Positions 1 through 64,000 of a stretch of 64,000 nucleotides of DNA are shown one piece after another. Positions within the stretch are counted from its first letter, which is position 1, and the number at the start of each line of letters is the position of its first letter. The position numbers and the translations under genes were made by a program. The notes beneath the pieces were generated by a model that did no database searches, was not told where the DNA came from, and saw only the letters and a list, made by a program, of their open reading frames with translations. Source of the stretch: Planctomycetota bacterium (GTDB lineage: Bacteria > Planctomycetota > Phycisphaerae > SM23-33); the NCBI GenBank assembly GCA_016235825.1, contig JACRIL010000152.1, forward strand, positions 53,414 to 117,413, given 5' to 3'.

Positions 1-49
1 GTACCGAGAGGCCAATGTTTTTTTGGTTTCCGCATATTCATACCGCCAG

Positions 50-469
50 TTATACGAAACATCTCCGGCGTCCATTCACTGTCAGGCTCAGACTCCGCCG
101 TTTTTCCCTGCGGCGCCGGTTGTATTCCGCCCGCTGTTGGGCAGGCATGTTGGCGAAATACGCCTTGTTGCACGCCAGCTTTTTCGCCTTGCGGGCGGCG
201 TAGTATCGTCGGGCGTATTTCCGCTTTCTTTCCTTTTCGGCCTCGATCTCTTCAGGCGTCTTTGGCAACAGGTGTTTCTTCCATCGCTTGGGGCATACCT
301 TCACTGCGGCCTTATCCGCCCGGATGCACGCCTGCCGGGCATCCTGAATCTCCGCCCGGCGGATATGCCCGGCTATCCGCTCTTCATGTCCGGGGCAATC
401 GTGCGAAGCCCCGGCGAGCGGCGGACCGGCCAGCAGGACAAGCCCTTTTGCGCGGATGATTTCTTTCAT
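50..469 (-). CDS. Hypothetical highly basic protein (Lys/Arg-rich C-terminus), phage-associated
   Basis: 139-aa ORF, 4-nt overlap with the downstream minus-strand lipoprotein ORF; C-terminal KR-rich tail typical of nucleic-acid-binding phage proteins. No recognisable motif. Confidence 0.3.
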   Translation of the reverse strand: MKEIIRAKGLVLLAGPPLAGASHDCPGHEERIAGHIRRAEIQDARQACIRADKAAVKVCPKRWKKHLLPKTPEEIEAEKERKRKYARRYYAARKAKKLACNKAYFANMPAQQRAEYNRRRREKRRSLSLTVNGRRRCFV

Positions 470-891
470 TGCCGGCCCTCGCTCGCCAAAGACGATCTCT
501 CATTTATGCCCGGTCCGACAGGCGCCGTCGCCGGCAGGGGCACGGGTGCGAAATCCGTCAGCAGCATCGGCTGCGTTGACGGTTCAGTGATCGGCGTGAT
601 TTTGTACATAATGGTCGAACTGCTGCCGATGTGCAGAATTTCATAGACCTCCGCCGGCGGCTGCCAGGTGCAGGTCGATACCCGGCCGTTGTGATTCGCA
701 ACCAGGTAGCACGTGCCCTGGCTCTTCCAGAAAATCTTGCCGGTTATCATCCCGTTGCCGTCGGCGTCAACCGGCGAAGGCGGGTTGCAGCCGGATAGGA
801 AGACTCCCAGGAACAGGAGGAGTGCTATGATCCCATAAGTGATGATGGTAATTATTTCCGCGCGCCGAAGCGTCCATGCTATTTTTTTCAT
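466..891 (-). CDS. Small lipoprotein (signal peptide + lipobox Cys)
   Basis: Internal start MKKIAWTLRRAEIITIITYGIIALLLFLGVFLSGC (ATG at 891) inside the 272-aa composite ORF 466-1284; hydrophobic h-region followed by LSGC lipobox. Confidence 0.35.
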   Translation of the reverse strand: MKKIAWTLRRAEIITIITYGIIALLLFLGVFLSGCNPPSPVDADGNGMITGKIFWKSQGTCYLVANHNGRVSTCTWQPPAEVYEILHIGSSSTIMYKITPITEPSTQPMLLTDFAPVPLPATAPVGPGINERSSLASEGRQ

Positions 892-1273
892 TATCAGTCT
901 CCCTATCTGATCTTCCCGAGTTGGACGATCTTCATTTGCGTTTCGAGCTTTGCCAGGCGTTGGGCGATGTCCTGGAAAATCTTCATCTTTTTCCCGCTCC
1001 ATCGCCGCGTGAATCTGATAGTGAATCTGCTCGAACATCGTCGGGACGCGCGGCAGGCCTTGCAGGATGTCGTAAAGTTTGTTTTCGCTCATCGTCCGTC
1101 TTTCGATTTGGGCCTCAACAATCCCCCAAAATTCCAACGCCAGAACTTGCAGGGCCGCGTGTCCTTCGTCGTGCAGACCATTTTCAGGGCGCACTTGGGC
1201 AGGTCGGCCAGACAATCCCCGCAGCCGGATTTCTCGACCTGAAGGAAAAGGCGGCATGTCCGGCAGGTGCGGA

Positions 1274-1672
1274 TCATGGTTCAATCTCCACGGCCACGCC
1301 GTACTTGCCCATGTAGAGTTTGGCCTTTTCCCAATTCAACGGGCGCCGCTGCTCGTATTTCCATGTCAGCCGTTTATCGCCGTCGTCAAGGCCCAGGGCG
1401 TCGGCTATGCCGTCCCTGACAGCCTTGAAAGATCGCGCAAGGTTGTCGGTATCAAGATCGTGGGGGGCGACGCGGGTTAGAATTATCGCCATTCGGTTTT
1501 TCGGGAGCTGTTTCGGCGACGCGGCCCATGCTGTCAACCGCTGTGCCTTCGCCCGCTTGGCCTTCACCGCCCAGTGCTCGCGGGCGTTGGCCTCGCTGAC
1601 AGTCTTTATCGGGATGAAGAATTCAATCTTTTCGGTCATTGGCGGGGCCTCCGTGCCCTTTGTCAAATTCAT
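1274..1672 (-). CDS. rusA: RusA-like Holliday junction resolvase (phage)
   Basis: 132 aa; motif LDTDNLARSFKAVRDGIADALGLDD resembles the RusA catalytic Asp-cluster region (RRDLDN..DAL..G...DD). Confidence 0.55.
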   Translation of the reverse strand: MNLTKGTEAPPMTEKIEFFIPIKTVSEANAREHWAVKAKRAKAQRLTAWAASPKQLPKNRMAIILTRVAPHDLDTDNLARSFKAVRDGIADALGLDDGDKRLTWKYEQRRPLNWEKAKLYMGKYGVAVEIEP

Positions 1673-2024
1673 GCCAGCCGATAACGCCCAGAATCGTGTC
1701 GCCTATCAGCGGATGCTCATGCGTGTCTATAAAATGTCGGCGTTCCTTGCACGCGCCTTTGGAATTCCGCCAACCGGACAGCATCAAAATCCTGTCGGCC
1801 TTTTCCACGAGCGGCAGATCGCGGGCTTCATATTGTTCGGTCGTCAAGGGCGGCTCGCCTTCGCCGTGGAAATTATCCAGTTCTACGTCCATGCGGGCCG
1901 GGTTGATTACGTCAAATCCCAGATTTTTAAGACGCTCTTCCACCTCAAAAAACGCCGGGAAGTTGAACTTTGGATAGCCGGTCATGGGGCCGGCAATATA
2001 CACGATTGTTTTTTTCCCGCTCAT
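1623..2024 (-). CDS. DUF4406 / nucleoside 2-deoxyribosyltransferase-like phage protein
   Basis: 133 aa beginning IVYIAGPMTGYPKFNF, the signature N-terminus of the DUF4406/NDT-like family common in phage replication modules. Confidence 0.55.
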   Translation of the reverse strand: MSGKKTIVYIAGPMTGYPKFNFPAFFEVEERLKNLGFDVINPARMDVELDNFHGEGEPPLTTEQYEARDLPLVEKADRILMLSGWRNSKGACKERRHFIDTHEHPLIGDTILGVIGWHEFDKGHGGPANDRKD

Positions 2025-2446
2025 GCCTGCACCACCTTTTCGATTGTGGTTTCGCGGTTTGCCGGGGCGGCCAGGAAAAACGTCAGCAGGCCCGATGCCC
2101 CGACCAGGGCGAAGACGATCAGAATGGAAAACGCCGCCAGCCAGTTCGCCTTTTTGCGGATTCTTACCCGTCGTGTTCTGGTCCGCCGGCGGCGATAGAT
2201 TTTTGTGCTAGTCCCGGCCGTCCAGACATTTTCCGGCCGGTAAAATAATCTATGGCCGCAGGATAGGCATGTCCAAAAACCCTTGCGCCGCGGGTCGGCG
2301 TCGAAGCGTCCGCCCTCGTCCCGGCGGGCGGCGCATCGCGGGCAGCGCAGGCCCTTCTTTCGGCCCGGACGGGTTGCCGGACGATCCGGAACCAGGACGG
2401 GAAAGCCACCCTGCGGCGAAAATATTTCAATGCTGCGGAAGTTCAT
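2021..2446 (-). CDS. Membrane-anchored zinc-ribbon protein
   Basis: N-terminal TM helix (WLAAFSILIVFALVGASGLLTFFL) and CPRC...CLSCGH zinc-ribbon; overlaps neighbours by 4 nt (operon). Confidence 0.3.
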   Translation of the reverse strand: MNFRSIEIFSPQGGFPVLVPDRPATRPGRKKGLRCPRCAARRDEGGRFDADPRRKGFWTCLSCGHRLFYRPENVWTAGTSTKIYRRRRTRTRRVRIRKKANWLAAFSILIVFALVGASGLLTFFLAAPANRETTIEKVVQA

Positions 2447-3372
2447 TTTTCGGCAACCCCGCTTCCGGCCAGCAGCGGCATTTTGGGGGATGAAAAATTT
2501 TCCGCCGTGAAACTCGGCCCGTTAATCAGCAGGACCTCGACGGCTGTTGCTTGACTCTTCCCTCGTTGGCCGCCATGCGCCATGGCCTTGCTGACCTCGA
2601 TGCAGACGCGAGACCAGCGGTCCGGCGGGTAAAGTTCGGCGAGCATCGGATGGTCGTAGTAGCTCACAACCACGCGGGCATGGCGGAATCGACCAATCGC
2701 CTTTGAAAGTTTTTCGTGGTCCCCCTCGTCAAAATCATGCAGATACTTCGCCCCCTTGACCAGATACGGCGGGTCGCAGTAGATCGCGATCCCGGGCGCA
2801 TCGTCAATTTTCGGCAGGATGTCAAAAACATCCCGTCGCAGGATGGTTACATTGCGAAGCCGTTTATGCCATGCGGGGATCGAAACTTTCACCGAATCCC
2901 ATCGTTTGGCCGCGTGCCCGCCGTTGGCAGTGTATCGAACGCAAAAATGGCTGTTGTAACTTGCGGTCCCGGCCGCTCCGTTCCGACCAAGCCAGGCCGT
3001 CAGCAGGTAATGAAACGCCCGGTCCAGGTCGGGTGCGTCCGAATCAAACGGCCCCGATCTGATAACGGCGATGGAATCCTCAAAGCAGACATCGCTCATC
3101 AACACACGCCTCGCCCGGCGATATAGCCGGCAGGCCAGTTTCGGGACCGCAAGCACGCGGGCCAGATTGGTCAGATCGCCGTGAAGATCGACGACTGACT
3201 CCATGACGCACGGCGGTTTGAGCAGCAGTTCCGGCATCGACCCGCAGCAGAGGCCCCAGTAAATCCGATGCGGGCCCAACTCCGCGACTATCAGCGGGGC
3301 GAGGTTCCGCTTGCCGCCGAACCACGGGCAAATAGCTTTAATAGGCATGTCGTCAGATTTTGCCATCGGCAT
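2443..3372 (-). CDS. DNA N6-adenine methyltransferase, Dam-like (D12 class)
   Basis: 309 aa; N-terminal CPWFGGKRNLAPLI (cf. Dam KWAGGK SAM-binding region) and catalytic motif IV DPPY (IAIYCDPPYL). Confidence 0.7.
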   Translation of the reverse strand: MPMAKSDDMPIKAICPWFGGKRNLAPLIVAELGPHRIYWGLCCGSMPELLLKPPCVMESVVDLHGDLTNLARVLAVPKLACRLYRRARRVLMSDVCFEDSIAVIRSGPFDSDAPDLDRAFHYLLTAWLGRNGAAGTASYNSHFCVRYTANGGHAAKRWDSVKVSIPAWHKRLRNVTILRRDVFDILPKIDDAPGIAIYCDPPYLVKGAKYLHDFDEGDHEKLSKAIGRFRHARVVVSYYDHPMLAELYPPDRWSRVCIEVSKAMAHGGQRGKSQATAVEVLLINGPSFTAENFSSPKMPLLAGSGVAEK

Positions 3373-3662
3373 CCGTGCCTTTCTGTTTTTTATGTCCGGC
3401 CTTTTCGTCCCTCTCGATCCTGGCGGCGATTATTTCCATTGTCTTGATCTGGTTTTCCTCCGCGTCCGTCAGGCAGAGCCGGGCGTAATTCCTGCGGATG
3501 ATCCGCAAGGCCGATCTCAAGGCCATCGCGAGGACCTGGATTTTCCTGTCGCCTCTCATAAGAATCCTTTCATTGCAGCGGGTGGTGCTCGAAACCACTT
3601 GCATCGCCGGCGGGCCAGGCCAAAGCCTTCCCTCGCTGCACGCATTTCAGTTTCCCGAGGCC

Positions 3663-4325
3663 TCAAAACGGGATGATCTTCGCCGGCCCTTCGGCCTGCA
3701 CTTCCGCCCACTCGGCGGCTGTGAGCTGGCTGGTTTTTTTGCCGGGGAACATTTCAACGAGAATCCGGAACCACTCTTTTTCGATGGACTCCGGGTTCCA
3801 TCTGGGCGCGGGGCAGTGTTTGCAGAATTCCGACCAGGCCGCATTTTTCGCGTCCCCCGTGTTTTCGGGCGGCGGCGGAGGCGGCGGCGCTTTTGCGGCG
3901 GGTCCGGCGGCGGGCCTGGCGGCGGCCGCGGCCTTCCACCGGCTGTTCAGTTTGCGGATAACGTCGGACGCGGCCTTGTCGGGCGCGCCGGTTCCGCCGC
4001 CGGCCAGGTCCCATTTCTCGCGGGTTTTGCCCTCATATGTGTCATGCCGGCACTCAAACAGCGCCGGTTCGCGCGTGAATTCCGGCGCGTCAAAATCGCC
4101 GTTGAACGCCAGCCGATTCAGCTTTTCCTGCGTATAGCCCCAGGCCGCGTCGGTCAGGGCGAGATATGCCGTCCGCTGTTCCGGCTGGATTTTCTCCCAC
4201 TCGCCGGCGGCGTTGGCGACGTGCTCAACCTGAATATGAATCGCGATCTGCGGCGTTTTTTTGGCGGACGATTCGCAGGTCGTCGCGCCCACGACCACGC
4301 CCGAATACGTTCCTTCAAGCATCAT
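3663..4325 (-). CDS. Hypothetical phage protein, possibly SSB/annealing-like partner of the Sak4 ATPase
   Basis: 220 aa, immediately downstream of and overlapping the Sak4-like ATPase gene; PPPPPPP linker and acidic C-terminus. Functional guess only from synteny (AAA_24 + nuclease + SSB-like modules in phages). Confidence 0.3.
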   Translation of the reverse strand: MMLEGTYSGVVVGATTCESSAKKTPQIAIHIQVEHVANAAGEWEKIQPEQRTAYLALTDAAWGYTQEKLNRLAFNGDFDAPEFTREPALFECRHDTYEGKTREKWDLAGGGTGAPDKAASDVIRKLNSRWKAAAAARPAAGPAAKAPPPPPPPENTGDAKNAAWSEFCKHCPAPRWNPESIEKEWFRILVEMFPGKKTSQLTAAEWAEVQAEGPAKIIPF

Positions 4326-5205
4326 GGTTGATTCCTTTCATAATTGTCTGCCAGACTTGCGCCGGGTCATTCGGGATGTCCAGGACTTCCGGCATCCCGA
4401 AACGGTTCTTGGCGTCGAAGGCGTCCCGCCGCTCCGTATACAACACGCGCGACGTTCCGCCGATGCCCTTTCCGCGGCGGAGTTGTTCGCTCTTGCGGGC
4501 CTCCTGCGGGCCGGTTATGACGATGGTTTCAAACGTGCCGAACAGAACCGCGTCGGCCCATTTGTGCGTGCACGCCCAGGTCTTGTGGTGCACGTCGCTG
4601 GAGAATCTGTCGTAATCCGCGCCCATCGGATTTTTGGTGGTTACGACTTTCGCGTGCGACAGCAGGACAACATGCGTTCCGTTCTGCCGGACGGCTTCCA
4701 GGCGGGCCAGCATTGCCAGCCAGTCAGTAACCGAAAGATCGTAACCCCGCATGTACGCCCCAAAGCCCCGCTCGCCCCACTCGCCGTTGAAGTCGCGGGC
4801 GCAGACCGCCTCATGGCAGAGCCGTTCCGCGCCGCTCAGGGCGTCGATGGCCAGCACGTCATAGCCGCCGCCGGCCGCGTCGGCGATCACGGCCAGCAGG
4901 TCCGGCCATGCCTTGACCTGCACGGCGTCCACCGACGGCACACGGCCGGCCGACAAAAGGGTTTCGTAGCCGGTTTCATCCCGGCATTCGACGATGGCAA
5001 CCTTGCCGGCATGCGCGGCGGCGGATGTTTTTCCCCAGCCTTCCACGCCGATCAGGACGACCCGGTGCCCAACTTTGGCGGGCGTGATTCTGCTGAATCG
5101 CGGATGCGTGCCTGTCGCAACTGTCGGTTTGTTGGCCGATTGCCTTGGCGGCGGCGCTTTTCCCATAGTCGCTGGCGGCGGTGGTTTAGTCGGTGCAGTG
5201 GTCAT
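4315..5205 (-). CDS. Sak4-like / AAA_24 family recombination ATPase (RecA-fold)
   Basis: 296 aa; Walker A VLIGVEGWGKTS, Walker B-like VLAIDALS; position next to a Cas4-like nuclease as in phage recombination modules. Confidence 0.6.
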   Translation of the reverse strand: MTTAPTKPPPPATMGKAPPPRQSANKPTVATGTHPRFSRITPAKVGHRVVLIGVEGWGKTSAAAHAGKVAIVECRDETGYETLLSAGRVPSVDAVQVKAWPDLLAVIADAAGGGYDVLAIDALSGAERLCHEAVCARDFNGEWGERGFGAYMRGYDLSVTDWLAMLARLEAVRQNGTHVVLLSHAKVVTTKNPMGADYDRFSSDVHHKTWACTHKWADAVLFGTFETIVITGPQEARKSEQLRRGKGIGGTSRVLYTERRDAFDAKNRFGMPEVLDIPNDPAQVWQTIMKGINHDA

Positions 5206-6119
5206 AATAATAGCTCCTCATGTAGTTTTTCGGCGATTCGGTATCCGTCGGGAGCGCCTCCCGGTTCCGGTATCGCGCCGGTGGTGCACAGGTCGAAAAA
5301 TTCGCATCGGCCGAACATGCCGACACACGATGATGTATTCTGTGGCCACTGCTTCCAGCGGGCGCAGAGGCGGTACATTTTCACCACTTGGGCAAGCTGC
5401 TCAACAAACTCATCCATGTCGCCGGCCAGACGGGTGATTTCGCGGCGGACGAAATATTTGTCCGGGTTCGCCTGCACGTCCTCGCTGAGCCGTTTGGCGT
5501 AATCGTCCGGGGTTTCAGTTTGTTTGATTCGGATCGTGGGTTTGCGGGTTACGTCGTACAGGACCGTCGCGGCATTAGTGCCGGCCCGCTGCGCGGCCAG
5601 ATAGTACATGTTGATCTGGCTGTCGATCCTGAGCCGCTGCCAGTAATCAGAGTCCGAGCCAAGATCGACTCCGCATGTTTTGTGCTCCACGATGGCCTTG
5701 CGGCCGTCGGGCAGGGTGGCCGTGCCGTCGATCTTGCCGGCAAGTGTGACGCCGGCCATGCGTTTGAACAAAATCGAAAATTCATATTCGCTGGCGTCAT
5801 ATGCAATGGCGTCGGAGCCGTATCGCCAGGCGTACATCTGGGCCATAACGTACAGGCCGGTCCGCTGGGTCAGATTGTCCTCGACCTCGATCCGGCTTTC
5901 ATCCCAGGCCGCAAGGGCGGCGTCGGCGGGGTTTGTCTCGCCGCGTTTCATGGCGTCCAACCCGGCGTGAAACGCCTTGCCCCACGCCAGCGGCATTGAT
6001 TCGCGGTCGCGGCGCAGCCGGCAGCCGTATCGCAGCAGGCACTTTCGCGGGCAGGCCTGGAAGCACGCCATCATGCTGTGGGTCAGGCGCAGGATTTTTG
6101 GTTCGGCCGCGGTTATCAT
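5202..6119 (-). CDS. Cas4-like PD-(D/E)XK nuclease with Fe-S Cys cluster (DUF2800-like phage exonuclease)
   Basis: 305 aa; N-terminal CFQACPRKC, C-terminal CARW...C...GRCEFFDLC cysteines, central D/E-x-K segments; 4-nt overlap with Sak4-like gene. Confidence 0.55.
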   Translation of the reverse strand: MITAAEPKILRLTHSMMACFQACPRKCLLRYGCRLRRDRESMPLAWGKAFHAGLDAMKRGETNPADAALAAWDESRIEVEDNLTQRTGLYVMAQMYAWRYGSDAIAYDASEYEFSILFKRMAGVTLAGKIDGTATLPDGRKAIVEHKTCGVDLGSDSDYWQRLRIDSQINMYYLAAQRAGTNAATVLYDVTRKPTIRIKQTETPDDYAKRLSEDVQANPDKYFVRREITRLAGDMDEFVEQLAQVVKMYRLCARWKQWPQNTSSCVGMFGRCEFFDLCTTGAIPEPGGAPDGYRIAEKLHEELLL

Positions 6120-6991
6120 TTTTTCGCCGGTTTTCTTTCCTTAGCCCAAAAATGTTCCACTGCGTCCTCGATCTGCTGCCTGCCCCGCTCGCCCAGGCCC
6201 TTGATGTCCTTGGCCCAGAACTCGCCCTTTTTCTTCTGCCAGTCGGCCAGCGCGCCGAGATTCACGATTGGAGGATTGTGCTCGGCCAGGGCGGTGATGA
6301 CTCTTTGCGAGATCATGGCCCGGCCGTTGGTTTTCCGCAGTTCAACCAGCGCGACTTCCCGCCAGGAATCACCTTCCGGTTTATCAGATTCATCCTCAGG
6401 CTTATCAGGTTTCGGCACAGCCGGATCGGCCTTGCCGAACAGCGGCATCTCCGCATCGCGTTCCGACATTGCGCGGGCAGCGGATTTCCAGGCCATGTCC
6501 GCGACTTCCATCCTGTCCTTCGCATCCTTTGCCTGCTCGTGGAGGGTCTCATAATTTTTCGCGGCCTCATCGTAGGCCCGCAGCGCGTCCTTCATGCGGG
6601 CCTGAAGATCGTCAGCCTCGCCAAGCTGCTTTCCGACTTCGGCCAGGGCCTTGTCTGCGGCGGGCGCCGGGGCCTCGACGGCCTCTGGCGCGTCGTCCAG
6701 CGAAGCCGGGTCCGTGTAGCCGGTGCAGTGCGGGGCGAATTTCTTGTTCCACTCGTCCCGGAAAATCCGCTCGTCCTGATCGTCCGCCGCGGCCAGAGGC
6801 CATTCCTCGCCCCCCGGCGTTACCAGAAGTATCATGTCGCCGTCGGGCCCGATGTATTTCAGCGCCGCCGGCATCGGCACGTCGTCTCCGTCGAGCATCG
6901 CGCCTTCGTCGAATTCAAACACGCGGCCGACGGGCGTTTTGTCGTCGATCAAACCATATGTCGTCTTTTTCTTTTCAGCAGTTTTCATCAT
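6116..6991 (-). CDS. Hypothetical phage protein (acidic, C-terminal HhH-like segment)
   Basis: 291-aa ORF with good coding periodicity, overlapping neighbours by 4 nt; no confident motif. Confidence 0.4.
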   Translation of the reverse strand: MMKTAEKKKTTYGLIDDKTPVGRVFEFDEGAMLDGDDVPMPAALKYIGPDGDMILLVTPGGEEWPLAAADDQDERIFRDEWNKKFAPHCTGYTDPASLDDAPEAVEAPAPAADKALAEVGKQLGEADDLQARMKDALRAYDEAAKNYETLHEQAKDAKDRMEVADMAWKSAARAMSERDAEMPLFGKADPAVPKPDKPEDESDKPEGDSWREVALVELRKTNGRAMISQRVITALAEHNPPIVNLGALADWQKKKGEFWAKDIKGLGERGRQQIEDAVEHFWAKERKPAKK

Positions 6992-7780
6992 TCAATCCTT
7001 TCCTTTCAATTCCGAAGTAACCAACGCCTCGACGTGCCGGGCGTAATCTGAATCTCTGTTTCCTCGCGGCCCGCCATTGTGAATTGCCGCCAACGTCCGC
7101 ACATCAAAGGTTCGCAGAGCGTCGGGGGCGTAACGCCGCCAGTATCTTTCGATAACCGTCCGGCAAACAACCGGGTCATTAACGTGTTTCAGATAGGGCA
7201 ATTTAACGCCCGAATCTTTCCAATATGCAGCGGATATTTGATAACAACCTCTGGACTTACCACCGTCGCCAATTGCTTCGGGGCCGGCGCCTTCGACCTG
7301 GCGGATTGCGTCAAGTATCGAGTTCAGGCAATGGTTTGAGGGGGCGCGTGAGGTCGCCCCCTCACCATTGGCAGAGCCTCTTGCAAGGAGCGAGATATTG
7401 GTAGGGCTTCCGGCAGCGGCGTCTAAAATAGTCCCGGCAGGACGGCCTGTCGCGGAGCAGGTCGTCTCTGCCGGCGGCTCGCCAGAGCCTCTGGATTCCG
7501 ATATAGCGGCGTCCACCTGTAAAACCTCACCGCCCTGGCCATGTTCCAGCCATATGTCGCCGCGAATTCCAGTGCCGAGTCTCGCGTCGGGAACGGCAGC
7601 GGCCAGGTCGATTCCCTGTGAACGGTCTTGCGATATTTCAGCAGCCAAAGCCGGGTTGACATTATGGGCCTCCTTGCCCGTTGTAAGCGTCCGTGCGATT
7701 CCGATTGCGATAAACCCCGCGAAGGCCAGCACGAGCCAGCCGGTTGAAGTCAGCGGAAAATGCAGGCGGGAGCGGGTCAT
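6992..7780 (-). CDS. Membrane-anchored lytic transglycosylase (SLT-domain)-like protein
   Basis: N-terminal TM helix; C-terminal region LNSILDAIRQVEGAGPEAIGDGGKSRGCYQIS resembles SLT catalytic-Glu region (..ESxxxxA..G.MQI). Confidence 0.4.
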   Translation of the reverse strand: MTRSRLHFPLTSTGWLVLAFAGFIAIGIARTLTTGKEAHNVNPALAAEISQDRSQGIDLAAAVPDARLGTGIRGDIWLEHGQGGEVLQVDAAISESRGSGEPPAETTCSATGRPAGTILDAAAGSPTNISLLARGSANGEGATSRAPSNHCLNSILDAIRQVEGAGPEAIGDGGKSRGCYQISAAYWKDSGVKLPYLKHVNDPVVCRTVIERYWRRYAPDALRTFDVRTLAAIHNGGPRGNRDSDYARHVEALVTSELKGKD

Positions 7781-8166
7781 TTTCCGCCCTCCGCCGCCTT
7801 GACCATCAATTCCCCGGCCTCAAGGAGCAGTTCGTTATCGTCGGCCATGTCAGTCAGGACCGCAGCCAGCAGGTGATCGCCGCCGGCCAGGGGTTCGCCA
7901 TCGATGTCGGAAACTACGCAATGCCCCTTGTCTGCCCGGCAGACCTCGATCTTTCTCATGCATATCTCACAGAGCTCGTCGGCGCAGTCTTCGGCGTCGT
8001 TATGGCAGCGGGGGCAGGAGACAGCCCATTCTTCCGGACTTTCCCTTGTGGCGGCGCAAGTTAACCGCCAAGACCATTCCTCGCCCCGGCCGACGAAACC
8101 GCATGGCACTGACTGGCCGCGAATCTTCCGGATCGTGTTGCAGCGGTACCATTTATCGCCGTTCAT
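7777..8166 (-). CDS. Cys-rich zinc-finger protein
   Basis: 129 aa with multiple CxxC pairs (CPRCHNDAEDCADELCEIC). Confidence 0.3.
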   Translation of the reverse strand: MNGDKWYRCNTIRKIRGQSVPCGFVGRGEEWSWRLTCAATRESPEEWAVSCPRCHNDAEDCADELCEICMRKIEVCRADKGHCVVSDIDGEPLAGGDHLLAAVLTDMADDNELLLEAGELMVKAAEGGK

Positions 8167-8441
8167 GTTTGCCTCTCCCGATTCAGTTTGACCAAGCCTT
8201 CGGCCACGGCCTCAGCCACGCCGGGACGGGAAAGCAACTCCCTCGCCCGGTCGGGGTCCGATGCCGATTTCGGCAAGCCGGGCAGGTTTTTCGGGGAAGG
8301 CTCGCAGCAGTCGTCGAGGCTGTCGTCTACCGGCCGGCCGCAGGACTTGCAGACCTTTTTGGGCGTGTTCGCCTTTTGGCGATTCATGGCACGCCGGAAG
8401 TGAAAAAGAGAGTTTTCGATCATGTCGGCTATTTCTGGCAT
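8163..8441 (-). CDS. Small zinc-ribbon protein
   Basis: 92 aa, CKSCGRPVDDSLDDCC motif; operon position between Xis-like and Zn-finger genes. Confidence 0.3.
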   Translation of the reverse strand: MPEIADMIENSLFHFRRAMNRQKANTPKKVCKSCGRPVDDSLDDCCEPSPKNLPGLPKSASDPDRARELLSRPGVAEAVAEGLVKLNRERQT

Positions 8442-8659
8442 GACAGTTCTCCCTCTTTTTTGGGGGGCGCGACGAGTATCCCCGTCTCCGACGCCCGGTT
8501 TATGAACCTGTCCAAGTCCGAGGACCGGTACAGGATTCGCCTGTCGCCGCGTATCTGCCTCAGCCCGCGTGCTATCATCCGGGGCCGATACCTCAGGAAT
8601 GTCCTGTGCGAGATGCCCAGACGCAGGCAGACCTCTTTTTCTCCGATCAACTGTTCCAT
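8429..8659 (-). CDS. Excisionase/AlpA-like HTH DNA-binding protein
   Basis: 76 aa; KEVCLRLGISHRTFLRYR is a classic Xis/AlpA/MerR-like HTH_17 segment. Confidence 0.5.
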   Translation of the reverse strand: MEQLIGEKEVCLRLGISHRTFLRYRPRMIARGLRQIRGDRRILYRSSDLDRFINRASETGILVAPPKKEGELSCQK

Positions 8660-9069
8660 TATGCGATTCTCCTTTTCAGGGATTTTTCAGGGAAAGACTT
8701 GACCTTTGAGGACGCGCCGGCACCGATCCCGGAAAAGGCCGGAAGGCGTTTTGCGGCGTCCAAAAGCCGTTTTCCCGCCCAGCGGTCGTATACTTGCCGG
8801 ATGAGCCTTGTAATGTGGCCGGCGACTCTGGAATCCCCGCTGGCGAAGAGCCTTGCCAGCCGCCCGGCAATCGCCTGGATGGATGCCGCCGCCTGATCTG
8901 CCCGGACGCCTCGCGCCACGAAATGCGGGGCCAGAATTTCCGAAACGAAGGCGTCGAGTTCTTCCTGCTTGCGTTTTGCACCGGCACCATTCAGTTTATG
9001 AAGGGCCGCAAGCTCGCCAGTTGACCACGGCGTCTCGCCGTATTTCGTTGACACCATCGGGATGATCTC
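8659..9069 (-). CDS. Hypothetical protein (genuine 3' part of a 566-aa composite ORF)
   Basis: Internal start MVSTKYGETPW...; only this C-terminal ~137 codons show protein-like composition; upstream part of the long ORF is low-complexity Arg/Pro/Ser typical of out-of-frame GC-rich DNA. Confidence 0.3.
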   Translation of the reverse strand, partial: EIIPMVSTKYGETPWSTGELAALHKLNGAGAKRKQEELDAFVSEILAPHFVARGVRADQAAASIQAIAGRLARLFASGDSRVAGHITRLIRQVYDRWAGKRLLDAAKRLPAFSGIGAGASSKVKSFPEKSLKRRIA

Positions 9070-10487
9070 CTGAGTTTTGCCCCCGCGACGGCTATGCAGG
9101 CAACAGATTCTTTCGTGGGGGCAACGGGTGTGAGCATCCCTGCCGTGTGGGGGCCAAAAATCCATCCTGCCCGGCAAAACTTTTGTGTTCTCACGGCCTT
9201 TTTCATCCGCGATAATTGAGTGCATGATGACCAACACAAACAACTTGACCGCCGCAGCCCGCCGATGGACAATGCCCGTCCCTGAAAGGACACGGCGAAA
9301 TGAACAAAATCGAAGAAATCGAATCGCGGCAGAGGGATTTAGAGCAGAAAATGGCGGTGATTCAAGCATTACTCGGCCCAACGACGGAAAAACTGTTTGG
9401 GAAATTCGACGCGATAATTGCCTTGTTGGCGAATATTTGGGATGCCAAAAAGCCCTAACGAGGCCGTTTTCCGGGTTTCTCTTTTTCTTGCGAGACGTCG
9501 CAGGGAGAGCAGCCCAGCACAGCGCAGAGATGCACCTGGCATGCATGGATATCCCACAAGCGGGCTTCAAGCACCTTGAGCCTGTCCGCAAAATCCCGTT
9601 GTTCCTTTTTCCGTTTTGCCATCTAATATCTCCCTGTATGAATGTCCGGGCCTTGCGGCCCCTGACAAGCAGCTTGACCGGCGGCGGACCCGGCCTTCTA
9701 ATGGCGGGACCTGAAAGGAACCGGCGAAATGGGCGACAAACTGAAATCGGCGACGAATTGCAAAGACAGCAAAAGAGGAGAGGCGTTCCTGAAAATACCG
9801 GAATTACAGCGGCACCAGCAGATAATCGGCCTTCTGGAAGAGATACTGAAAGTCGTGAAGGCGATACGGGACGGCCGGAAATAGGCCTAGTATCGCCTGT
9901 CGGCTGCTGTAACATTGAACGCGCAACCCTTGCATTTATAATTCCGGTTGCGCGAACCGTCCGAATTTTTACGCTTGTTGCATTTGCCTTCGAGCGCCCA
10001 CATAAGCATGGCGCACCGTATCTCCTTGCTTGCAATTTTGACCGTAGCCTCGATTCTTCGCAGGCCCTCCAGCACCGCCTCGGTCTCCGGGTTGAATTTT
10101 TGCTTCCGCGCCATGTTTCTTCTCCTGTATTATGTGTTCGCCCTTCGGGCGATGTGTGTAAAAGTGAACCGGCCAGGACTGGGAGCCCTGACCGGTTCGC
10201 GACGAGCGCTGCTTCCGGCGAAGGATTTTCGCCCGTCGCAATAAGTGAACCGGCCTCAAGGGGGGCTTGAAGCCGGTTCGCAGTGGGTGTTGCCTCTGAT
10301 AAAGAAACGCCCACCGCATGTTCGTTTCTCTCGTCTTTAGTGTTGAGTATCAGAGGCATGAGTTAATAATACAAAAGAATACAAAGAAAGGCAAGAAGAA
10401 AATGTTCAATCTTTGTATATTTACATAAACTTAGGTCTTTAAGCATTTTAACTATACGTATATTTTCCAAAAGGATAGAATACTGAC

Positions 10488-11135
10488 ATGGGCATAGGAC
10501 TAAAAATCAGACTTATTCGTGAAACAAAAGGTTTAACGCAAATTGAATTGGCCAAACTTATTGGGGTCGATAATCAGACTATTAGTAACTGGGAAAACAA
10601 TAAAAACACTCCCAGAGGCGAGATGATGGGACGACTTGCAGAAGCTTTTGGATTAACTCCTGAAGAAATTTCCAAGGATATATCACTGGAAAAGGATGTT
10701 GAGGAATACTACATATATTTAATGCAAATATGGGCTTTTCTTCCTATAGAAAAGTATGATTTAGCTTTTGCATTGATGGCAGAATTACTTACATTGCCTC
10801 AACGCAAAGTAGCCTATAACCTATTGAAAAAACTAGCCTTAATTAAAAATGAAACTTTACTACCTTTGCCAACAGACTCATTGGATGAGTCGGCTCGCAA
10901 AATTGGCAAACAATTTCCTCGAGATCCGGTAGCTTCAGATAAACCGGCCCCTGCTTCCGGCTTCGCCGAGGCTTCGCCGGACAAGTCACCGGAGACTTTG
11001 CAGGGCAAAAGCCCGGCGGGGTCGAAAACTCCGCTGGCGGACATGGCCCAGAAAGCTGTCGGGCAAGTCCGTCATCGCGAAGAATCCCGGCAAGAAGCTC
11101 AGCGGCAACAGCCCCGCCGGAAGGCAGGCGCGTGA
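10488..11135 (+). CDS. XRE-family (Cro/CI-type) HTH transcriptional regulator, candidate prophage repressor
   Basis: N-terminal LIRETKGLTQIELAKLIGVDNQTISNWENNKNTP HTH_3 motif; sits in a ~35% GC patch (10360-10900) with AT-rich promoter-like upstream region; C-terminal Pro/Ser/Ala-rich tail is GC-rich. Confidence 0.7.
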   Translation: MGIGLKIRLIRETKGLTQIELAKLIGVDNQTISNWENNKNTPRGEMMGRLAEAFGLTPEEISKDISLEKDVEEYYIYLMQIWAFLPIEKYDLAFALMAELLTLPQRKVAYNLLKKLALIKNETLLPLPTDSLDESARKIGKQFPRDPVASDKPAPASGFAEASPDKSPETLQGKSPAGSKTPLADMAQKAVGQVRHREESRQEAQRQQPRRKAGA

Positions 11136-11389
11136 GGACTTGACAGAGCATGGAAATCCTGGCATCCTTGCACTCGTGGACTTCCCCGGCAACCATGCCC
11201 GGGATCACACAAATGTTGGCATTCATGGCAGTCGCCCTGAAATTGTCCGGTCCGCCCGTTGCCGGCCCGGTCGAATAACCTGGCATAATCGACCGCCCGG
11301 CGGGATTGGCCGTATACTGAATGTTAGGGATGCGTTAGTATGAAGGCAAGGGAAAAATAGGACTTTTTTGATTTTACGAGGTGATTCTC

Positions 11390-12739
11390 ATGGCCAAACT
11401 GTGGGACAATATAAAGGCGCAGATTCGCTATCTGGCCGCACTCGACCCGGTGGATGGCCAGAAGATCGAGGAGTGGGGCAAGCTCTTGGCTGGCCAGCTC
11501 TACGCTAGGCGGGATAAATTCGACCTGCGGCAGGTTCTGGCCGAGACAGGCATTCGGGAACCTTGGGAAAGGCGGGCAATCGAAGCCGCCTACGGCCTGC
11601 TGATCGAGCGGGTCTGGAAGGACCAGAAGGTTACGGCGGGCGAGCGGTCGGCCCTGGATTGGTCGGCCAGGATGCTCAATCTGAGGCCGGATGACGCAGC
11701 CAGGCTGGAACTTCAGACCGGCTTGCAGGTCTTCGGAAAATGCCTGGCCGATGCGATGGACGGCGGCGAGATTGCTCCCGAGGATAAAATCCGGTTGTCG
11801 ATCATAGCCGGCGACCTGAACGCCTCTGTCCCGCTGCTTATGGGGCAATTCTTCGCCTCGCAGGGGGGGGCGTTTCTCCGCGGTATGTTCGTGAATTTCG
11901 CCGAGAATCATCAGTTTAACGATGCCGCTTTGGGCAAAGTCCTGGATGCCGTAGGATTTTTGGGGCTGGGCAAAAACGCCTTTCTGTCGGCCATCAGATT
12001 GCAGGCAATGCAGACCGCCGAGGAATATCTGGCCAGCGCCAAGGCCGACGAAAATCTCAGTCCCGAGGAGGAAAAGACGATCCTCTGGATGCTGGATAAC
12101 TTCGGTTTTGATGCCGAGCACCGTAAATATTTTGAGGATGAGATCGTGGATATGAAGTCCCTGATGGCCGTCAGGGACGGTAAATTGCCGACGATCAGCG
12201 CCCGGGATGTCGAACTGGATTCAGGCGAACTTGCCCATTATCAGGGACCGGCCTCATATATCGACGCGAAGCGGAAGAAGACCGGAGAGGGAAACGCCAA
12301 ACGCGGCAGGCTCACGATAACAGATTCCCGGATCATCTTCGCGTCAGTCGACGGCTCGCACCAGTTGAAACATTCCAAGGTTCTTGAAATCCAGAGCGAT
12401 CACAGCAACGCCTTCAAGGTCATGGCCTCCGGCAGAGGGGGCGGCATATATGTCCTGGACAGGGTGCCTCGGATGGCTGCCGCAATTTATACCTTTGCAG
12501 TCCGGCGCGTAAAACGGACTGCCCATGAAAAATACGAAGGCCTGCCTTCACGGCATATTTCGCGCGATGTCCGCCAGCGTGTTTTTCAGAGATATGGCGG
12601 CCGCTGTGCGGAGTGCGGGGCAAGCCAGTATCTTGAACACGATCACATAATCCCTGTGGAAAAGGGCGGCAGCAACAGCGACCAGAACGTTCAGCTTCTC
12701 TGCCGCAAGTGCAACCTCAAGAAACGTAATCTTATATAG
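11390..12739 (+). CDS. Multidomain HNH endonuclease (TerB-like helical repeats + bPH/GRAM-like domain + C-terminal HNH)
   Basis: C-terminus RYGGRCAECGASQYLEHDHIIPVEKGGSNSDQNVQLLCRKCNLKK = canonical HNH (H-N-H with CxxC...CxxC). Middle GRLTITDSRIIFASVDGSHQLKHSKVLEIQ resembles bacterial PH/GRAM. N-terminal DGEIAPEDKIRLSIIAGDL-type repeats resemble TerB. SD gaggtg 8 nt before ATG 11390. Confidence 0.6.
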   Translation: MAKLWDNIKAQIRYLAALDPVDGQKIEEWGKLLAGQLYARRDKFDLRQVLAETGIREPWERRAIEAAYGLLIERVWKDQKVTAGERSALDWSARMLNLRPDDAARLELQTGLQVFGKCLADAMDGGEIAPEDKIRLSIIAGDLNASVPLLMGQFFASQGGAFLRGMFVNFAENHQFNDAALGKVLDAVGFLGLGKNAFLSAIRLQAMQTAEEYLASAKADENLSPEEEKTILWMLDNFGFDAEHRKYFEDEIVDMKSLMAVRDGKLPTISARDVELDSGELAHYQGPASYIDAKRKKTGEGNAKRGRLTITDSRIIFASVDGSHQLKHSKVLEIQSDHSNAFKVMASGRGGGIYVLDRVPRMAAAIYTFAVRRVKRTAHEKYEGLPSRHISRDVRQRVFQRYGGRCAECGASQYLEHDHIIPVEKGGSNSDQNVQLLCRKCNLKKRNLI

Positions 12740-12750
12740 GAGATCCAAAC

Positions 12751-13449
12751 ATGAAAACGACGATCGTCGCTCTCGCGTGTCTATTTGTTGCCGCTCTGTC
12801 AGCCCTCGCCCAGACCAGCCGGCCGGCCTCGGCGCCGGCATCGCAACCAGCCTCAGGCCCGGCCGAAGATATTGCTATCCTTGTGCAGTGCGGGGAAAAG
12901 GCAAAACCCATCTTCGATAAAATAAGGGGGCATATAATTGACCATCTTAAAACGCTCAGTTCAAACCAACGTTTTTATATTATTCTCTGGGAAGGATGCA
13001 GAACTGACGATCCAAAATTTAAAGATCATTATCGAAGCCTTTTACTGGAAGGCCCCGAAAAAAACTTTGTTTCTGCCACGAAAGAGAACCTGGAGAAAAC
13101 TGAAAAACTGATGGTGGCAGATTTTCTGACACGATCCGGGGGCAATCCGTATCCGGCAGTAGATCGCGCCTTGGCTTTGCTTCGCACAAGCAAGGCATCG
13201 AAGCGGATTATTTTTATGGTCCACAATCTCGGTGATTTGGAAGTGGTTGACGATAATGCCGGGACTAAAGATAGTCATATCAAAATTCTTCCTAAAATAG
13301 CGACCCAAGCCAAGGCAGCAAGGATCAAGGTTGATTCAATCAGTTTTGAAGCAGTCAAGGATACTGAAGGTATTGCAACAGGATATTTAGAAAAAAATCT
13401 CTCCACGCCTACCGGCGGTACTGTTACAAAAATCGATATATCCAGATAG
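12751..13449 (+). CDS. Secreted protein with PAS-rich linker (possible vWA-like fold)
   Basis: Signal peptide MKTTIVALACLFVAALSALA followed by SRPASAPASQPASGPAE linker; lower-GC 3' half. Confidence 0.45.
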   Translation: MKTTIVALACLFVAALSALAQTSRPASAPASQPASGPAEDIAILVQCGEKAKPIFDKIRGHIIDHLKTLSSNQRFYIILWEGCRTDDPKFKDHYRSLLLEGPEKNFVSATKENLEKTEKLMVADFLTRSGGNPYPAVDRALALLRTSKASKRIIFMVHNLGDLEVVDDNAGTKDSHIKILPKIATQAKAARIKVDSISFEAVKDTEGIATGYLEKNLSTPTGGTVTKIDISR

Positions 13450-13455
13450 GCACTC

Positions 13456-13950
13456 ATGCCCCGCAGGCCCAGGCGACAGACAACCACGATGAATCTCATG
13501 CGTCCGCCGACGGCGACGGAGCGGTCGGCCAATCGCCGGGTCTGGAAGCGGATCGAGGAGATCGACGACGAATACGCCTTCAACCTTCAGATGGTCAAGG
13601 ACAGCCAGGACATGGTCCTGAAAAAGGCCTACGCGAAAAACTGCCTGAAGTTCCGGGCCGAATATCGCCGCCTTATGGCCGACCTGCTTCTGGACATGCT
13701 TCACCGCATGGAGCAAGCGGACAAGGCCCCACAGCCCAAGCCGAAGGCCCGGCGGCACACGGCGGCGGAGATCGAATACGAGGCCTGTGAGGTCGCCAAA
13801 CTGCGGAAGATTATCCCCGCGACGGAAGATCCGAAAGACCGCGAAAATTTTCAGGCCCGGATGGATTATCTGATGGGCGAATATGCTGGCGAGGAAAAGG
13901 CGAAGCTGATGGAATGGGTCAAGCGGTGGGAAGAGGGATCCAGGCCCTGA
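13456..13950 (+). CDS. Hypothetical protein
   Basis: 164-aa ORF, 6 nt after preceding gene, coding-like composition, no motif recognised. Confidence 0.35.
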   Translation: MPRRPRRQTTTMNLMRPPTATERSANRRVWKRIEEIDDEYAFNLQMVKDSQDMVLKKAYAKNCLKFRAEYRRLMADLLLDMLHRMEQADKAPQPKPKARRHTAAEIEYEACEVAKLRKIIPATEDPKDRENFQARMDYLMGEYAGEEKAKLMEWVKRWEEGSRP

Positions 13951-13971
13951 TAAAAAAGCCCCGCTGCTGAG

Positions 13972-14214
13972 TTATCTATCGAAAAATTCTTCCTTGGGAA
14001 TCTGGAATTTCCGTGAGATCATGGCCAAATGTGGAGCGCGAACCATAGCGCTGGAACTATTGCAGCATTTATGCTGAAGGCGCATGAAAAACATCCTGCC
14101 TTCAATTACTTTCTGGAGTTTTTTCTCCGCCCCCTTGCCTTGAAGAACATCAACGCCATGTTCCTTTAAAACCTCCATCACCCGATCCCATCTCTGGCAT
14201 CGGCGATGACTCAT
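13972..14214 (-). CDS. HicA/YcfA-like toxin homolog (possibly degenerate)
   Basis: 80 aa, 4-nt overlap downstream of a HicB-like gene; aligns to HicA core (..L..HG......G(S/A)..) but the conserved GSH His appears replaced (KGAEKK). Confidence 0.35.
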   Translation of the reverse strand: MSHRRCQRWDRVMEVLKEHGVDVLQGKGAEKKLQKVIEGRMFFMRLQHKCCNSSSAMVRAPHLAMISRKFQIPKEEFFDR

Positions 14215-14576
14215 GCGTTAACGCTTTCAAGTTCCTGAACGGTCTCGAAAGATGAACCCTTCGGCATTGGAGGGGGCCCCTTTTTCCTCTGAAGAAGTTT
14301 CTCGGCATCCCTGACAAACATCGGGTCTAATTTCTTGGCCCCTTCGGTTTTTTTCCAAAACTCCAGCGGGGCGAGCGAGATAACCTGTACCCGTGAATCC
14401 TTGGCCGCTTCTTCAAGCAGGCAGCGGATGGATGCCTTCAATTCAACTAAGGCCTCTACGACACAATCGCCCATGCCAATCTGATCGGTCGTAAGAGAAT
14501 GTGCGACCCACGCCTTGCCGACGGAATCTTCGCTTGGATAAATCACCCATATATCGCTATGCTTTGGTTGTGTCAT
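14211..14576 (-). CDS. HicB-like antitoxin (UPF0150 / RNase H-like fold)
   Basis: DIWVIYPSEDSVGKAWVAHSLTTDQIGMGDCVVEALVELKASIRCLLEEA matches HicB N-terminal pattern (EDGxxxAxxPDLPGxxTxGDTxEEALxNAKEAL). Confidence 0.5.
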   Translation of the reverse strand: MTQPKHSDIWVIYPSEDSVGKAWVAHSLTTDQIGMGDCVVEALVELKASIRCLLEEAAKDSRVQVISLAPLEFWKKTEGAKKLDPMFVRDAEKLLQRKKGPPPMPKGSSFETVQELESVNA

Positions 14577-14692
14577 TCGCCGTCTCCTTCACTTTCGGCC
14601 GCAATTGTCGCCTTTTCGCAGTGCCCGTCAAGGCAAATCGCCACCGCCCTACCTGAATTATATATCGCTACTATCGGCAAAACCATGACCTC

Positions 14693-15946
14693 TCACCCTA
14701 TTTTTTTCGCCGCCTCGATGGCCAGTGCCAGGTCAAGTTCGGCGTAGTGGTCTGCCATGCCCAGCGAGCGGTGGCCCAGGACGGCCCGGGCGACGTCCAG
14801 GCCCTTGCCCTTGAACTCCTGCCGCAGGCGTGTGGCGGCGGAATGTCGTAGCTGGTGCGGGTGCCAGTGGGGGACCTTCGCGGCCTTGCAGGCGTAGTCG
14901 ACGGCCCGGCCGTAGGATTGAGGCGTGTAGGCCTCGCCGGGCCGTTTCTTGGGCGATTCCTTGACGTTCGTGCCGGGTTCATTGCCCTGGCCGGCAGGCG
15001 TCTGGCGGCCTTCGTGCAAGGCCTTGCGGCGTTGTTTGTCGGCCTGGGCCGGAGAGAAGCAGAAGACGCCGGCGGGCCGGTCGAGATATTTGCGTAAAAT
15101 CTCCTGGGCCTTGGGGCCAAGCGCGATCGCACGTTTGTGGTCGTGATGCTCGGTCTTATGACTGCCGGGGCGGTATATCCAGATCGACTTTTTGCGGTCA
15201 ATGTCGCCGGGCTGCAAGGTAACCAGTTCGCCGGAGCGCATACCAGTCAACTGCTGAATTCGGACCATGTCGGCGACAATAGGCGACATGTGCGGCAGGG
15301 CGGCCTTGACATCTTTTTCCGGCACGGATTCCACAGGCTCGCTCTCCTTGACGCCGGGAACACCTTTGCGAAGTCCCTCTACGGCCAGCAGGCCATGCCA
15401 GACAGTGGCAGGCACAAGCTGTTCCCCGGCCGCCCAGCGGAACATCCGCCGGATGATATTTACCCTCTGATTGATGACTTTGCGGGCGAGTTGGGCAATA
15501 ATCATTTTGTGCCGGACCTCTTTGAGTTTCAGGGGGCCGAAGTCCGCGGCCTGCATTCCTGGGCAAAATTCCACAAGATGCTGAAGGGCATATCGGATAT
15601 TCGCAGCTTCACCTGTGGGCCGGCCGTCCGGCTTGCGATATCGCTGATCGGCATGGGCCAGAAAATTTTTAATCAGACAGGCAAGGCTGCCATCCCACTT
15701 CCCCGGCTCAAAAATTTTCCCGCCGATCTCCGCCTTGAGCACCAGATTGCGGTACAAGTCCCTGGCGACTGCCTCGGCCACGGCCCGGTCCTTCGTGGCC
15801 CATCGCGCCCCCTCAGGCACAAGCGGTCGGGATATATATCTTTCATCCCCAGGCAGTTTTACCCGCCAGTGATAACGGCCGTGATTGAGATAAATGGATC
15901 CCGGAATTTTGTCGCTTTTTGCTGCTGGCTTGGCGGTATTTGTCAT
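14693..15946 (-). CDS. Tyrosine-type site-specific integrase
   Basis: 417 aa; C-terminal catalytic residues HQLRHSAATRL ... LGHRSLGMADHYA (R..HxxR..Y); gene ends 74 nt from tRNA-Ala 3' end. Confidence 0.75.
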   Translation of the reverse strand: MTNTAKPAAKSDKIPGSIYLNHGRYHWRVKLPGDERYISRPLVPEGARWATKDRAVAEAVARDLYRNLVLKAEIGGKIFEPGKWDGSLACLIKNFLAHADQRYRKPDGRPTGEAANIRYALQHLVEFCPGMQAADFGPLKLKEVRHKMIIAQLARKVINQRVNIIRRMFRWAAGEQLVPATVWHGLLAVEGLRKGVPGVKESEPVESVPEKDVKAALPHMSPIVADMVRIQQLTGMRSGELVTLQPGDIDRKKSIWIYRPGSHKTEHHDHKRAIALGPKAQEILRKYLDRPAGVFCFSPAQADKQRRKALHEGRQTPAGQGNEPGTNVKESPKKRPGEAYTPQSYGRAVDYACKAAKVPHWHPHQLRHSAATRLRQEFKGKGLDVARAVLGHRSLGMADHYAELDLALAIEAAKKIG

Positions 15947-16019
15947 AAAACTATCGTAACATATTTACCGCCAAAGTCAAGCCCCTGATATTATTCAATA
16001 TTTACAGCCTTAAACTGAT

Positions 16020-16092
16020 TGGAGACACGGGGGATCGAACCCCGAACCTCTAGCTTGCAAAGCTAGCGCTCTCCCAATTGAGCTATGTCCCC
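16020..16092 (-). tRNA. tRNA-Ala (anticodon UGC)
   Basis: Reverse complement GGGGACATAGCTCAATTGGGAGAGCGCTAGCTTTGCAAGCTAGAGGTTCGGGGTTCGATCCCCCGTGTCTCCA: cloverleaf with G3:U70 Ala identity pair, anticodon loop TT-TGC-AA, TTCGATC T-loop. No encoded CCA. Confidence 0.85.
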
Positions 16093-16132
16093 TCTCGTGC
16101 ACGCAACCTTAAAAGTTGTTCCGCCGGCAAAA

Positions 16133-16206
16133 TGGGCCTGGACCGATTCGAACGGTCGACCTTGCCCTTATCAGGGGCACGCTCTAACCAACTGAGCTAC
16201 AAGCCC
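16133..16206 (-). tRNA. tRNA-Ile (anticodon GAU)
   Basis: Reverse complement GGGCTTGTAGCTCAGTTGGTTAGAGCGTGCCCCTGATAAGGGCAAGGTCGACCGTTCGAATCGGTCCAGGCCCA: near-identical to canonical bacterial tRNA-Ile(GAT); anticodon loop CT-GAT-AA. Confidence 0.85.
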
Positions 16207-16330
16207 GGCCTCAGGATGGCTGGCGCCACCTGTCAAAACGGATTTTACCTGGAAATTTCCCGTCCTTCAAGTATTTTGCCGGCCAATTCAACCTGCCATG
16301 CAACGGCATATCCGCCCATTCCGTCTGGTA

Positions 16331-16454
16331 ATGGGTCAGTTACAGGGGGAGACTAACTTTCGCCATCTTGTGGTGCGGGCGTCTCGCCTGCATTTTTTAT
16401 TCTTAGAGTTGCAGGCAGGATGCCTGCACCACAATCCCCCTGTAACTGACCCAT
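16331..16454. other. Structured inverted-repeat element (possible small regulatory RNA / DNA cruciform) between tRNA genes and glycosidase genes
   Basis: Perfect 20-nt inverted repeat atgggtcagttacaggggga (16331-16350) / tccccctgtaactgacccat (16435-16454), extended by ttgtggtgc (16368-16376) / gcaccacaa (16426-16434); inner palindrome tgcaggca-gga-tgcctgca (16410-16428) and a T-run (16393-16399). Confidence 0.3.
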
Positions 16455-16513
16455 TGCTGCCGTCTGTCGCCTTGAGTCTTGCTTTGCATTGAATCGCGGG
16501 TTATTTTGCGAAC

Positions 16514-18841
16514 ATGCTCAATCTTGTTCCTTGTCCGATGCAAGTACGCCAGATGCCCGGAAGTTTCCTGCTGTCGGCGAAAGCCGCCCGGCTGGGTTCG
16601 TGGCCAGCGCCCGGCATTACGGAATCGGTGCGGCACAAACTGAAGTCCCTGGGTTTTTCCATCATCCGCGACGCAAGCCTGCCGGAACTTACCGTCATTT
16701 TCGGCTCGCCGTCGCTGAAAAACCCCGATCCGCCGTCCAGGCCGGAAGGTTACGCGCTTCATTGCGACCGGAATGGCGTTGCGGTTCGAGGCCGCGACGC
16801 GGACGGGCTTTTCTGGGGCCTCGTTACGCTCGAACAGCTTCTTGACGGCGGGCGCCGCGTGCCGTGCGTCGAAATCCATGACGCCCCGGCGTATCCCTTC
16901 CGGAAGCACGTAGACGACATCTCCCGCAGGCAGATTTCCCGGCTCGATGATTTCATGGAGATCATCCGCCGGCTGTCGTACTACAAGATCCGGTACTATT
17001 GCCCGTATATGGAGGACGTTCTTTACATAAGAAGTTTTCCCGAGATCGGCCAAGGCCGCGGGCGGCTCACGCCGGCCGAATTACGAACCATGCACGCCGA
17101 GGCGCGCAGGCACAACATTACCATCCTGCCGAAATATTCGCTGCTGGGCCACCAGGAGAACCTGCTGAGCCACCGGAAGTTCCGCAAGTATGCCCGCGAG
17201 GTTTTCCAGTTTCCTTCGGCATATGACGTGCGTAAGCCCATCCTCCGCCCGTATCTCCGCAAGGTCATACGGGACGTCTGCGGGCTTTTCCCGGACTCGC
17301 CATATTTTAACGCCCAGTTTGACGAGGTGATCGGGCTTACCGAGAAGGAATTCATGGCCCACGCCCTGTGGTGCGCCAAAGAGCTTGCCCGATACGGCAA
17401 GCGGATGATGATGGCTGCGGACATGTTCAAGAACCATTACGGCCTGAAAAAGATCCGGCGCCTGACCGGCGGCATTGTTACCAATGAATGGAACTACGGC
17501 GATCCTCGCAATGTGGAAAAGGCTTATCTCAAGCTGAAGTTGGCGCCGCTCGGACAGGCCGGCTACTGCAACTGGTGCGCGTTTCTGCCTTCATTCGTCA
17601 ACGCCAAGCGCAACATCGACCTGTGGACCGGCGTGATGCGCCGCTGGGGCGGGCCGGGCTTCGGCTCCTCGCAGTGGGGCGACGGCGGATACGAGAACCA
17701 CCGCGACCTCTGCTGGAACCTCTTTGCCTATTATGGCGAAGCGGTCTGGACCGGCCGGGCCGTGCAAAAAGACTTCGAGAGCCGCTTCCAGGCCACGTTT
17801 TACGGCGCGCCGCTGCCGGGCCTTAAAAAGATTGTTGAAGAAATTGCGCCGGCCCGGAAAATCGCCCCTGCGCAATCGTGGAAACTTTTCCGCATGCCCT
17901 GGAACGGGCTGGTGCGGTTCGCGGCCGTGAAAAAGGACTCGCTGAAAGACGCCCGGACCGATCTGGCCGCGATCCGCAAAGGCCTGGCCCTGCTGAAAAC
18001 CTGCCGGCCGAAACGAAATGCCGCGCACCTGGAGCATTTTCGAGTGGCGCTGGAGCGCGAGCGCCACGTGCGCGAGCGGCTTTTGCTGGCCGGCCGCGCC
18101 GCCGCCGGACTTGCGGGGCCGGCTCTTGCCAGGGCCGCCCGCAAAATGCTGGGCGACCTGCGGGCTGTTCGCAAAATGTACGAGCGGGACTGGCTGAGAA
18201 ACAACAAACGTCCCAACATCGAGGTCTCCCTGAAAGTATTCGACGATTTCGCCGATTCGATGCGTCAGGCCATGACCTCGTGCAGCCGACAGTCCGGCAG
18301 GTATCGTTGTCTGGACCTCGGCGGATTTTACAATACATATATTCCCGACGTCGGCGGCGTGCCGATCGGACCGGGGATGGTAAACGGCGTGCCGTTCCGG
18401 TTTGCGGGCCTGCATCATTCGCACGCCGACCTGACGCACGACAAGCCGCTGTGCCTGCAATTCAAGGCCTGCAAAGTCAGCGACATACATATAATCTGCG
18501 GCGGCCAGAGAATCGCGGCCGATCTCAAAAAAATCGGACCCATGGCCGAGATTGCCCTGTACCACAAAGGCAAAATCGTGTTTTCTGAAAAGCTGCTTTC
18601 CATACGGCATATATGTGACTGGTGGGCGCCGCTGGGCGAGCATATATGGGCCGGCGGCGGATTTCTGCACGTGGACCGCAAACGCGTATCTTACGCCCTC
18701 AAGCCCGGGCAGATGCACGGGCTGACGCACCTGTCCAGATTCAAGGTCGTTGGCAGACGGGCCGACGCCCTCCGCATCCGCCTTATTGATAAAGGCCCCC
18801 AGGCTATCGGCCTGTTCGCGGCGACGATAGAAACCGTTTAA
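16514..18841 (+). CDS. Glycoside hydrolase, GH20-like (beta-N-acetylhexosaminidase-like) TIM-barrel enzyme, paralog 1
   Basis: 775 aa; N-terminal LNLVPCPMQVRQMPGSF matches GH20b-domain start (IP-P-x...G-F); HDAPAYPFRKHVDDISRRQ...YKIRYYCPYMED aligns to GH20 DxPRFxYRGxMLDxSRHF...LNxxHWHLTDD; candidate acid pair in FNAQFDEVIG. Family assignment tentative. Confidence 0.45.
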   Translation: MLNLVPCPMQVRQMPGSFLLSAKAARLGSWPAPGITESVRHKLKSLGFSIIRDASLPELTVIFGSPSLKNPDPPSRPEGYALHCDRNGVAVRGRDADGLFWGLVTLEQLLDGGRRVPCVEIHDAPAYPFRKHVDDISRRQISRLDDFMEIIRRLSYYKIRYYCPYMEDVLYIRSFPEIGQGRGRLTPAELRTMHAEARRHNITILPKYSLLGHQENLLSHRKFRKYAREVFQFPSAYDVRKPILRPYLRKVIRDVCGLFPDSPYFNAQFDEVIGLTEKEFMAHALWCAKELARYGKRMMMAADMFKNHYGLKKIRRLTGGIVTNEWNYGDPRNVEKAYLKLKLAPLGQAGYCNWCAFLPSFVNAKRNIDLWTGVMRRWGGPGFGSSQWGDGGYENHRDLCWNLFAYYGEAVWTGRAVQKDFESRFQATFYGAPLPGLKKIVEEIAPARKIAPAQSWKLFRMPWNGLVRFAAVKKDSLKDARTDLAAIRKGLALLKTCRPKRNAAHLEHFRVALERERHVRERLLLAGRAAAGLAGPALARAARKMLGDLRAVRKMYERDWLRNNKRPNIEVSLKVFDDFADSMRQAMTSCSRQSGRYRCLDLGGFYNTYIPDVGGVPIGPGMVNGVPFRFAGLHHSHADLTHDKPLCLQFKACKVSDIHIICGGQRIAADLKKIGPMAEIALYHKGKIVFSEKLLSIRHICDWWAPLGEHIWAGGGFLHVDRKRVSYALKPGQMHGLTHLSRFKVVGRRADALRIRLIDKGPQAIGLFAATIETV

Positions 18842-18871
18842 AATCTGAAGCACGTTCTTCCGGAGACAAAC

Positions 18872-21199
18872 ATGCTAAATCTTGTTCCGATGCCGACGCA
18901 AGTACGCCAGATGTCCGGCAGCTTTCTGCTGTCAGTAAAAACTGTCCGCATGGGTCGTCAGCGGCCGGTCGGCGTTACGGAACCTGTCCGGCACAAACTG
19001 AAGACCCTGGGCTTTTCCATCATCCGCGACGACAGCCTGCCGGAGCTGACAGCCGTTTTCAGCTCGCCGTCGCTGAAGAGCCTCAATCCTCCGGCCAAAG
19101 CGGAAGGTTACGCGCTTTGCTGCGACCGGAATGGCGTTGCGGTCCGAGGCCGCGACGCGGACGGGTTATTCTGGGGCCTCGTTACGCTCGAACAGCTTCT
19201 TAACGGCGGCCGCCGCGTGCCGTGCGTCGAGATTCGCGACGCCCCGGCGTATCCCTACCGGGTGCACATGGACGACATCTCCCGCAAGCAGATTTCCACG
19301 CTCGGAGATTTCAGGGAGATCGTCCGCCGGCTGTCGTATTACAAGATCCGTTATTACTGCCCGTACATCGAGGACGTTCTTTATATAAAAAGTTTTCCCG
19401 AGATCGGCGCCGGCCGCGGCCGGCTGACCCCGCCGGAAGTGCGGGCCATGCGCGCCGAGGCCAGGCGACACAATGTGATCATCCTTCCTGACTATTCCCT
19501 GTTGGGCCACCAGGAGAACCTTCTTGCCCGCCCGAAGTTCAGCAAGTACGCCCGCGAGGTTTTCCAGCTTCCTTCCGCCTACGACGTGCGCAAGCCGATC
19601 CTTCGCCCGTATCTCCGCAAGGTCATCCGCGACGTCTGCGAGCTTTTCCCGGACTCGCCCATTTTCTGCGCCGCCTTTGACGAGGTGATCGGGCTTACGG
19701 AAAAAGAATTCATGGGGCACGCCTTGTGGTGCTCCAAAGAACTCGCACGGTACGGCAAGCGGATGATGGTCTGCATGGACATGTTCAAGAACCACTACGG
19801 CCTGCATAAGATCCGCCGTCTGGGTTCCGATGTAATTCCGCTGGAATGGGGCTACGGCGACCCTCGCAAGGTGGAAAAGGCCTATCTCAAACTGAAGATG
19901 GCGCCGTTCGGCCTGTCGGGGTATAATAACTGGTGCATGTTCCTGCCGACGTTCACTGACGGCAAGCACAACATCGACCTGTGGACCGGCGTGATGCGCC
20001 GCTGGGGCGGCCCGGGTTTCGGCGCCTCGCAGTGGGGCGACAGCGGTTACGAAAACCATCGCGACCTTTGCTGGAACCTCTTTGCCTATTATGGCGAAGC
20101 GGTCTGGACCGGCCGGGCCGTCGGCAAAAATTTTGAAAGCAGATTTCAGACCACGTTCTACGGCCGGCCGCTGCCGGGTCTTAAAAAGATCGTGGAAGAT
20201 ATCGCTCCGGCGCGGAAAATCGCCCCGGTGCAGTCGTGGAAGCTCTTCCGGATGCCATGGAACGGGCTGGTGCGTTTGGCGGCCGTGAGAAAGAACTCGC
20301 TGAAAGACGCCCGGACCGACCTGACCGCGATCCGCAAAGGCCTGGCCCTGCTGAAAATCTGCCGGCCCAAACGAAATGCCGCGCACCTGGAGCATTTTCG
20401 AGTGGCGCTGGAGCGCGAGCGCCACGTGCGCGAGCGGCTTCTGCTGGCCGGCCGCGCCGCCGCCGGACTTGCGGGGCCGGCTCTTGCCGGGGCCTTCCGC
20501 AAAACGCTGGCCGACCTGAAGGCCGTCCGCAAAATGTACATCCGCGACTGGCTGCGAAACAACAAACGCCCCAACATTGAGTTCTCGCTGGATGTTTGCG
20601 ACGAAGTCGCCGATTCCATGCGGCAGGCCGTGTCGCCCGCCAAGGCGCCGTCGGGCAAATATCTCTGCCTCGATCTGGGCAAGCGATACGACGCCTATGT
20701 TCCCGACGTCGGCGGCGTGCCGATCGGACCGGGAACAATGAACAACCTGCCGTTCCGGTTTGCGGGTCTGCACCACTCGCACGCCGATCTGACGCACGAC
20801 AAGCCGGTCGATCTGCGGTTCACGCCGTGCAGAATACGCGACCTGCACATCATCTGCGGCGGGCAATACATCGTGCGGGACCTCAAGAAGATATCTCCCC
20901 TCGTCGAGGTCGTCCTCTCGCGCAAGGGCAGGATCGTGTTTTCCGAGAAACTGCTTTCTATACGGCACATCTGCGACTGGTGGGCGCCGCTGGGCGAGCA
21001 TATGTGGTCCGGCGGCGGATATCGCCACGTGGACCGCAAACGCGTATCCTACGCCCTCAAGCCCGGCCACATGCACGGGCTGACGCACCTGTCCGGGTTC
21101 AACATCCGCGGCGTGGAGGCCGACGCACTTTCCCTGCGGCTGCCGGGCAATGCCAAAGAGACCGTCGGTCTGTTCGCGATCACCGCGCAGATCGTTTAG
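18872..21199 (+). CDS. Glycoside hydrolase, GH20-like, paralog 2 (tandem duplicate of 16514-18841)
   Basis: 775 aa, collinear and ~80% identical by eye to paralog 1 over the full length; 30-nt spacer between copies. Confidence 0.45.
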   Translation: MLNLVPMPTQVRQMSGSFLLSVKTVRMGRQRPVGVTEPVRHKLKTLGFSIIRDDSLPELTAVFSSPSLKSLNPPAKAEGYALCCDRNGVAVRGRDADGLFWGLVTLEQLLNGGRRVPCVEIRDAPAYPYRVHMDDISRKQISTLGDFREIVRRLSYYKIRYYCPYIEDVLYIKSFPEIGAGRGRLTPPEVRAMRAEARRHNVIILPDYSLLGHQENLLARPKFSKYAREVFQLPSAYDVRKPILRPYLRKVIRDVCELFPDSPIFCAAFDEVIGLTEKEFMGHALWCSKELARYGKRMMVCMDMFKNHYGLHKIRRLGSDVIPLEWGYGDPRKVEKAYLKLKMAPFGLSGYNNWCMFLPTFTDGKHNIDLWTGVMRRWGGPGFGASQWGDSGYENHRDLCWNLFAYYGEAVWTGRAVGKNFESRFQTTFYGRPLPGLKKIVEDIAPARKIAPVQSWKLFRMPWNGLVRLAAVRKNSLKDARTDLTAIRKGLALLKICRPKRNAAHLEHFRVALERERHVRERLLLAGRAAAGLAGPALAGAFRKTLADLKAVRKMYIRDWLRNNKRPNIEFSLDVCDEVADSMRQAVSPAKAPSGKYLCLDLGKRYDAYVPDVGGVPIGPGTMNNLPFRFAGLHHSHADLTHDKPVDLRFTPCRIRDLHIICGGQYIVRDLKKISPLVEVVLSRKGRIVFSEKLLSIRHICDWWAPLGEHMWSGGGYRHVDRKRVSYALKPGHMHGLTHLSGFNIRGVEADALSLRLPGNAKETVGLFAITAQIV

Positions 21200-21225
21200 C
21201 ATAGGGTTGTGTGTGCTGTTCCGCG

Positions 21226-22185
21226 TCAATTGCCGAACATGGTGCGGTATTTCATGAGCGCCAGGCAGATGGCCTCGATATTCTCCAGAGGCACGCCGTC
21301 GTCGACCTCGGCGGTCAGCCACAGGCCGCCCGCCGGACTGCCCATCGCTTCGACACATTCGCGAACGTGGCGATCAATCTCATCGGGCGCGGCGAACGGA
21401 AACAACTGCCTGTCCAGGTCCAGGTCGATGCACACCTTCCCCTTGCAGACTCCGACAAGGTTGTCCAGGCCGTTGGCCCGAATCTGCGGATTGACCACGT
21501 TGACCCCGCAGTCGGCCAGGTCCGGGATGATCTCGTAAATGTGGCCGTCGGTGTGCATATAGACGCATGCGCCGGCCTTGCGGCACCGGCCGTAGATCGC
21601 CGCGAAGCATGGTTTGAGGTATTTACGCCACTTGGCGGGACTGATCGGCAGACTGTTCTGAATGCCCAGATCGTCGCCGAAGTGCATCATATCGTCGCCC
21701 TTTAGCCCGGCAATCGCCAGATCGACCTGCCTGAGGTTGTACTCCAGCACCACGTCGATCAGTTTCTGAAGTTCCGGCGGCTCCTCGGCAAAATCGACCA
21801 TTATTTCCTCAAAGCCCCGCAGGTCCGCCAGCCGGAGGTACATGAAACCGTGCGGCAGGCCCGCGTCTTTTGTGGGCATCCGGAGTTTCCATACATCTTG
21901 GCGATTCGGCAGCGGATGCATCTTCACGATGGCCTCGTGGCCGTGGTAGACGTTGCTCCAGACGCAGCCCCATGCGTCCGTGTGGTCGCCCGCGGCATAC
22001 GTCTGGCTCCACAACTTGTCATAGTCGGTCTTGCCGGCCGGCAGCAATTCGGAATATCGTCCGGCGATCGCGCTGAGCTGGTCGCGGTACTTCATCCACG
22101 CCGCCGGCAGCACGCCCAGCCGCACAGGAATCATTTTTGGCCGGTCGAACTTCATGGCGCGAATCTGGTCATCCGACATCTTCAT
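21226..22185 (-). CDS. Uroporphyrinogen decarboxylase (URO-D) family protein (UroD/MtaA-like)
   Basis: 319 aa; HTDGHIYEIIPDLADCGVNVVNP and overall layout typical of URO-D-fold proteins frequently found beside glycosidases in PVC bacteria. Confidence 0.6.
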   Translation of the reverse strand: MKMSDDQIRAMKFDRPKMIPVRLGVLPAAWMKYRDQLSAIAGRYSELLPAGKTDYDKLWSQTYAAGDHTDAWGCVWSNVYHGHEAIVKMHPLPNRQDVWKLRMPTKDAGLPHGFMYLRLADLRGFEEIMVDFAEEPPELQKLIDVVLEYNLRQVDLAIAGLKGDDMMHFGDDLGIQNSLPISPAKWRKYLKPCFAAIYGRCRKAGACVYMHTDGHIYEIIPDLADCGVNVVNPQIRANGLDNLVGVCKGKVCIDLDLDRQLFPFAAPDEIDRHVRECVEAMGSPAGGLWLTAEVDDGVPLENIEAICLALMKYRTMFGN

Positions 22186-22221
22186 GATATAGGTTCCTTC
22201 ATTATCCGATGTAATGATAGC

Positions 22222-22407
22222 ATGTATGAAATCGTATTGCGATATTTCATGCGGGCCAAGATCGACGCCGCCGCAAAGATGCTCCGGGCCGGCTCGTCCG
22301 TAACCGCCGCCGCAATGAACCTGGACTTCTCCAGCAGCCGGTGCTTCGCCGCCGCCTTCAAACGCTTCACCAACCGCAGACCCGGCAGCCTGCTGAAATC
22401 GTTATAG
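22222..22407 (+). pseudogene. Truncated AraC-family HTH fragment (C-terminal helix-turn-helix only)
   Basis: YFMRAKIDAAAKMLRAGSSVTAAAMNLDFSSSRCFAAAFKRFTNRRPGS fits the second AraC HTH (..A..lL...sv.eIA...GF.d.syFsr.FKk.fG.sP); upstream sensor/first HTH absent (region occupied by uroD-like gene on opposite strand). Ends exactly where the low-GC island begins. Confidence 0.35.
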
Positions 22408-22584
22408 TCAAATGAAGACCGAAGATATGCTGTTTCCAGGAGCAATTCTCGCAAGAAACGCTTGCAGAGTTTTAGACGCAAGAGATAATGGAAGAAATCT
22501 TCTGTACCACAAGACTGTTTGGATCTGTTATTGTGCGAAGAAACTTATGAAACCGGAAATACCGTGCAATCAGGAGGTTCGACA

Positions 22585-23253
22585 ATGGACCGTTCAAACA
22601 TAGAATCGCAATTGGTGGAGTATTTACGCAAAGCCGGCAGAGATTTCATTCTCCTGTCGAAACTTAAACAGTCGTTACAAAAAGCTATCAGCAACAAGGA
22701 CGCAGTCGCACAGATAGAGAAGAATAATCGGCTGTCCATAATTAAAAAGGGGAAATCTACATATCTGGCTTTTCGGCAGCCTCCGGAGGTATTCGTGTTC
22801 ACTGCTATACAAAAGAAACCAGGACAATCCCCCGGGCAGATCGCGAAATCGACACCTTTGAAAATCCCCGACTTCATCGGGGCGATTAATGTTCTGATCG
22901 CGCGAGGCGATGTGCGTTGTGAAATTAATTCCAAATCATCCAAATATGACATCAAACTGCATCCGAGCAAGCCCAGCGGCAGTGGCAGCGAGGCGAGAGA
23001 AGACCGCGACTTATTCGCCAAAGCGGTCCGGGAACTGGACCGGGGGCAAATCTATATCCGCATCCATGCCGTCCGTGACCGCCTCGGCTGGACGCGCGAA
23101 CGATTTGACAGGATGATCGAGACGCTCCGCGACGAAGGCGTGATACAGTTGCACGCCGGCGACATTACCACGATGTCGAAGGAAGAGGTTGAAAAGAGCT
23201 TCGTCGATGAAAATAACTTCTTTTTTGCCACGCTCACGTGGAGAAAACCATGA
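22585..23253 (+). CDS. Triple winged-helix (wHTH) DNA-binding protein, first gene of low-GC three-gene island
   Basis: 222 aa from ATG 22585 preceded by strong SD caggagg (22571-22577); three wH-like segments (IESQLVEYLRKAGRDFILLSKL; PGQIAKSTPLKIPDFIGAINVLIARGDVRCEI; IRIHAVRDRLGWTRERFDRMIETLRDEGVIQLH). GC ~45% vs ~65% flanks. Confidence 0.5.
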   Translation: MDRSNIESQLVEYLRKAGRDFILLSKLKQSLQKAISNKDAVAQIEKNNRLSIIKKGKSTYLAFRQPPEVFVFTAIQKKPGQSPGQIAKSTPLKIPDFIGAINVLIARGDVRCEINSKSSKYDIKLHPSKPSGSGSEAREDRDLFAKAVRELDRGQIYIRIHAVRDRLGWTRERFDRMIETLRDEGVIQLHAGDITTMSKEEVEKSFVDENNFFFATLTWRKP

Positions 23254-25283
23254 CAACGCCGCAAGAACTCCTTAAGTCGAACAATCCTTTCTATTCGAAC
23301 CGCGTCGGCAATCCATGGGATGACCCCTATCCCGACGTGGAATCCATAAATCATAATGCCTTCGACGGCATTCTCCGTTTGCTCGGTTACAAGACCAAGA
23401 ACCCGAAGGACGCCTGCGCGGGTCTCGTTCTTGGCGAGACCGGTACAGGAAAAACGCATCTCTTGAAGCGGATTCTTCACGCGAGCCGCCGCACGGAGAC
23501 GCCAGCCGTCTTTACTTACGTCCGTCCCATCCTCGATACCACAGCACCGATGCGATACCTGCTCCGCGAGATCGTGATAAACCTTGGCAAAGAGAACGAT
23601 GAAGCACAAAAACGGACTCAACTCGACCTATTCGCGGCGCGAATCCTTATCGATTTCCTCCGCAACGACCAGGACCCAAATCGAAACGCCAAACTATTAA
23701 AGAAACTGGATGAGGATCCTTTCTACATATATCAGGCCAAGATTGATCCGAAGATTATGGAGGAGGCGGAGAAGCGGGCAATTCGGTATCTCCGGCGCAT
23801 CAGTCCAGACATAAGTTCTGATCTGCTGCGAGTGATTGTAAAATACCGCAAAAAGGAGATGCGCGACCTGGTGGTCTGCTGGATGCGAGGCGATGTTATC
23901 GACGGCGAGGAGGAAGCAAACCATCTCGGTACCACAACACGTGTGGACAAGGATATTGGCACTCTAGAACAAGAGGCTAAAGGTTTGATCCTGAGTCTTG
24001 GACAACTGATGGCCCGTTACGGCCGTCCGATGCTCGTCTGTTTCGATCAGCTAGACAACCTGTATGAACCGAGCGCCGTTCGCGCCCTTGAAGCCATGAT
24101 TAACATTCTGGTCCGCGAGGCGCAGGCTATGCTACCTCTTGCCTTTGTCCGGGCGGATTCTTGGAATGAACGTTTTAAAAAAACGATGGATATAGCCGTA
24201 GTTGAATGTCTGGAAGCCAATCGTTTTCTCTTGGAAAGCTGCTCGATGGAGCAGGCCGAGGAACTCGTACGTCGCCGCGTCCAAGCGTTTCTTGGTTCCC
24301 AGACCGAAATGGTGTTCCCTTGGCTGTGGGGACAACTCAAAGATCAAATCAAAAATGGTTATTTCCCAGGCCAAGTGATCGTCCTCGCCAAGCGGACCAT
24401 CGAATCTGAAGGAGAAGAAGGCATTCTCCGCAAATTGGAGGAAACGTACCACAATGAGTGCGAGGCGGTTCTCGCCGATCTCGCGTCCTGGTCTCCGGAT
24501 GGCGACCGACTTGCTTTGGCGCTGGAGACCTACCTGCAAGCGAGTCCCGACATCAAAGGATTGCGCAAGGGCAAAGAAAAGCATGTCTCTTTTGTATTCG
24601 AGGCTCCCGGTGAAAAAGGGAAGGACATCCCGCATATCGCCATTGTCAATGTCGGAGGCGGGTATCATCGCATCGGCAACTGCCTCAAAACGGGAATCGA
24701 ATTCCTTCAAAAATATCCCGAAGGGCAAGGGCGATGTTTCTACATCTCAGATGCTCGCAACTCCATCCCAATTCCTCCTCGGTGGAAAGCCACAAATGAG
24801 TTGCGCCAGACGTTCGAGACCATGGGCGGAATCATGCTTATCCTGGACAAGGATGCAGTCGCGCGATGGTACGCGATCACCTCGCTCGTTTTCAAGGTGA
24901 ACGAGGGTGACATACAGGTCGAGGAAGGTTCCGGGAAACTCAGGGCGGCAACCCGCGAGGAACTGAACCAGATGTTACGGGAAGGCATTTCAAAAGGTTC
25001 GTTCCCTTCCTTGCTGACGGCGGTTAAAGGTCCGGAGACGGCCAAGCCGCAGCCGGAAACGCCGAAGCGGCAGGATGAGACGCGGATGATGGCGTCGGTC
25101 AAGAGTTGTCTCAAGGACAGCCCCATGCGGATGTTGACGATCTCCGTTCTTCTCGGCAAGCTTATACAAAACAAGGTGAAGCTGGATCATGCCGGGCTTC
25201 TCGCATTTTTGGGACAGCATAAGAATATTTTCCGTTTGTTCGAGAACAAGCAGGGCATGACGGTTATGCTCGACCAAACTTGA
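23250..25283 (+). CDS. P-loop NTPase (AAA+/STAND- or Orc/Cdc6-like Walker A GxxGTGKT) with C-terminal wH-like domain
   Basis: Walker A LVLGETGTGKTHLLKRIL, Walker B-like RPMLVCFDQLDNL; ATG 23250 overlaps stop TGA of upstream gene (ATGA) indicating translational coupling; C-terminal LTISVLLGKLIQNKVKLDHAGLLAFLG wH-like. Confidence 0.6.
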   Translation: MTTPQELLKSNNPFYSNRVGNPWDDPYPDVESINHNAFDGILRLLGYKTKNPKDACAGLVLGETGTGKTHLLKRILHASRRTETPAVFTYVRPILDTTAPMRYLLREIVINLGKENDEAQKRTQLDLFAARILIDFLRNDQDPNRNAKLLKKLDEDPFYIYQAKIDPKIMEEAEKRAIRYLRRISPDISSDLLRVIVKYRKKEMRDLVVCWMRGDVIDGEEEANHLGTTTRVDKDIGTLEQEAKGLILSLGQLMARYGRPMLVCFDQLDNLYEPSAVRALEAMINILVREAQAMLPLAFVRADSWNERFKKTMDIAVVECLEANRFLLESCSMEQAEELVRRRVQAFLGSQTEMVFPWLWGQLKDQIKNGYFPGQVIVLAKRTIESEGEEGILRKLEETYHNECEAVLADLASWSPDGDRLALALETYLQASPDIKGLRKGKEKHVSFVFEAPGEKGKDIPHIAIVNVGGGYHRIGNCLKTGIEFLQKYPEGQGRCFYISDARNSIPIPPRWKATNELRQTFETMGGIMLILDKDAVARWYAITSLVFKVNEGDIQVEEGSGKLRAATREELNQMLREGISKGSFPSLLTAVKGPETAKPQPETPKRQDETRMMASVKSCLKDSPMRMLTISVLLGKLIQNKVKLDHAGLLAFLGQHKNIFRLFENKQGMTVMLDQT

Positions 25284-25297
25284 CAGGACATGTTACC

Positions 25298-27310
25298 ATG
25301 CTAAAGGCAACTGTATCTGATTGCCATCTCGCACAACGCTGTCCTCGCCTGCTCGCCAGGCTGAGGGGCGGAAGCGGGAATGCCTGGAAGGTGGGCCTTG
25401 ACAGTTCCGGCGATATTCCGGGGCAGTTGTTTCACGATCAGTTCGCCGCTCCGTTTCATAAGGACATGGCCGCCGCATTCGGAAAGCCGGGCGACTCGTT
25501 TGCCGAGATCCTGCGCGGTCCGGCTGAATCGCTGGGAGATCGAATTTCCTTATTTCTCAGGAATCAATACTTCATCCCCTACCTGGAGAAGCACAGCGAA
25601 ACGTTGACGGCTGACCAGGCCGTAGGGCTGGCGGGGTGCATGACGCGATGGAGCGCGGTCATGGCCGTATTCCTCGCCCCTCTTGTGGGTGACGAAAAAG
25701 ACACCCGCGCGGTTGTCCGGCGCGTGTTTCATCCTCCCGAGCGGTTGCTGCAGGCCGAGCACCAATATGAAGACGGCGAACGGCTGACCGTTTCGGGTCG
25801 TTATGACGCCCTTCTTCTGGACAGCAGCAAGGGCGAGGCTGTTGTGCTGGATTTCAAAGGGCGGCGGCCAACGGATATCTGCGAGGATTTCACGCAGATC
25901 GTTCTGTACGCTTGGTTGATCCGCGAAAGCACCGGCGTCGTTCCCCGGGGGATGGTACTCTACCTCGATGGCGATGGCGGGACAGCCGAATTCCCTGCCG
26001 CGGAGATCGAGCGGGGCATCTGCCAACTGCCCCATCTGTTCGACGATGTGCGGCAGGTAGTAGAGAATCGCGGCCCCCTGCGTCGGGCTGCAGATGCGGC
26101 ACTTTGTCGGGTGTGTCCCTTCGATAAGGCATGTACTGACGAGCCGGGCGTATCCGTTGCTGTCGGGAAGCCACTGAATCCCGTGGCAAAACAATTGGAT
26201 ACTAAACCCCCTCCGCTCGGGAAACCCATCGTGAATTTCCAGGATCAACAGGAGGGTAAGGTCGCTCTGGGGCGGCTCTGCGACCTGCTGGATCGGGTAG
26301 GGTTGCCTTCAAAACCATACGGGGTCATTGTCGGCCCCAGATTCCTGCGTCTACAGATCGTGCCGGAACTTGAGAAAGGCGTTACTGTTGGCAAATTGGT
26401 TAATAAGGCCGAGGATCTCCAGGTCGCACTTGCCTTAAAGGCTCCGCCGCTGATACAGGCTCAACCGGGCCATATCAGCGTCGATCTTCCTCGTAGTAAC
26501 CGTGAGCCGCTGACGCTCGGCGCACTGCTGGAGACTGGCGTTGCAAACCGCCCGGCCTCGACTTGTGCGTTTCCCCTTGGGATGACAATCGAGGGGAAGG
26601 TGTTCTGGGTCGATCTGGCAGAACCCACTATGACCAGCATCCTGATCGGCGGCACTTCCGGCAGCGGCAAGAGCGTGCTCCTGCAGTCCGTCGTCGTGGG
26701 TCTTGGCCTTTGCACCCCACCGGGCGGAGTACGGTTCGTGCTAATCGATCCCAAGCGGGTGACTTTCACGCAATATGCAAAATTTTCATGCGTGGAGAAT
26801 CCGTTATATCTCGATATCGAACCTGCCCTCGCTCGCCTTAAACAATTGGTCGAAGAGATGGATGATCGATACCGCCTCTTTGAGAACGAGGGCGTGTCTG
26901 ATGTCCTCTCCTATGCCAGTCAGACGGAAAAAACGATCTGCCATTATGTTGTCATTATCGACGAATACGCGGATATGATTCTGGACCGTCAAATGCGCAA
27001 TGCTCTGGAAATCTGCATTCAACGCATCGGTCAGAAAGGCCGAGCGGCCGGATTTCACCTGATTCTGGCCACGCAACGGCCGGACGCCAAGGTGGTGACG
27101 GGGATCATCAAGGCAAACCTTCAACTCAAGATATCCCTGAAGGTCGTGTCTGCCAATAACAGTCGAATCATCCTCGACGAGGCAGGCGCGGAATACCTGA
27201 TTGGCCACGGTGATATGCTTGTCGGAGGCAGCACCGCTCTTGAGAGGCTGCAAGGTCCCCTCGTAACGAAGACCGAGCTTGATCAACTTGCTCTGCGGCA
27301 AACCCGATGA
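25298..27310 (+). CDS. Fusion protein: N-terminal Cas4/RecB-like PD-(D/E)XK nuclease with 4-Cys Fe-S cluster + C-terminal FtsK/SpoIIIE-family DNA translocase ATPase
   Basis: Nuclease: Cys at SDCHLAQRC plus CRVCPFDKAC (C-x2-C-x5-C), motif II GRYDALLLD, motif III VVLDFKG, QxxxY as TQIVLYAWL. Motor: Walker A ILIGGTSGSGKSVLLQS, Walker B YVVIIDEYADM, FtsK signature GFHLILATQRPDAKVVTGIIKANLQLKISLKVVS...LDEAGAEYLIGHGDML. Start could alternatively be TTG 25280 overlapping upstream stop. Confidence 0.65.
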   Translation: MLKATVSDCHLAQRCPRLLARLRGGSGNAWKVGLDSSGDIPGQLFHDQFAAPFHKDMAAAFGKPGDSFAEILRGPAESLGDRISLFLRNQYFIPYLEKHSETLTADQAVGLAGCMTRWSAVMAVFLAPLVGDEKDTRAVVRRVFHPPERLLQAEHQYEDGERLTVSGRYDALLLDSSKGEAVVLDFKGRRPTDICEDFTQIVLYAWLIRESTGVVPRGMVLYLDGDGGTAEFPAAEIERGICQLPHLFDDVRQVVENRGPLRRAADAALCRVCPFDKACTDEPGVSVAVGKPLNPVAKQLDTKPPPLGKPIVNFQDQQEGKVALGRLCDLLDRVGLPSKPYGVIVGPRFLRLQIVPELEKGVTVGKLVNKAEDLQVALALKAPPLIQAQPGHISVDLPRSNREPLTLGALLETGVANRPASTCAFPLGMTIEGKVFWVDLAEPTMTSILIGGTSGSGKSVLLQSVVVGLGLCTPPGGVRFVLIDPKRVTFTQYAKFSCVENPLYLDIEPALARLKQLVEEMDDRYRLFENEGVSDVLSYASQTEKTICHYVVIIDEYADMILDRQMRNALEICIQRIGQKGRAAGFHLILATQRPDAKVVTGIIKANLQLKISLKVVSANNSRIILDEAGAEYLIGHGDMLVGGSTALERLQGPLVTKTELDQLALRQTR

Positions 27311-27329
27311 TGGGTTAACTATTTCCCAC

Positions 27330-27378
27330 GTGCAACCCTGGCACGGCAGGCGTGCCGTCGCCTGACGGCAAGTTGCAC
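27330..27378. terminator. Nested GC-rich hairpins between convergent genes (terminator-like, no T-run)
   Basis: gtgcaac(27330-27336)/gttgcac(27372-27378) outer stem; inner ggcacg/cgtgcc (27340-27356) and gccgtc/gacggc (27354-27370). Confidence 0.25.
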
Positions 27379-27381
27379 GCC

Positions 27382-29295
27382 CTACGATTTGAAGGAGACC
27401 TTTTCGAGTTGGAGGTTTCGCTTGTTGCTTCTGAAGGCCAGGCGGGCGTGTGCGGTCTGGACGTTGAGCACGCCGCCGGGCGCGGTTTTAACGTGTAGTT
27501 TTCCGGCCTGGGATTCCCGCGAGAAGACGCTGACGATGAAGGTTTTTTCGGCGGCCGGGACGGCCAGGCGGATGATGTTGTCGGTTTGTCCGTGCCCCAG
27601 CGGCCTGGTCTGCGCGGCGGCGGCGGCCTTCGACGTGCAGGCCAGGGCGAAGTGCATCGCCGTCAACTGGCCGGCGATCTGCCCCGACATGCCGTGGGCG
27701 TCCAGGTGCACCGGTCCGCTGACGTGCCAGAACAGGTCGGCCTGGGCCGGGCCGGAAAGATGCAGTTCATCGACAACCACCAGTCCCCTGCCGGCGTGTG
27801 CGGCCGGGTCCATCAGCAGAATCGCATGGCGGATGAATCTGTTGTTCTGGCCGAAGGCGTCGCCGGCCTCGCAGGCGAGCCATCGGAAGTCGTCGCCGGC
27901 CTGGGCCTCGATGATCGAACCCTGGGCGTCTATCCGGTGGTCGCTGTCGGAAAGGATGATCGTGTTGTGCGCCCGGGCCTGCACCTCGTAGAAATCGTCT
28001 TTGGCAGGCATGGCGAATTCCATCGTCTGCGGCGACTGGCCCGGATCGGTCAGCACCATCTCGCCGTCGGCCTGAAACTGGATGGAGTTCATGTCGCGCT
28101 GCGAGTGGTGGGCCGAGAGGTCGCCGGTCTTTGCGGCAAGATACATTTTGGGCCTGGGCCAGGCGTCCGCCATCGCGGCCCAGCCGATCTCATTGAAGAC
28201 CTTCACGGGCGCCAGGCCGGGGGTTATCGCCGCCGGCAGGTCCGCCGGGCGGAAGAGCAGCGCCAGGCCCACGCTCGACCAGCCGGTCGAGCCGACGTCG
28301 CGATGGAAGGCGTACGCGTCGAGCCACCATGCGAGTTCCTTCTGGCCGTAGTGGCGGGCCAGCAGGTACAGCGCGCCGTAAAGCGGGGCGACCGGCGAGT
28401 CGCCGAAGCTGGCCGGATGGCCGTTGGGCGTGAAATAGATCGGGAAAAGCCCCGTGGCGTTCATGCCGCGGGTGTGATAGATCGACTGGTCGTGGAGCAG
28501 CCGGCTGCTCGCCTCGGCCAGCAGGCAGACGTACCGCATGGCGTAGCCCCAATAGCCGATCCCCTCGTCCCATCCGCCCTCGCGGCCCAGGGCGTCGAAG
28601 AAGTGTCTCAGCCCGTCGCGTGCCTGCCGGCCGGCCCTGGCGGCAAGCGGCTCGTCGTCCGAAAGGGCCATCGCGGCTATCGCGCAGCCGCTGTTGACCA
28701 CCGCGTTCCAGGCGTGATAGCAGGAGTACCACCACGCCCCGGCCTTGACCGCCGCAAGATACGGATCGACGACCTTTTTGCGGATCGCCTGCATCACCCT
28801 CAGCCGGTCCGGCTCGGAGAGGTCCTCCCAGAGCCAGTCCAGCCCGACCGCCGCGGCGACTGCGGCCTCGGCCGTGCACAGATCGACCAACTGATCGCTG
28901 TGGCAGGGATCGACCCAGTTCGTCCAGCCGACCAGATTCCGCAGTTCCTCGACGGCCCGGCCGCGGTACGCCGGATTCGCGTCGATGTGATGGGCGATAA
29001 GCAGGTCGAAAATCCTGCCCTGTGAGGTCCGGGCCGCCTGAAGCCCGCTTGCCCAGACGCCCTGCTGCCACATCGACCGCCAGTGCTGCTCGGTCATCGG
29101 GCTGGATTCCAGAATTTTTGCGCATCGCTTCCGCAGCGCGTCGTAGAAGGCGTCGAACGGCTTTTTGCCGATCCGCGCCGCCAGGCCCTGAAGGTCCTGT
29201 CTTGTCGCCAGTATGCCGCGTCTCATCCTTGCCTCGTCCCGGGCGGCGTTCCGTCCGCCCGACGAATCAAAGCATACGACTACTTTGGCCAACAT
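27382..29295 (-). CDS. Heparinase II/III-like family polysaccharide lyase
   Basis: 637 aa; alpha/alpha-toroid-like N-half with W/Y-rich helices and C-terminal SAHHSQRDMNSIQFQADGEMVLTDPG (H-x-H-x-D...D.G signature of heparinase II/III-like C-domain). Start codon uncertain (29-nt overlap with upstream ORF; internal Met at 29226 possible). Confidence 0.55.
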   Translation of the reverse strand: MLAKVVVCFDSSGGRNAARDEARMRRGILATRQDLQGLAARIGKKPFDAFYDALRKRCAKILESSPMTEQHWRSMWQQGVWASGLQAARTSQGRIFDLLIAHHIDANPAYRGRAVEELRNLVGWTNWVDPCHSDQLVDLCTAEAAVAAAVGLDWLWEDLSEPDRLRVMQAIRKKVVDPYLAAVKAGAWWYSCYHAWNAVVNSGCAIAAMALSDDEPLAARAGRQARDGLRHFFDALGREGGWDEGIGYWGYAMRYVCLLAEASSRLLHDQSIYHTRGMNATGLFPIYFTPNGHPASFGDSPVAPLYGALYLLARHYGQKELAWWLDAYAFHRDVGSTGWSSVGLALLFRPADLPAAITPGLAPVKVFNEIGWAAMADAWPRPKMYLAAKTGDLSAHHSQRDMNSIQFQADGEMVLTDPGQSPQTMEFAMPAKDDFYEVQARAHNTIILSDSDHRIDAQGSIIEAQAGDDFRWLACEAGDAFGQNNRFIRHAILLMDPAAHAGRGLVVVDELHLSGPAQADLFWHVSGPVHLDAHGMSGQIAGQLTAMHFALACTSKAAAAAQTRPLGHGQTDNIIRLAVPAAEKTFIVSVFSRESQAGKLHVKTAPGGVLNVQTAHARLAFRSNKRNLQLEKVSFKS

Positions 29296-30823
29296 TCAAG
29301 GTGTGGAGGCCATGCACACCGATTTGCCAGGAAATTTCCCGATTTTCGAGCACCTGCTGGGGAATCCGGACGCTCGCGCCTGCCGGGGCGGTTGCCGGAG
29401 TTTTCTTTTCATCCTTTTTGCCGCCGCCGGAGAGGCAGACCACGAGGATTATCACGCCTGCGATCAGCACCAGCAGTATACCGATTGCGGACAGGCCGAT
29501 TATCAGGCTTCGCTTGGCCCCGCCGCGATTTGCGTCCAGGATGATCTGCTGCTGGGTGGTGTCGGAATCGATCTCGGCGATGGCGGCCAGAAGGCCTTGT
29601 GCCTTGGCGATTTCAGTCTCGACGGCCTGGGGCCTGGCCGGCGACTCAAAAACTGCCTGCCCGAACGCCCGCTGTGCCTCGGTCAGCGGCCCCTGTGCGG
29701 CCTGGGCAGCCTGTTCGGCCTGGCTCCGGGCGTTGTTTGCGGCGGCCAGTTCGCCTTCTTTGGCGGACTTGACCTGGTTCCATTTTTCCTTCGCCGCGGC
29801 CAGTTCGGCCGCCTTTGCGTCGGCGAGCGACTTGGCCTGATCGTGCGTCTTGCCGGCCTGGTCAACCTTTTCCTGCGACTGGGCGCGGGCAGACTCGATT
29901 TCGGCAATCTGGGCGACAAGCTGCTTTGCCCGGACGACCGTCTCGAGGGCGCGAACTTTCTCATCGGCCTGGGCGAGTTGGACCCGGACCGACTCGAACT
30001 GGCTGGTCCGATCCTGATACGCCTGCCGGGCCTGGCTGTCGCGCTGCCGGAGTTCGTCGATCCGGCGGTTGTTTTCCGCTGTCCGGCTTTCGAGATTCTC
30101 CTTCGCCGCCGCAACCTTCTGATCCTTGTCGGGCGTCTGCAGCGCCTGGGCTGCGGAAAGTTCGGCCTGAAGATGCGTCTCCTCGCGATGCACTTCCTTC
30201 TGCGCATGTGCAAGCGTACCGGCGGCCGTTTGCGAACCGGTCAGCGCCTCGTGCATCGCCTGCTGCGAGGCCGACATGTTGGCCTGAATCTGTCCGCGAG
30301 ACTGGTTGGCCTCGCCGAGCCGCGCATCGAGCGCGTCGCCGGAGATCGCGCCGGCCCCCAGCGAAGAAAGCTCCGACTGCGACTTGGCGAGCCGGCCTTC
30401 AGCGTCGCCCAACGCCTTGCGGGCCGACGACAATTCACCCGCCGCGGCCGCCTGCTTCTGCGCCAGCGGCTGGTACTGGCCGTCCAGTTCGGCGATTATG
30501 CCCGTGTGCTCTTTCGTCGCGGCGTCCAGGGCGTCCTGGGCCGACTTGGCCGACTGCTGTCTCTGGGCCAGCAAGTCCTGCGCGTCGGTGAGTTTGCCGC
30601 GGGCGTCCTTCAGCGGCCCGAAAGCGGGCAGATCGCCGCACGCCCCGGCCTGCTCGGCCTGCTTGCCTATCTCCAGATACGAGGCCGACATCTCGCCAAG
30701 CGTCGTTTGTTTTCTCGCCGCCAGTTTCTTGATCTTGCCGCGGGCGTCCAGATACGTCCTGGCCGAGCGGAAATCGCCGCCCAATCTGCCGAAAAATCCG
30801 ACTTGCCGGGTATCGCCATTCAT
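29267..30823 (-). CDS. Coiled-coil protein with C-terminal transmembrane anchor
   Basis: 518 aa, long Ala/Gln/Glu/Lys-rich heptad-like region, single TM LIIGLSAIGILLVLIAGVIILVVCL near C-terminus. Confidence 0.4.
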   Translation of the reverse strand: MNGDTRQVGFFGRLGGDFRSARTYLDARGKIKKLAARKQTTLGEMSASYLEIGKQAEQAGACGDLPAFGPLKDARGKLTDAQDLLAQRQQSAKSAQDALDAATKEHTGIIAELDGQYQPLAQKQAAAAGELSSARKALGDAEGRLAKSQSELSSLGAGAISGDALDARLGEANQSRGQIQANMSASQQAMHEALTGSQTAAGTLAHAQKEVHREETHLQAELSAAQALQTPDKDQKVAAAKENLESRTAENNRRIDELRQRDSQARQAYQDRTSQFESVRVQLAQADEKVRALETVVRAKQLVAQIAEIESARAQSQEKVDQAGKTHDQAKSLADAKAAELAAAKEKWNQVKSAKEGELAAANNARSQAEQAAQAAQGPLTEAQRAFGQAVFESPARPQAVETEIAKAQGLLAAIAEIDSDTTQQQIILDANRGGAKRSLIIGLSAIGILLVLIAGVIILVVCLSGGGKKDEKKTPATAPAGASVRIPQQVLENREISWQIGVHGLHTLNVGQSSRML

Positions 30824-31087
30824 GCCGAAATCCTTTCAGAAAAACTTCCTTCGGGCCGACGGGCCTGAAATAACCTTCCTTGCCTGATATCTACACCCCG
30901 GCCCCGGCCGTGTCAACCGGCTGAAACCCTGATTCATCACCGGTTTTAAAACGTTCTTCTTCCGATCATCTGCTGCCGCAAAACTGTCTCATCTGTCAGG
31001 GAATCTCAATCAGCTTTTGCCTTCGACGAGCCATTACGGCGAGCCGGCCGTCGCAGAGCTTGAATTCCGTTCCCCGGTCAATTATAT

Positions 31088-32956
31088 ATGGCGGCAATAT
31101 CCATCCCGCGGGCCTATATGCAAACCAATCAGGATATGAACAAGCCGCACATCTTGCGCTGGCTGAGCTATGTGCTCAGGCACAAACGGCTGCTTGCCCC
31201 GGCCTTTCTTGCCATATTTTTCGGCATGGCGGTGGATGTAACTCTGCCCAAGGTTATCGGCTTCATCATCGACGGCATGCTGACGGAGCCGAATATCCGG
31301 GCCGCTTCTGTCCGAATGCCTTTTGCCGGAGATATGGATATCCACTGGGCGTTCATCGCCGTCATGGGCGTCCTGCTGGGCCTGCTGCTGATCCGGTCCT
31401 TCGCCGGATTCACAAGGTACTACATGCTGGCCAAAATCGGCGAGCACGTCCACGTGGACATCCGCGGCAGCCTGTTCGCGCATCTCCAGCGCCTGCCTAT
31501 CAGCTATTTCGACCACAGCTACACCGGCCGGATCATGGCCAGGCTGACCACCGACACAGACGCCATGTGGCACCTGCTCAACGACGGCATATCGTCTGTG
31601 ATCGTGCCGTCGATAACGGTGATCGTCGTGCTGATAATCCTGCTATGCCTGAACGTGTGGCTGACGCTGCTGTCGCTGCTGTGTGTGCCGGTCATCGCCC
31701 TGGTCTATGCGCGGATGCGAGGCCGCGCACAGAACTCCACCAGGGCGCAGCGCGAGGCGGTGGCCAGCCTTTACACCCGCCTCCAGGAACGGATAAGCGG
31801 CATCAGGCTGATCCGGATTTTTGGCCGCGGGCAGGACGAGACAAGATCGTTCAACGACGAGCTGCAGGGGCTGTTCAACCGCAACATGGAACTCTGCGGA
31901 ACCTTTGCCAGCCTCGGCGCCAAAAGCCATTTCCTCACCGGCTCGACCACGTCGATCATCCTGTGCCTGGGCGGCATCGCGGCGGCGATGGGCAAGCTGA
32001 CCATCGGCGAATTGATCCAGTTCTACTTGTACTCCGGCATGCTCTTCAGCCCGATCGACCAGATCACCCGGGCCTCGGCCAGCGTCTTTACGACCGCAAA
32101 AATCGCGATGGAGCGGATTTTCGAGCTGCTGGACGCCTCCGAGGCCGTCGAACTCAAAGGCCCCAACACGCCCTGTCCGCGGCTGACCGGCAGGGTGGAA
32201 TTCCGCGGCGTGAACTTCGGATACCGGCCGGAAAAGCCCGTGCTGAAGGACGTCTCGTTTGACGTGGCCGCCGGACGGACCGTCGCGCTCGTCGGACCCA
32301 GCGGCGCGGGCAAGACGACCATAGTGAACCTGCTGTGCCGGTTCTACAACCCGACTGGCGGAGAAATCCTGATCGACGGCCTGCCGCTCAACCAGTTCGA
32401 GGTCGAGAGCTTTCGCAGGCAGATAAGCTACGTTACGCAGGAGGATTTTTTGTTCTCCGGCACGATAGCGGACAATATCGGATACGCCCTGCCGCAGGCT
32501 GACATTCAGGAGATCGAGCGGGCCGCCAGGCAGGCCAACGCCCACGATTTCATCAGCCAGCTTCCCCACGGCCTCCAGACGCCGGTCGGCGAGCGGGGCG
32601 TAACCCTCTCGGGCGGGCAGAAGCAGCGGATCAACATCGCCCGCGCGCTGCTCCGCGACCCGGCCATACTCATCCTCGACGAGCCGACCTCCGCACTCGA
32701 CGCCGAAAGCGAATCGATCCTGCTGGAGGCCCTCACGACGGTCTTCAGGGACAGGACCGTCTTCATAATCGCCCACCGGCTTTCGACGGTGATGTCGGCC
32801 GACACGATCATGGTCCTGGACGGCGGGAAAATAGCCCAGCAGGGCGGCCACGCGGCGCTGATGAGCCAGGAAGGCCTCTACGCCGAACTGTGCAAAAAGC
32901 AGTTCCTCGGCTTCGGCGGCAGCCAGAAAAACGGAACCGCCGGAAAAGCCGGATGA
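31088..32956 (+). CDS. ABC transporter, fused permease/ATP-binding exporter (MsbA-like, type I)
   Basis: Six-TM N-half; NBD with Walker A GPSGAGKTT, signature LSGGQKQRINIARALL, Walker B ILILDEPTSALD, H-loop IIAHRL. Start may be ATG at 31136 (MNKPHIL). Confidence 0.8.
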   Translation: MAAISIPRAYMQTNQDMNKPHILRWLSYVLRHKRLLAPAFLAIFFGMAVDVTLPKVIGFIIDGMLTEPNIRAASVRMPFAGDMDIHWAFIAVMGVLLGLLLIRSFAGFTRYYMLAKIGEHVHVDIRGSLFAHLQRLPISYFDHSYTGRIMARLTTDTDAMWHLLNDGISSVIVPSITVIVVLIILLCLNVWLTLLSLLCVPVIALVYARMRGRAQNSTRAQREAVASLYTRLQERISGIRLIRIFGRGQDETRSFNDELQGLFNRNMELCGTFASLGAKSHFLTGSTTSIILCLGGIAAAMGKLTIGELIQFYLYSGMLFSPIDQITRASASVFTTAKIAMERIFELLDASEAVELKGPNTPCPRLTGRVEFRGVNFGYRPEKPVLKDVSFDVAAGRTVALVGPSGAGKTTIVNLLCRFYNPTGGEILIDGLPLNQFEVESFRRQISYVTQEDFLFSGTIADNIGYALPQADIQEIERAARQANAHDFISQLPHGLQTPVGERGVTLSGGQKQRINIARALLRDPAILILDEPTSALDAESESILLEALTTVFRDRTVFIIAHRLSTVMSADTIMVLDGGKIAQQGGHAALMSQEGLYAELCKKQFLGFGGSQKNGTAGKAG

Positions 32957-33037
32957 CCCCCGATGGAATCGCCTGTATGCGTCGATTTTCGATGTAACTT
33001 ATAACCGGTAATGATAATATAAGAGGTAAGCATCGCG

Positions 33038-34177
33038 ATGCCGGGCGACAGCATGACTGACATGGAGACTAAAATTCCGGCTCTTTCCGCCGCGCCTGAC
33101 CGCTGGCTGGCCTACGGCGACGCCATGCGCGTCCTGGGCGTCCTGGCCGTCCTGCTGGTCCACACCTGCGACATGGTCGTCTTCTCCGACAAGACCGGCA
33201 ACCGCGACTGGTGGATCGCCGACTGCATCGACGCCGCCGGCCGATGGGCCGTGCCGGTCTTCATCATGCTCAGCGGGGCGCTTCTGCTGGACTCATCGCG
33301 AAAAGAAGGGACGCTGGAGTTTTATCGCAGGCGGCTGGTCAGGCTGGGCATCGCCATACTGTTCTGGTCGGCGTTTTTCATGCTGTTTTCCGTCTATTAC
33401 ACCAAGTGGCGGGTGTGGGACTGGTCCAGCCCATGGAGCGTCTGGCGGGAACTGCTTTACGGGGCTCCCTACATGCACATGCACTTCGTCTTCCGGCTGG
33501 CCGGGCTTTACGCCGTAACGCCGATGCTCCGCGTCTACGTCCGCAACGCCCCGCTCAGGCTGCGGGTTTTCGTGGTGGTCCTGCTGCTTGTGGTCGGCAT
33601 AGCCGACTCGACGGCATCGGCCTTCCTGGAATGCAAGTCGAGCGGATTTTCGATCTTCTGGTCCTTCCTGGCGTTGTATCTGGCCGGCAACGTCCTGCGC
33701 GAGGTGAAGGTCGGCCGGACCCTGGCGGCGGCGTCATGGTGCGTCGCCATCGTCTCGGCGGCGGCAATGGCCGTCGGAACGGGCCTTATCGTCCAGCCCG
33801 GCAGGGTGCCCCAGCCCTTCCCTTCGACCGACATGATGCTCTACGATTTCCTCAGCCCGCCCCGCCTGTTGCTTTCAATCAGCGCGTGGTTCATCTTCGC
33901 GCACGCCTTCGGCCGGCTGGCGAAGCAGTCGCCCCTGCAAAAGATTTTAGGCTTCCTCGCCCCGCTGACGCTGGGCATATACCTTGTCCATCCGCTGTTC
34001 CGCGAGATTATCTTCAAGGAGATAACCGGTCCAGGGGCGATTTACGGCGGATACGCCTTCACCTGGCCGAACGTCTGGCTGGGAATATTGATTGTTTTCG
34101 CGATAATAAGCGCGGCCAGCACGCTTCTGACGTTTATCCTGAGCAGGGTGCCGCTTGTCCGCAAAATCGTCGGCTGA
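33038..34177 (+). CDS. Acyltransferase family 3 (membrane O-acyltransferase)
   Basis: 379 aa, ~10 TM helices, N-terminal RxxYxDxxRxxGVLAVLLVH and SGALLL motifs typical of acyltransferase_3 (OatA/OafA-like). Confidence 0.6.
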   Translation: MPGDSMTDMETKIPALSAAPDRWLAYGDAMRVLGVLAVLLVHTCDMVVFSDKTGNRDWWIADCIDAAGRWAVPVFIMLSGALLLDSSRKEGTLEFYRRRLVRLGIAILFWSAFFMLFSVYYTKWRVWDWSSPWSVWRELLYGAPYMHMHFVFRLAGLYAVTPMLRVYVRNAPLRLRVFVVVLLLVVGIADSTASAFLECKSSGFSIFWSFLALYLAGNVLREVKVGRTLAAASWCVAIVSAAAMAVGTGLIVQPGRVPQPFPSTDMMLYDFLSPPRLLLSISAWFIFAHAFGRLAKQSPLQKILGFLAPLTLGIYLVHPLFREIIFKEITGPGAIYGGYAFTWPNVWLGILIVFAIISAASTLLTFILSRVPLVRKIVG

Positions 34178-34189
34178 AAAAGGTCTGCC

Positions 34190-35584
34190 ATGGCGGATGA
34201 AATTTTCAATTTCAGATTTGTCCGGATTCTGGCGCCGATCCTATCGGCCGCCATGATCTCGCTGGTTCTGGCCGACGAACCCGCAAGCCGGCCGGACGGC
34301 CCATCGACCGCACCGGCGTCCAGGCCCGCATCAGCACCAGCATCCCAGCCGCAGACTCCGGGCAACCACAGGCTTTTCTTCAATACAAAACCCGACGGCG
34401 CCGACCGCCGGATGGCATATGCGGTCTGGCTGCCAAAGGCCTATCAGGAACCGAAGGAAAAATTCCCGATGGTCGTATTCCTGCTGGGTGCCGGCGAGGT
34501 CGGCAATAATCACGATGGCATCTACGTCCACGGCCCGCCGGCCGAACTCCTGCGGAACCCCAAACTCGCCGAAAAGTCCAACTACATCGTCCTGTCGCCC
34601 CAGTGTCCGGCCGGAAAAAGGTGGGAATCCGAGGGGCTGGCCCAAGCCGTGCTGGACCTGATCGAGTACGTCTGCAAGACCTGGCGGGTGGACAGGGACA
34701 GGATTTACCTGACCGGCCTGAGCATGGGCGGCAAGGGCACATGGCTGATAGCCGAAAAATCCAACGGCCTGTTCGCCGCGATAGCGCCCATCTCCGCCGA
34801 CGAGTACGACCCTGGAAAAATCGCCGACACGCTCAAGGGAACAACCGTGTGGATCATAATCGGCGGCAACGACCAGGGATACACCGCAGGCTCGCAGAAG
34901 ATGCGGGACCTGCTCAGGCAGAATAAGATCGACGTCGTTTATACCGAGATACCGGGCATGGGGCATGGCGCATGGAGCAGTTTTTATTGCAGCCAGAGGT
35001 TCTACGACTTTCTGCTCCTGCATGCCAAAGGCCGCCCTCCGCCGGCTGACAGGCCCGACGAAAAGAGCCTGCTTTCCATCGGGTACACCCCGCCGGAATC
35101 GGTCGACGCCAGGCTGGCCGGCCAGTTCAAGAAGTTCCTGCCCTATTGGCAGCTTCTCAACTGCGGGCCGGACATGGACCCGGGCCTCAAGGATGAAATT
35201 CGAGGCCGGAAAAACGTGTTCGTAACCCATCCGCTGGACCAGGCCACTCCCTGCCGGATAATCAGCACCCTTTCCATCCCGGCCGGGAAAAAATCGGCCC
35301 TCAAGCTCGTTGTCGGCCACCACGACGACGGCGACTGGGACCTGGTTGTCCGGGCCGACGGAAAGGAAATCCGCAAAAAGTCCGTCGGCAAGGAGACTGC
35401 CAAAGACGGCTGGCTCGAATTGAAGGTGAACCTGGACGAATATGCCGGAAAGAGCATATTTGTGGAACTGCTTAACCGGTCCAGCGGATGGCATTGCGAG
35501 GCCGCCTACTGGGGCAAAGTGGAACTGGTAAGCGAGGACGTTCCCGCCCAGACCCGCCCGGCCGCACCCGCCGCCGGACGTTAA
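34190..35584 (+). CDS. Secreted alpha/beta-hydrolase (esterase, phospholipase/carboxylesterase-like)
   Basis: Signal peptide, PAS-rich linker (SRPASAPASQP), nucleophile elbow GLSMGG (GxSxG), downstream D (IIGGNDQ) and H (GMGHGAW) consistent with a Ser-Asp-His triad. Confidence 0.6.
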   Translation: MADEIFNFRFVRILAPILSAAMISLVLADEPASRPDGPSTAPASRPASAPASQPQTPGNHRLFFNTKPDGADRRMAYAVWLPKAYQEPKEKFPMVVFLLGAGEVGNNHDGIYVHGPPAELLRNPKLAEKSNYIVLSPQCPAGKRWESEGLAQAVLDLIEYVCKTWRVDRDRIYLTGLSMGGKGTWLIAEKSNGLFAAIAPISADEYDPGKIADTLKGTTVWIIIGGNDQGYTAGSQKMRDLLRQNKIDVVYTEIPGMGHGAWSSFYCSQRFYDFLLLHAKGRPPPADRPDEKSLLSIGYTPPESVDARLAGQFKKFLPYWQLLNCGPDMDPGLKDEIRGRKNVFVTHPLDQATPCRIISTLSIPAGKKSALKLVVGHHDDGDWDLVVRADGKEIRKKSVGKETAKDGWLELKVNLDEYAGKSIFVELLNRSSGWHCEAAYWGKVELVSEDVPAQTRPAAPAAGR

Positions 35585-35676
35585 AAATTTTTACGATGTT
35601 TTTTTCTCCGCTATTGAAAAAAACGGGAAAAGCCTGTATATAATTTTATGGCGGGTCTCCCTCCACCCGTCATGTT

Positions 35677-35716
35677 CCGCCGCCGGTTAGTCTCCTTTGC
35701 CGGCGGCGGGTTTTTT
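35677..35716 (+). terminator. Rho-independent terminator after the esterase gene
   Basis: 10-bp perfect GC stem ccgccgccgg (35677-35686) / ccggcggcgg (35700-35709), 13-nt loop, followed by tttttt (35711-35716). Confidence 0.6.
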
Positions 35717-35893
35717 ATGCGCCCCGGCCGCATGGCCGCCCCGGAGCGGGAAACGCCGGACCGCCCGAATTTCCGATCTTTATTACAAAATGCTGGCCGG
35801 TCTTATCGGGCCGCGGTATAATCGCCGGTTTATACGCGCATCGGCTGTTTCGATCCGGTTATCTTCAAGGCATTTCGGCTGGAGTGTGAAGTC

Positions 35894-36829
35894 ATGCTGA
35901 AAAGACTGACAATATGCGACGGCAGGCTTATCGAGGCTAAGGATGCCGTCTGCCATGTCGAGATATATATTGCCCCCGACGATACGGACAGGCGATATCT
36001 CATGGACACCTGCAAGATAGACGAGCACACGCTGCACTCGGCCCTTGACCCCGATGAACTGCCTCGGCTGGAGTTTGAACCCGACCACGTGGCGATGATC
36101 TTCAAGAGGCCCAAGAACTACTCGGCCGCCGACGAGTTCCTCTTCAAGGTCGCCTCAACAGGCGTTTTTCTGTTCAAGGAACGCCTGATCGTCGTGATGT
36201 CCGAGGACGCCCAGCTTTTCGAGGTCAAGCAGTCCAACAAAATTCACAACGTGCAGGACGCGCTGCTGAGGTTCATGTACCGCTCGATCTTCCACTTCCT
36301 GGAACACCTGAAGGTGATCCATCTCATCTCCGACCAGCTTGAGCAGAAGATCCAGCAGGCCATGGAAAATCGCGCACTCATCAACCTGTTCACGCTGGAA
36401 AAAGGGATGGTCTATTACCTCAACGCGATCCACGGCAACGGGATCGTGATCGAGAAGGTCAAGAACATGGCCGCCAGGATAGGCCTGACGCCCGAACATG
36501 TCGAGCTGCTGGACGACATCGTCATCGAGAACAACCAGTGCTACAAGCAGGCCGAGATATCGTCGAACATCCTGGCCAGTCTGATGGACGCCCGCGTCTC
36601 GATCGTCAGCAACAACCTTAACGTGGTGATGAAAAAACTGACGCTGGTAATGATCGCCGTTATGCTGCCGACGCTCTGGACGAGCTTTTTCTCGATGAAC
36701 CTGCCTATTCCCGGCGCTGCCGGGGAACCCCATCCGACCTTGGGTTACGGCATGTTTTTCTTTGTCGTTGGCACGGCGATTCTGATGGCCGTTCTGCTGA
36801 TCTGGCTGTGGCGCCGCCGCGGCTGGTGA
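35894..36829 (+). CDS. corA: CorA-family divalent cation (Mg2+/Co2+) transporter
   Basis: 311 aa; cytoplasmic alpha/beta N-domain, two C-terminal TM helices with the signature loop FFSMNLP (GMN-like) between them. Confidence 0.65.
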   Translation: MLKRLTICDGRLIEAKDAVCHVEIYIAPDDTDRRYLMDTCKIDEHTLHSALDPDELPRLEFEPDHVAMIFKRPKNYSAADEFLFKVASTGVFLFKERLIVVMSEDAQLFEVKQSNKIHNVQDALLRFMYRSIFHFLEHLKVIHLISDQLEQKIQQAMENRALINLFTLEKGMVYYLNAIHGNGIVIEKVKNMAARIGLTPEHVELLDDIVIENNQCYKQAEISSNILASLMDARVSIVSNNLNVVMKKLTLVMIAVMLPTLWTSFFSMNLPIPGAAGEPHPTLGYGMFFFVVGTAILMAVLLIWLWRRRGW

Positions 36830-36916
36830 AAATCGGCTGCCCCGGATTTTTCAAATTCACAGTCGCCGCCGGGGGGCGATTGACATTCCCGGCCCGGCCC
36901 TCCACAATGGTCCAAG

Positions 36917-38419
36917 ATGAGCAAGAGCGAAAAACAGCCCGATGCCGGCGGATATCTCGTGCTGGCCCGCAAGTACCGCAGCGCGGCCTTCGACGAGGTC
37001 GTCGGCCAGCAGCACGTCGCCCAGACGCTCGCCAACGCGATCAAGGCCGGCCGGATAGCCCACGCCTACCTGTTCACCGGCACGCGGGGCGTGGGCAAGA
37101 CCACGATGGCCCGCATACTGGCCAAGGCCCTCAACTGCCTTTCCACCGACGGCCCGACCGCCGAACCCTGCAATAAATGCGACGCCTGCCTTGCAATCGC
37201 CCGCGGAGACGATATCGACGTCGTTGAAATGGACGGCGCTTCCAACCGCGGCATCGAAGAGGTTCGTCAGTTGCGGTCCAACACGGTCTTCCGCCCGGCA
37301 AGGTGCAGGTTCAAAATATACTACATAGATGAGGTTCACCAACTGACGAAGGACGCCTTCAACGCGCTGCTCAAGACGCTGGAAGAGCCTCCGCCGCACG
37401 TGAAATTCATCTTCGCCACTACTGAGGCGGAAAAACTGCCCGCCACGATTCTGTCGCGCTGCCAGCGGTTCGATTTCCGCAGCATACCGGCAAAGCAGAT
37501 CGCCGAGCACCTGGCCCGGCTGTGCGAGTCCGAGAAAGTCCAGGCTGACGAGGGCGCGATCTTCCGCATCGCCCGGGCGGCGGCAGGCTCGATGCGCGAC
37601 GGGCTGTCGCTGCTGGACCAGGTTATAGCGGCCGGCGCCGGCAAGGTGGCCGAACAGGACGTGCTTGAACTTCTGGGCACGGCAGACGACGAGCGGTCGC
37701 TTTCGGTCGCGCGGGCCATAGCTGACGGCGATCCTGCCGCGGCGCTGTCGGCCTTCGCGGGGTTGATCGAGGCAGGCTCATCGATCGGCTCGGCGCTGGG
37801 CGGCCTGTGCGAGACGATGCGGAACATGATGCTCGCCAGGGTCGGCGGCCAGGCGGCGGACCTGATTGAACTGGGCGAGGTCCAGAAAAAGGCGGTGATC
37901 GAACTGGCCGGCAGATTCTCGCTGCCGGCGCTTACCCAGGCCGTCGCGATGCTCTCGAACGTCGCGTACAAGGTCCGCACGTCGAGCATCGCCCGCCCGC
38001 TGGCCGAGGCGGTTGTCGTCCGGCTGGCCGCGGCGGACAAGTTCGTCGATCCGGTGAGCCTGATCGAGCGGATCGAGACGATGGAATCGGGCGCACCCGC
38101 GCAGGGCGGTTCGGCCCGGCCGGCGACAGGAGCGTTCGCGCCGCCCGCGGCCCGGCAAGGACAGGCCTTTCAGCCAAGGCAAACGCCCGCGCCGCCTCAG
38201 GCACAGGGCGCACGCCAGGCGGGACAGGTTCAATCGGCGCAGACGGCCCAGCCTCCTCAAGCCAGACAGCCCCAGCCTCCGGCCAAACAATTAAGCACGG
38301 CCGAAAAACAGCAGATTCAGGCTGACCCGGCCGTCAAAAACGCCCTGGGCCTCTTCGGCGGGCAGGTCATCGACGTCCGGGCGGAAGAAGACAACCCCAA
38401 AGACGATCAGGCCGACTGA
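36917..38419 (+). CDS. dnaX: DNA polymerase III subunit gamma/tau
   Basis: N-terminal clamp-loader AAA+ module: RKYRSAAFDEVVGQQHV..., Walker A LFTGTRGVGKTTMARILAKALNC, Zn module CNKCDACLAIARG, SRC/sensor motifs; Pro/Gln-rich tau-like C-terminus. Confidence 0.85.
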   Translation: MSKSEKQPDAGGYLVLARKYRSAAFDEVVGQQHVAQTLANAIKAGRIAHAYLFTGTRGVGKTTMARILAKALNCLSTDGPTAEPCNKCDACLAIARGDDIDVVEMDGASNRGIEEVRQLRSNTVFRPARCRFKIYYIDEVHQLTKDAFNALLKTLEEPPPHVKFIFATTEAEKLPATILSRCQRFDFRSIPAKQIAEHLARLCESEKVQADEGAIFRIARAAAGSMRDGLSLLDQVIAAGAGKVAEQDVLELLGTADDERSLSVARAIADGDPAAALSAFAGLIEAGSSIGSALGGLCETMRNMMLARVGGQAADLIELGEVQKKAVIELAGRFSLPALTQAVAMLSNVAYKVRTSSIARPLAEAVVVRLAAADKFVDPVSLIERIETMESGAPAQGGSARPATGAFAPPAARQGQAFQPRQTPAPPQAQGARQAGQVQSAQTAQPPQARQPQPPAKQLSTAEKQQIQADPAVKNALGLFGGQVIDVRAEEDNPKDDQAD

Positions 38420-38437
38420 GAGACCGCTCTTCGGATT

Positions 38438-38460
38438 GGCGGCATCCAGCGCCGCTTTTT
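38438..38460. terminator. Short hairpin + T-run between convergent dnaX and fcl (weak bidirectional terminator candidate)
   Basis: gcggc (38439-38443) / gccgc (38451-38455) stem, followed by ttttt (38456-38460). Confidence 0.3.
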
Positions 38461-38470
38461 AAACGATCTG

Positions 38471-39421
38471 CTATGCCGGGAAGGCCTTCTCAAACCAATC
38501 GATGGTCCTTTTCAGGCCCTCGTCGAATTCCATCTGGGCCTTGAAACCGAATAATTCCAGCGCCCTTGAGATATCGAGGCACCGTCTTGGCTGGCCGTCG
38601 GGCTTTGTGGCGTCCCACGCCAGTCCGCCCTTGAAGCCCGACAAGGCCGCGATCTTCGTCGCCAGGTCCTTGATCGTTATTTCCCTGCCTGCCCCCAGAT
38701 TCACCGGCTCCGGGCCGTCGTAACTTTTCGCCGCCAGCACGATTCCTCGTGCGCAGTCCTCGACGTACAGGAACTCGCGGCTGGCTGAGCCGGTCCCCCA
38801 GACCTCCACGCTGTCGCGCCCGCCCCGCCGGGCCTCGACGAACTTGCGGATCAGCGCCGGTATCACGTGGCTGCTCTTTGGGTTGAAGTTGTCGCCGGGA
38901 CCGTAAAGATTCACCGGCAGCAGGTAGATGCCGTTAAGCCCGTACTGCTGGCGGTAAGCCTGGAGCATCACGAGCAGGGCCTTTTTGGCCACGCCGTACG
39001 GCGCGTTGGTCTCCTCGGGATAGCCGTTCCACAGGTCCTCCTCGCGGAACGGGACGGGCGTGAACTTGGGATACGCGCAGATCGTGCCGACCTGCACGAA
39101 CTTTTTCAGCCCCGTCAGCCGGGCGTGCTCGATCAGGTGCAGACCCATCGCCATGTTGGCGTAGAAAAACCTGCCTGGATTCTCGCGATTGGCCCCGATG
39201 CCGCCGACCTCCGCCGCAAGGTGCAGAACCATCGTGGGTTTGAGCCGGCCGTACATAAGTTCCACCTGGGTCTCGTCGGTCAGGTCGTATTCCTTCCGGC
39301 GCGGCACCAGGATCGCGTCCTGCCGCGCCCCGCCGCGGACAAGCTCGGCCGACACGCACCGGCCCAGAAACCCCGCCCCGCCGGTTACCACGATCCGCTC
39401 TTTGCTCAAATCCAAAGCCAT
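38471..39421 (-). CDS. fcl: GDP-L-fucose synthase (GDP-4-keto-6-deoxy-D-mannose 3,5-epimerase/4-reductase)
   Basis: Rossmann [24 protein letters not shown], catalytic YxxxK (YGVAKKAL), and overall collinearity with Fcl/WcaG; start taken at internal Met MALDLSK (39421). Confidence 0.8.
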
Positions 39422-39587
39422 CGCTCGCCTTTCTTGAAATTCGCCTGCATGGACAGTCCGGCCCTGAAGCAAACTCTAAAAACCATCTTCGAGTTTGTAA
39501 AGTCAACATTGACGAAGCTGTATTCCGTTGTTGTACGTATAAGGCGAACTTGAATCGATAACGCTTTAGGATTTTCCTGAGAATCGT

Positions 39588-40778
39588 TCATTCTTCCTCA
39601 GTATTAACATATTTGTATCGCCCCTTGTTTTTTTCCGCGAGTTTTTTGAGGAAACCAGAGGTATTGTGTTTGTCTTCGCCGTATTGAAACACGCAGATCA
39701 TTGCCCGATCGGTTTCCGACGGATTGCGTTCCGCGAGCAATTTCGCCAGTGCCGCTTTTGACTCGGGAAACTGCCCGTCCGTCAGGAAATAGATCAGTTT
39801 GCCTTTATTTTTAACGTCCTTAAGCACTTCAAAAGCCCGCTCCATCGCCGGCACTGGGTCCGTCATGCCTTCAGGAACGAGGTTCTTGAGGAACTCGGCG
39901 GACATCACTTTATTCTGCCTGTTGGCGACAATGAGTTGTTTGGGCGGATTTTCTATCGGCGTTCCCTTTGTAAAATATATCAGGTGGAAATCCTGTTCCT
40001 CCTTGAGCTGGCCAAGAGAAATCAGCAATTCCTTGCGGATACGGTCGAACGTGTAGATCATGGAACCGGAACAATCGACGACATATACGACACAATACGC
40101 ACGACCACCATACTGGTTTGTTATATGCTCTATTATAGCCTTGGCTCGCTCTGCTATTTCCGGATCGGAATCCTCATTTCCGACAACACTTTCAAGGGTC
40201 GGCACGGCCGATCTGCCGATCTTCTTGAGACTCTCCGTGGCTTCCTCTCGAACCTTTATGTCATTATTGCCGAGTTTGGCTACCAGTTTTTTGATTTCTT
40301 CAAGATTGGTTTTTGGCTGTGTGGTTGACCGTGCCGCGGCAGCGAAAAATGCCTCATCCTCGTCATCGGTGTTCGGTACAGGTTCCGGTTTCTTATTTTT
40401 AATGATGGCCTCAAAGACAGGCAGGGCCGCTTTGCCAAGCTCCATGAACCGTCGGGCGGCCTTGAAACGGACTTCCGGGTCATCGTCGTCAAGTTGGGCG
40501 ACCAGTTTCCAGATTTCGCTTTGATTGACAGCCGGGGCGGATGCCGGCACTGTTTCCGGCAATGAAGACGGCGAGGTTGATGCAACGGTTACCGGAACGA
40601 TTGCCGGCGCGGCAGACGGGGCGGATGCCGTCGGGTTCGCGGCGTCGCCGCAACCGGTACCAGATGCAATCAACACAATCACAAATGCCGACGTGAAAAG
40701 TTTTGAAAGAAACCGGTATGCCCGCTTCACGGAAGCAGTCTTTTTATTGCAACTGTTCGTCATTCCCGGAGATGACAT
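39588..40778 (-). CDS. vWA-domain lipoprotein with HEAT-like repeats
   Basis: Lipoprotein signal (LIASGTGC), HEAT-like repeats (DDDPEVRFKAARRFMELGKAALP; NDIKVREEATESLKKIGRSAVP), vWA MIDAS VVYVVDCSGSM. Confidence 0.5.
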   Translation of the reverse strand: MSSPGMTNSCNKKTASVKRAYRFLSKLFTSAFVIVLIASGTGCGDAANPTASAPSAAPAIVPVTVASTSPSSLPETVPASAPAVNQSEIWKLVAQLDDDDPEVRFKAARRFMELGKAALPVFEAIIKNKKPEPVPNTDDEDEAFFAAAARSTTQPKTNLEEIKKLVAKLGNNDIKVREEATESLKKIGRSAVPTLESVVGNEDSDPEIAERAKAIIEHITNQYGGRAYCVVYVVDCSGSMIYTFDRIRKELLISLGQLKEEQDFHLIYFTKGTPIENPPKQLIVANRQNKVMSAEFLKNLVPEGMTDPVPAMERAFEVLKDVKNKGKLIYFLTDGQFPESKAALAKLLAERNPSETDRAMICVFQYGEDKHNTSGFLKKLAEKNKGRYKYVNTEEE

Positions 40779-40861
40779 GCCATCATCTTCCCGGATTCAG
40801 ATTTTATTGCAAGCGGATTTTGAACTGCGACAGAGGGCGGGTTGGAAATCTCTAATTTTCG

Positions 40862-41827
40862 TCAGGACGCCTGGGCCATGGGGTGTGCCTTGTCGTAGAC
40901 TTCCTTGAGTCGGCTGGTCGTCAGGTGGGTGTATATCTGGGTGGTGGAGAGATTTTCGTGGCCGAGGAGTTCCTGTACGCTCCGCAGGTCGGCCCCGGCG
41001 TTGAGCATATGTGTGGCGAAGCTGTGCCGCAGCGTATGCGGGCTGATGTGCATCGGGATTCCGGCGGTCAGCAGGTACTTGTCGAGCTTGCGGCGGATGG
41101 ACCTGTCGGTCAGGCGGCGGCAGGACTTGTTGACGAACAGCGGCCCGGCCTCCTGGCGCCCGAAGGCCTCGTCGCGCTTTATGAGATATTTTTTGATCGC
41201 CTCGACGGCCTTGCCGCCCAGCGGCGCGATCCGCTGCTTCTTGCCCTTGCCATTGACCTTGACGGCCCCGGAGAACTCGTCGAGGTCCTCGATGTTCATG
41301 GCCACAAGTTCGCTTATCCGCAGGCCGGCCGAGTAGATCGTCTCCAGGATCGCCTTGTCGCGGCTGCCCAGCAGGGTGGCGGCGTCGGGGGCGGAAAGCA
41401 GCGTGCCGACCTGCTGGACATCGAGGCACTTGGGCAGCTTCTTGTCCTGCCGGGGCGTGCGGATCACGCTGACGGGCGAAAATTCCAGCACCTGGCCGCG
41501 GATCAGGAACTTGTAGAAGCTCCGCAGGCAGGCGAGCTTTCTGGCGACGGTGGCCTTGGAATACTGGTTGTTCCGCATCATGGCCAGGTACGCCCGCACG
41601 TCGGTTGGCGATACGGCGGTCAGCTTGCCGGAGATGCCCTCGTGGGCGGGCAGTTCGTCGGCCGGCGTGAGATTTCCGGCGGTCAGCCCCTCGGCGGACA
41701 TATCCGAGCAGAGGAACTGGCAGAACTGCTCCAGGTCGGCCGTGTACGATCGGATCGTGTGGTTGGAAAAACTCCGCTGGTTCTGAAGGAAGTCCAGGAA
41801 CTTTTCTACAAGCTCCGGCAGTTGCAT
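40862..41827 (-). CDS. Tyrosine recombinase XerC/XerD-type
   Basis: 321 aa; N-terminal core-binding domain (IRSYTADLEQF), catalytic HTLRHSFATHML ... LGHENLSTTQIYTHL (R-H-R-Y). Confidence 0.8.
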   Translation of the reverse strand: MQLPELVEKFLDFLQNQRSFSNHTIRSYTADLEQFCQFLCSDMSAEGLTAGNLTPADELPAHEGISGKLTAVSPTDVRAYLAMMRNNQYSKATVARKLACLRSFYKFLIRGQVLEFSPVSVIRTPRQDKKLPKCLDVQQVGTLLSAPDAATLLGSRDKAILETIYSAGLRISELVAMNIEDLDEFSGAVKVNGKGKKQRIAPLGGKAVEAIKKYLIKRDEAFGRQEAGPLFVNKSCRRLTDRSIRRKLDKYLLTAGIPMHISPHTLRHSFATHMLNAGADLRSVQELLGHENLSTTQIYTHLTTSRLKEVYDKAHPMAQAS

Positions 41828-42213
41828 TTGCGTTTCCTGTTTTTATGCCTGCCGCCGGCCTGCTGGGCCGGCGTCGAATCCGAATCCGTCATCCCGCCAG
41901 GTCAGTCCGCCCCGGCAGATTCATCTTCCGCCGAGACCGCCACCTGGCAGCACAGCGCCATGGCGTCCACCATGTCCAGGTCGCCGTCGAGGTCCAGGGC
42001 GATCCTGACTATCTCGTCGAGGACATCCTTTTCCTGGCCGGGCAGATAGCGGAAAACAAACTTCTGTCCGGCACGCGTGAGGCTGACCGTCCTGGTCCGC
42101 ATAATCGTGTCTCCCTGAGCGCCTGGCCGCGCCGCGGACAGGCCCGCAAATCGGCCTGTCAGTTCTAGATATCGGCAGGCGGAGCGTATAAACTGAAGCG
42201 GCAAAACCGGCCA

Positions 42214-43002
42214 TTGAGCCGATTGGCGATTATTCGCATGGACGAAAGCACCGACAAACCCGACAGGATGGCGCTGGGCGATCATCTGGACGATCTCCGC
42301 AGGAGGCTGATCTATGCGCTGATCGGGCTGGCGGTCGGCATGACCGGCGGCCTGGTCGAGGCGGGCGACATCATCCGGTTCCTCCAGAAACCCTACATGG
42401 AGATCGCCAGGCAGTCCGGCATGTCGAACACGCTGGTGGCAATGTCGCTCACCGACGGCATCAGCACGTATTGCGAGGTGGGTTTTTATGCCGGCCTGAT
42501 GGTGTCAAGCCCGTGGGTCTTCTGGCAGCTCTGGATGTTCGTGTCGGTCGGGCTGCTGCCCCGCGAGCGGCGATACGTCCTGCTGGCGGCGCCGGCGTCG
42601 GCGGGTTTGTTCGTCGCGGGGGCGGCGTTTTTCTTCTTCGTGGTCTCCGGGCCGATGCTCGGCTTCCTGGTGATGTTCAACAACTTCATGGGGCTGGCCA
42701 TGTTTCTCACGCTGGATCATTACATCAGCTTCATCGCCGGCATGGTGATAACATTCGGCCTGGCCTTCCAGATGCCGCTGGCGGTGATGCTGCTGGCCAA
42801 GATGGGAATTGTAGGCACGGCCGGTCTGGCCAGATATCGCAAGCACGTCATACTGGCGCTTGTCATCGCAGCCGCTGTGATCGTCCCGACGCCCAGCCCG
42901 ATCGATCAGCTCATGCTGGCCATTCCGCTCTGTGCGCTCTACGAACTGGGCATTCTGCTGGCCAAAATTGTTACCCGCCCGAAAAAGCCGGAGGCTGCAT
43001 AG
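42214..43002 (+). CDS. tatC: Sec-independent twin-arginine translocase subunit TatC
   Basis: 262 aa, six TM helices, N-terminal HLDDLRRRLIYALIGLAVGM and conserved TatC loop motifs (FFFFVVSGPMLGFLVMF). Confidence 0.8.
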   Translation: MSRLAIIRMDESTDKPDRMALGDHLDDLRRRLIYALIGLAVGMTGGLVEAGDIIRFLQKPYMEIARQSGMSNTLVAMSLTDGISTYCEVGFYAGLMVSSPWVFWQLWMFVSVGLLPRERRYVLLAAPASAGLFVAGAAFFFFVVSGPMLGFLVMFNNFMGLAMFLTLDHYISFIAGMVITFGLAFQMPLAVMLLAKMGIVGTAGLARYRKHVILALVIAAAVIVPTPSPIDQLMLAIPLCALYELGILLAKIVTRPKKPEAA

Positions 43003-43005
43003 ACG

Positions 43006-44658
43006 TCACTTCTTCGCGGGCTGCCTGACGTTGGCGTCGTCCCTGATCAGTTTTTCGGCCTGCCTGCCGGCGACCGTGTCGGGATAGTCCGTCAGAAGCT
43101 TATTGATCGCCTCGGATGCCTTCAGGTGGTCCTGGACCGAGATGTGCATCTTGGCCAGGTTCAGCAGCCGCTCGGCCTCGCCCTCGGGGTCTTTGGGGAT
43201 CGGGCCTTTGGGCGTGCCCATGACGTAATTGTCCACTTCAGGCGTCAGCGCTCCGTCCACGCTGGGCGGGTCCCAGCGGAAGTTGCGTGTCAGCAGCCTG
43301 TCGACCAGCCCGGCCTGCTTGAGGAGCTTGGCCATGCTCTTTTTCTTGCGATCCAGTTCGGCCTTCAATTCGTTGCTGTCCGACTGGAGCGACACGCCGG
43401 TCGACTTGAGCTGGTTGATCGAACTGGTCAGATCGCCTATCTGGCGGAAATAATCGCCGGCATAAGGCATGTAGCCGAAATTGCCGGGATAATAATATGG
43501 ATAGGGCCATGGCCAGGGATCGGGATCGCGATGGCGGCGATGATGTCCGTGATCGTGGCCATGCCCTCCTCCGCCATGTCCGACCGGACCGCCGCCGGGT
43601 CCGGCCATAGGCATGGCGCCGCCTAGCCCGCCCCCGAAGCCGCCGCCGAAAAACGGGCCGGGATAATAAGAATTGTTGAACGAGCCGGCCATCGAGAAAT
43701 CGCCCCACGTCCCGGCAAAGCCGATGCTCAGTCCGTCGCCGAACCAGGGCCAGAAGCCGCCTCCGCCCGGAAAATAGGGATAGAACCCGCCGTAATTGCC
43801 GTAGTTGACGGTCGGCCAGCTAATTGGCGCCAGCCCGCCGCTGACGATGAAAGGCGGCGCGTTGAGCATCTGCCGATACATGTACAACGCCTCGGTCTGC
43901 TTGTTCTGTATCTGGCTCGATATGTCCATCAGCTTGGCCTGAACATCCAGGTAATTCCGCTGGACGGCCAGCGTCGCGTCCTCCAGCGTCGCCATCTTGT
44001 CGCCGGTTTCCTTGTCGAGCTTGTCTCTGGCGATGTATGCGTCGCGGACCTTTTTGTAGCTGCGGGCGAAGGCCTCGTTCTGGTCCCACTTGTTGCGGAG
44101 GTTGTCGAGTATCCGCTTGAGCGCGTCGGGCAGCTCGGGAGCGTCGAGCGTGTTTTCGTACCAGACCATGAGCTGGCCGGCGTTGTTCATTATGCCCGCG
44201 TCGTTCGGCAGCAGTGCGGCGGCCCGTATGCAGGCCGGCAGGGCCGCGCCATAATCGCCCCGCTTGCCGTTCATGCACCCGATGACGCCCCAGGCCGTCC
44301 CGTTGCGCGGATCAAGATTTACCAGCACCTTGGCCGGCATCTCGGCGTACTGCGGCAGGCCCAGGCTGAGCATCCGCTTCATGTATGTCTCGTGAATCGC
44401 CAAGCTGGTGTTGTCGATCGAGCAGCCCTTGACGTAGCAGGTCAAGGCGGTCGCCGGGTCCTTGGTCTCTTTGATGGCCGCGATAAACGGCGCCAGCCTC
44501 TGCTCGACGGTGGGCGCGGCCTTGGGCTGCGGCTTGCCGTCGCTGAATGCCTGGCAGGCGCACGCCGCAAAAACGCCGGCCAGAACCAGACGCGCGATTG
44601 AACTGGTGGAGATTCTCCCGCTCATGGTTTGCTCCCGAAAAAGGTTTGTCGGAGTCAT
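43006..44658 (-). CDS. Secreted protein with Gly/aromatic/His-rich low-complexity core and coiled-coil flanks
   Basis: Signal peptide IARLVLAGVFAACACQA; central ~150 aa GGFYPYFPGGGGFWPWFGDG...GGGPVGHGGGGHGHDHGHHRRHRDPDPWPWPYPYYYPGNFGY. Confidence 0.45.
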   Translation of the reverse strand: MTPTNLFREQTMSGRISTSSIARLVLAGVFAACACQAFSDGKPQPKAAPTVEQRLAPFIAAIKETKDPATALTCYVKGCSIDNTSLAIHETYMKRMLSLGLPQYAEMPAKVLVNLDPRNGTAWGVIGCMNGKRGDYGAALPACIRAAALLPNDAGIMNNAGQLMVWYENTLDAPELPDALKRILDNLRNKWDQNEAFARSYKKVRDAYIARDKLDKETGDKMATLEDATLAVQRNYLDVQAKLMDISSQIQNKQTEALYMYRQMLNAPPFIVSGGLAPISWPTVNYGNYGGFYPYFPGGGGFWPWFGDGLSIGFAGTWGDFSMAGSFNNSYYPGPFFGGGFGGGLGGAMPMAGPGGGPVGHGGGGHGHDHGHHRRHRDPDPWPWPYPYYYPGNFGYMPYAGDYFRQIGDLTSSINQLKSTGVSLQSDSNELKAELDRKKKSMAKLLKQAGLVDRLLTRNFRWDPPSVDGALTPEVDNYVMGTPKGPIPKDPEGEAERLLNLAKMHISVQDHLKASEAINKLLTDYPDTVAGRQAEKLIRDDANVRQPAKK

Positions 44659-44812
44659 TAGCCGAACCGTTGTCGCCAGGCTGAATTATACTCTGTATTC
44701 AGCCGCCCGGGCAAGGCCGAAGGCCCCGGCGCATACCGCATGCGCCGTAGGCCTCTGATTATAAAGACCCGCCAGACTTGACCAGGTTAGGCGAAAAAAG
44801 TAGGATTTCGGC

Positions 44813-45388
44813 ATGATTCTGATGATCGACAACTACGACAGCTTTACCTACAACCTTGTCCAGCGGATCGGCGAGCTTGGCACGCCGCACGCGATAAAGG
44901 TCGTCCGCAACGACGTTATGCCGCCCGACCAGGCGCAGGCTGAGATTAAACCGACCCACCTGATCATCTCGCCGGGCCCCTGCACGCCCAACGAGGCCGG
45001 CCTGAGCTGCGACTACATCCGCCATTTTCACGGGAAGATCCCGATCCTCGGCGTCTGCCTGGGCCATCAGGCCATAGGGCAGGTCTTCGGCGGAAAGGTC
45101 ATCCGGGCAGGCAGATTGATGCACGGCAAGACCAGCCAGATCCGCCACGACGCGAAAGGCGTCTTCGCCGGCCTGCCCAACCCCTTCACCGCCACGCGAT
45201 ATCACAGTCTGGTGGTCGACCCGGCCGGTCTGGACGGCGATTTCATCCAGACCGCCTGGACCGTCGATCAGAACGAACTGATGGGCATCCGCAGCAGGAC
45301 CAAACCCACCGAAGGCGTACAGTTCCACCCCGAAAGCTTCCTCACCGAATCCGGCTACGAACTGCTCCGGAATTTTCTGAATATGTGA
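44813..45388 (+). CDS. Glutamine amidotransferase, anthranilate/aminodeoxychorismate synthase component II (TrpG/PabA)
   Basis: 191 aa; MILMIDNYDSFTYNLVQ start, catalytic GVCLGHQAIG (Cys), and HPES (His/Glu) triad region. Confidence 0.8.
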   Translation: MILMIDNYDSFTYNLVQRIGELGTPHAIKVVRNDVMPPDQAQAEIKPTHLIISPGPCTPNEAGLSCDYIRHFHGKIPILGVCLGHQAIGQVFGGKVIRAGRLMHGKTSQIRHDAKGVFAGLPNPFTATRYHSLVVDPAGLDGDFIQTAWTVDQNELMGIRSRTKPTEGVQFHPESFLTESGYELLRNFLNM

Positions 45389-45400
45389 AAATTTACGTGG

Positions 45401-45451
45401 CACGGGCGTCCCGCCCGTGTGTCCCATGGGCATCTTGCCCATGCCTGTTTT
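45401..45451 (+). terminator. Two tandem hairpins downstream of trpG/pabA ending in gtttt (terminator candidate)
   Basis: cacgggcg-tcc-cgcccgtg (45401-45419) and catgggca-tct-tgcccatg (45425-45443) followed by cctgtttt. Confidence 0.35.
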
Positions 45452-45584
45452 GTGCTGCAAACGCCACGGTTGCCGTTTCTGCCGCAGGAGCCAGACCCGC
45501 ACCGCAACAGAGTATCCCAAAGCATGGTTGACGCCGCCGGAAATAATTGCTATCATTGCTATCAGATTTAGCCAGAGGTGAGAT

Positions 45585-45944
45585 ATGCCAAAGAAACAGA
45601 TTCACATCCGCGACGTGCCGGAGTCGCTCTACGAGTGGATTGAGAGCGAGCGCCACGCCAAGCGGGTGTCGCAAAAGGAATTCCTGTTGAAGGTAATCGG
45701 GAATGCCGCCGCACATTCCACGGCAGACACGGGAGCGTCGGGGCCGTCGGCTTTCAGCCGAATGACCATGGTTTACTGGAAGAGCAAGAAGTTCTGGCTG
45801 GGCAAGTTGCTCGAACATCCGGAAATCATGACGCAAGGCCGAACGCTGGAGGAATTGGAGCGGAACATCCGCGAAGCGTATATGCTGATGGCGTTTGACG
45901 AGGTGCCCGAAAAGTACCAAATCCGCGAAGTGGTCATGACATGA
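45585..45944 (+). CDS. HicB-like antitoxin with N-terminal ribbon-helix-helix segment
   Basis: N-terminal KQIHIRDVPESLYEWIESERHAKRVSQKEFLLKVI (RHH-like beta-strand + helices); C-terminal MVYWKSKKFWLGKLLEHPEIMTQGRTLEELERNIREAYMLMAF resembles HicB UPF0150 fold; stop overlaps hicA start (ATGA). Confidence 0.5.
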   Translation: MPKKQIHIRDVPESLYEWIESERHAKRVSQKEFLLKVIGNAAAHSTADTGASGPSAFSRMTMVYWKSKKFWLGKLLEHPEIMTQGRTLEELERNIREAYMLMAFDEVPEKYQIREVVMT

Positions 45945-46123
45945 AACGGCGAGAGTTGCTTCGCAGATTGCGGCAGGAGGGATGCGTCTTTCTCCGCGCC
46001 GGCGGCAAACACGACATCTACGTGAATCCAAAGACGGGGAAGAAGCAGCCGGTTCTCCGGCATAGCGAGATCGACGAACATTTGGCCAGGCACATCTTGC
46101 GATACCTGGGACTGGAGCAATAG
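45941..46123 (+). CDS. hicA: HicA mRNA-interferase toxin
   Basis: 60 aa; LLRRLRQEGCVFLRAGGKHDIYVNPKTGKKQPVLRHSEI...ILRYLGL matches HicA consensus including the GxH catalytic motif (GGKH). Confidence 0.65.
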   Translation: MKRRELLRRLRQEGCVFLRAGGKHDIYVNPKTGKKQPVLRHSEIDEHLARHILRYLGLEQ

Positions 46124-46400
46124 CAAAATGCCGTTTGTTTTCCCGGAAGCGAATGGCTTTGGGATGATCGCAAATGCTTTATTGTAACGTTTCAGGATGA
46201 AACACTTGAAGTTGTATGCAAGGAAGTCGTCTTTCTGGGCCGTTATTCTACCGACAGCGTCAAGAAAGCCCTCAAACAGTGTATGCTGGAGAAGTGAACA
46301 TAACCGTTTTCCACAGGCAACGAGTCGCATGACTTTCTTGTTCAGGCCCCTTCTGTCACGGGCCTTTGGGCGGCTGGTTTTGACGGATTAAACAGAGAAT

Positions 46401-46478
46401 TTTATTTCGCCCCTTCAGGGCTTGACTGTTATGGCGGCCGATTTCCTGGGGCGTTGCCCCAGGCTTTCATATTGCGCC
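46401..46478. repeat. Left arm of ~78-nt imperfect inverted repeat (MITE-like / structured RNA element)
   Basis: tttatttcgccccttcagggctt...cctggggcgttgccccagg...ttcatattgcgc; ~75-80% identical to reverse complement of 46681-46758; contains internal perfect hairpin cctggggc-gtt-gccccagg (46446-46464). Confidence 0.5.
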
Positions 46479-46680
46479 CCGTTGGGGCTTCACGATTTTC
46501 TCGTCATTTATAAAGTTGGCGATTCAAAGTATGATGAGCCGGTCGATGGGTTATTTTTTAAAGCCCCGCATGTAAATGCGGAGATGTTGTTGTCTTTGTA
46601 GTTAAAAAAAGAAAATTTTCCCCTGCTCGCGCAGGAGGCTTCAGGAATGGTTCGCCGATGGATGTTACGCCCTGAGAAGG

Positions 46681-46758
46681 GCAAAATATGACAGCCCAGG
46701 GCAACGCCCTGGGAATCGGCGAAAATAAGATCGTAAAGCCCTGAAGAGGCGAAATAAG
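46681..46758. repeat. Right arm of the inverted repeat pair
   Basis: Reverse complement cttatttcgcctcttcagggctt...cccagggcgttgccctggg...gtcatattttgc; internal hairpin cccagggc-aac-gccctggg (46695-46713) differs from the left-arm hairpin by two compensatory base-pair changes. Confidence 0.5.
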
Positions 46759-46828
46759 GCGGTCGGATTTGGCTATCAGACGGGTAAAATGACCTTTGTA
46801 GCGTTGCAGGACTAACGGGAAAATATTT

Positions 46829-48862
46829 ATGGCGTGGTTGGGCGAATATTACAGGCAGCGCGGCGGCGGGGCGGCGTCATCCATCAGCAGGTGGCGGACG
46901 ACGGCGGATATCGGCGTTATCCTGCTGCTGATCGTCGCGATGGCCGCCATCGCGGACCACGCGCCCAGCACGACCTACGCATTCGCCCAGCTCAACAACA
47001 TCGGCAGCGCGATGGCAATGGAGCAGAACGGCAACTGGCTGTCGCCGGTGAACCAGGTGGGCAATGTGCCCCGCAAGGGGCCGCTGACGTTCTGGGCGCT
47101 GGGCGGGCTGCTGAAGCTGACGGACGCCCGCGACGACCTGATTTTTCGCCTGCCGAATATTCTGTGCTCATTGGCGACGGCGGTGCTGATCTATCTGCTG
47201 GCCGGGCGATGGTACAACAGGCGGGCGGCGCTGCTTTCGGCGTGCCTGTGGGTCGTCATGCTGCATATGAGCAAGCAGATCAACGTCGCACTTACCGACA
47301 TGATGCTGACAATGTGGCTGACGGGGGCGATCTTCTGCCTGGACCGGCTGGTGTTCCATCGCGCCGGGGGCAGCCGGGCGTGGTGGTGGGTCGCCGGCTT
47401 CTGGGCGTGCATGACTTTGAGCGGCATCACGAAAGGCTGGGGGCTGGTCAGTCTGGCGCTGGTGTTTTTCTTCATGATACTTGCGGCGGGACTGGGTGGC
47501 GGGTTCAAACCGCTGCGGCTGGCGATGCCGTGGTTCGACAGGCCGATACTGGCCGGGCGGATAATTATCCGGCGGGCGTGGCGGGCGTTCTTATGCACGC
47601 GACCGGCCTGGGGTCTGCCGGTTTTTGTCGCGGTTATCGGCACGGTTCTGGGCGCGATGATCTGGAACGGCGGGCAGGAATTCGTCCGCGACGCGCTGGG
47701 CGTGGAGATCGGCCAGCGGATAACCGGCGAAGGCGAGACGGCCCCGGTCCGCGGTTGGACCCTGCCGCCGCTGCAACTGATCTATTTCACGCTGCCGGCG
47801 TCGTATCTGGCGCTGATCGCGTTTTGCTTTGTCAGGCCGGGCCTGTGGCTGGGCCGCAAGGGGCCGCTGTGCCTGCCGATTTTCTGGATTATCGCGGTGG
47901 TCGTGCCGTATTCGATTCCGCACGGGTTCCGGCCGGATTATCTGCTGCCGTGCTACGCGGCGGTGGCGATCATGGGCGGATGGGCGGTTGATCGGCTGGC
48001 AGAACTGGCCCGGCTGACCAATCGCGGCCGGCTGGGGGGGCGGGCCGGACGGACGGTGATCTTCGCCCGGCACGCGATGGCGGCAGTGCCGGTGCTGATT
48101 GGTGCGGCGATCTTCGTGCTGGCCAGCGCATACTTTTTCCGCGAACTGCTGCCGGCCGCATGGCAGCTCGACAAGCTTCTGCCGATGCCGTTTTTAATCG
48201 GCCCCGAGACCTGGCCGATGCTCTGGGCGTGCATGACGCTGGGCGTCTGCACGATTGCGGCCGGCGTCTGGGCGAGCCTGACCTGGCGGATAAGGACGGT
48301 CGGGGCGGCTGCGATTTACGGCATGCTGTGCGCGGCGTTCCTGGCGACGCACTTCATCAATCCCGAGGCACGCACCGGCGACGGCGAAAAGATGCGGACA
48401 CTGGCGATGGACGTCCGGCCGATCGTCGGGGCCGACCGATATTACGTCCACAAGTGCGAGAAGCTTTCGGTCGAACTGTATTTCGGGCAGTTTGGCCAAA
48501 AGCTTCTGCCCGGCGGCGTCGGCGATCCGTCGATAAAGTACGATCCTTGTGATTCCGGTCGTGATTTCACGCTAACTATCGGCGATCCGGCGATCCGCTG
48601 GCTGATGACGTGCGACCGCGGTCTGGTCGAGATGGGCGCAGCCGTCGAAAAACCTGGAGGAGACTTCACGCTCAAACTCGGCAATGCGAGAAAAACCTTT
48701 GACACTTGGCCCGATATACTGGGCCAAGTCGTCCGGTCAAGCCCATCCGTAGTCTCGCAAGGCTGGGGCAGGATATATCTGATCCGTCTCCATACCCGCC
48801 CGATCCGCCTGTGGTCCAAACCATTCGACACCGGCTTCATACCCGGCGCACCGGGCGAATAA
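46829..48862 (+). CDS. ArnT/PMT-family (GT39/GT83-like) membrane glycosyltransferase
   Basis: 677 aa; ~11 N-terminal TM helices with PLTFWALGGLLKL and LPNILCSLATAVLIYLLAGRW pattern typical of dolichyl/undecaprenyl-phosphate-sugar-dependent glycosyltransferases; large C-terminal periplasmic domain. Confidence 0.65.
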   Translation: MAWLGEYYRQRGGGAASSISRWRTTADIGVILLLIVAMAAIADHAPSTTYAFAQLNNIGSAMAMEQNGNWLSPVNQVGNVPRKGPLTFWALGGLLKLTDARDDLIFRLPNILCSLATAVLIYLLAGRWYNRRAALLSACLWVVMLHMSKQINVALTDMMLTMWLTGAIFCLDRLVFHRAGGSRAWWWVAGFWACMTLSGITKGWGLVSLALVFFFMILAAGLGGGFKPLRLAMPWFDRPILAGRIIIRRAWRAFLCTRPAWGLPVFVAVIGTVLGAMIWNGGQEFVRDALGVEIGQRITGEGETAPVRGWTLPPLQLIYFTLPASYLALIAFCFVRPGLWLGRKGPLCLPIFWIIAVVVPYSIPHGFRPDYLLPCYAAVAIMGGWAVDRLAELARLTNRGRLGGRAGRTVIFARHAMAAVPVLIGAAIFVLASAYFFRELLPAAWQLDKLLPMPFLIGPETWPMLWACMTLGVCTIAAGVWASLTWRIRTVGAAAIYGMLCAAFLATHFINPEARTGDGEKMRTLAMDVRPIVGADRYYVHKCEKLSVELYFGQFGQKLLPGGVGDPSIKYDPCDSGRDFTLTIGDPAIRWLMTCDRGLVEMGAAVEKPGGDFTLKLGNARKTFDTWPDILGQVVRSSPSVVSQGWGRIYLIRLHTRPIRLWSKPFDTGFIPGAPGE

Positions 48863-49185
48863 TTTTTTTGGGATGAGAACCATTTTTTGTTTACTCGCAT
48901 GAATTTAAAGAGGGGCAAGGTATTCATATCCCGCCGGACGCCATTGGCCGCATCTGTCTTGTCTGGCGTAGCCTTGGCGAAGCCGGATTGCGGCCATGTG
49001 GTTTTTTTGTAGCGTGGGCGTCTCGCTCGCGTGTGTCGTGGCCATCTTAGCCGCGATACCCGATCTTTGAAGGTTTAAAAAAGCACATGCTCGCAAACAG
49101 ATACGAGCATGACACCATTTTTTATCTCTTGGCGCGAGATCGGCAATGCCACCCGCCTATTATTCAGATATCCGCGATCGCCGGC

Positions 49186-50907
49186 TCACTTTTCAAAAGG
49201 AATCGTAACAAGATAGACCTCGCCTTTTTGGTGAACTTCCACTTCGATGGCCGCTGGACATTCCATTACATCATAAGATCGCGGAGACATATAATCAAAA
49301 GCCTGGGATATTTTATCGTCCACAACAATATAGTACTTGTTGCCTCTTACTGCTGTGTACCAGAAATGGCGATCATCAGGGCTGAAATGAATGATTGTAA
49401 GTCTATCATCAAACTCGGGGCCTGTTAAATTATCGCATACAACATAATTATGATTGTTCCGTCTTAAAACGCAGGCAAACTTTTTGCCATTCGGACTTAA
49501 GACCGGGCGAAACATCCTCTCCGATCTGAAAACCTCTTTTCCATTGTTTATAAAAAGATCTTGCCCATTATTGTATATCACATAAAATATATTATTGCTG
49601 TCGTTGCTGAATTGCAGCCAATTTATAGACCCGTTGAATGAGTCCACTTTTCCATCTATGACAGCCTGCGTTATATCATTTTTTCGACCGGCAAAGGCAT
49701 ATCTCTTTCCATCGGGACTGAAGGTAAATTCATAAATAGATTCATATTCATCCGAATCTTTCCCGTCAATTCGCAGTATTCTGTTTCTGACATGAGAATG
49801 GCAGATTGCGAACCTATGATTGTCAAGATTATAATTTAGAAAATTCACAAACTCATATTCTCCTATATCCGTATCGTCCTGTACCAAAATGGATTTCTTC
49901 CCTTTTCTGGCGACATACAGTAAAGGCTTTCCGTCAGCTCCCAATGCGGGGCCGCAATAGTCCGGGCCTTTCGGCAACCTGGATGTGCTGAAAGTGACAG
50001 ATGTCTGATAAATATCATCATAGACTTGTCCTTCCTTGCCGTTACATACAACTATCCATTTATCGCCTTTTTGGGCGGCGTAGGCGTAGTGGCTTTCGTC
50101 CCAACTGAAATTTATTGACCCGATGGCGTCATAAGGTTCCCCCTTGATGCCGTCGACAACCATGTAGCATTTTTTGCCGTCATGGGCCTGGTACGCCATT
50201 CGTTTTTCATTTCTGCTGAATGCCGGGGGATAAACTACTTTGAATTCCGGCCCAGCCTTTCCTTCGACATACATAGTACAAACGCTGTCTTTTATACCTA
50301 TGTACCAAAACATGTTCTTCTTGGGCGAGAACTCCAGATCGTCAACCTTGTCCACTTCAGGGCCGGGTTGACCATCCAGAAAGGCCATCCACTTGGAGTC
50401 CTTCTTGGCCAGGAAGGCAACCCGCCCATTTTCATCAATGGTATATATCTGGCCGACATATTTCTTCTTAAAACGATTACGGATTGAGAATGCATCTGTC
50501 GACCAAAACCTACGTTCATTGCCGCCGGTTAATCCCATTTCTAGAACTGCAGGACCTTTCGATGAAACAAGGATGTCGGAAACTTCAACGACTCCTGCCA
50601 GTTGGTCATATTCCCCTAAAAGCCGGCCATCTACATAAACGGCTTGCTTATCATTATTTGTCACAACATAAGACAAATGTTCAGAATATTTCGTTTTTCG
50701 GGAAGCCAAAGATTTAACATCATCTGGAATGGTTCTTTTTGGCCCGAGTTTTTTGCAATTTGGTCCGTTAAGGTCGATGATAAATTCCGTCAATGCCAGC
50801 GAGCTGACCGGCTGGGTGGAGGCGGGTTTAGTTGTCTGGCTGACGCAAAGACTGCCTTGAAGGCAGATCAGCAGGCCGGCCGCTATCACAATAACCGAGG
50901 TTCGCAT
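49186..50907 (-). CDS. Secreted WG/YG-repeat beta-propeller-like protein (low-GC gene)
   Basis: Start at internal ATG (MRTSVIVIAAGLLICLQGSL signal peptide); repeated modules of type YAxxxxxGxKxxVVxDGKxGxxYDxI (e.g. MAYQAHDGKKCYMVVDGIKGEPYDAI; YAYAAQKGDKWIVVCNGKEGQVYDDI); GC clearly lower than flanks. Confidence 0.5.
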   Translation of the reverse strand: MRTSVIVIAAGLLICLQGSLCVSQTTKPASTQPVSSLALTEFIIDLNGPNCKKLGPKRTIPDDVKSLASRKTKYSEHLSYVVTNNDKQAVYVDGRLLGEYDQLAGVVEVSDILVSSKGPAVLEMGLTGGNERRFWSTDAFSIRNRFKKKYVGQIYTIDENGRVAFLAKKDSKWMAFLDGQPGPEVDKVDDLEFSPKKNMFWYIGIKDSVCTMYVEGKAGPEFKVVYPPAFSRNEKRMAYQAHDGKKCYMVVDGIKGEPYDAIGSINFSWDESHYAYAAQKGDKWIVVCNGKEGQVYDDIYQTSVTFSTSRLPKGPDYCGPALGADGKPLLYVARKGKKSILVQDDTDIGEYEFVNFLNYNLDNHRFAICHSHVRNRILRIDGKDSDEYESIYEFTFSPDGKRYAFAGRKNDITQAVIDGKVDSFNGSINWLQFSNDSNNIFYVIYNNGQDLFINNGKEVFRSERMFRPVLSPNGKKFACVLRRNNHNYVVCDNLTGPEFDDRLTIIHFSPDDRHFWYTAVRGNKYYIVVDDKISQAFDYMSPRSYDVMECPAAIEVEVHQKGEVYLVTIPFEK

Positions 50908-50924
50908 TTTATCTCCCTTGATTA

Positions 50925-51833
50925 TCACCACCTGCTGTGGGCCTGCGTGCGGCTCTGGAGGTAGTCGGCGAAGAGTTCGCCCATGCTGCGTGAGGTGTCG
51001 CACAGGACGCGTTCGCAGCGGTTGGCGTCGCAGATGTTTTCGAGCCGCTCCATGTACGTCTTTACGGCCTCGAGGTAGGCGTCGCGTATTTCCGACGGGC
51101 GGGTGAGGTGTTTTTCGTCGATCTCCAGGCCGATGAATTTGACCAGGCCGGGCATGTCGAACTCCAGTTCATCGTGGTGCATCACGTGCATCAGGACGAC
51201 CTCGTGCCTGTCGTATTTAAGGCGCTGGAGAACCTTGTCCAGGTCGTCCAAGTCCGCCAGCAGGTCGCTTAAGATAACGACGATGCCCCTTCGCCCGAAC
51301 CGCCCGGCCAGTTCATGGATCGGCGGGCCTATCTTGGTTGTCTTCTCCGGTTTGGCCTTGTCGAGAATCTCCACCATCCGCATTATCTGGGCCATCGAGT
51401 TGGAGCCGGCCAGGACGGAGACAACTTCTTCGTCGAACAGTGCCAGCGAGACCTTGTCGGACTGCTCGACGACCAGGTACGCCAGAATGCTTGCCGCCCT
51501 GGCCGCGAAGAGCAGCTTCTGGCTGTCGCCCTGGCCGTAGCGCATCGAGGCCGACACGTCCAGCAGCAGGTGCACGGCCATGTCGGTCTCCATCTCGTAC
51601 TGTTTTATCACGTGCTTGTCGGTGCGGTAGTAGACCTTCCAGTCCAGGTGCTTGATGTCGTCGCCGGGAACGTACTCGCGGTGGCCGGAAAATTCGACTG
51701 CAAATCCGTGGAACGGCGACTTGTGCGTGCCGGCCATCGAACCCTCGACCAGCCCGCGAGGCATGAACTGCCAGTGCCTCAGGCGGCTGAGGACTTCCGG
51801 CTGAACGTATTTGCCCAGTACCCGCTTGGCCAT
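50925..51833 (-). CDS. DUF58 family protein (vWA-like, MoxR-associated)
   Basis: 302 aa; HKSPFHGFAVEFSGHREYVPGDDIKHLDWKVYYRTDKHVIKQYEME and LLLDVSASMRYG are the hallmark DUF58 motifs; directly downstream of MoxR. Confidence 0.7.
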   Translation of the reverse strand: MAKRVLGKYVQPEVLSRLRHWQFMPRGLVEGSMAGTHKSPFHGFAVEFSGHREYVPGDDIKHLDWKVYYRTDKHVIKQYEMETDMAVHLLLDVSASMRYGQGDSQKLLFAARAASILAYLVVEQSDKVSLALFDEEVVSVLAGSNSMAQIMRMVEILDKAKPEKTTKIGPPIHELAGRFGRRGIVVILSDLLADLDDLDKVLQRLKYDRHEVVLMHVMHHDELEFDMPGLVKFIGLEIDEKHLTRPSEIRDAYLEAVKTYMERLENICDANRCERVLCDTSRSMGELFADYLQSRTQAHSRW

Positions 51834-51839
51834 TCGCGC

Positions 51840-52966
<1,127 letters not shown>

Positions 52967-52970
<4 letters not shown>

Positions 52971-55951
52971 TCGCTTCCGCCGAAATACTGTTCCAGACGC
53001 TCTTCATAGCCGGGCGGGGGCGTCTGCTTGCCCGAGGATTTCATTGAATCCCTGGTTGCCTGGGGCAGGCTGGTGAACCACGTGTCGCCCTTCTTGTCGT
53101 CCTTTCCTCCTCCGGCGTCGCCCGCCCGCTGGCCGCCTGGCGTCAATTGCGGATCCTTGGACTGGTCCGACCTGCTTCTCTGCTGGTTCTGCTGTTGATT
53201 ATTCTGATTCTGGTTTTGGCCCTGCTGATTTTGTCCCTGTTGTTGCTGTTGGGCCTGCCTGGCGGCGTTTTGGGCCATTTGGGCGTTCCTTTCGCCGGCC
53301 ATCATTTGGGCGGTCTGCATCGCCGACTGCGGCGTCATGGTATTACCCATCTGATTATTCTGCTGTTGCTGGCCCTGCTGGTTCTGATTGGCCTGGTCCT
53401 GATTGGCCTGGTCCTGATTGGCCTGATCCTGGTTTGCCTGATCCTGGTTTGCCTGGTCCTGGTTGGCCTGATCCTGCGGCTGGTTGCCTGGCTCCTGCTT
53501 TTGAGGAAGCTGCCGGCCACCCAGTTTGGAGGCCGCATCCAGCGCCTGCCTGAGCGGCCTGTTGGCCATCTCCTGCCGGCCCGTCATCTCTTCCACGTCC
53601 TGGCCCAGTTCGGTGGTCGACTGGGCGTAGTCTTCCATGGCCTTCTGGAGTTCCTCGGCCAGCTTGTTGGCCTCCTCGTCGCCCTGGGGATTCTGCTCCA
53701 TTTTGCTGTCGAGTTTCTTGCCTGTTTCGGCGATCTGCTCGGAGGCCTTCTGCTGCTGCCTGGCCAGTTCGAGCATCTCCTTGGCCAGTTCAAGCTGTTC
53801 GTTGAGATTTTCCTTTTTCATGTCGGTAAGGACATTTGCCCGCTGCATTTCCTTGTCAACGCTGTCCTTGGCCTCATCCTTGGTCTGTTCCGTCTTGAGG
53901 TTATCGGGAGGCAGGGCCTTGGCCGCGTCGCTGGCCTGCTCGAGCGCCGAGGCGATGGGCGCCTGGGTTTCCGAGGCCAGCCTGGCCAGTTCGTTGAGGT
54001 CCTTGGAACTGGGGTTGGGCTTCTCCTGCATCGTCTTTTCGATCTTGTTCTTGAGGTCCTCGACATGCGTCAGCTCCGTCTGGGATGTTTTCTCCAGTTC
54101 CAGGGCGGTTTTTTCCATCTCCTTGTGTATCTGATTGATGGCCTGGTCCATTTTCCCGGCCGCTTCCTGGGATTTTTTGGCCGCGTCGTCGGTCTTGGCG
54201 GGCAGATTTTTGCCGGCTTCCTGGCCCGACTGGTTGGCCTCCTTTACGGTCTTTGCCGCGTCGTCAGCGATTTTTTCAAGGGCCTGACTGATCTTGTCGG
54301 TTACTTCATTGACGTTGTTCAGGTCTTCTTTGGCCTTGTCGATCTTGTCCTGCGGGGGTTTGGGCTTGAGGTCATTGGCGGTCTGCCTGGCCGTGGCCGA
54401 CGCCCGGTCGAGGGCCTCGGCTGCGCGGTTCAGTTCGCCCAGCTTTGTCGCCAGCGAATCGCGTTTTGTTTCGGCCAGCGCCGACGCCAGTTCCGCAATG
54501 GCCTTGCGGATGGCCTTTTCGGTCTCCTGCACGGCCTGGCTCCTGTCCGGCGAATTCTTCTCGATCGATTGCACGGTCGATTGGGCCTGCTGATGGGCCG
54601 TCTCCACGCGGGCTGTAACGACCATGGGCAGTTCCTTCTTTGAAGCCGCGTCGGCCAGTATCCCGACGACCGATTTCTGGTCCTGGGCCGCTTTGGCGGC
54701 CTGGCCCGCGAGTTCCTGGGCGATCGCCACCTCGATCTTCAGGGCCTGCTGCAGATTCAGCAGCGCCTGCTGCATCAGGGCGGCCAGAGCGTCAAGCTCT
54801 TTTGCCGACTTGTTGCCCTTCTGATCGGCCAGTTTGTCGGCGAGGCGTTTTTCCATCTCGGCCAGATACCCGATTACCCGCCCCTGCTGCTCGACGGCCT
54901 TGTCAGGGGATTGATCGAACATCAACTGTCTGGCTTGCCCGGCCGAAGCGGCGGATCTGTCGGCAAGGTCGACCAGGGATTTGTCGGCGGACACCTTGTT
55001 GCCAACCTCCTGTATCTTCAATTTTATGCTGTTCTGCTCGATCAAAGCGATTTCGGATTCTTTTCCGCTCATTTCGCCGGCGGCAACCTTGTTTTTCAAT
55101 TGCTGCTGCTGTTTCAGGAGCTGCCTGACGGCCTCAAGCGAGGTGGCGTCCTGCTGGAGTTTTTCCTCCAGCCGGCGGAGAAAGGCCAGAACCTTGTTGA
55201 GGGCGTCGAGCACGTCAGCCTGTATTTTGGCGGCGTCGGTGAACTTCGACACGTTGAGCTGGTCAACGGCCGAACTCATGACGCCCGGCAAGTTGGCCTT
55301 GAGCAGATTCCGCCGGGTTTCTCCCGCGATCGCACCGGCCTCGCCCGACCAGCCCGCGGCCTGCTCCAGCATGCCCATGAACTTGCCGTAAAGGACGGCG
55401 ACGGTCTTCTGGTTGTCCACGACCACAAGGGTCTCCTGGATGTCGGCGCCGGTGAGCTTGAGTGTGGATTCCCTGGTCTTCTTCTGCTGCCCGATGATCT
55501 CGGTGAGCCTGGCCGTCAGTTCGGCCTGCTGGCGCCGCATCCGCAGGCGCTCCTGCTCGGCAAGCAGGGCCAGCAGCACCTTCTGTTTTTTGCCGAGCAT
55601 CTGGGCTATCAGTTTGGGCCTGTCCTCGGGTTTGGCCTGGGCGGCCTTGTCCAGCAGTTCCATCACCTCCGGGATGATCTTGTTGGCGACATCGTCGAGC
55701 CGGCTGTGCATCGCCTTGAGATCCTCGTAGATCGGTATGTCCGTCAGCCCGTTGTCCTCGAGCTGCCGCAGCCGCATCGAGATCATCTCCGTGGCGATCT
55801 CCCTGGACATCTGCTGGGCCTCTCTCTGGCTGTCCTGAACCTTCCGGATGGCCTGGCTGTCCTGCGGGGCGGGCTGGCCGGCCCGAGCGGCGGAAATCGC
55901 GGGCAGAAACGCGGCGGCCAGCGCGGCCAGAAATATCGTCGCATTTTTCAT
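52967..55951 (-). CDS. Large secreted coiled-coil protein with Gln/Asn-rich repeat tail
   Basis: 994 aa; signal peptide MKNATIFLAALAAAFLPAISAARA; ~800 aa of heptad-like K/E/A/Q-rich sequence; C-terminal (DQANQ)x6 and poly-Q/N; 4-nt overlaps with flanking operon genes. Confidence 0.45.
53384..53477. repeat. 15-bp tandem repeat (~6 units, ctgattggcctggtc) encoding (DQANQ)n on the minus strand
   Basis: Direct reading of ctgattggcctggtcctgattggcctggtcctgattggcctgatcctggtttgcctgatcctggtttgcctggtcctggttggcctgatc; in-frame within CDS 52967-55951. Confidence 0.8.
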
Positions 55952-55953
55952 GT

Positions 55954-57639
55954 CTAATCTCCTGTCCCAAGCTGGGTTTTGATGATCTTGTCGAGTTTTC
56001 CGGCCAGTTCCTGGTCGGACTGCGTTATGGATGCCAGAATGCCCGTCAGGTCGGTTACCTGAAGGATGACGACCTCGCTGCCGGCGGTCTGGGCGCTCGC
56101 CGTGCCGCGATAGTCGGCCACTTCAAACTTGATCTCCACTTTGTCGCCCTTTTCCAACTCCAGCGGTTGGAGCGGCAGGTCGAACCAGCCGGCCAGTTCG
56201 GCGGGGTGCTTGCCGGGTTTTATCACGTCCTGCCCGGATTTTTTCCGGGTTCCGTCGGCCTTCACCACCTCGATATTCGCGGTTATCCTGCCGATGGCGA
56301 AGTCGTCCTGCGCCTGGTAGCGTATCTTCGGCGCGGCGGTCGGCAGGACCATCTGCGTCACGCAGGCGGCGCCGATCCGCGGCGGCTGGTCGGACCTGAC
56401 CTCCACCGACCCGCAGATCGGGGCCGGCAGGTTCAGCCCGTCAACGTCCACAACCTGAATCTCGAACTGCACGGACCTGGAGATCGAGTTGAGCGGAGAG
56501 TTTTGAGGATCGCACTGCCAGTTGCCGCCCGAACGCAGCAGGGGGTAATTGTTGTTGTCGGCCGTCAGGGTCGCCGACCTGAGTTCCTTGTCGCCGGTCA
56601 GCCGCAGGGAAACGCCGGAACCCTCGACCGCGACGGCCCGCAGGCCCTTGACCTGGCTGGGATTTTTGGCCGCGGCGTATTCCGGCGGGCTGATCTGCAT
56701 GTCCAGGCTGACGACCGGCGGCGGAATCAATTTCAGTATCATCGGGTCAGTCGTGTCGTCGCCGATCTTAAGCACGTATTCCATCTCATCCAGCGCCCGA
56801 TCCAGCACGCCGGAATACAGATGGCGGTCAGCCTGCGAGGGCCTCATGTCGATAACCGCCTTGGCGCCCGATTTGACGGCAGTCAGTTCCACCTGCCCCC
56901 CTTCGGGCAGGTCGCCGGAGGCAACATCGACCAGGGCGGAGAATTCCACGCTCCTGCCGTAGCCGGCCTTGCCGCCGGGGCTCAGCACTTTCCGGATTAT
57001 GGTCCTGGTCGGATATTTGGCGTCCATCATGGCCATCCGCTTCAGGAAGGCGGACATGTGATTGGGGTAAAGAATCGCCGGGATGAGGAAGGCCAGCATG
57101 GTGGCCAGCAGGATCGTCCCTGACCGGCGCATCGGCCCGCGGTCGAAGCCCTCGAGGAAGTTGAGACTTTCAGACGCCTCGGCCGTGCAGTCCACGACCG
57201 ACTGCCGCAGGTCATGCGAGCCGAACTGCCGGCGCGATTCGTCGCTGAACTGGATCGCGGCCACAAGATCGCTGGCCAGGCCCTGCTTCTGCTCGACGAG
57301 CATCGCAAGTTCAATGTCGTCCTCGCGGATCCCGAAGACCGGCCTGAGGAATCGCCAGACGCCCCATGCGCCGCCGGCAAGCACGACGCACAGAGTTACG
57401 ATCCGCTCCAGCAGTCTCATATGGAGCGTAACGTCCAGGGCGAAGGCGGCCAGCATCAGCCAGACGAAGACCGACGCCGTCAGGGCCGCCGCCGCCCCGA
57501 GCCTGACGCCCGCGCGGTGGCGCCGGACCTGGGCCAGTCCGCGGTACATCGGACCGAGTTGAATTATGCCAGGTTTATCCATTTCCTCACTGCCCATTCG
57601 CCCAGCATCAGCGTTACCACCAGTATAAGGCATAGCCAT
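55954..57639 (-). CDS. Integral membrane protein of the MoxR/vWA operon (function unknown)
   Basis: 561 aa, N-terminal TM helices (LTASVFVWLMLAAFALDVTL; IVTLCVVLAGGAWGVW; ILLATMLAFLIPAILYP), large extracytoplasmic C-domain; 4-nt overlap with downstream gene. Confidence 0.4.
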   Translation of the reverse strand: MAMPYTGGNADAGRMGSEEMDKPGIIQLGPMYRGLAQVRRHRAGVRLGAAAALTASVFVWLMLAAFALDVTLHMRLLERIVTLCVVLAGGAWGVWRFLRPVFGIREDDIELAMLVEQKQGLASDLVAAIQFSDESRRQFGSHDLRQSVVDCTAEASESLNFLEGFDRGPMRRSGTILLATMLAFLIPAILYPNHMSAFLKRMAMMDAKYPTRTIIRKVLSPGGKAGYGRSVEFSALVDVASGDLPEGGQVELTAVKSGAKAVIDMRPSQADRHLYSGVLDRALDEMEYVLKIGDDTTDPMILKLIPPPVVSLDMQISPPEYAAAKNPSQVKGLRAVAVEGSGVSLRLTGDKELRSATLTADNNNYPLLRSGGNWQCDPQNSPLNSISRSVQFEIQVVDVDGLNLPAPICGSVEVRSDQPPRIGAACVTQMVLPTAAPKIRYQAQDDFAIGRITANIEVVKADGTRKKSGQDVIKPGKHPAELAGWFDLPLQPLELEKGDKVEIKFEVADYRGTASAQTAGSEVVILQVTDLTGILASITQSDQELAGKLDKIIKTQLGTGD

Positions 57640-59984
57640 GTATTCCAGACGGCAAATCTTCGCTCGATCATCTGTTCATACTGCGGCGCGGCGATATCCG
57701 CCGCCAGTTTGTTTACGTCGGCCAGGTCGTAGGCCTTTCCGCCGGTCAGGCCCGCCAGCGACTGCTGAAGGGCCGAATCCATCACGGCGTTGCGTCGTTC
57801 GGCCGTTACGGGGGCCACCTGGAAGCCGACCTCGACGTCCTGCGACGTTACCGGGTCGCGGACCAGAAGGCGGTGCTGGCCGGTCGTGAAGACCGGCAGC
57901 ATCGTCTCGAAGACCACCTTGTCGCGCCCCAGCGGGATGGATATGGGCGACTGGCCCTTGAGGCTCGTTCCGGCCTCGTCAAACTGCATCAGCTTGCCGT
58001 CCAGCTTCGCCGTTTCGAGCGGCTCGAAATTGGCGTTGTACGCCTCCGCGGTAACCCGCACCTTGTCGCCTGCCTGGTAGATGCGCCTGTCGGTCTCGAC
58101 GACGAACCGCTTCTGGGAACCCAGGGCACGGCCAAGGCCCAGCCGGTAGATCAACTGCCCCCAGAACTGCCGGTAATATTTTTCGCCGTATTTTTTCCTC
58201 AGCCGCCACATCTCGTTGAAGCCAAGGTATATGACCTCGCCCTTGCCGAACTTGCGGGCGACGATGAGCGGCTGGGGCGTCTGGCCGTCGGAGCATTTCT
58301 CGCTGGGATGGACCGCCAGCACGGTGGCCAGCGGATGCGGCCTCAAAACCGGCTGATACCACGGCATGCCGGACATGTTCGCCCATGCTTTGCGGTTGTC
58401 CTGCTCGTTGGCGCCGAGGTTCATGAAATCGAACTGTTTGGCCTGCGGGGTGAGTTTCAGGGCGAACTCCGACGCGTCGTGCAGCGCGGCCGCAGGATCG
58501 GGCACTACGGGAAGCATCTGGGCGAGTTTCGTGTTGGCCAACTGGCTTGGCCCGAACTGCGGACCCGATATGATGACAAGCCCCCCGCCGAACTTGCCGA
58601 CGTATTCCAAAAGCATGTCCTGAACCTGGGTGGTCAGCATGTTGGCCGGCACGTCGCCCAGGAAGATGACGTCGTTGCTGAAGAAGTCGCTCCTGGAGCC
58701 GGCCGGCGAATCCAGGTATATCTCGCCGGCCTGCCGGACCTTCATGTCGGACGATCGCAGGAAGGTCTTGAAGCCCTGTTTTCCCACCAGCGGATCGCGA
58801 TAGAAGACCTCCTTCACGAACCGCCATTCCCAGTTCGGCTCGTATTCGATGTATTCGAGCTTGAGGCACTGGTCCTGGATGTTCACCTCGCGGCGGGCGA
58901 CGTTGTTCTCGACGAGCACCTCGTCGGGGAACGGCTCGACCTTGACCTCCAGGGCGAACTTGCCGACCTCCGCGGGCTTGAACGGAATGTTGACCGTGCA
59001 GCGGGGGGAATCCAGCGAAACAGGAATGGGCTGAACGAGCGACCGCGGGGCCGACTGGGCCTCCGCAGAGCCGAGCTTGCGGCCCAGAAGCTGCACCTGT
59101 GCGCCCCTGCCCGTCAGGCCGGACTGGCGGATGTGTGCGACGATGTCCACCCGCTCGTCCTTCTTGAGGACCAGCGGCGACTGCATCTCGACGGCCAGAT
59201 CGACCACCTCGGGCGGGCCGATGCCCACGGCGTAAATAGGCGAGGCCAGCTTCTGGGCGCAGGGCGCGGCCGGAGCGCCGGCGTTCTGGTCGAAGTCGCT
59301 GAAGAAAACCACCCCGGCCAGCTTGCCGGCGCCGTGCCTGCGGAACAAATCCTCGATGCCGCCGCCGACGGCGGTTACCGTGCCGTCGGCCTTGATCTGC
59401 GAGGCCATGAACTGCCCGTCGGGATGAATGGGGCTGGACTTGCTGATGTCTATCTGGCGGAGCTGGTCGGGCTGGTCCAGCACGTAGGCCCGCAGCCGGT
59501 ACTCTTTGGCCAGGTCGCCCAGGAACGTGTTGTTTCCGTTGGCCAGGACGCCCTTGAGCAGTTCGAGCCTGCTCGGCGGCTGCGACGACTGGGCCGCGGC
59601 CTGACCCGCAGCGCCCTCCAGCTTTTTGAGCGATTCGGGCGAAAGTTTGTCGCGGATGTTCATGCTGTCCGTGCCGTCGAAGACGATCGCCACTATCGAG
59701 TTGGACCGCTCGACGGTCTTGAGCACGACGATCGGCTCGGCCAGGATGAGAACCAGCAGCACCAGCAGGGCCAGCCTCGCCGCGGCGACAAATACCCGCC
59801 ATTTCATGCTCGCCTGCGGCTGGTAGCGGAAATAAAATATGATCGCTATCGCAGCAACGGCAAGACACCCGAACAGCAGCAGCGCAGGATATTTCGCCGC
59901 CCAGACGGCGGTGAATTTCAGTTCCAGGCCCCTGATGTGCCTCAGATCGTCCACTCCGATCAGCCTGCCAAGCCATTCGGTCAT
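57564..59984 (-). CDS. vWA-domain membrane protein (BatA/BatB-like)
   Basis: 806 aa; N-terminal TM helices then MIDAS IVAIVFDGTDSMN; operon context with MoxR/DUF58. Confidence 0.5.
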   Translation of the reverse strand: MTEWLGRLIGVDDLRHIRGLELKFTAVWAAKYPALLLFGCLAVAAIAIIFYFRYQPQASMKWRVFVAAARLALLVLLVLILAEPIVVLKTVERSNSIVAIVFDGTDSMNIRDKLSPESLKKLEGAAGQAAAQSSQPPSRLELLKGVLANGNNTFLGDLAKEYRLRAYVLDQPDQLRQIDISKSSPIHPDGQFMASQIKADGTVTAVGGGIEDLFRRHGAGKLAGVVFFSDFDQNAGAPAAPCAQKLASPIYAVGIGPPEVVDLAVEMQSPLVLKKDERVDIVAHIRQSGLTGRGAQVQLLGRKLGSAEAQSAPRSLVQPIPVSLDSPRCTVNIPFKPAEVGKFALEVKVEPFPDEVLVENNVARREVNIQDQCLKLEYIEYEPNWEWRFVKEVFYRDPLVGKQGFKTFLRSSDMKVRQAGEIYLDSPAGSRSDFFSNDVIFLGDVPANMLTTQVQDMLLEYVGKFGGGLVIISGPQFGPSQLANTKLAQMLPVVPDPAAALHDASEFALKLTPQAKQFDFMNLGANEQDNRKAWANMSGMPWYQPVLRPHPLATVLAVHPSEKCSDGQTPQPLIVARKFGKGEVIYLGFNEMWRLRKKYGEKYYRQFWGQLIYRLGLGRALGSQKRFVVETDRRIYQAGDKVRVTAEAYNANFEPLETAKLDGKLMQFDEAGTSLKGQSPISIPLGRDKVVFETMLPVFTTGQHRLLVRDPVTSQDVEVGFQVAPVTAERRNAVMDSALQQSLAGLTGGKAYDLADVNKLAADIAAPQYEQMIERRFAVWNTWLCLILVVTLMLGEWAVRKWINLA

Positions 59985-62482
59985 TTGTCCCTTCTGAACA
60001 GCAGGAGTTTGTTGCCGCTCAGGAAGAACATCTCCAGCAGCAGCAACAGCAGGCAGACGGCTATCAGGTACTTCCAGAAGTTAAAACCCACGAACGATGC
60101 GCCCCTCAGGCTGATCGACTCGTCCGCGCCGACCCAGTTATAGGAGTCTTGCGGCATTTTCCGGGCCAATTCGTCCCTGGTCAGTTGGGTGAGGTCGCCT
60201 TCCTGTCCGGGCCCGTTGATCGCCATGAGCATCTGCCAGTCTTCCCGGCCCTGCTTGACCTGGTCCGCGGAATCAGCCAGGTTTGGGTCCTGTTTCTGGT
60301 TCTGCCGGACGATCTTGTATATGCCCCGCTGCATTATGGATCGTATCCGCAGGCCATATGTCTGGCTGCCCAGGGCCTCCACCCGCAGCGGCGAGGGATC
60401 CTTCTGGCCGGGGCGCAGGAGCTGGAACGCCGCGCCCTGGTCGGCCTGGTCGATCGGGATGGTTATCTCGTTGACGTTGTCCACGTTGCGGTCGGGCAGG
60501 CTGGCCGTCAGCAGCGACCTGAGCATGTTGTCCAGGACAAGCACACAGTGCTCGACGGCCATGTTGTTCCAGAGCGGATAACAGCCGCTTGTCATGAATA
60601 TGACCTGGCCGCCGCCGATTTTCCGCCTGACGGCGAATGCCTCGCCGTTTTCGTATTTTCCCATGATCTGCGGCTGGGCCATCCCGACGAGCTGCTCGAC
60701 GGTATAGGATGACGGATCGCGGGCCATGGGGTTCTGCCAGGTAAGCCAGTTGGGTATTTTCGACCGGCGGTCATTGCGCTCCTGCTGGCGTTTGGCCGCC
60801 TCATCGGGCGTCAGTTTGTTCCGGCTTTCCATCTCGGCCCAGAGGCGCTCGTTGTCTTCATACTGTGTCAGCCATTTGCGGCGTTCCTCGACTCTGGCCT
60901 TTTCCAGCCTGGACAGTTCGGTCAGCGGCTCCGGATCGATGGCGGCAGCCTTGAAGAAAAAGGCCCGGCCCAGCATCTCTTCAAGCAGTTCCTTGGGCAT
61001 GTCCATGTTGAAAACGGGGTCTTTCAGGCTGTTTAACGCCAGATGGAAGACGGCCGGCTCGCCCTGGTCGTTGGCGCCAGGCAATTGGCCGATGAATTGG
61101 GGCTTCAGCGGGGCCGGCAGTATCCCCGCTCCGTCCAGCCAGGCGGCGCCGGTCCATGCGCCCGGGTCAAAATCGCCCCCGGCCGCGATGAAGACCAGCC
61201 CGCCCTGCTCGACGTATTCGCGAAGCAGTTTCACCGCCTGGGCCGAGGGTTCCTTCACGCCGGCGACGACGACCAGCCTGGCCTCGCGAAGCTGATCCAT
61301 CGCCATCTCGCCCATTTTGCAATGAACGACGGTGATGAGCTGGCCTGAGGCTTCGTCCTTTTTCGCCGGTCCTGGCGCAAGCAGCCGGCGGAGCGGATAG
61401 GTCTCGCCGTAACGGCTGGCCTGGGGGTCTTCGTCCTGCCCGAGCTGGTCGATAAAGACCACAGGCACGCCGGACGCGACCGGCGCGATTGTCGAGCGGT
61501 AATCGTCAAAAGGCAGATGATCGGGCGCCAGTTCGAGGGTAACCGGCACGTAGAGCGGTTTTCGGCTCGTGCCGGCCACGTCGAACCTGTGCCTGAATTT
61601 CAACTGCATGAACTGCCCCGGCTGCACGTCCAGGAACCGCTCCTCGACGACCACGTTATTGACCTTCAGGCTCGCGCGGAGATTTTTGCGGGGCTCGGGT
61701 CCCTCGTGGCGGACGGTGGCCAGTATCACGGCCTGGCTCCGGCCGTCCACTATGCCGTCGCGCAGGCGCAGGTCGCTTATCCATGTGTTCGACAGCCCCG
61801 GCGACGACACGACGGCCAGTTGAACCTGCGGCATGTCCTTGAACGACTCGGCGAAACTGGCCTGCGACCACGTGAGCCTCTGCATGTCCGTGACGAAAAC
61901 CACCCTCTTGTTAGGCAGGTCGCTGGCCTCCCTGATCGCCCTTCTGGCAAGTTCGGCCGCCTCGGCCGCGCTGGCCGCGCGGTCGGCAAGCTCGATCTGG
62001 TCCAGGGCCTCGCAGGCGTCCTCCTTTGTCATGTAAGCGCCCTTGACCTGCCAGTCGGAACTGGAACAGGAAGGCAGAATCGAAATTTGAGACCCCGAAG
62101 GCATCTGGTCGTTTATCAGGCTCTTTACCTTAGCCTTGGCCAGATCGAGGCAGGTCTTGTCAAGCTGTGAATAGCCCATCGACAGGCTGTTATCCACGAC
62201 TATCACCGCGTGCACCGGATGATCTCCGGATGACGACTGCCCGGCGGCCCAGTAAGGCCTGGCCATCGCCAGCACGAACAGAAGCACCACGAGCGTTCGC
62301 AGAATCAGCAGCAGCAGATCCTTGATCTGGAGGATTTTGCGGTTTTTCCTGATGGCTTGGCGCAGAAAATCCATCGCCGCCCATTCGAGCGTCATGAACC
62401 GCCTGCGGTTGAGCAGGTGGATTATCACCGGTCCGGCTGCAACCGCCAGGGCGCCCAGAAATGTCGCGGCAAGAAAGTTCAT
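59981..62482 (-). CDS. Aerotolerance-regulator BatA N-terminal domain + vWA-domain protein
   Basis: 833 aa; N-terminus MNFLAATFLGALAVAAGPVIIHLLNRRRF (BatA_N-like P..IHLL.RRR) and MIDAS AVIVVDNSLSMGY. Confidence 0.6.
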   Translation of the reverse strand: MNFLAATFLGALAVAAGPVIIHLLNRRRFMTLEWAAMDFLRQAIRKNRKILQIKDLLLLILRTLVVLLFVLAMARPYWAAGQSSSGDHPVHAVIVVDNSLSMGYSQLDKTCLDLAKAKVKSLINDQMPSGSQISILPSCSSSDWQVKGAYMTKEDACEALDQIELADRAASAAEAAELARRAIREASDLPNKRVVFVTDMQRLTWSQASFAESFKDMPQVQLAVVSSPGLSNTWISDLRLRDGIVDGRSQAVILATVRHEGPEPRKNLRASLKVNNVVVEERFLDVQPGQFMQLKFRHRFDVAGTSRKPLYVPVTLELAPDHLPFDDYRSTIAPVASGVPVVFIDQLGQDEDPQASRYGETYPLRRLLAPGPAKKDEASGQLITVVHCKMGEMAMDQLREARLVVVAGVKEPSAQAVKLLREYVEQGGLVFIAAGGDFDPGAWTGAAWLDGAGILPAPLKPQFIGQLPGANDQGEPAVFHLALNSLKDPVFNMDMPKELLEEMLGRAFFFKAAAIDPEPLTELSRLEKARVEERRKWLTQYEDNERLWAEMESRNKLTPDEAAKRQQERNDRRSKIPNWLTWQNPMARDPSSYTVEQLVGMAQPQIMGKYENGEAFAVRRKIGGGQVIFMTSGCYPLWNNMAVEHCVLVLDNMLRSLLTASLPDRNVDNVNEITIPIDQADQGAAFQLLRPGQKDPSPLRVEALGSQTYGLRIRSIMQRGIYKIVRQNQKQDPNLADSADQVKQGREDWQMLMAINGPGQEGDLTQLTRDELARKMPQDSYNWVGADESISLRGASFVGFNFWKYLIAVCLLLLLLEMFFLSGNKLLLFRRDK

Positions 62483-62508
62483 CCGTGGTTATCGCTCCCG
62501 GGAGCCTG

Positions 62509-63723
62509 TCACTGGCCGGCCTGCGATCTGCTTTTGGCCAGCGAGTCGGCGGGCGCCTCCTGAAGGATAGGCAGAAACCTGTTCGGTATGGTAAGGACAA
62601 AGACGGCGACCGCGGTCGCATACGGATTTCCATAATTCGCCTGCCAGGATCCATTTTGTTCCGACCTGTTCCTGCCGCCGCGAATTTGAGTCCTGGCCAC
62701 ATTGTCGCGGATGATCGGGTAGTATTGCCTCCAGTATTTCCCCCCGACCTGATAAAGCGCCTGGGTCAGATAATATAAGGTATAGGGATCCAAAGGCAGG
62801 GAATCTTTTGAAGCAGCCATTTTTTCCTTCATGGTTTGTTCGGCGTCTTTCGTGGCCTCGTACAGGCTGCGGATAATGCGAAAATCGTCGTACTGGCCGA
62901 ACTCCTGGAGACAGACAGCTCCGGCCGACGCCATGGCTATCGACGGTTTGCCTCCGGCGTTACCCTGGTATGTAAATCTGCCCGAAAACTTTTCGTCTCC
63001 CGATTCGGAAAGCCCCAGCAACAGGGCCTTGCCGTCCGAGACCCGTTCTTTTATCCAATAATGTTTCCTGACCTTGGCGATGGCCAGCTTTATCGTCTGC
63101 TGGGGTATGTCCAGGCCGATGTCCATCGCGCCGCGAAGCGCCTTGGCCTGCATCACGACCAGCGACAGGTCCCCGCCGTGTGAGGGAACAGCCTGGTAAC
63201 TCCAGCCGCCGTCATTTCCCTGTATGACGCAGATGAGCTTTATCGCCTTGTCAAGGGCCTTGCCGATCTTGGGGTCCCTCGTCATGCCGTAGGCCTGGGT
63301 AAGCACAAAGGTGCTCAGCCCATGATTGTACATGTCGTGTTGCGCCTCGGCGATGTTCAGCAGGCCGGAGGGCTTGGCGTTGGAGATCACGTAGTCAAGG
63401 GCCTTGCGGACGTTGTGGCCATACTTTCCTTTGTCCGGCGTATAGCCTGCTGAAAGAAAAGCCAAGGCCCCCATGGAAACCAACCCAAGCTCCCTGCAAT
63501 TCCAGTTGCCTTGCGGCCCCTGATTTTTAGCCAGCCATTCAAGTCCGAGTTCGACGGCTTTGGCGCTTTCCGGCGTGATCTCCCATTCCTCGTCGCCGGA
63601 AGGACCGGCGGCCGCATTCGCGGGTGCGGCAGGGACAGGCTGCTGGCCTTGTCCGGCGGCGCAGAACAACACCGCCGCGACCGTCAGCATCAGCCCGATG
63701 GTCCCAATCGCCGTTTTTCCCAT
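62509..63723 (-). CDS. Secreted prenyltransferase/squalene-oxidase-repeat (terpenoid-cyclase-like alpha/alpha-toroid) protein
   Basis: Start at internal ATG 63723 (MGKTAIGTIGLMLTVAAVLFCAAG signal); repeated QGNWN / QGNDGGWSYQ / EQNGSWQANYG motifs typical of the Q-W (PFTB/SQHop-cyclase) repeat. Confidence 0.5.
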   Translation of the reverse strand: MGKTAIGTIGLMLTVAAVLFCAAGQGQQPVPAAPANAAAGPSGDEEWEITPESAKAVELGLEWLAKNQGPQGNWNCRELGLVSMGALAFLSAGYTPDKGKYGHNVRKALDYVISNAKPSGLLNIAEAQHDMYNHGLSTFVLTQAYGMTRDPKIGKALDKAIKLICVIQGNDGGWSYQAVPSHGGDLSLVVMQAKALRGAMDIGLDIPQQTIKLAIAKVRKHYWIKERVSDGKALLLGLSESGDEKFSGRFTYQGNAGGKPSIAMASAGAVCLQEFGQYDDFRIIRSLYEATKDAEQTMKEKMAASKDSLPLDPYTLYYLTQALYQVGGKYWRQYYPIIRDNVARTQIRGGRNRSEQNGSWQANYGNPYATAVAVFVLTIPNRFLPILQEAPADSLAKSRSQAGQ

Positions 63724-64000
63724 ATTTGACCTTTCCGGATATTTTCCGCTTTTTCGGATATATCTGTAATTGGCCGCTGTCCGGTAAAGGTTACGCTGAA
63801 AAACCGGAAGTTCACTCCGCAAGTTCGACCACGCCCCAGAGCGCCGGCCTGCGGTAGGCGTTTTCAACGTCTTTGTCGCGAAAGAACTGCTCCATCGCCT
63901 TGCCGTTGTTGTCCAGCGCGAAGTTAAGTCCCATCATGGCGCCGACCTGCATTTTAGCCGGTTCCAGCACTCTGGCGGGAATGAAGAATTCCAGCGAGTA

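Follow-up and report, generated by a model that had tools for sequence, protein, structure and literature searches.

A gene on the minus strand of a planctomycetal DNA stretch of 64,000 nucleotides (64 kb; hereafter the window) encodes a protein of an uncharacterized family that, judged from sequence searches, is found so far only in Planctomycetota. The family is large (729 or more clusters when grouped at 50% identity), is newly defined here, and is predicted to combine a TPR head with a ~10-nm stalk and an aromatic tip. In the window protein, this tip takes the form of a long core predicted to be disordered; we interpret the core not as a conserved domain but as a hypervariable aromatic stalk tip that has expanded in this lineage. 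We tentatively propose that the protein is an exported scaffold whose expanded tip would serve as a stalk-mounted adhesive or assembly module in the periplasm or envelope.

The periplasm and envelope of Planctomycetota are unusual and enlarged, and their protein architecture is largely unmapped. To our knowledge, exported bacterial proteins with long disordered segments rich in aromatic residues, Gly, and His are rare, and we know of almost nothing on extracytoplasmic phase separation or “sticker” chemistry in bacteria.

Results

Gene call and coding status

The ORF at 43006–44658 (minus strand, 550 aa), which according to the ORF listing contains the peptide strings quoted in the preliminary description, is a genuine gene. 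These coordinates correspond to a longer version of the protein beginning at an upstream in-frame ATG, while the 539-aa protein likely starts at the second ATG, at 44625, so that we prefer 43006–44625 (539 aa plus stop) as the extent of the gene. The NCBI call is identical (HZA50_11955, Planctomycetes bacterium, 539 aa, 100% identical to the window protein and from the same MAG), and a Shine–Dalgarno-like GGGAG (44632–44636) lies 6 nt upstream of this ATG. A candidate sigma-70-like promoter (TTGCCC-18-TATAAT, 10/12; 44685–44714, minus strand), which is a consensus match only, sits in the divergent intergenic region (154 bp) between this gene and a trpG/pabA-like gene; three sigma-70-like sites were found against 0.7 expected.

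That the ORF is mis-called, or reflects an assembly or frameshift artefact with the low-complexity stretch left untranslated, is extremely improbable. Several long ORFs do overlap at the gene, spurious long ORFs are common in high-GC DNA, and the core searched by itself has no homologues. Against this, the family HMM matches the window ORF at profile positions 6–252 and 265–418, both in one frame (E 1e-125), the GC3 of the gene is 0.81 versus a GC2 of 0.46, as in coding sequence, and the AF2 model connects both flanks confidently. Since the core lies in frame between two blocks conserved at the protein level in hundreds of relatives, it is translated together with them. The preliminary description had held that a core missing from close relatives would be a sign of a mis-called ORF; this does not apply here, with strongly conserved flanks, a frame that is kept, and a 91-aa aromatic core at the same position in the nearest relative (P0002).

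Genomic context and export signal

The neighborhood includes an adjacent, convergent tatC, the divergent trpG/pabA-like GATase gene, xerC/D-like and hicAB genes, and a gene for a PMT_2 glycosyltransferase, as well as dnaX, corA, an epimerase gene, and a MoxR-DUF58-VWA group. Within the 64-kb window we saw no functional clue or operon logic linking these neighbors to the gene. There was no linked metal transporter, regulator, or metalloenzyme gene (corA lies ~6 kb away, with unrelated genes between), and neither linked envelope genes nor tol-pal genes were present among the neighbors.

Overall, the protein is predicted to be exported through a Sec-type route. Its N-terminus carries a putative Sec signal peptide, MSGRISTSSIARLVLAGVFAACACQA followed by FS (44548–44625, minus strand), with a hydrophobic 12-mer (KD 2.55), and a hydrophobic N-terminal segment recurs in 131 of 139 full-length family representatives, which agrees with the secretion proposed in the preliminary description. 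A weak lipobox-like F-A-A-C at residues 19–22 matches a relaxed lipobox regular expression ([LVI][ASTVI][GAS]C type), and a lipobox-like string occurs in only 13 of the 139 representatives. No RR, and hence no twin-arginine motif (S/T-R-R-x-F-L-K), was found in the putative signal peptide, and a Tat-like pattern occurs in only 3/139 representatives; because the RR motif is missing, we regard the adjacency of tatC as coincidental. Two family variants, P0073 and P0091, have a zinc-ribbon and a transmembrane anchor instead of a signal peptide.

An uncharacterized family with a conserved head and signature motif

Exhaustive phmmer searches retrieved the family at the level of 50% identity clusters, with all of the at least 729 representatives at E ≤ 1e-3 and 504 at E ≤ 1e-10. 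Members are mostly 410–450 aa long and are annotated as “hypothetical protein” in all sources; no Pfam or NCBIfam model exists for the family, and a literature search returned no description of a family with a TPR head, helical hairpin, and FRWDPP motif. Tandem paralogue arrays are frequent, and the placement beside trpG/pabA is conserved.

The window protein fits this family in both its conserved head block (AYxRG..ID...LH.AYM.RML.FGLP ... NG.AWGV.GY ... NAGQL.AWY; HMM 6–252) and the FRWDPPxVDG motif plus C-terminal TPR-like unit that follow the return helix (HMM 265–418). It is atypical in one respect, i.e., it does not carry the short (~33 aa), Tyr/Arg-rich β-hairpin tip between the two stalk helices. 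For comparison, the AF2 model of a typical member (P0021; pLDDT 92, pTM 0.80) shows the tip as a β-hairpin.

Predicted architecture

The AF2 model of the window protein (pTM 0.71) has folded parts with pLDDT ~98 and a core below 50. From the N-terminus, with all residue numbers referring to the 539-aa protein and all features on the minus strand, it comprises a TPR-like helical-repeat head (residues 40–181, 44083–44508; pLDDT ~98, from helix 40–53 through helix 167–181), a continuous outgoing stalk helix (residues 184–254, 43864–44076; 71 residues, ~10 nm, pLDDT 96–98), and, beyond the core, a return stalk helix (residues 386–447, 43285–43470; 62 residues, pLDDT 94–98). These are followed by the family signature motif FRWDPPSVDGALTPEVD (residues 449–465, 43231–43281), identified by conservation and modelled at pLDDT 95–98 though non-helical, and by a C-terminal three-helix TPR-like unit (residues 480–534, 43024–43188; helices 480–496, 500–513, and 518–534). 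Within the signature motif, FRWDPPSVDG occupies residues 449–458; P454 is invariant in 87 family sequences, among which W451, P453, V456, and G458 are each ≥90% conserved.

Structural and profile comparisons indicate that the N-terminal head adopts a TPR superhelical fold. In Foldseek comparisons, the head superposed on consensus TPR proteins with TM ~0.72–0.76 (target-normalised) and an rmsd of ~3 Å, while the family profile matched designed TPR chains (CTPR; E 6e-11). On the window protein itself, TPR_14 reached 19.9 bits (cut-off 23.5), and TPR_2 and TPR_1 were likewise under their cut-offs; in the family, TPR_14 was detected at E ≤ 0.01 in 50 of 87 members (best 1.3e-9). The C-terminal unit gave weak TPR_14 and YbgF matches, for this unit the family profile matched the C-terminal TPR of FimV (E 2.4e-7), and in the model the TPR-like head is formed by the N-terminal repeats together with this three-helix unit.

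For the outgoing stalk helix, the family profile matched myosin and SMC coiled coils. The 71- and 62-residue helices could pair as a ~10-nm stalk, as they do in the AF2 monomer, and pairing between chains is possible as well. The preliminary description had portrayed the N- and C-terminal regions as coiled-coil-like: long helices do flank the core, but each flank is modelled as a TPR-like domain plus one arm of the helical hairpin. Foldseek searches with both models returned no global PDB analogue of head, stalk, and tip, only generic TPR matches (best E 7e-3). No transmembrane or β-barrel segment was predicted in the window protein, and no peptidoglycan-binding domain (LysM, OmpA-like, SPOR) was detected.

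Composition and disorder of the core

The core spans 137 aa (43447–43857, minus strand), i.e., residues 257–393 in 539-aa numbering or 268–404 in 550-aa numbering, and corresponds to the expanded, disordered end of the stalk as delimited by composition, by the AF2 model, and by the family HMM, the match of which is interrupted here, from profile position 252 to 265. It consists of 27.7% Gly, 13.9% Pro, 9.5% Phe, 9.5% Tyr, 5.1% His, and 4.4% Trp, with Lys and Glu absent. The combined fraction of these six residues (0.70) compares with a mean of 0.26 (sd 0.07) over 2,550 windows of 137 aa drawn from all six-frame ORFs ≥200 aa in the 64-kb window. The top-scoring composition windows all fall within this ORF and nothing else in the 64 kb comes near, so that the extreme composition noted in the preliminary description is borne out.

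AF2 places residues 260–384 at pLDDT < 50, which likewise supports a disordered core. The 32 aromatic residues (~23% Phe/Tyr/Trp) are mostly 1–8 residues apart, the charged residues (Asp and Arg) make up a fraction of 0.07, and the computed net charge goes from +2.4 at pH 6 to −1.3 at pH 7. The core is thus predicted to be a disordered segment of low charge with distributed aromatic stickers. When it was searched alone against 5.8 billion proteins, nothing was retrieved at E ≤ 1e-3, itself included, which reflects a search underpowered for low-complexity queries.

Within the core lies a His cluster, HGGGGHGHDHGHHRRHR (residues 350–366, 43528–43578, minus strand), with 8 His and 1 Asp, the His falling within ~16–17 residues in HxH spacing (HGHDHGHH). 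This HxH pattern makes metal binding by the cluster plausible. The best 12-aa window of the protein holds 6 His, and ≥4 were found in only 11 of the 150 family representatives listed; the remaining 139, the closest relatives included, carry no His cluster.

Expansion of a hypervariable tip

Among 87 aligned members, tips measure 10–143 aa (median 33 aa), and the window protein has the longest (143 aa). The contrast between this length and the median points to the core as a lineage-specific expansion of a variable tip. The relatives hold a ~33-aa Tyr/Arg-rich tip at this position, so that the core is not a conserved feature. The aromatic enrichment of the tip is family-wide: tips contain 12% Tyr and 15% Arg, compared to 3.3% and 9.4% over whole family proteins. 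Tips vary widely in both length and sequence, and long tips are scattered among short-tip nearest neighbors, which suggests repeated independent expansions.

The expanded core itself has been seen in one MAG contig only (cluster of 1). The 91-aa core of P0002, the flanks of which are ~37% identical to those of the window protein, aligns to the first half of the window core above composition-matched shuffles (z = 3.7, 0/300); this is the only half, and P0002 the only relative, to align in this way. The His block and the second aromatic block of the core have no counterpart in P0002. At the DNA level, Tandem Repeats Finder reported for the gene only micro-duplications of 12 bp (×1.9) and 9 bp (×2.1). 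In the absence of any meaningful DNA tandem repeat, a microsatellite-type origin was ruled out and the core does not appear to be a recent slippage product.

A sister branch of “aromatic-His-tail” paralogues (e.g., P0111, P0137, P0152–P0155) has the same TPR head, behind which a Tyr/Trp/Pro cluster precedes a His-rich block, an aromatic-then-His order that it has in common with the window core. These proteins carry WWW-P-hydrophobic motifs, e.g., PWWWWEPVGIFGGVGFVPF; they are without the return helix, FRWDPP motif, and C-terminal TPR, and their long disordered Gly/Ser/Arg tail ends in ...GGGHR or ...RR. Homology between the core and the aromatic/His block of this branch was considered and rejected: Smith–Waterman scores stayed within 1.9 sd of composition-matched shuffles (z ≤ 1.9), which makes it undemonstrable. 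Across the 150 representatives listed, an aromatic cluster accompanied the His cluster in 11 of 11 cases, compared to 29/150 overall.

Discussion

In the reading that we tentatively favor, the TPR head would be the protein-docking end of the scaffold and the tip its contact end. The expanded tip would work as a multivalent “sticker”, with its 32 aromatics set among Gly/Pro spacers and almost no fixed charge, and may form weak π–π, cation–π, and hydrophobic contacts with its own copies, with envelope polymers, or with membranes. The His cluster, given its HxH pattern and a charge changing around pH 6–7, could make this association depend on pH or on a divalent metal. A sticker tip with a His switch at the end of a stalk suggests a protein acting like an adhesive or assembly tip and not like an enzyme or a dedicated metal store; the matrix-forming and metal-binding roles suggested in the preliminary description are both plausible for such a sequence, whereas nothing in the analysis pointed to the crateriform-structure or cell-wall role that it also raised. 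Against this reading, variable tips with long beside short are also expected of a neutral permissive loop, the similarity of the core to the sister branch is within shuffle range, the GC3 of the core is low, and the neighboring genes are uninformative.

A serious rival, if on balance unlikely, is that the core represents a neutral low-complexity expansion in a permissive stalk-tip loop, with no function beyond that of the ancestral short tip. The 10–143 aa range and poorly conserved sequence of the tips, the dispersal of long tips among short-tip relatives, and the singleton status of the expanded core all speak for neutrality, as do the lowered GC3 of the core (0.68 versus 0.81), compatible with weaker codon selection, and the His and second aromatic blocks without a match in P0002. 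Harder to reconcile with neutrality are the positional conservation of the first half of the core with P0002 across flanks of ~37% identity, the aromatic enrichment of tips throughout the family, the recurrence of the aromatic-then-His order in the sister branch, and the absence of a DNA-level repeat of the recent slippage type; in addition, a useless exported aromatic segment of 135 aa would likely be costly and aggregation-prone. We regard as improbable that the aromatic tip is a membrane or wall anchor, seated in the outer-membrane interface or on peptidoglycan or polysaccharide, with the protein as a fixed-length periplasmic tether from a head-bound partner to the envelope. A rigid ~10-nm stalk with head and tip at opposite ends, as modelled, has the geometry of a spacer, tips rich in Trp, Tyr, and Arg suit membrane interfaces and carbohydrate stacking, the sister branch provides WWW-P-hydrophobic motifs, and the architecture is loosely like that of the envelope TPR proteins CpoB and FimV. 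However, the core is Gly/Pro-rich and predicted to be disordered, neither a transmembrane or β-barrel segment nor a LysM, OmpA-like, or SPOR domain was found in the protein, and envelope genes are not linked. Finally, we give little credence to a dedicated periplasmic buffer or chaperone for Ni, Zn, or Cu, in which the His cluster would be the functional center and the rest scaffold. Zn- or Ni-binding HxH-rich loops occur in ZnuA, in ZIP and CDF transporters, and in Hpn/HypB, 8 His and 1 Asp within 17 residues in HxH spacing would suit such a role, and His clusters recur in 11 of the 150 listed representatives. Yet a single short cluster implies a capacity of a few ions per 539-aa protein, the cluster is missing from 139 of these representatives, the closest relatives among them, no metal genes are linked (corA being separated by unrelated genes), and what is conserved family-wide is the head and the motif, not His.

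The closest known systems each share part of this architecture. CpoB/YbgF (TIGR02795; PDB 6g5s) is likewise exported and joins a TPR unit to a long coiled coil, and 6g5s matches the family profile at E 2e-4; however, the window protein scores 14.2 bits (E 0.05, residues 494–536) against a TIGR02795 cut-off of 90.1 bits. In CpoB, an N-terminal coiled coil precedes the C-terminal TPR, whereas the TPR head of the window protein is split around a helical hairpin; CpoB lacks the FRWDPPxVDG motif and the aromatic tip, and the window gene lacks nearby tol-pal genes. Consensus CTPR3 (1na0), MamA (3vtx), and the OGT TPR domain superpose on the head over 3–4 TPR repeats, but these matches span only ~115–150 of 539 residues. 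In AcrA/MacA, EnvC, and the colicin Ia receptor-binding domain, the contact site sits at the far end of a long antiparallel helical hairpin, ~10 nm away from the body. The window protein would share this design principle without sequence or domain homology, although EnvC (8tzk) is among the weak coiled-coil matches of the family profile; their tips are short and ordered and bind TolC, FtsX, or Cir, whereas the window tip is a ~135-aa segment predicted to be disordered.

As the preliminary description had suspected, the core resembles eukaryotic phase-separating sequences in its Gly/aromatic/His composition, which we take as an analogy only: squid-beak Gly/His/Tyr peptides undergo pH-triggered coacervation via His deprotonation and Tyr stacking (PMC6884462), and in a tick cement Gly-rich protein, Arg and aromatic residues drive the formation of adhesive condensates (PMC11794139). 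Like the window core as predicted, these proteins are secreted and disordered and combine abundant Gly and aromatic residues with His or Arg, a likeness that is compositional only. They are animal proteins built of regular tandem peptide repeats, whereas the window core has no repeat unit, is much richer in Pro, Phe, and Trp, and is embedded between folded bacterial domains. A bolder and decidedly doubtful extension would make the family an unrecognized envelope-assembly system of Planctomycetota, with rigid ~10-nm stalks whose Tyr/aromatic tips, through π–π and cation–π contacts, co-assemble with each other and with the Arg-rich disordered tails of tandemly encoded paralogues into a condensate or gel in the periplasm or at the surface. 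In the window protein, a single gene would then fuse both elements with a His switch, as a bacterial counterpart of the metal- or pH-cured squid-beak and tick cement proteins.

If tips do serve in assembly or adhesion, their spread of lengths (10–143 aa, with the window protein as the extreme) would make the family a natural series for the effect of tip length and of aromatic and His content. Should the expansion be neutral, it would clearly illustrate how a rigid scaffold can carry a hot-spot permissive to insertions.

Methods

Exhaustive phmmer was more useful for defining the family than a word-index profile search, which was swamped by low-complexity words and gave 5 matches only. P0053, a 2,461-aa globin-like repeat protein, was a spurious family match and was discarded. 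A metagenome scan with the window protein alone returned no close relative, while a scan with a 3-sequence alignment added 13 further family loci, none of them with a similar core.

An extreme low-complexity core in a predicted exported protein

Among the ORFs listed for the window, a 550-aa ORF at 43006–44658 (−) contains the peptides quoted in the preliminary description. NCBI annotates the identical 539-aa protein, from a contig of 118 kb, as 'MAG: hypothetical protein HZA50_11955 [Planctomycetes bacterium]' and starts it at the second ATG of this ORF, 44625, which has GGGAG (44632–44636) 6 nt upstream and a sigma-70-like match (TTGCCC-18-TATAAT) at 44714–44685. By composition, residues 257–393 (43447–43857, −) form a low-complexity core with 27.7% Gly, 13.9% Pro, 9.5% Phe, 9.5% Tyr, 5.1% His, 4.4% Trp, and neither Lys nor Glu, including the His cluster HGGGGHGHDHGHHRRHR at residues 350–366 (43528–43578, −). 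The extreme character first attributed to this core is real: its combined fraction of Gly, Pro, Phe, Tyr, Trp, and His was 0.70, against a mean of 0.26 ± 0.07 over 2550 windows of 137 aa taken from every six-frame ORF in the 64-kb window that reached 200 aa, and the top-ranking windows all lay within the target ORF. GC contents at codon positions 1/2/3 were 0.59/0.46/0.81 across the gene, compared with 0.62/0.58/0.68 within the core. Tandem Repeats Finder detected just two trivial micro-duplications, which rules out a DNA microsatellite as the origin of the core.

In the N-terminus (MSGRISTSSIARLVLAGVFAACACQA, then FS), a charged n-region precedes a hydrophobic core (KD 2.55) and a c-region of small residues, and a comparable hydrophobic 12-mer, typically followed by A-x-A, begins 131 of 139 full-length family representatives. 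These signal-peptide-like features agree with the secretion proposed earlier and mark the window protein as a predicted exported protein. In two representatives, P0073 and P0091, a zinc-ribbon plus a transmembrane segment takes this place, an arrangement that is likewise predicted to place the conserved part outside the cytoplasm. A Tat-like pattern was found in only 3/139 full-length representatives, and a lipobox-like string in 13/139; the window protein has a weak lipobox-like F-A-A-C at residues 19–22 and may be a lipoprotein. Given export signals without a Tat-like trend, the adjacent tatC (42214–43002, +) is not functionally implicated, and Tat-substrate status was rejected for the window protein. 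This tatC is convergent on the target gene, with its stop at 43002 only 3 bp from the target stop codon, which leaves no space for two terminators, and no terminator-like site was detected between the stops.

An overgrown stalk tip in a large, undescribed family

The window protein reached the cut-off of none of the Pfam or NCBIfam models, and TPR matches at residues ~111–153 and ~486–521 were sub-threshold. An exhaustive phmmer search against 1.84 billion cluster representatives retrieved 729 proteins at E ≤ 1e-3, of which 504 also passed E ≤ 1e-10 and 91 passed E ≤ 1e-30. Almost all were 410–450 aa long and aligned in two stretches, one on either side of the core; the best non-self match, P0002, was just 39% identical over the matched stretches. 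Members are called 'hypothetical protein' in all named sources, which assign them to Planctomycetota, 'Planctomycetaceae', or Phycisphaerae MAGs, and a literature search found no description of the family or its architecture. An 87-member HMM matched the window ORF (E 1e-125) in two pieces, profile positions 6–252 and 265–418, the core standing in place of ~12 profile positions. Because both flanks match one HMM, the frame is kept across the core, ruling out a mis-called ORF. Judged by its head block and its FRWDPPxVDG motif, the window protein is clearly a member of this unnamed family, with an atypical tip. The principal new result is to place the core within a conserved stalk protein, as its overgrown tip, and to place that protein in a large Planctomycetota family lacking any earlier description.

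An AlphaFold2 model built with the 87-sequence alignment (pTM 0.71; folded parts at pLDDT ~98) comprises a signal-peptide helix (residues 7–21), a head of eight helices (40–181), a continuous 71-residue helix of ~10 nm (184–254), an unstructured segment with pLDDT <50 (255–385), a second long helix (386–447), a confident non-helical stretch (pLDDT 95–98) with FRWDPPSVDG (449–458), and three C-terminal helices (480–534). The long helices anticipated on either side of the core were thereby borne out; next to the TPR head, the two are modelled as an antiparallel stalk. A typical member, P0021, gave a better model (pLDDT 92, pTM 0.80) with the same plan, its long helices being joined by a short beta-hairpin, YYYYRDPDGRYIYV (strands 254–257 and 263–266). 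The most conserved columns of the family alignment include G89, N148, L152, and W155 in the head and W451, P453, V456, and G458 in the motif, where P454 is invariant; we infer that the motif packs back onto the head.

In Foldseek searches against the PDB, the window-protein head matched only consensus-TPR, MamA, and OGT-TPR structures (target-normalised TM 0.72–0.76; best E 7.7e-3), nothing matched the overall shape of the model, and the P0021 model again retrieved generic TPR only. The window protein is thus a TPR protein at the fold level while falling below the TPR sequence gathering threshold, which many relatives reach; TPR_14 matches 50/87 members. Compared to PDB sequences, the family profile matched designed TPRs (E 6e-11), the FimV C-terminal TPR (E 2.4e-7), and CpoB (E 2e-4), and its positions ~170–335 matched myosin and SMC coiled coils. 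A CpoB/YbgF identity fails on score (14 bits for the window protein against the 90-bit YbgF cut-off), architecture, and context. None of the solved structures or curated models searched spans the whole architecture, and the window protein can be viewed as a variant of the exported scaffolds of TPR and coiled-coil type, from a family that lacks annotation. Variants seen among P0073, P0091, P0112, P0104, and P0075 include one with a ~290-residue N-terminal extension ahead of the head, one with two complete head-stalk units in a 670-aa chain, and one with additional C-terminal TPR-like units.

Aromatic tips across the family and its sister branch

In the 87-sequence alignment, the inter-helix segment had a median length of 33 aa (range 10–143), the longest being that of the window protein, followed by 99, 91, 86, and 81 aa. 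Tips contained 12.2% Tyr and 15.3% Arg, compared to 3.3% and 9.4% over whole family proteins, and for the 54 representatives whose most aromatic 25-aa window held at least 6 F/Y/W, that window started at a median residue of 248, i.e., at the tip. An aromatic-rich tip is therefore a family trait, of which the window protein is the extreme, with a tip that is expanded, predicted to be disordered, and endowed with a His cluster. Across head and stalk columns, the nearest neighbours of long-tip members were mostly short-tip (P0002, with a 91-aa tip, was nearest to P0005, P0008, and P0004, with 35–39 aa), suggesting that tips have expanded more than once. The first half of the core aligned with the P0002 core above composition-preserving shuffles (Smith-Waterman 82 vs 51.5 ± 8.3, n = 300; z 3.7; 0/300), sharing the pattern PPF/YxxSxGL..I..P...Y ... 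FA..W ... YYPG; the P0002 core had no counterpart of the His block or of the PWPWPYPYYYP block.

Proteins of a second architecture, which turned up among the weaker matches and at the first position of many tandem arrays, form a sister branch. They share the TPR head, which is followed by an Ala/Pro linker or first helix and then by a Tyr/Trp/Pro cluster (e.g., DYGPGWIAPxPWxWWxPxGxWGGCxFFPFG); next comes a His-rich block (HHHHDHD, GGHHHHHHFDHFDHG, GHYHHGAGFGHDGDFGHHGGFDHGH), and last a long, disordered Gly/Ser/Arg tail ending in ...GGGHR or ...RR. When 150 representatives of the 729 matches were surveyed, 11 had at least 4 His in 12 residues, and every one of these also belonged to the 29 in which some 25-residue stretch held 8 or more aromatics. 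The His window begins 23–49 residues past the aromatic window in the 10 sister-branch cases, which may represent a single evolutionary event. The window protein has the same order (aromatic/Gly, then His) inside a hairpin-type protein, but its core aligned with the sister-branch blocks no better than shuffles did (z −0.9 to 1.9); we treat the shared order as convergence, or homology too eroded to show. The sister-branch proteins P0111, P0119, P0137, P0143, P0147, and P0152–P0154 share a conserved Trp/Cys-rich motif (GPGWIAPxPWxWWxPxGxWGGCGFFPFG), after which come a His/Gly/Asp/Phe block, SFFGTPARP as a conserved segment, and a ...GGGGHR C-terminus; this set could be a signal for sorting or assembly that has yet to be described.

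Candidate function of the tip

Since TPR domains serve to dock proteins, the head is likely the anchoring or partner-binding end, and the tip, ~10 nm away, would be the contact end. The core carries 32 aromatic residues, mostly 1–8 residues apart with Gly/Pro spacers, a charged-residue fraction of 0.07, and a calculated net charge that shifts, because of its His residues, from +2.4 at pH 6 to −1.3 at pH 7. This type of sequence supplies the 'stickers and spacers' through which disordered proteins self-associate. As analogies rather than homologues, squid-beak Gly/His/Tyr peptides undergo coacervation on His deprotonation and then Tyr clustering (PMC6884462), and a Gly-rich tick cement protein forms adhesive, ageing condensates via Arg and aromatic contacts (PMC11794139). 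Tip association could likewise be modulated by pH or by divalent metals at the HxH cluster.

Our tentative preference is for a multivalent tip that, mounted on the stalk, would mediate adhesion or assembly, with pH or HxH-bound divalent metals tuning its association. A neutral expansion in a permissive loop is only somewhat less likely, while a core acting as a membrane or wall anchor, the protein then being a fixed-length tether, seems improbable, and a dedicated metal buffer more improbable still. An artefactual core has next to no probability, since the HMM matches on both flanks with the frame kept between them. The matrix, metal-buffer, and crateriform-component roles proposed at the outset stand as candidate functions. 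The stalk-tip context gives the core a structural setting and a natural comparative series.

Genomic context and other features of the window

Across 21 loci (the window and L001–L020, a few being duplicates of one population), the family gene or array was divergent in 11 from the gene for a TrpG/PabA-type class-I glutamine amidotransferase (191 aa): the window (44813–45388, +) and L001, L002, L004, L006, L008–L011, L017, and L020, whose proteins are 72–75% identical to the window copy. This linkage is a conserved synteny, placing an aromatic-pathway gene beside an aromatic-rich protein family. The window gene is single-copy, while arrays of 2–3 paralogues occur in L002/L017, L006, L009, L010, L011, L012, and L014, arranged head-to-tail (L002 5870–10456; L006 8019–10615; L009 1425–5220; L010 2553–6617; L011 1048–4798; L012 3–2374; L014 2–2544). 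The first array gene is often of an 'aromatic-His-basic tail' type, followed by 1–2 hairpin-type genes with Tyr-rich tips, and one 614-aa protein of the first-gene type has ~20 copies of a T-T-P-x-R-P-R-P-S repeat and a C-terminal RRR.

None of the target's neighbours in the window suggested a pathway; these include an xerC/D-like recombinase (40862–41827), a HicA toxin gene (45941–46123) preceded in the antitoxin position by a 119-aa ORF without a Pfam match (45585–45944), a PMT_2 glycosyltransferase (46829–48862), a HEAT/VWA protein, an epimerase, dnaX, corA, and a MoxR-DUF58-VWA set. Just downstream of the HicA gene and 119-aa ORF, in a ~50% GC stretch, lies a match to the Acido-Lenti-1 sRNA motif (46445–46489, +; 38.7 bits vs a gathering score of 37). 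Genes for tRNA-Ile(GAT) and tRNA-Ala(TGC), a classic rRNA-spacer pair, lie 40 bp apart at 16020–16206 (−), and Rfam found no rRNA anywhere in the 64-kb window. Against a background of ~62%, GC dips to 46–50% at 39500–40300, adjoining the HEAT/VWA protein and the XerC/D-like recombinase, and to 39–44% at 49000–50000, overlapping a 605-aa ORF without a Pfam match (49186–51003, −); both low-GC stretches may be acquired segments.

Follow-up and report, generated by a model that had tools for sequence, protein, structure and literature searches.

The nearest catalogued relative of the repeat described here is Acido-Lenti-1, an RNA motif reported without any gene association by Weinberg et al. 2010 (PMC2864571). 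It has been filed in Rfam since 2010 as RF01687, an sRNA of unknown function, and its original alignment holds about 60 copies in L. araneosa. Among DNA-level systems, the closest are the REPtrons of Enterobacteria and Pseudomonas, which comprise REP/BIME (REPIN) repeats and RAYT/TnpA-REP (Nunvar 2010; Bertels & Rainey 2011; Ton-Hoang 2012, PMC3333891). In the classification of TnpA-Y1 proteins by Quentin et al. 2018 (PMC6006769), subclass 1.2 carries a Y---Q--HH signature, is described as lacking terminal structures, and has no cognate repeat assigned, while class 3 is characterized by Y----Q, a profile of ~155 aa, a CnGA foot, and "atypical secondary structures."

The locus studied here lies in the window, the whole 64,000-nucleotide stretch of DNA that was analysed, and comprises two inverted arms (A and B) around an AT-rich core. 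The large hairpin (L), the linker GGCU..UAU..CG, and the following small hairpin (S2) of both arms fit positions 1 to 46 of the Acido-Lenti-1 model, and the units are multicopy, clustered, and present on both strands, as in the original alignment. They differ from the catalogued motif in being about twice as long, with an extra small hairpin (S1) and a spacer, in a taxonomic range far beyond Acidobacteria and Lentisphaerae, in arm B scoring under the Rfam gathering score, and in evidence that points to a REP-like DNA repeat linked with a Y1 enzyme rather than to an sRNA of unknown function. The likeness to REPtrons lies in short extragenic hairpin repeats with inverted doublets dominant, in a Y1 HUH gene bracketed by inverted copies and sometimes by alternating clusters (in related loci, not in the window), and in a Y1 gene that keeps its syntenic place in two related genomes, with a divergence close to that of the PFK gene beside it. 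In contrast to REPtrons, the unit is a composite of three hairpins rather than one, its foot is TRTNNC rather than GTAG, and the Y1 protein carries a class-1-type Y---Q rather than that of the class 2 TnpA-REP of Quentin et al., the predicted enzyme having no sequence match to E. coli TnpA-REP.

The flanked proteins resemble subclass 1.2 in that they combine the Y---Q--HH signature and the HuH motif (DHVH) with a core that is short and a C-terminal extension that is conserved, but here each of the genes examined has hairpin units at its ends (save the downstream end at locus L124) and the family includes many further phyla and more than 8000 protein clusters. Class 3 offers a parallel in its occurrence in Planctomycetes and Acidobacteria, its several atypical flanking hairpins, and its multicopy repeats; the flanked Y1 proteins do not belong to it because of their Y---Q--HH motif. 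The IS200/IS605 elements (and gene-less PATEs), with subterminal hairpins recognised as single-stranded DNA and insertion without target duplication, include the closest solved structure, IS608 TnpA. However, in these elements tnpA lies between two unlike hairpins, LE and RE, that share one orientation, whereas the ends of the Y1 cassettes described here are one unit in inverted orientation and the element in the window is without tnpA.

The inverted pair between hicA and a glycosyltransferase gene

A sequence-only reading had described an inverted repeat at this place, and a repeat search (segments 46443-46479/46679-46715, 81%, and 46402-46426/46733-46757, 92%) and a MAFFT alignment both recovered it. 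The location was right, while the arms proved somewhat longer (46396-46492 and 46665-46763, against 46401-46478 and 46681-46758 as proposed). The mean column identity between arm A and the reverse complement of arm B is 85% over 94 columns; ~75 to 80% had been suggested. This similarity exceeds chance: in dinucleotide shuffles, 0.07 occurrences of the 19-mer arm pattern and 0.00 of the 22-mer would be expected. The features of the locus are as follows.

45585-45944, plus strand: hicB, upstream neighbour outside the repeat (ORF)
45941-46123, plus strand: hicA, upstream neighbour (ORF; MBI5724669.1, HicA family toxin at NCBI)
46396-46492, plus strand: arm A, a complete three-hairpin unit, S1-spacer-L-linker-S2 (covariance model R1, 83.4 bits, model positions 1-98)
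46409-46421, plus strand: arm A S1, GCCC-CTTCA-GGGC, with the foot TTATTTC 5′ of it (sequence; single-stranded DNA centroid fold)
46445-46463, plus strand: arm A L, CCTGGGGC-GTT-GCCCCAGG, then CT (sequence; fold)
46476-46488, plus strand: arm A S2, GCCCC-GTT-GGGGC, with TATTGC 5′ and T 3′ (sequence; fold)
46493-46664, no strand: core, 172 bp of AT-rich non-coding DNA, 43% GC against 59% in the whole window
46665-46763, minus strand: arm B, a second complete three-hairpin unit, inverted (covariance model R1, 80.8 bits, positions 1-98)
46669-46682, minus strand: arm B S2, GCCCT-TCTC-AGGGC (sequence; fold)
46695-46713, minus strand: arm B L, CCCAGGGC-GTT-GCCCTGGG, identical to the family consensus (sequence; alignment)
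46738-46750, minus strand: arm B S1, GCCT-CTTCA-GGGC, containing a single G.T pair as read on the minus strand (sequence; fold)
46829-48862, plus strand: PMT_2-family glycosyltransferase gene, downstream neighbour outside the repeat (ORF)

The 8-bp hairpins quoted earlier (46445-46463, plus; 46713-46695, minus) are indeed perfect, and the two stem positions at which they differ are compensated on the partner strand, as had been claimed; each arm holds three hairpins, however, rather than one. The TG/CA stem variant of the arm A L also occurs at L034, L047, L059, L107, L112, and L115. The covariance-model search that had been suggested as a check found both arms. Arm A matched RF01687 at 46445-46489 with 38.7 bits, above the gathering score of 37 (E 3.1e-5 for the 64-kb window), and arm B matched it at 46713-46668 with 28.3 bits, under the gathering score yet over the full model length; its homology is secured by the 80.8 bits from model R1, the family scores of the two arms corresponding to E values of about 1e-15. 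Both arms align to RF01687 positions 1-46 with all pairs standard, and both have its 8-bp hairpin, linker, and 5-bp hairpin. The S1 of arm A gives a half-motif match of its own to model positions 23-45 (19.1 bits). Folding of each arm yields the predicted hairpins (z-scores -2.0 to -3.0), and a single strand of the entire element (both arms and core, 368 bp) gives one long hairpin (z-score -7.8).

The core is AT-rich as described and contains the hairpin quoted earlier, CCGCATGTAAATGCGG, at 46566-46581. Consensus scans flagged this plus-strand hairpin and a minus-strand one at 46637-46620 as small and terminator-like, together with one promoter-like site (46507-46535, plus); the counts from these scans are close to the shuffle expectation. 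A blastn comparison of the core with 125 other loci and the rest of the window returned only weak matches of 18 to 19 nt (E > 0.1). A conserved cargo or decayed gene in the core was considered and discarded, as both the blastn search against the loci and a tblastn search with Y1 proteins came back empty. Two small ORFs, 46422-46601 (plus) and 46508-46684 (minus), overlap the repeat arms.

The genomic setting agrees with the earlier description: the pair sits in a 705-bp intergenic gap between two same-strand genes, hicA and the glycosyltransferase gene. In the 64-kb window only these two units were found, and tblastn with Y1 proteins detected no Y1 gene in it. They are solo units arranged tail to tail (convergent) around 172 bp of unique AT-rich DNA, and because of this convergent polarity the pair is not a deletion derivative of a Y1 cassette. 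A junction of two doublets was also rejected, since a covariance-model search with filters off and E up to 10 revealed no decayed outer partners. No relative of the glycosyltransferase gene suitable for an empty-site comparison was present among the metagenome contigs searched; the sole carrier of the same protein was a 2.4-kb Logan contig that breaks inside arm B.

A cross-phylum family of three-hairpin units

A pattern scan showed that the unit recurs in many phyla, with at least 119 genome stretches carrying it, including stretches from Planctomycetota, Verrucomicrobiota, Lentisphaerota, Kiritimatiellae, Acidobacteriota, Desulfobacterota, Chlamydiota, Bacteroidota, Nitrospirota, and Thiomargarita. 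Among the matches listed, several metagenome-assembled genomes had two to three unit-bearing contigs each. Unit midpoints fell inside ORFs of at least 200 aa in 35 of 208 cases (17%), compared with 76% of random positions. The unit forms a cross-phylum, extragenic, multicopy family.

The conserved unit spans ~97 nt and consists of a small S1, an almost invariant large L, and a small S2. The Rfam model is shorter, and the unit, at roughly twice its length, adds the 5′ hairpin S1 and the spacer. This three-hairpin architecture is visible in the locus flanks and in our alignment A2, and it can also be recognised in the L. araneosa copies of the alignment from which Acido-Lenti-1 was first described. 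The S1 foot reads T (80%)-R-T (71%)-N-N-C (75%), i.e., TRTNNC; no conserved GTAG or CGTC tag was found in the unit consensus, and the family consensus 3′ of L is CT-G/A-NN-TAT, with no U-tract. Regarding unit boundaries, conservation stops at the S2 hairpins in L091. The doublets of L018 gave no boundary and are uninformative in this respect because they sit in a ~500-bp tandem duplication. The idea that the S1 and S2 stems are always alike within one unit was abandoned: identical stems were seen in 57 of 125 units, where 44 would be expected, and among the 46 units whose S1 stem differs from GCCC just 4 had them.

The hairpins are under selection for pairing, in agreement with what had been proposed from the two arms alone. 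Pairing holds in 93.6% of the cells of the family stems, and double-change cells number 180, compared with 40 in shuffles, none of 500 shuffles reaching 180; pairing collapses when stem partners are slid. A wobble strand bias, sought as an RNA signature, was not present, G.T and A.C mismatches numbering 20 against 29.

The arrangement of the units is predominantly inverted. Of 88 adjacent pairs, 74 are inverted (64 head to head and 10 convergent) and 14 are tandem, and 29 units are isolated. The head-to-head doublet is therefore the commonest form of the family, and the pair in the window has the minority polarity. Among the neighbouring genes at these loci (at least 119), besides Y1 only generic families recur, namely, sensor kinases, ABC ATPases, and oxidoreductases.

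Y1 (HUH) transposase genes between the units

In related loci the head-to-head doublet is opened by about 450 to 500 bp and brackets a gene for a 150-aa Y1 (HUH) protein. At L022, L083, L096, and L100, a PF01797 (Y1_Tnp) gene with E values of 1e-23 to 1e-25 lies exactly between two outward-pointing units, and RF01687 matches at the gathering score adjoin these same genes. A second set of loci was picked via Y1 homologues alone and contributed nine further genes, eight of which are flanked at both ends by outward-pointing units (L123, L128, L129, both genes of L130, L131, L133, and L122, the last with a weak upstream copy). At the ninth, L124, the upstream unit is present and the contig ends about 200 nt past the Y1 gene. 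Around these eight genes, a minus-strand unit ends within about 25 nt 5′ of the start codon, and downstream, a plus-strand unit starts either directly at the stop codon or no more than about 10 nt from it. L121, which encodes a different Y1 protein of 171 aa, served as an internal control and has no such units. Unit clusters of about 10 alternating copies occur at L124 and L131, and two Y1 cassettes lie 2 kb apart at L130. Many Y1 cassettes are located inside restriction-modification or defence loci.

In the protein alignment (A3), Y115, Q119, H122, and H123 are invariant (signature YI..Q..HH), the HuH motif is DHVH in three of the four sequences and DYVH in that of L100, and a C-terminal tail, F..EE..FL.K....DE.Y.WD, is conserved. 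By this signature only, the flanked proteins appear to match subclass 1.2 of Quentin et al. 2018; the family exceeds 8000 protein clusters. A phmmer search against the PDB returned IS608 TnpA as the closest match (E 4e-4) and also ISDra2 TnpA, and did not match E. coli TnpA-REP. In two related genomes, the Y1 gene occupies the same syntenic position and is 94% identical, against 95% for the adjoining PFK, which is the pattern to be expected of a vertically inherited, RAYT-like gene. Proteins 75 to 89% identical to the query carry names from several phyla. This cross-phylum identity and the double cassette of L130 are as compatible with an ordinary mobile IS as with a domesticated RAYT.

Candidate explanations and implications

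One rival reading takes the arms as RNA, and their Rfam filing agrees with the structured noncoding RNA suggested earlier. If each arm were a transcribed sRNA or cis-regulatory RNA, acting for example on the hicBA or glycosyltransferase mRNA, the arm A score above the RF01687 gathering score, the strong covariation in all three helices, the predicted folding of the arms, and the UTR-like (5′ or 3′) gap between same-strand genes would all be in place. Because covariation cannot tell RNA from single-stranded DNA hairpins, the units may still have an RNA function. Their occurrence on both strands, mostly as inverted doublets, gives no preferred transcript orientation, and the equal frequency of G.T and A.C mismatches gives no sign of the wobble tolerance of a one-strand RNA. 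The neighbouring genes are unrelated from locus to locus, consistent with the missing gene association in Weinberg et al. 2010 (PMC2864571), and the one partner seen repeatedly is a DNA-cutting enzyme of the HUH type, bracketed by units. We therefore regard a dedicated regulatory RNA as unlikely. A terminator pair or insulator between hicBA and the glycosyltransferase gene, with the repeat incidental, could draw on the arm A L followed by CTTTCATATT, flagged as terminator-like in a loose consensus scan, and on the two flagged core hairpins, one per strand; E. coli REPs have, in at least part of the literature, been proposed to affect termination and mRNA decay. The consensus tail after L is not U-rich, though, five terminator-like sites against 1.9 ± 1.5 in shuffles is a weak excess, and the S hairpins and the Y1 association would be left unexplained, so that we consider this very unlikely.

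The MITE-like character suggested earlier holds insofar as the arms belong to a repeated family related to mobile elements. A classical MITE, i.e., a 368-bp element with terminal inverted repeats of 78 to 97 nt and a core, moved by a DDE transposase, would account for the long inverted arms, small size, AT-rich core, intergenic site, and one-strand long hairpin. It is nonetheless highly improbable, because the flanks, ...AGAGAATT and GGCGGTCG..., show no target-site duplication; a direct comparison of the junctions ACAGAGAATT/TTATTTCG and CGAAATAA/GGCGGTCGG, a check that had also been suggested, found no shared direct repeat. In addition, neither the other loci searched nor the rest of the window holds a significant match to the core, the arms are found at other loci as single copies, as tandem copies, or in the opposite polarity, no DDE transposase recurs near the units, and no degenerate partner copies accompany the arms. 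A phage- or plasmid-derived origin-like or attachment structure is a further reading, the origin-like form of which had been suggested earlier; some replication origins are likewise built of inverted repeats with AT-rich DNA between them. The unit distribution largely refutes it: the unit pattern had 2 matches in 2.9 million viral contigs and the Y1 protein matched 2 plasmid records out of 72,556, the surroundings of the pair contain no genes for replication or integrase functions, and the units are scattered over chromosomal contigs of many phyla. Its probability is close to negligible.

The locus is probably a pair of solo REP-like three-hairpin units (Acido-Lenti-1 plus an upstream hairpin) placed tail to tail around ordinary AT-rich intergenic DNA. 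We read the element as non-coding remains of a REP/transposase-like system, in preference to a classic MITE or a dedicated regulatory RNA, and most likely it is a non-autonomous repeat of the REP-like kind whose hairpins are recognised in single-stranded DNA. If IS200/IS605 TnpA and E. coli TnpA-REP are taken as analogues, a Y1 enzyme would bind the hairpins in single-stranded DNA, the small S hairpin with its 5′ foot TRTNNC would be the likely recognition element, and the L hairpin would be a lineage-specific addition. From this analogy we infer Y1 cleavage, mobility, and strand choice: cutting and rejoining beside the hairpins would allow gene-less units to be spread or rearranged in trans. 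The copies in the window, which code for nothing, would need a Y1 gene elsewhere in the genome or would be relics. The compensatory changes between the two L hairpins would then reflect a family-wide need to fold rather than a function specific to this locus. If the region 3′ of hicBA or 5′ of the glycosyltransferase gene is transcribed, the GC-rich hairpins could also act as barriers at RNA 3′ ends, a role that has been proposed for E. coli REPs.

That Acido-Lenti-1 is not an RNA gene but the cognate DNA repeat of the orphan Y1 subclass 1.2, and thus part of a new cross-phylum REPtron-like system with more than 8000 protein clusters, an S + L composite repeat, and a TRTNNC foot, is a proposal that we hold to be about equally likely to be right or wrong. 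Our literature coverage was incomplete; no paper found within it connects Acido-Lenti-1 with subclass 1.2 and REP-like repeats. The Y1 enzyme and its hairpins might be linked to defence or single-stranded DNA processing rather than being purely selfish.

For the window itself the outcome is deflationary, as the pair becomes an instance of a catalogued repeat family and not a locus-specific regulator. More broadly, it links two orphans, an Rfam sRNA motif of 2010 and a Y1 subclass of 2018. If the proposal is true, RF01687 matches would be re-annotated as REP-like DNA repeats, and the S1-L-S2 unit would provide a defined substrate for Y1 biochemistry. Systems of the REP-RAYT type, so far mostly of Proteobacteria, would then reach Planctomycetota, Verrucomicrobiota, Acidobacteriota, and further groups, where both the lineage of the enzyme and the design of the repeat differ.

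The inverted pair and its membership of Acido-Lenti-1

A repeat search recovered the inverted arms described in the sequence-only reading, at 46402-46479 (+) and 46679-46757 (-), with a mean column identity of 85% when aligned. The perfect 8-bp hairpin with a GTT loop reported for each arm is present, with the stem CCTGGGGC/GCCCCAGG in arm A and CCCAGGGC/GCCCTGGG in arm B, the two differences being compensated on the partner strand. An arm-specific 19-mer and 22-mer have 0.07 and 0.00 expected occurrences, respectively, in shuffled sequence. The non-coding setting and the AT-rich core (GC 43% versus 59% for the window) were likewise borne out. The features of the region are as follows.

45585-46123: hicB-hicA, directly upstream of the units
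46140-46297 (+): possible gene remnant between hicA and arm A, one frame reading ...WLWDDRKCFIVTFQDETLEVVCKEVVFLGRYSTDSVKKALKQCMLEK* with no in-frame start
~46345-46366: separate hairpin GGCCC-N10-GGGCC, just ahead of arm A
46396-46492 (+): arm A
46493-46664: core, 172 bp, without significant matches at the other loci compared
46665-46763 (-): arm B
46829: beginning of a PMT_2-family glycosyltransferase gene

At the Rfam gathering threshold the window yielded three matches, two to tRNAs and one to Acido-Lenti-1 (RF01687). The tRNA genes adjoin each other at 16020-16206 (-) (RF00005, 71 and 70 bits) and are unrelated to the repeat. The RF01687 match lies in arm A (46445-46489, 38.7 bits against a cut-off of 37), and a permissive threshold added a full-length match in arm B (28.3 bits) and a half motif, comprising the linker and second hairpin, at 46399-46421. 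The arms are therefore RF01687 members by Rfam's own criterion, arm A passing it, and the full motif plus the extra half motif indicates that each arm is ordered small hairpin, spacer, large hairpin, linker, small hairpin.

Acido-Lenti-1 was first described from Acidobacteria and Lentisphaerae and typed as a trans-acting RNA with no associated gene, occasional proximity to group II introns being the sole context remarked (Weinberg et al. 2010, PMC2864571). The coordinates in that original alignment already show a repeat-like habit: Lentisphaera araneosa has about 60 copies, in runs spaced 74, ~110, and ~195 nt with alternating strands. The additional first hairpin is also seen in the flanks of these L. 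araneosa sequences.

A covarying unit that avoids genes

Scanning the genome collection with the pattern CCYRGGGCNNNGCCCYRGGCTNNNNTAT returned at least 119 genome stretches, and the taxa among the matches listed include Planctomycetota, Verrucomicrobiota, Lentisphaerota, Kiritimatiellae, Acidobacteriota, Desulfobacterota, Chlamydiota, KSB1, Bacteroidota, Nitrospirota, and large sulfur bacteria. The flanks of these matches define a conserved unit of ~97 nt, longer than the Rfam motif, with the following parts.

S1 (small hairpin): foot TRTNNC, then GCCC-TTTCA-GGGC, then T
Spacer: 20-25 nt, variable
L (large hairpin): CCCAGGGC-GTT-GCCCTGGG, then CT
Linker: 3' end TAT..C
S2 (small hairpin): GCCCC-TTC-GGGGC, then T

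The S1 foot is kept even though it lies outside the search pattern (T 80%, R, T 71%, N, N, C 75%). Across 125 aligned units, 93.6% of cells formed pairs versus 83.8% in shuffles, double-change cells numbered 180 versus 40 (a count reached by 0 of 500 shuffles), and pairing collapsed when partners were slid by one to three columns. The Y/R positions of the L stem that the pattern leaves free are paired in 119 of the 125. Folded as single-stranded DNA, either strand of each arm forms the L and S2 hairpins, with S1 in most folds, and mismatch types have no strand preference; both results agree with a palindrome acting at the DNA level and readable from either strand.

An nhmmer search located 210 copies in 120 sources. 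Adjacent copies form 64 head-to-head (divergent), 10 convergent, and 14 tandem pairs, leaving 29 lone copies. Head-to-head gaps, measured between nhmmer boundaries, range from -69 to 207 nt in 60 pairs and are mostly about -5 to 50 nt; in the closest pairs one S1 hairpin directly adjoins the other. Units are mostly extragenic, with 17% of midpoints inside ORFs of at least 200 aa versus 76% for random positions. At one locus (L018 4770-5540), a ~500-bp tandem duplication, 94% identical including the flanks, contains two head-to-head doublets, so local amplification carries units along.

A covariance model of the unit (R1) scored arm A at 83.4 bits and arm B at 80.8 bits, and its search found neither a third copy in the window nor decayed outer partners beside the pair. 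The window pair has the rarer, convergent arrangement, with the S2 hairpins facing inward across a 172- to 175-nt gap. Most simply, these are two solo copies sharing one intergenic gap, and they could be relics or else mobilisable solely through a hypothetical Y1 gene located elsewhere in the genome. The only other contig with an identical glycosyltransferase (Logan SRR12113407_31927, L001 1-138) ends within arm B, probably because assembly broke at the repeat. Ton-Hoang et al. (PMC3333891) report that hicA-hicB has taken the place of tnpA-REP and its BIMEs in some E. coli strains; the hicBA neighbours here may be a coincidence.

Y1 transposase genes bracketed by units

ORF clustering over 119 loci revealed no dominant neighbour and one small cluster directly against units in four loci. 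These ORFs encode 150-aa proteins that match PF01797 (Y1_Tnp; E 1e-23 to 1e-25) and NCBIfam IS200. In all four, the gene stands between outward-pointing units, <-[S2 L S1] gene [S1 L S2]->, separated by 452-501 nt; the cassette is the usual head-to-head doublet, housing a gene between its two units. Matches to the curated RF01687 model at gathering score also adjoin these genes.

The link was also tested in the reverse direction, starting from the protein. A profile search with the Y1 protein returned at least 8000 homologous clusters, mostly of 150 aa, and named homologues 75-89% identical to the query come from Gemmataceae, Methylomirabilota, and Verrucomicrobia MAGs. The contigs of seven homologues, picked only on contig size or divergence, were examined, one of them (L121) being from the same genome as an already compared locus (L083). 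In L123, L128, L129, L130 (both genes), and L131, a minus-strand unit ends within ~25 nt upstream of the start codon and a plus-strand unit begins at the stop codon or within ~10 nt of it. L122 has a strong downstream and a decayed upstream unit, and L124 has the upstream unit on a contig that stops ~200 nt past the gene. About 10 alternating units precede the gene in L124 and L131, as in a REPtron (REP/BIME repeats with their RAYT gene). L121 provides an internal control in the form of a different Y1 gene, of 171 aa, that no units accompany.

With two homologues from Bacteroidota megaplasmids, the pattern reaches down to 40-46% protein identity. The Persicobacter homologue has recognisable units on either side (27 and 33 bits). 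The AT-rich Bernardetia locus (L132 2380-3070, NZ_CP147018.1; 41% identical to the query) has inverted S-type hairpins around the gene with the foot TATTTC/TATTTT, e.g., TATTTC-GCAGCTATGCAGCT, and no L hairpin. From this comparison, the footed S hairpin would be the ancestral element for recognition, and L may be a later, lineage-specific addition.

The proteins align over DHVH (HuH), a YI..Q..HH motif, and a conserved tail. Quentin et al. (2018, PMC6006769) define TnpA-Y1 subclass 1.2 by the motif Y---Q--HH together with a short core, a C-terminal domain of its own, and a low copy number; the unit-flanked proteins carry this exact signature, by which they are assigned. Their best solved relative is IS608 TnpA (E 4e-4, catalytic Tyr aligned), and a search of solved structures gave no sequence match to E. 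coli TnpA-REP.

In two related genomes the gene lies between pfk and mfd and is 94% identical, versus 95% for the PFK neighbour; this synteny and similar divergence are consistent with vertical inheritance under purifying selection, as for RAYTs. The high cross-phylum identity suggests horizontal movement. Two subclass-1.2 genes 2 kb apart in L130 (3001-3453 and 4983-5435), each with its own unit pair, argue against a strictly single-copy, fully domesticated status.

Cassettes lie within or beside restriction-modification/defence genes in ~6 of ~9 distinct contexts, as a raw tally (L128 1-6453; L129 1657-5423; L130 1-5435; L123 9189-10953; L100 1723-2931). Gene orders include hsdM-KilA-N-hsdS-Y1-hsdR, hsdS-Y1-hsdM, MmeI_Mtase-PDDEXK_3-Eco57I-Y1-Bro-N-Y1, HsdM_N/RhuM-Y1-RhuM, and NgoFVII-like endonuclease-Y1-RecQ; an Eco57I-family gene is upstream in L124, L125, and L131. 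A group II intron D1-D4 fragment (L100 1-53 (-); RF02001, 36.5 bits) ~3 kb from a cassette echoes the remark of Weinberg et al.

A proposed mechanism and its relation to known systems

The data show a family of units with covarying hairpins, extragenic and mostly in inverted doublets, that bracket subclass-1.2 genes. By analogy with IS200/IS605 and TnpA-REP biochemistry, the Y1 enzyme would bind the hairpins as single-stranded DNA, cut in single-stranded positions adjoining them (candidates being the TRT foot or the CT after each stem), and rejoin the strands, which would disperse or rearrange gene-less units in trans. Side effects on transcripts, as a 3'-end barrier or weak terminator, are possible, judging only from loose consensus matches and from proposals made for E. 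coli REPs.

In its workings the system resembles a REP/BIME-RAYT REPtron, but its units lack the GTAG or CGTC tag and its enzyme falls outside the TnpA-REP clade; since both are defining features, it is not filed as canonical REP. An IS200/IS605 element is rejected because its ends are different hairpins in direct orientation, as is class 3 of Quentin et al., which is characterized by Y----Q and a CnGA foot. The window element is also rejected as a MITE with TIRs and TSDs. The sequence-only reading, which proposed a MITE-like element or a structured RNA, is thus right in part: its mobile-element relation and its selection on structure stand, the classical MITE falls, and the element is not demonstrably an RNA.

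Taken alone, the finding in the window is an ordinary one: two copies of a repeat already catalogued. Our literature search, incomplete in coverage, found no paper that ties Acido-Lenti-1, subclass 1.2, and REP-like repeats together. What is added, modestly but genuinely, is a testable link between two orphans, an Rfam motif and a Y1 subclass.
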